64,000 bases of DNA from Eledone cirrhosa (Eukaryota), in contig CAXHJY010000680.1 in NCBI GenBank assembly GCA_964016885.1, positions 1 through 64,000 of the forward strand. The letters run 5' to 3'. A model generated the notes under the pieces. The model was given only the letters and a program-made list of their open reading frames with translations, did no database searches and was not told the DNA's origin. Below, one piece after another: positions 1-64,000 of the stretch (positions are counted from its first letter, which is position 1; every line of letters begins with the position of its first letter). The position numbers were made by a program, and so were the translations under genes.

Positions 1-45580: not shown

Positions 45581-46096
45581 TAGTATATTTGGCAATATAC
45601 TGTATGCTTAATTAAAAGCATTTTGAAGACTTTACGCTATTGTTTTCAAGTAGTGACTATGTCACTTACTTCTTTTCTCAACAAACAAAGGGAAATAAGT
45701 TGACAGATGTCTGTTTCATACTGTTGGTAATCATCAGAGCTTAGCACTCGGCTTTGCCTGTTGAAAATTATAAATGCTGGATTCTTATAGAATTCCAGTA
45801 ATATTTCAGAGCACCAATTCTAATTTTCAATTTTTGCTGGACCGGCAATTGCTCTGTATAATCAGTTCCTGATTATTACTGGAATTCTATAAGAATCCAA
45901 CATTTATAATTTTCAACAGACAAAGGCGAGTGCTAAACTCTGATGATTACCAACAGTATGAAACAGAGATCTGTCAACTTATTTCCCTTTGTTTGTTGAG
46001 AAAAGAAGTAAGTGACATAGTCACTACTTTAAAACAATAGCGTAAGGTCTTCAAAATACTTTTAATTAAGCATACAGTGTATTGCCAAATATACTA
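45581..46096. mobile_element. ~220-bp-arm inverted repeat carrying a hammerhead in each arm (PLE inverted terminal repeat)
   Basis: Arms ~45581-45803 and ~45874-46096. The motif CT-CTGATGA-T-TAC-caaca-GTA-T-GAA-ACAGA-ga-TCTGT-C (GUC site) is at 45936-45980 (+) and 45697-45742 (-). Confidence 0.85.
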
Positions 46097-46846
46097 TATA
46101 TACATTCATGTATACATCGCATATGTGTGTGTGTATATACATACATATATAATACTAAAAAAAAACGCTGGTAGTTTCAAAGTGAAAGGAAGACAGGTAA
46201 GAATAAGGAGACCCAAAGTGTGGACTCCTGATGTTGGTGGTGGTGGTGGTGGGTTGATTGTTGTGGTGGTGGTGGTGTTGGTGGCGGTGGTGGGTTGATG
46301 GTTGTGGTGGTGCAGTTTGGTGGATGCTAGAAAGTTGAAGGCGGCGTGAGGGGGGGGGGGGGGGCAAAAACAAGCAAAAAAAAACCACCAAAAATCTAAC
46401 AAAACAACAGCTTATGGATATATAAACGAAACAAGAAGATAAAGACAGATGAAACAATATTTTATATATATAAAAAATACAAAATGACAACAAAAAATAA
46501 TAGACAAAAGACAAGAACAACAACGACAAAATGGACAAAAGACGAAATACTGAAGGATTTCAAACAGGAAGAACACAAAAGAGAACAACAGAACGGTGGG
46601 CGTGGGAGGGGTTGGAAGTAAGAAGGGGATAAAAGACGAAAGGAATTCACAGAGGTAAAAACGGAAATATTTTAGAAGAGAGCCTTTTTTGTTGAAAACT
46701 TGTGGCCTATGGTGTTGTTATATGTGGTAAGCTTATTTTCATATTTATAAACAAGCTTGAAACGTGTCTCGGGCTTCGGTTTCAAATCTCTCCTGCTCTT
46801 CCGTTATGTGTGGTAAACTTATTTTCACATTTATAAACAAACTTAA

Positions 46847-47051
46847 GGGCGGTGTATTGGCGTCGGAAACCATATTTCACAGCATTGAGTTATGCTCCTT
46901 TACGTTCTGAGTTCAAATCCCGTCGAGGTCAGCTTTGCCTTTTATCCTTGCGGGGTCGATAAAATAAAGTACCAGTAACGCACTAGGATCGATTTAATAG
47001 ACTTTTCCCTTCACTTCAAATTGTTGGCCTTGTACCTAAATCAGAAACCAT
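46847..47051 (+). mobile_element. SINE family A, full length with 18-bp TSD
   Basis: ATTTATAAACAAACTTAA at 46829-46846 and 47052-47069. Confidence 0.9.
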
Positions 47052-47160
47052 ATTTATAAACAAACTTAAAACGTATCTCGTGCTTCGGTTTCAAATCTCT
47101 CCTGCTCTTCATTTATGTACAGTGTTTTTTTCCTTCCAGCTACAAGTTATTTTTTATATA

Positions 47161-47366
47161 AAGGGTGTTTCAAAAATAAGATATCATAGCCTGCTCCCAA
47201 GGTTGTCACTTTAAAATATATATTGTAAATTGTCACAATGTTGAAATATTTTTAAGAATAAATTTGATGCTGTTCAGCATTAAGCCTGCTCAATCTCGTT
47301 GTCCTACATTTTGTAGTCTCTGGGATATTTACATCTCAAAAGATATCTAACTTTGAAACACCCCGT
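47161..47366. mobile_element. Tc1/mariner-type MITE
   Basis: TIRs GGGTGTTTCAAAAATAAGATATC and GATATCTAACTTTGAAACACCC. Confidence 0.7.
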
Positions 47367-48037
47367 GCAATAATATAAAATATGGTGTTTCCTATTTTAT
47401 TTTGTTGTTTCATCTCACAAAATGGTAATGGTGAAAGGTTTTGGTAGAGTAGTGCACGTCATGTAAACGATCTTTTCTTAGAGGCGCGGATCTTAACTTC
47501 TTCTTCATCATGAATAAGGTCAGTGGATTAGCAGAATCATTAGAGAGTCGGAAAAATGTTTTGTGGCATTTTATCAGGCTCTTATCCTTGCATCATCGAT
47601 AGAATAAAGTAGCAGTCAAGTACTGGAGTCTACATAATTCAAATTCCCCTTTATTTATGATTGTTGAATGCGTTCTGTTTAATGCTGTTTGCTTCTGTGA
47701 TTTGAGGGAAATTGGATTGTTATATCTAGCAAGTCGAATGACCTCATGGAGGGCTCCAAACTATGGATAAGTATGTTATGAAGTATTCATTTCGATGTGG
47801 TCTCTAACACACTTCTCTACACCACCAAAGACAAATATTTTAACATGTCCACCATTTAGGAGTAAATATTTGCATAAAGACATGCAATTTGGTACACACA
47901 CACCCACACCCACACCCACACGCACGCGCACGCGCCCGCACACACACGCGCGAGTTTATAGGCAAAATAAGCTTTCATTACATACGGCTATGCGTGTATT
48001 TATATGTATGTACACAATGCCTCAAGTATATACTGTA

Positions 48038-48075
<38 letters not shown>

Positions 48076-49454
48076 TGTATGTATGTATATATATATGTAT
48101 GTGTATACATATATATATATATATAATATGCATAATACACAGCTTAGTTTTCTTCTCAGGGCTATACAACCCTAATTATACTTTAGGGATTCTTGGAACA
48201 CTGATTTCTCCATTAGCCGTTCTTCCTTGGGTAATGCAGCTGTGGTGGCGGTTTATGATGATGTTAGTGGTGGTGGTGGTGGTGGTGGTGGTGGTGGTGT
48301 AGTGGTGGTGGTGGTGGTGGTGGTGGTGGTGGTGGTGGTGGTAATGGCAGCAGTGGTTGTCTTCAGGGAAGGTATAGAGCCTTAAGAAGACGGCGACATA
48401 CATAGCAATACATAGCTGGATAATGCAAGACATTGTAAGACAGTACAAGAAAAGGTAAAACGCAGCAAGACTGTGGTGCAAGAATGTAGAAGAGAAGGCA
48501 ATGCAGGACTGTGGAGCAAAAGAAAGGCAAGAAAATAGGAGAAAATAAGAGAATACGAGAGAAAGAAAAAAAGAGGAAGCAACGCATTTCAGGCAATTAG
48601 CAGCAATGGCGGTTATAAGAGACGCCGCGAGAATGTTGGGACGTGTAACTACACCCTCGGGGGTTGACAGTTAACTAAAGATTGATCAATGAGTTGAGGT
48701 TGAAGGAGAGGGAGAGGTAGACAGACAGAGAAAGGGGTAGATACAGAGAAAAGAGTGACGGGCAGCGGATGGACACAAAGAAAAAGGTATACAGAAATAG
48801 AGAAAGAGAGAGGTGGGTTAAACAGTGGCGTAGAAAGACAGACAGGAACAGGGAGAGGGGTAAACTGGGAGGAAGATATAAAGATAGAGGGTACACAGAG
48901 AGAAAAGTAAAGAGAGAAGGGGAGAAAAAGAGACAGACAGAGTAAGAAGTACAGAGAAAGTGTTGGTGGTGGTATTGATGGTGATGATGGTGGTAATTAT
49001 GGTGACAGTGGTGGTCATGATGGTGGTGGTAAGAATTTAAATATACTTCTGTGTTCATGCCTCTATACGGCAATTAATTTAAGTAACTAATGGTGTTATT
49101 AAGTCTGCCGTACCACAGACTACACCACCACCGCCACCAAAAGCACAGGCAAAACCACCATCACAACTACCAACACAAACAGCAGCACCTGCACCACAAC
49201 CAGCAATGGCGGCAACACACCCACCAGCACTGGATGCACCAAAATCACTACAAAGACCACCACCGTCAGTAGCAGCAAAATCAGACAGACCACCACAAAT
49301 ACCAGCGTGACCACAACCAACAACACGGCAACAACCACCAATAGCACCAATACAAACGATACCACATCTAAAGAGAAAAAATAGATTAATCATAAATGAT
49401 TATTCAGGATTCAAAAAAATTAATCCACAATTAACCGTTACATTAAATCCATCC

Positions 49455-49740
49455 CTATCACTAAACCTAACCCAAACAGCAACTCCAAGCACAAAACTAA
49501 CCCTAACCCTAACCCCGAGACCGAACCTAACCCTAAACCTAACCCTGACACTGACCCTAACTCTAACACTAACCCAACCCTCAACACCAACCTAAACACC
49601 AACCCAACACTAAACCTAAACCTAACCCTAAAACTAACACCGACCCCACCCATAACCTTAATCCTAGCCCTAACTCTAAACCTAACCATAACCCTAACCC
49701 TAGCACTAACCCTAACCGTAACACTAAACCTATTCAAACC
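49455..49740. repeat. degenerate telomere-like (CCCTAA)n tract
   Basis: 6-bp periodic AACCCT/AAACCT units. Confidence 0.85.
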
Positions 49741-49959
49741 GCAGCTCCAAGGTTAAAGTGTTTCCTGTATTTCCTGTATTTCACCCTTAACGGGATCTTC
49801 TGAAACTAAAAAAAAAATCAATCTGTGAACGCAGAAGTAAATATTTCGAAAAACGTTGCAACGAAGGAAGACAGGAAGACGATACTTTGGTTCGTGGAAA
49901 CGTTCCCTGGCAAAGAATGGGAAAAAACGAAGATAATACATCATTATTTGGAACGGTGA

Positions 49960-50180
49960 GAACACTTACACGCAAAGACGTAGGGCCTACATAGGGTTAA
50001 CCGCCAATAGATTCAAGCAGCGTCTTTACATGCATACCCATTCTTTTCTTAACCCTTTAAGAAGGAATATGACGTCACTTTCAGCTTATATCTGGAGTCT
50101 AAAAGACAACCACACCCAATATAGGTTACACTGGGAGATCCTAGCTAAGGCTAGATCGTATAACGGAAATAAAAGAAATG
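49960..50180 (+). pseudogene. Penelope-like GIY-YIG endonuclease remnant (family P4)
   Basis: In frame RAYIGLTANRFKQRLYMHTHSFLNPLRRNMTSLSAYIWSLKDNHTQYRLHWEILAKARSYN, with YIG at 49988-49996, followed by P4 terminal sequence. Confidence 0.9.
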
Positions 50181-50302
50181 AAAGCAACGATTCTTTGCTT
50201 AAACTTGAATCTGTTATTTTAATATATATATATATTTTTAATATATATATATACTTTTAATATATATATATATATTTAATATATATATATATATATATTT
50301 AA

Positions 50303-50926
50303 TTCGAACGGTTAAATGAACACTGGCGAGAGCTTCAAGATAATAAAGAATCATCAATACTCCACCAACATGCTAAAATAGAACATAAGGGCAAATTAGA
50401 GAACATAGAAATAAAAATAGAATCTACATACAGAAAAGACGCAATGTTTAGACAAATCACAGAGGCAATAAACATAAATGAACTCCAACCAAAATTAAAT
50501 AGAAAACATGAATGGAATAGCAACATCACAACTTACAATTAAGGACAAAATGAAAACACACACACACATAGAAAAACAACCAACCAGTAACATGTAAATA
50601 AACAAATAAAAACACACACAGACACCCGGATGTAACACATGCGCAAACTAAGCACACAACACACACAAAAACAAGTTGCCGTAGGACAGAACAAAGGAGA
50701 AGCACAAAACAAAGAAAAGAATCCCCAGTCACTGAAGAGGTCAGAGAATGTGTGACGAAAGAACTTTGACAATATATGAACAACCGTCCGGTTGTGGAAC
50801 CAACCAACCAACCGGAAATTTATAAATTCTTAAATTTATAAATTTAATTTATAATAAATTGGAGTGAAAGCAACTGGTGCGTGTGTTTCTTATTGGCAAC
50901 ATGACCCTCCCAAAGTATAACAATAT
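50303..50926 (+). mobile_element. Penelope-like element 3' part (family P5 relative): GIY-YIG C-terminus, CA-rich tract, hammerhead, tail
   Basis: 50303-50542 encodes FERLNEHWRELQDNKESSILHQHAKIEH...DAMFRQITEAININELQPKLNRKHEWN*, which is missed by the ORF track. The hammerhead GTCA-CTGAAGA-G-GTCA-loop-TGAC-GAA-AGAACT-T-TGAC is at 50728-50770, and the terminus is ATGACCCTCCCAAAGTATAACAAT. Confidence 0.88.
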
Positions 50927-51463
50927 CGGTTTCAACACACGTTTTCAGATAAATAATCTTGCTAAATAAATTCAGAAACGATATATATATTTATATATAT
51001 ATATATTCAAATAATTACTGCATTAATTATTTCAATAAAGTAATCTACGGAGGTTTATTCTTAAGCCTGTTTTTTTTTTAAAAAAAAAAGGATGCAGTTT
51101 TAAAAGAAAAATGACGGTATTTAAAATGACGATGTTGCTTTTTAAAGGATGTTTTATACATTATTCATTGATAAAACTACAGAAAAAGACTTTAAGCAAC
51201 TTAGAGAACTAAAGATTTTATAAATAAATCGTGTAAACTCTAGAATGATGACAGACCAATCACTTATATGCTAACCTGACAAGATCGTTTGATTTCTAGT
51301 CAGATACGTGATTGTTAAAAATTTTACACATATATACATATACATATATAGATACAGACACGCACACACGCACACACATATATATATATATGTAAATATA
51401 TGTACCTATATATATTTATATATATAAATATATATATATATGTATATGTGTATGTATATATAC

Positions 51464-51535
<72 letters not shown>

Positions 51536-51585
51536 GTATATATACGTATATATATATATATATACATATATACATATATATGTAT

Positions 51586-51639
<54 letters not shown>

Positions 51640-52074
51640 AAACAATAAAAATAAGAAAAAAGACCGTTCTTCCTAAAAGACTGTGGAAAGTAGTAGGTCT
51701 TATATGAAGGATAAGATATTTGTCGACAAGTGACAAAGTTATCAAGGCATAAACCAAAAGGTAGTAATGCCCCACACAGAAACTTATGAGTCAGTAGGAA
51801 TGTATTTAGAGATTCTCCAAGACATTAATCTTGTTATTTTGAAGGCATAATTCGTCTCAAAATTATAGGTTCCATTATAAAATCTATTACTAAGTAGATC
51901 TGATCTTTCTAAGATATATGCAATTACAAGGGAAATCTTACACTACAGCAGCTGGTGGGTCTTCTCGCTCTCTCTCTCTCTCTCTCTCTCTACTTCATCG
52001 TGGTCATCATCGTCATCGTCATCATAATCATCGTCATCACCAGCATTGTCGTCGTCATCATCATCATAATAATA

Positions 52075-52232
52075 ATTGTTTCTACTTTTGGCACAAGGCC
52101 AGCAATTAAATAAAGTGTATTACTGGTACTTTATTTTATCGACCCCACAAGGATGAAAGGCAAACTTAACCTCGGCGGGATTTGAACTCAGACCGTAAAA
52201 CATGGCGTCCGACTCTCTACTGATACTGCCAT
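52075..52232 (-). mobile_element. SINE family A
   Basis: Matches 32799-32990. Confidence 0.85.
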
Positions 52233-52434
52233 GAAGTTATTGTGTACAGTGCTCAGGTGCACTACAACTCATCAAAGGTGGATGTATAGTACGTAGGGTA
52301 ATGTACAAATGTCAGGAAAATGAATAGTGTATGAATCGTGATATACATGTGTTCGTGTGTATGGAGGGGTGATATCAGGTATAATGTTGGAGAATTTCAG
52401 GAACCATGGAGGTTTTCTTCTTCTTCTTCTTCTT

Positions 52435-52548
52435 CTTCTTCTTCTTCTTCTTCTTCTTCTTCTTCTTCTTCTTCTTCTTCTTCTTCTTCTTCTTCTTCTT
52501 CTTCTTCTTCTTCTTCTTCTGCTGCTTCTTCTTCTTCTTCTTCTTCTT
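52435..52548. repeat. (CTT)n microsatellite
   Basis: Directly visible. Confidence 0.98.
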
Positions 52549-52982
52549 ATAAATAAAATCATCATTATTATTATTATTATTATTGCACAACGCCCTCTTA
52601 GAGACAGAATTTGGCTGTTTTAACGGTTTTCTAACGATGAGTTTTCTTATTTTTATACGTATTCAAATACACCGTAGCTTCGTCTAAGTCAGAGACAACA
52701 ATGATTTCATTTAACTTTATTATAGTTATGATTGGCTTTCTCTGTAGTACAGACACCACAGCTTCAGGTCCGCTATCCTGTTAGTTTTCATTTCTTTGTT
52801 TTATTTCGTCCTTCTATCTGCGCTGATTGTTTTATCACACACCTCATACCAGCAGAAAGATTTATTTTTCTCTCTACGACTGACATCTCTCTCTCTCTCT
52901 CCCCTCTCCCCGTCTCTCTCTCTCTCATCCCCCCCCTCTCTCTCTCTCTCCTTTCCCACTCTCTCTCTTGATTCATATCGCA

Positions 52983-53032
<50 letters not shown>

Positions 53033-53200
53033 ACCACTACTACTGGCTTCAAATCGTGATCTTCACCAGTGATAGAACCTGCTCTCCCGTGCTGTATATT
53101 GTAACATTGGGGTGTCCACATCTTCTCTCTCTCTCCCCTTCCCCCTCTCTCTCTTTATTTATCTCCCACTGTCTCTTCCTCTCACTTTCTTGATTCATCT

Positions 53201-53275
<75 letters not shown>

Positions 53276-53687
53276 TCTCTCCTTACCACTACTACTAGCT
53301 TCAAATCGTGATCTTCACCAGTGATAGAACCTGCTCTCCCGTGTTGTGCCTTCTAACAAATTACCTCTGGTCGTGCACTTGACTTCCATTGACATCCTAT
53401 CTAATCTATTAGCGATAATTGTTTTAAGTTCGATCTTTTATCTCTGTGATTGTAGTGATTGTTATACGGTACACGGCCTTCTAGTAATGTTGCAAGTCTT
53501 CTTTAATCAGTCTTATGGAAACTACAAACAATTCGCTAATTTATAATTCTAATAATGATAATAATAATAATGATAATGATAAAAATGATAATGATAATGA
53601 TACTAATAATAATTCTATTTAGCACTACACTTAATTGTCGACAATATATTAATTTGGTAACGAACACCACACATACACACATATATG

Positions 53688-53804
<117 letters not shown>

Positions 53805-53806
53805 AT

Positions 53807-53841
<35 letters not shown>

Positions 53842-54346
53842 ATGTGTGTGTATGAGTGTGTGTGTGTGTGTGTATAAATGTAAACATATATGTATGCATG
53901 TATAATGTATATATGTGTATATATATATATGTGTGTGTGTATGTGTGTGTGTATGTGTGTGTGTATGTGTGTGTATGAGTGTGTGTGTGTATAAATGTAA
54001 ACATATATGTATGCATGTATAATGTATATATGTGTATATATATATGTGTGTGTGTATGTGTGTGTGTGTGTGTGTGTGTATGTGTGTATAAATGTAAACA
54101 TATATGTATGCATGTATAATGTATAATGTGTATATGTGTATATATATATGTGTGAGTGTGTGTGTGTATGTGTGTGTGTATAAATGTAAACATATATGTA
54201 TGCATGTATAATGTATATATGTGTGTGTGGCTGTATAAATACAAAGTGTCCAAATATTTATTAGAACTTAATCTTAAATAGAATTTAATTTCAACATTAT
54301 TGGATAACAATGCAAATTATTAATTTCGTTATTATGTCTTTCATTT

Positions 54347-54513
54347 AGGGCGTTGGGTTTGCAGAATCGGTAGAGCGACAGAGAAAATGATTTGCAGTAT
54401 CTTCTTAACTTCTGAGTTCAAATCACGCCGAGCTAAACTTTGCCTTTCATCTTTCTGGCGTCGATAAAATAATTGTTTCTTCTTTTGTCACAAGACCAGC
54501 AATTATCCCAGTG
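54347..54513 (+). mobile_element. SINE family A head joined to an inverted SINE tail
   Basis: Plus-strand head and central domain to ~54472, then the minus-strand tail ATTGTTTCTTCTTTTGTCACAAG. Confidence 0.7.
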
Positions 54514-54546
54514 CATACACCCCCCCTCCACACACACACACATACG

Positions 54547-54596
<50 letters not shown>

Positions 54597-54612
54597 CATA
54601 TATATAGATATA

Positions 54613-54772
54613 CATGCTGTGGCACGCCGCCCAGGCTTTGCTCTTCCTCTCAACCACATCATCTTCCGTATTCCTGATCTTTGCTCCCAAATACAGGAAG
54701 TCCTCACCCAAATCTAGCGGCTTCCCGCCTACATTACTGATCCCCTCTGGCTTCTCAACATTCTCTACCAGA
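54613..54772 (-). mobile_element. RTE-type LINE fragment (RT thumb region)
   Basis: GEDFLYLGAKIRNTEDDVVERKSKAWAACHS contains the F.YLG motif. Confidence 0.8.
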
Positions 54773-55488
54773 TATTAGTATAATTAGCTCAAACATAACC
54801 AAATACAAAAGATATTAAAAATTTCACGGTATTTAATTGGTCGCTTCTATTTGACTTAATATTTGAAAACAACGTCCCTTTCTTCTTTCTTTCTTTCTTT
54901 CATTCTTTCCTTTTTGCAGTTACGTCTTCCCTCTTCTCTCTTCTATCTCTCTCTCTCTCCTTCTTCTATCTTCTCTTCTTTTTCTCTCTTCTTCTTTCTT
55001 CTCTTCTATCTCTCTCTCTCTCTCTCTCTTCCTTTTCTCCCTAACACATTTAAATATTTAAATATTTATGTACGTATGTGTTTATTTATTTCTTCTTACA
55101 TTTTCTCATACTCACCCCCTCCTTATACTTATGTCTCGCTCCACATCCTCTTCTTCATCATATTTAAGTTTATCATGTTATTATTTGTGTATATAAATAT
55201 TGAAATTTGTTGTAATAAATCACTGCCAATACTGGAATTAAACCATCAAGACCGTTGAGGTATGTCATACATCAATTCATATATTTTATCTGATGAGGAC
55301 GTACTGAAAAAACAGCACAGTACCTCCGAAATATATATAATAAAACATATATTTTGATTCTGTGAACGTCTTCATTTATTATTATTTTGAATAATATTAA
55401 TAACTCCAGAAAACTTCACTGTAGAGTGCTTTGAATCTATTGTAAAACTATATTCATTGAGTAATCAATGAACCATATTAATATTTGG

Positions 55489-55490
<2 letters not shown>
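54772..55490 (+). mobile_element. PLE-like element 3' part, family P3, hammerhead at 55281-55350
   Basis: TTTTAT-CTGATGA-GGACGTACTG-loop-CAGTACCTCC-GAA-ATATATAT-A-ATAAAA; ends TTTGGTT-(AT)n. Confidence 0.82.
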
Positions 55491-55548
<58 letters not shown>

Positions 55549-56268
55549 TGTATACATATATTCGTTTATATGCAAATATATTTACCTTTATCTTTTTGAT
55601 CGTATGAACAGTGTGTATATGTTTACGCGCCGGGAGCTGAGCATCTGTATGTGTTTGTGTACATATTTATGTGTGTATGTGTACGTTTGATTGTTCGTAC
55701 ATATGTCTGACATGTTCCATGTAAGCGTGTAGATGTATGTGTGAATGTATGTGCCTCAGACTCTGCGAATCTGTGTATATGTGTGAATATGCGTATATGC
55801 ATATGTGTCTGTCTGCATCAGAATCAGTAAGTGTGTGTTTGTACGTGCATGTTTCTTTTGTATATTGTTTATTTGTGTGTATATGTTTGTGTGTGCGTAT
55901 GTGTATGTGTTTGTGTGTGTATATGAGTACGTGTGAATGTTTATATGCCTGTATTTGAAACGGTGCGTCTTCGTCTATATGTGTGTATCTGTATGTGAGT
56001 GTGTATGTGTGTATGTGTGTGTGTGAGGAGTGTGTGAGGAGGACAGGGTAGGTTAGCAGCAAATCTGCCAAGTGTAGACATGGAGAAATAAGAAAGATCA
56101 CACCCCGATAACAAAATGGTAAGACAATCGATGGAAGCGGTGCCAAAGTATTCTAGAAAGTTCTCAAGAATCATGGGTGAGAAAAATCCGTCGAAAGTTG
56201 TTAATTAGTAGATTTGATTACAAAAGAAAATAAAAATATACATATCTGAATTTATACATACATACATA

Positions 56269-56347
<79 letters not shown>

Positions 56348-56487
56348 GTGTGTGTAAATGTAAATGTATGATTGTGTATTTATTACGAGATTAGAATGTA
56401 TATACATATGTACATACATGTGTATATATGCATGTATGTATAGATGTTTGTATTAAACTTATGTATTATTTATATTATATATATACA

Positions 56488-56594
<107 letters not shown>

Positions 56595-56612
56595 ATATAT
56601 ATATATATATAT

Positions 56613-56670
<58 letters not shown>

Positions 56671-56682
56671 TGTATATATTAT

Positions 56683-57193
56683 TTCTGTTTAACACCACGT
56701 AACCACATAACCTCCTTGTTAAGTACGCTGCAAGACGTATATAGGCGCGAACTTGCATCAAGCTGGCGTTTATTAATTTGCCGAGGTTTTTAGGTTTCGT
56801 CAATCTTTTGTTATCGTTGCTGTCTCTCTGTTGTACCTTTGTCTTAATATTATTTTGAATAGTGTTTGTTATTTGTCTCTGTTACTTCTATTGTATTTTG
56901 TTGTTGCCGTTGTTGTTATTCCTGTTATTATTTTTGTTGTTGTTATTGTTGTTAATGTTGTTTTAATGTTTATATATGTTGCTGCTTGGTGTTAGTGTTC
57001 TTGTTTTAGTCGTGGTTGTATTGGTGTTGTAAGTGTTGATGATAGTGTTGTAAGTGTTTGTGTTACTTTAGTAAGTGTTAGAGTTGGTGCTGGTGTTCGT
57101 ATTGGTGTTCGAATTGGTGTTGCAGTTTGTGTTGCTGGGGTGCTGAATTTCATTCTTATCTTTTTCATTTGCGAAATTGCGGTTGTTCTGTAA

Positions 57194-57196
<3 letters not shown>
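56683..57196 (-). mobile_element. probable PLE 3' end (CA-rich tract then decayed hammerhead)
   Basis: A long AAC-rich tract on the minus strand is followed by TTGACGA-AA-CC...GG-C-AAA-TTAAT-A. Flanked by (TA)n. Confidence 0.45.
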
Positions 57197-57287
<91 letters not shown>

Positions 57288-57433
57288 CATATGTATATAT
57301 ATAAGTAAGTTTATTTTGAAACAGCAAGCGTAGTTTGTCACCTAGTAGAAATAAAAGCTTTCGTTGTATTTTTGTCTAAGGAAATTTTAGCCTGATAGTG
57401 GGGTTTAAAACCCTTTAAAAATAGAAAGGATGA

Positions 57434-57503
<70 letters not shown>

Positions 57504-57517
57504 TTTTCGGAAGGTTA

Positions 57518-57670
57518 CTTTGTTTTGTGGTTAGTATGTTAGGACACAATCGTAAGAACGTAGGTCGTTAAGTTCAATTCTATGAACAGTCGACACGTTT
57601 TATGTATGAACAGAACACTTTATTTCACGTTGTTCCGACACCACTCACTCAACTGGGAAAAATGAGTTCC
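57518..57670 (+). mobile_element. SINE family B, decayed
   Basis: Contains TGTGGTTAG...AGTTCAATTC...ACACTTTATTTCACGTTG. Confidence 0.65.
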
Positions 57671-58068
57671 AGATTCACTGGTGCCAAGCTGAACATCATT
57701 GGTTGCATGAAAATGGGAGACTGGCCTGCATAAATGACTGCTAGTCCAACACAAAATATCGTAGAAAGTACTATCTTGGACTTGTGTTTTTTACAATAGG
57801 CTCGGTTTAACCAAGGCATAGTGGGTAAAATTGGAATGAGGTAAACTAGGAATTAGTTGTCTACTTTACCCTATTTCCGTGGTATTCAACAGACAGAAAA
57901 TCCGTAACGTGTTTTCCTTTGTATTCAAATACATTCATTTAGACATAAATATGGACGCTTGAAACACGTTTATATAAAGAGCAAATAGATAAACAAATAG
58001 ATAGACAATAGATAGATAGACAATAGGTAGATAGACAGACATTCAGATAGATAGAAAAACAGACATTC

Positions 58069-58128
<60 letters not shown>

Positions 58129-58241
58129 TACAAAGAAAGCAATGTGTTTGTCTGTGTTTATCAGTATGTAATAATGTACCTATGTATGTATGTATATGTA
58201 TGCATGTAAGTATATATAAATTTGTATATATATATATATAT

Positions 58242-58306
<65 letters not shown>

Positions 58307-58308
58307 CA

Positions 58309-58415
<107 letters not shown>

Positions 58416-58488
58416 GTGTATGTGTGTGTGTGTATGTATATTTATATGTATATATATGCATATGTATACACACGCATATATACATATG

Positions 58489-58591
<103 letters not shown>

Positions 58592-58645
58592 ATATATCCT
58601 ATTATATCATATATTTATATATATGTATATATCTTTATATATATA

Positions 58646-59051
58646 AATAAAAATAGACAAGGGTTAAAATGTCCTCTTCAGTAGTCTTCTGATTTATTGT
58701 TGGTATTTCGACGCATTAAAGACTAGATACCTAAAATCAGTGCGAGTGATAACTGAATTAAGTTATCGGGACAGTGGGAAAAGACTTATGCCCACGTGAT
58801 TCATTGACTTGTCTCTATTTTCCCCTCTTTTCGTTGCATACCACCATGTTTTTGTTTCCTTCCCTCCGTTTTCCCACTGTCCCGATAACTTAATTCAGTT
58901 ATCGCTCGCACTGATTTTAGGTATCGAGTCTTTAATGCGTCGAAATACCAACAATAAATCAGAAGACTACTGAAGAGGACATTTTAACCCTTGTCTATTT
59001 TTATTCATATATTCATGTTCGCAACAACGCAGCACGCCATTTTTCATTCAC

Positions 59052-59054
<3 letters not shown>
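58646..59054 (+). mobile_element. PLE-like 3' end with ~137-bp 5' inversion, embedded in (TA)n
   Basis: Arms ~58646-58782 and ~58869-59005, then a short tail and (TA)n. Same layout as 18760-19138. Confidence 0.8.
58911..58983 (+). ncRNA. hammerhead-like motif with reversed strand order; mirror copy at 58668-58740 (-)
   Basis: GGTAT-C-[T/G]AGTCTT-t-AATGCGTC-GAA-ATACC-13 nt-AAGACTA-CTGAAGA-G-GACATT. Confidence 0.7.
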
Positions 59055-59100
<46 letters not shown>

Positions 59101-59149
59101 CATATATATATATATATATCCTATTATATCATATATATGTATATATGTG

Positions 59150-59251
<102 letters not shown>

Positions 59252-59345
59252 CACATATATACATATATATATGATATAACAGATTATATATATACATATA
59301 TATATATCCTGTTATATCATATATATATGTATATATGTGTATATG

Positions 59346-59381
<36 letters not shown>

Positions 59382-59403
59382 CATATATATATGTATATAT
59401 ATG

Positions 59404-59456
<53 letters not shown>

Positions 59457-59593
59457 ACATATACACATATATACATATATATATGATATAACAGGATATA
59501 TATATATCTATATATATGATATAACAGGTATATAATTATATGATATACACACATATATATATATAAATGCATACATATATATCCTATTATATC

Positions 59594-59674
<81 letters not shown>

Positions 59675-60104
59675 GAAGTGTTTCTGTGTTAGGATTAATC
59701 GCCATGATGGAGGTATAAACCCATTCACATGTTTAATAGTTTTCGCCGTAATTGCACATTTCAAATTTCGTTGACCTTGTGATCCCAATCGTAATACTCA
59801 TCGACCCCAAGTGAGGTCATGACCTTTCACTGAGAAGCTTCACTTTCAAATATATGATAAAAACGGGATCACCACCAGGCTCTTTCGCTTCCATATTTGA
59901 ATATATTTAGCAAGTGTAGATTTGAGATTACTAATAAACAAATACGTTGATAATGGGTTCAACTCTTACAGGACGCGCTATTTTTTCCTGGTTTATTAAT
60001 TTGCTAGATGATTCAACGTACAGCTGATTCAATGTACGGAGATCAGGTCTAGTTAATTATGAAAATCGTTAGAGCGACGATCAAAATGTTTTGAATTACA
60101 TTAT

Positions 60105-60190
60105 ATACGAGGGATGGTTGAAACGTTCATTGGCTGATCAAGATATTCCCATGGAATGACCAAATGAGGTTTATTTTTCAACATAGTCCA
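60105..60190 (+). mobile_element. mariner-like terminal fragment
   Basis: TA-CGAGGGATGGTTGAAACGTTC...TTATTTTTCAACATAGTC resembles mariner TIR and subterminal sequence. Confidence 0.55.
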
Positions 60191-60250
60191 TGGAAAGAAA
60201 CAATGCAGTTAGTAATGAGAAGAGCTAAAATCAATGCATATATATATGCA

Positions 60251-60375
<125 letters not shown>

Positions 60376-61331
60376 ATTTGTTTTGATTAAGCATAAGTTT
60401 GGAAGAGGTGAGTGAGAAATAGTCGATTGAGTAGAGCGACCCTGAAAGAGTATGTGATCACTGGATTTGAACTTCGAACACAGAATGTCAAGACTGGTTC
60501 AACTCTCCAACGGTTCAACCACATCATTGTCTTCTGTTTACATATGTATTAATTAGATTTCATTTTATTATGAAAACCTCACTCATCAAATGAATTGACT
60601 TTCCAAACTGCTTCTACGAAATCTAATATACACAACCTATCGATATTTAGTTGGCTATCACAGACACCATAGCTGCAACTGAAATCGTTAAATTTGAATC
60701 AATAGTACTTTGGAATCGATAATACGAAATTTGTAATGTCTAATTAGCATTTGGAATCAGTAAATATTAGATTGGAATCGGTAATTATCAGCTGTGAATT
60801 TTGATGACATTCAGTGTGAGGTTATTGGCTTCTCGTAGGACCTCCTCTCTTTGGTTTAGCGAAGAATGCAAACCATGTTCGATGCACGGTACTCGTGTCT
60901 GTTTGGTGCTGGTCATCTCTGCAACAAATGCCGTGAGAATTGTCACATCTGTCATTACCATTTATATAATTAACTATTCAAGACATCGCCAAACTTGTGA
61001 TTACAGTTGAAATGTAATAAAAGACTAATGGTTAAACCGGTGCTTTACATTTGTTTAGCGAGAAACAAGAGATCACCTCATCGTCCGTCCGTCCGTATCA
61101 TAGACTACACCCCCCCCCCCATTACCACTACAACACATACACACATACACACACAAACACACACACAAACACACACACAAACACACATACAATCACACAC
61201 AAGCGCACATACAATCACACACACACAAGCGCACATACACACACACATAAAAACACACGCACCCCCCCCCCCACACACACACACATTCCACCAACAAACT
61301 AACTTCTGTTTCACTCTCAATATAACTTCTG

Positions 61332-61630
61332 TGGTGGTAAATCGGTAGACCGTCGGACAACATGCTTTATGGCATAGTGTTATGCTCCTTTACGATCTGA
61401 GTTTAAATCCCGCCGAGGTTAACTTTGCCTTTCATCCTTACGGGATTGATAAAATAAAGTACCAGTAATACACTGGTGTAATTGCTAGCCTTGTGCCAAA
61501 AGTAGAAACAATAATTGTGATACCATAACAACCAACTTACTATGTAGTACCAGTAATGCACTGTGGTCTATGTAATCTACTTTCCCCTCCCCCCAAAATT
61601 GTTGGCCTTGTGCCTAAATCAGAAACCAAT
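61332..61630 (+). mobile_element. SINE family A with duplicated 3' end
   Basis: Short tail ending GTAGAAACAAT (61511), then a second tail ending TCAGAAACCA (61629). Confidence 0.85.
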
Positions 61631-61991
61631 ATATTATATTTCTGTGGCTTCTAATGTTAGGAGAGAGCGAGGAAATAAAAACGAACCTCAATAAAATATT
61701 GTGTTTTTATCCGTAACTCTTAATGGAGTCGTAGCATATGTCTCTTCTTGGGGCAGCATTTTAAACTCTGAGGAGACCATACAATCACCAAATCGTGAAA
61801 CAACCGCTTTATTCTAGACAAGGAGAGTGATAGAAAAGAAGTGAGAAAAAGGTATAGAGGAAGAGTCGACCCACTAGCCCTGTACAAGTAGCGTTTATAG
61901 AAATTAAAGAAATTAAAGATGCCTGTACTCTATTAACGTATTGAGTACCTTTTTTTTAACTGTAGTCACCTCGTAGTATCCATCGGGAATC

Positions 61992-62057
<66 letters not shown>

Positions 62058-62444
62058 CATACATATGTATAAATATAGATTTTGCGAGAATCGCATTTCG
62101 GCGGGTAGAAAAGGCGAAACGAAACGCAAAAATCAGAAATAATGGTGGCAAGAGCTCCGTAGTTAAAAAACCAGAGCTAAACAATATGTTAAGAGGCCAT
62201 ACAAAACTGAAAAAGTGGTCAAGAAAGCATCAACCACCTAAGCCAAAAAGCAAATGAAGCTAATCAGGTCAAAACAAAATAAATGATAAAAAAACACAAA
62301 CCTGGACCCGTGGGAATTGATGTTAAAATCCAAATGCAGGGTTTCTATGACACCTAAATCATAATACTGTCTGCTTAAAAATATAAGCTTTAGGTATAAT
62401 GATCGAACAGGGAATGTCACGTTATCAACAGGTATTTTGCTCTG

Positions 62445-62508
<64 letters not shown>

Positions 62509-62545
62509 ATATATATATACGTATATATGTATGTATGTATATATG

Positions 62546-62626
<81 letters not shown>

Positions 62627-62638
62627 TATATATTTGTG

Positions 62639-62676
<38 letters not shown>

Positions 62677-62679
62677 CAC

Positions 62680-62726
<47 letters not shown>

Positions 62727-62751
62727 CATATATATATATATACATATATAT

Positions 62752-62783
<32 letters not shown>

Positions 62784-62959
62784 GTAGGTACGTGTGGGTG
62801 TTGGCTGTTGTCAGATATAATAAAATAGATGGTACATAATGCAAACGTGTATTATCCAATAAAAAACACATAACAATAACAAGATGCATAAAAACAGACA
62901 TTCGTTAATAATAGATATTCTAGCATTACTTCTGATAATGTTATCAAATATCGTTCTAC

Positions 62960-63117
<158 letters not shown>

Positions 63118-63353
63118 ATATATATAAATATGTATATATGTATGTATATATATATGTATATACATATATGTATATATATGTATATATGTATGTATGTATA
63201 TATGTATATACATATATGTATATATATGTATATATGTATGTATGTATATATGTATGTATATATATATATATATATATATAGGTATTTGAAGGCTTGTACA
63301 TAAGCTTCTACCTACATATGTGTTAGTGAGTATCTACATAGCCATATGTACAA

Positions 63354-63384
<31 letters not shown>

Positions 63385-63926
63385 CACACTTATACACACA
63401 CTTATACACACACACACACATATATATATACACACACACACATATATATATATATATACATACATATATACATACATACATATATACATACATACATATA
63501 TTCATACATATATACATACATATATACATATATACATAATATACATATATAAAATATAATAAATATAAATTATAGATGAATTAAAATAAACAAAGAAGAA
63601 AACCCCAATAACATCTCGTAGTATATAAAATATTATTATCTTTAGTAATAAATGATATAAAATATTTCGTTTATTGCCGAAAATCAAATGATTTGGCAAT
63701 GTAGAAGTCGATGAAATCGTCTGCTCCTGAAAGCGTCAAACATGGCCTATGATTTACTCCATATATAACATACATTAGTTGAAATTGTTATCATCATTAA
63801 CATTGTTATTATTAGTATTATTATTATCATTATTACATTTATTATTACAATTGTTGCTGTTAGGTATTTCTTCGTTTCTTTTCGCTGTTATTTCGTGGTT
63901 ATTAAATACTAAACATGCACACATAC

Positions 63927-64000
<74 letters not shown>

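Follow-up and report, generated by a model that had tools for sequence, protein, structure and literature searches.

Hammerhead ribozymes whose core blocks follow the order site, GAAA, CUGA (blocks S, G and C, hence type SGC) have been described as cleaving in vitro at 0.007-0.19 per min, and type CSG, taken from two metagenomic sequences, was also validated in vitro in that work (PMC10085705). In Penelope-like elements (PLEs), hammerheads are described as usually having an extra base between A9 and 10.1 (PMC4209133), and the hammerhead of the Anolis Poseidon element is reported to need protein and to be dispensable for insertion in vitro (PMC11167929). PLEs of the Naiad clade have been reported without canonical hammerheads, some of them carrying a core or 'half core' that fitted no descriptor, and 5' truncation, inversion, and (TA)n tracts are given as a PLE signature in the same report (PMC8557442). 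Here, we analyzed a 64,000-nt stretch of the Eledone cirrhosa genome (hereafter, the window), one locus of which carries a hammerhead core in reverse order. Hammerhead numbering and kink-turn position names follow standard nomenclature throughout.

The locus consists of two inverted copies flanked by (TA)n tracts, a microsatellite at 59058..59670 and a similar tract at ~58220-58640. On the plus strand, 58783..59057 is a 5'-truncated copy of a retrozyme-like, non-coding tandem unit of ~530 nt, recognized by blastn against natural units and by unit structure, with its 3' end running into (TA)n. On the minus strand, 58639..58782 is an inverted 5'-truncated copy joined to it head to head (arm alignment and blastn), as in the Penelope-type 5' inversions described in PMC8557442. 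An alignment of the two arms spans 144 nt and contains 3 mismatches, and each arm reads GGTAT-C, a stem I strand, GAAA-TACC, a stem I strand, and CTGAAGA-GGAC. A sequence-only reading of the window had claimed a hammerhead core in reversed cyclic order, cleaved after a C and lying in a Penelope-type context, and this much was borne out: both arms contain the full core (CUGAAGA, GAAA, U-C) in the order U-C, GAAA, CUGAAGA, C17 lies at the predicted site (58925 on the plus and 58726 on the minus strand), and (TA)n flanks, 5' truncation, and inverted copies are all present. The same reading took the strand order to be undescribed, a claim to be given up if the literature already held it; it does, as type SGC, which cleaves in vitro (Eckert 2023, PMC10085705). 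The motif also extends ~42 nt further on its 5' side than had been proposed (58878-58981), and the construct put forward for transcription (58660-58745) would lack the clamp strand and hairpin described below.

From 5' to 3', the fold that we propose for the complete reverse-cycle, split-block hammerhead of the plus arm (58878..58981; alignment, helix counts, and covariation) would comprise a clamp strand X, a hairpin P2, the 5' strand of stem II, a bridging strand, the site block, a 4-nt linker, the GAAA block, a second bridging strand, CUGAnGA, and the clamp partner. Strand X (TGTCC, 58878..58882) pairs with GGACA at 58977-58981, directly 3' of the CUGA core (covariation helix 1), and its variable pair is G-C in 83/101 and A-U in 14/101 genomic copies. 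P2, the hairpin of a four-way junction, occupies 58884..58903 (helix 2, two-sided change in 4/7 pairs, also found by MFE folding). The displaced stem II 5' strand (Y) lies at 58906..58910 and its partner at 58936-58939, a pairing supported by helix 3, by 355/404 paired cells between this upstream strand and the strand before GAAA, and by a second lineage (see below). The 5' strand of the helix bridging stems I and II ('I' of Eckert) follows at 58911..58917, with its partner at 58956-58962 (helix 4, two-sided change in 5/6 pairs). Block S (58918..58925), delineated from per-copy helix counts and the kink-turn tally, contains the short strand of a kink-turn, the stem III 5' strand, U16.1, and C17, with the predicted cleavage site at 58925/58926. 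A stem I strand, the 4-nt linker, and the stem II 3' strand ending at C11.1 fill 58926..58941 (helix 6, two-sided change in 3/6 pairs). Block G (58942..58955) includes the GAAA core, present in 98/101 copies although partly fixed by the search pattern, the stem III 3' strand, a 3-nt bulge, and the long strand of the kink-turn (kink-turn tally). Finally, 58963..58976 carries a stem I strand and the CUGAAGA core, i.e., the 5' part of the split block C (arm alignment and per-copy counts). As the stem II 5' strand is thereby placed ahead of the cleavage site, a four-way junction divides the CUGA block in two.

The minus arm likewise contains a complete ribozyme (58670..58773; arm alignment, block-order descriptor, and blastn), with a predicted cut between 58726 and 58725. 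The descriptor called this arm SGC and missed the plus arm because of a mismatch in its first stem I pair (58926). The G usually found at kink-turn position 1b is replaced by A in the plus arm (58953) and in the minus arm as well, leaving A.A at 1b.1n in both. A transcript across both arms is predicted to form a 144-bp hairpin (-244 kcal/mol) that would bury both ribozymes. The inverted pair is probably inert, and the locus is a decayed insertion that reveals its family and a poor test substrate.

We evaluated the fold on 116 aligned copies of the main lineage (lineage 1), of which 101 could be parsed and 15 were dropped, and computed covariation on 27 representatives. In these representatives, the 104-nt fold paired 90.7% of cells and displayed two-sided changes in 15/34 pairs (100 such cells), while slid controls paired 25-46%. 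Its covariation was 0.298 vs 0.150 in shuffles (0/500), a control that overstates significance because the copies are related. The upstream stem II strand, 5'/3' clamp, hairpin, and bridging helix paired at 84-94%. Across the 101 copies, stems I and III, both claimed from the window alone, had 587/606 and 479/505 cells paired, the bridging helix 579/606, and the clamp 397/404. Stems I and III adjoin the core, the words of which are partly fixed by the search patterns, and H17 is C, A or U, never G. The pseudoknotted fold that the sequence-only reading had suggested fits the covariation-supported helices. Stem III shows no two-sided change within lineage 1, its sequence being fixed by the search pattern, and the clamp and upstream stem II helices have one covarying pair each. 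Loci L051-L080 were chosen on clamp words, and three rows of the covariation alignment are one base out of register in their 3' part, which lowers helices 1 and 7. MFE folding, which cannot display pseudoknots, finds nested helices only (P2, the bridging helix, and stem III), with weak z-scores of -0.99 and -2.39. At A9/G12, stem II of lineage 1 amounts to one pair plus a nicked 4-bp helix: position 11.1, next to G12, pairs with the base after CUGAnGA in 85/101 copies (G-C 32, A-U 28, G-U 14, U-A 11) and by either partner in 90/101, frequently as an isolated pair; copies with G10.1-C11.1 are a minority. Taken on its own, the revised fold is in our judgment very probably correct.

In lineage 1, the loop that links stem III to the bridging helix fits the kink-turn consensus with a 3-nt bulge. 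Among the 101 copies, position 1b.1n is G.A in 92, 2b.2n is A.G in 64 or A.U in 35 (99/101 with one or the other), and U.U is the commonest pair next to it; A.U at 2b.2n is described as a folding-competent variant, as in Kt-23 (PMC2790904). No kink-turn was found in lineage 2 or in the non-cephalopod Naiads examined. Judged from these sequences, a kinked geometry with coaxial stacking appears plausible, in which the kink-turn would bend stem III so that it points to the distal ends of stems I and II, and the bridging helix of the main lineage would join these distal ends in place of the usual loop-loop contact.

Next, we considered how frequent the motif is across the genome. A pattern fixing stem III and the core words only had 9,322 exact matches in the 3.0-Gb genome, compared to a single match for the reversed pattern and 9 for the same core words in canonical order. 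The count of the reverse-order motif is therefore far above chance. In a DNA similarity search of the same genome, 40 of 1,062 candidates were scored, all of them 95-100% identical. The window subfamily is a minor one, a 24-mer of it having 121 exact matches. A pattern allowing other stem III sequences at 16-nt spacing gave 68 matches, nearly all of them decayed lineage 1 copies, and two matches in a metagenome scan both lay within one phage-like ORF and lacked the stems, and were attributed to chance. In contigs of another organism (runs X1 and X3; query L024:1010-1700), a related family was detected at high depth, with a GCGAA variant before GAAA. A focused Rfam scan of the motif region returned no hammerhead, and the whole-window scan was dominated by microsatellite matches; this negative result carries no weight, since a control region of the window that contains a canonical-order motif returned no hammerhead either. 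Other motifs in the window include one canonical-order, type I-like family with an AT-rich stem III at 55290 (+), 42645 (-), and 12547 (+, degenerate), the first two of which were called CGS, and an inverted pair of canonical-order motifs at 45737 (-) and 45940 (+), with a palindromic stem III and an insertion layout like that of the main locus, both invisible to Rfam. Minimal PLE-type hammerhead motifs lie at 7379 (-) and 28266 (-), the latter with a damaged GAAA.

A second lineage was also identified. It comprises 109 matches in tandem units of 632-753 nt, and a blastn comparison of these units to those of lineage 1 gave no match. We parsed 65 of 99 distinct copies, in which stem I was paired in 302/325 cells with U-A/A-U covariation and stem III (GATG/CATC) in 246/260. 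The site is GUC in 48/65 copies and GUU in 11. Stem II forms 5 bp from the upstream strand against G12 (316/325 cells, vs 139/325 when drawn from the CUGA block), and the lineage carries G10.1-C11.1. The core words CUGAnGA, GAAA, and U-H are present in both lineages, the search patterns having fixed part of them. All of these lineage 2 percentages depend in part on anchored parsing, and the weight of the evidence lies in the same fold being formed by entirely different stems in the two lineages. Separately, L108:500-1560 contains a ~520-nt tandem unit with GAAA upstream of a CUGACGA core, possibly a third lineage.

The motifs lie in non-coding tandem units of 420-750 nt with Penelope-type insertion marks. 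Same-strand motifs are spaced by 417-637 nt in 12 cases and by 2.1-2.9 kb in three, two of which contain a nested insertion. The units are pyrimidine-rich, with one ribozyme each, and no RT or endonuclease motif or ORF was found in the units of either lineage; the antisense strand of the window-subfamily unit (L003-L030) has a purine-rich, stop-poor, low-complexity frame that is likely compositional. Copies are 5'-truncated and terminate in (TA)n, and many are accompanied by a second copy in inverted orientation. These marks, i.e., (TA)n insertion, partial tandems, and 5' inversion, are not diagnostic of Naiads because they are shared with other PLE clades. The 3' ends are fixed, with 80/89 falling 60-139 nt past the site, and this strand is therefore the template. 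Many copies run through the site, and intact motifs are kept at 3' ends. In lineage 2, the interval -5..+5 around the site contains 16 of the 5' ends, compared to 27 in -60..-6 (p=0.008), a test prompted by 4 loci of which 2 are inside the test set. Long lineage 1 copies display a weak 5'-end pile-up (14 vs 7 and 6 per 50 nt), and the window subfamily none (6 vs 3 junctions, 2 at the site, counted by eye in the first 100 matches listed for each). The clustering in lineage 2 could equally result from RT stalling or microhomology.

Regarding the machinery that may mobilize these units, no intact Naiad was found in the Eledone cirrhosa genome, nor any ORF with an N-terminal GIY-YIG and a C-terminal RT joined to the motif in the loci examined. 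Genome-wide searches for Naiad RT motifs gave no match for one motif and 21 for a second, vs 54 for its control; four of the 21 (L142-L145) are decayed Naiad-type RT remnants, 70-77% identical to each other and with many stops and frameshifts, and no ribozyme was seen downstream of them. Since the repeats are young and no intact Naiad was found, another PLE clade may mobilize them, or the motif search may have missed the partner. PLE ORFs near motifs (L031, L044, L046, L049/L081, L050), considered as carriers, proved to be separate or nested insertions. At L081:1406-4629, a long PLE-like coding region with two open frames (400 and 617 aa) is inserted next to a motif copy, a (TA)n tract separating the two; it is a candidate for the mobilizing clade.

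We then compared the motif to 54 Naiad consensi (PMC8557442, supplement S5), in which passages with CUGAnGA were parsed by eye rather than by program; the tally omits the first three occurrences of two search words and words broken at line ends. Within these bounds, 16/54 consensi parse cleanly as reverse-cycle hammerheads. The split form with all helices was seen in nine, namely Amil, Aacu, and Anas (near identical), Obim, Ovul, and four others placed by file part only (two in part 12, and one each in part 19 and among the Clytia entries). An intact CSG arrangement with bridging helix was seen in six (Nbra-1, -2, and -3, Hcon, and two in the nematode part), and SGC in one, in the spider part. 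Bfor and Ptep were partial fits, six further cores had no clear fold by eye, and the remaining consensi, bivalve entries included, showed no 3'-end core in the passages parsed. The P2 loop word of lineage 1, its kink-turn strands, the base plus GGA after the core, and the linkers recur in Naiad_Obim and Naiad_Ovul, whose stems are all different from those of lineage 1. Because the same loop and linker words go with different stems, the lineage 1 motif is likely homologous to the octopus Naiad ribozyme. The exact octopus-Naiad-type motif had no match in the Eledone cirrhosa genome. The nematode Naiads of supplement S5 carry perfect type-CSG hammerheads with long bridging helices, and this class may, speculatively, be the source of the two metagenomic CSG sequences of Eckert. 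Within the literature on permuted hammerheads, Penelope/Naiad elements, retrozymes, and kink-turns, drawn mostly from outside subscription journals, the sources read contained neither a link from Naiads to permuted hammerheads nor a split block C; the supplementary alignments of Eckert could contain split-block variants.

Taken together, we consider it probable that the motif is a monomeric, self-cleaving, reverse-cycle hammerhead with a split block, i.e., a Naiad 3'-end ribozyme carried by non-autonomous derivatives. The permutation would correspond to the reversed SGC/CSG cycle opened between A9 and 10.1, a branch point matching the extra base of PLE hammerheads, with stem II staying a nicked helix and X and P2 stacking beside it in a four-way junction. 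Read as a closed chain, this cycle would pass from the stem II 5' strand through the bridging helix, S, G, the bridging helix again, and CUGAnGA, returning by way of the clamp and hairpin. Cleavage, RNA circles, and a mobilizing partner are what we infer from DNA sequence in the following scheme: the ribozyme would be the 3'-end motif of Naiad-clade PLEs, multimeric transcripts of the tandem derivatives would be cut to unit-length RNAs and probably circularized, and a Penelope-type RT/endonuclease would copy these into (TA)n sites.

Alternatively, the fold may be under selection but protein-dependent or vestigial, acting mainly as an RT recognition or initiation element, which we regard as unlikely. 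This would accommodate the single-pair base of stem II in lineage 1, a feature set against the GUC site and G10.1-C11.1 of lineage 2. It would equally accommodate intact motifs at 3' ends, the many copies that pass through the site, and the missing 5'-end pile-up of the window subfamily; the 5' ends of lineage 2, however, cluster at the site. Precedents exist in the protein-assisted, dispensable Poseidon hammerhead of Anolis (PMC11167929) and in a report in which 8/9 retrozyme dimers did not cleave (bioRxiv 10.64898/2026.07.22.740005), but all catalytic nucleotides, and H17 as C, A or U, persist between lineages that have no stem sequence in common, which speaks against this alternative.

Whether the helices form within one copy is a distinct question. 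A domain-swapped dimer, in tandem or in trans, would replace the intramolecular double pseudoknot, and covariation cannot separate cis from trans among identical copies; the units are tandem, metazoan PLE hammerheads are thought to be dimeric (PMC4209133), and the P2 of the window subfamily comes close to a palindrome. On the other hand, stem III has its full 5 bp, the linkers match the monomeric SGC of Eckert, all partners lie inside 104 nt, and the single-copy Naiad ends parsed contain the whole fold, so that we consider a dimer improbable. Even less probable is an ordinary SGC with an intact CUGA block and local stem II, which would make the upstream helices incidental. This was in effect the stem II of the sequence-only reading (GAC/GTC plus ATT/AAT), which failed outside the window subfamily and was not conserved in the flanks of 20 loci or among the 116 aligned copies: it pairs in 24.7% of cells in the 27 representatives and in 122/404 or 131/303, depending on register, in the 101 copies, in addition to the low count in lineage 2. 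In the window subfamily, where alone it can be drawn, GAC/GTC can form 3 bp (-4.6 kcal/mol stacking) and give G10.1-C11.1, and junction migration could make it the local register. A local hairpin, GGACA/TGTCT, also exists 3' of the core there; as a canonical-looking stem II it was rejected, having no GAAA downstream and being confined to this subfamily. Finally, an assembly artefact, or short words brought together by chance in a single amplified repeat, would fit a family descended from few masters and the absence of an Rfam hammerhead, but is already refuted by independent lineages, given the compensatory changes between subfamilies, the second lineage, the occurrence in unrelated phyla, and the contigs of another organism.

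If the self-cleaving, split-block reading is true, it would answer the puzzle of Naiads that lack canonical hammerheads yet contain stray cores, and the split-block permutation plausibly accounts for the Naiad half-cores. It would also extend the known non-circular permutations, so far a few hundred sequences of environmental origin, by about ten thousand loci of a single animal genome, and break the three-block rule of the permutation scheme with a seventh natural arrangement. The kink-turn would provide a concrete route for stem III to meet the I/II helix, a geometry left open by Eckert et al. for some SGC. Censuses of ribozymes and retrozymes in invertebrates that are based on types I-III would be undercounts. 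We see an even balance for and against a broader proposition, in which reverse-cycle hammerheads would be standard across much of the Naiad clade (CSG in nematodes, SGC in spiders, and split-block forms in cnidarians, crustaceans, and cephalopods) and would drive retrozymes unseen by type I descriptors, with the cephalopod kink-turn maybe placing cleavage under an L7Ae-family host protein. The strand order itself is known. Relative to the literature covered, the novelty lies in the split-block permutation, in its great abundance within the genome of an animal, and in its likely association with Naiads, three points that the sequence-only reading had missed.

Among the systems described in the literature, minimal type I PLE hammerheads (PMC4209133) share the 3'-end position and the extra base after A9, but have canonical order, a vestigial stem III, and a dimeric form, whereas the motif here has reverse order and a full stem III. 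Non-LTR retrozymes (PMC7229834; bioRxiv 10.64898/2026.07.22.740005) share non-coding tandem units with one hammerhead each and a proposed origin as PLE derivatives. They are, however, defined and found by type I descriptors, which cannot see a reverse-order motif, and circular RNA is shown for them, while the units here are known from DNA alone. Naiad PLEs (PMC8557442) share (TA)n targets, partial tandems, and 5' inversions, and the octopus Naiad 3' ends share the fold, loop word, and linkers, but the copies here have no ORF. Type CSG follows the same reverse cycle, and the split form lies between CSG and SGC; unlike the present family, CSG was described from just two metagenomic sequences, which were attributed to no host element. 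The closest match, type SGC (HRIMA-1, PMC10085705), shares the block order, the full core, a short linker between stems I and II (4 nt here), and the bridging helix. In SGC as described there, block C is intact and assumed to be uninterruptible, whereas here one stem II strand precedes the site block, and the interruption at A9/10.1 is occupied by a clamp helix and a hairpin. That report has SGC from metatranscriptomes only (583 sequences) and from no known organism's genome, in contrast to the at least 9,322 chromosomal copies found here.
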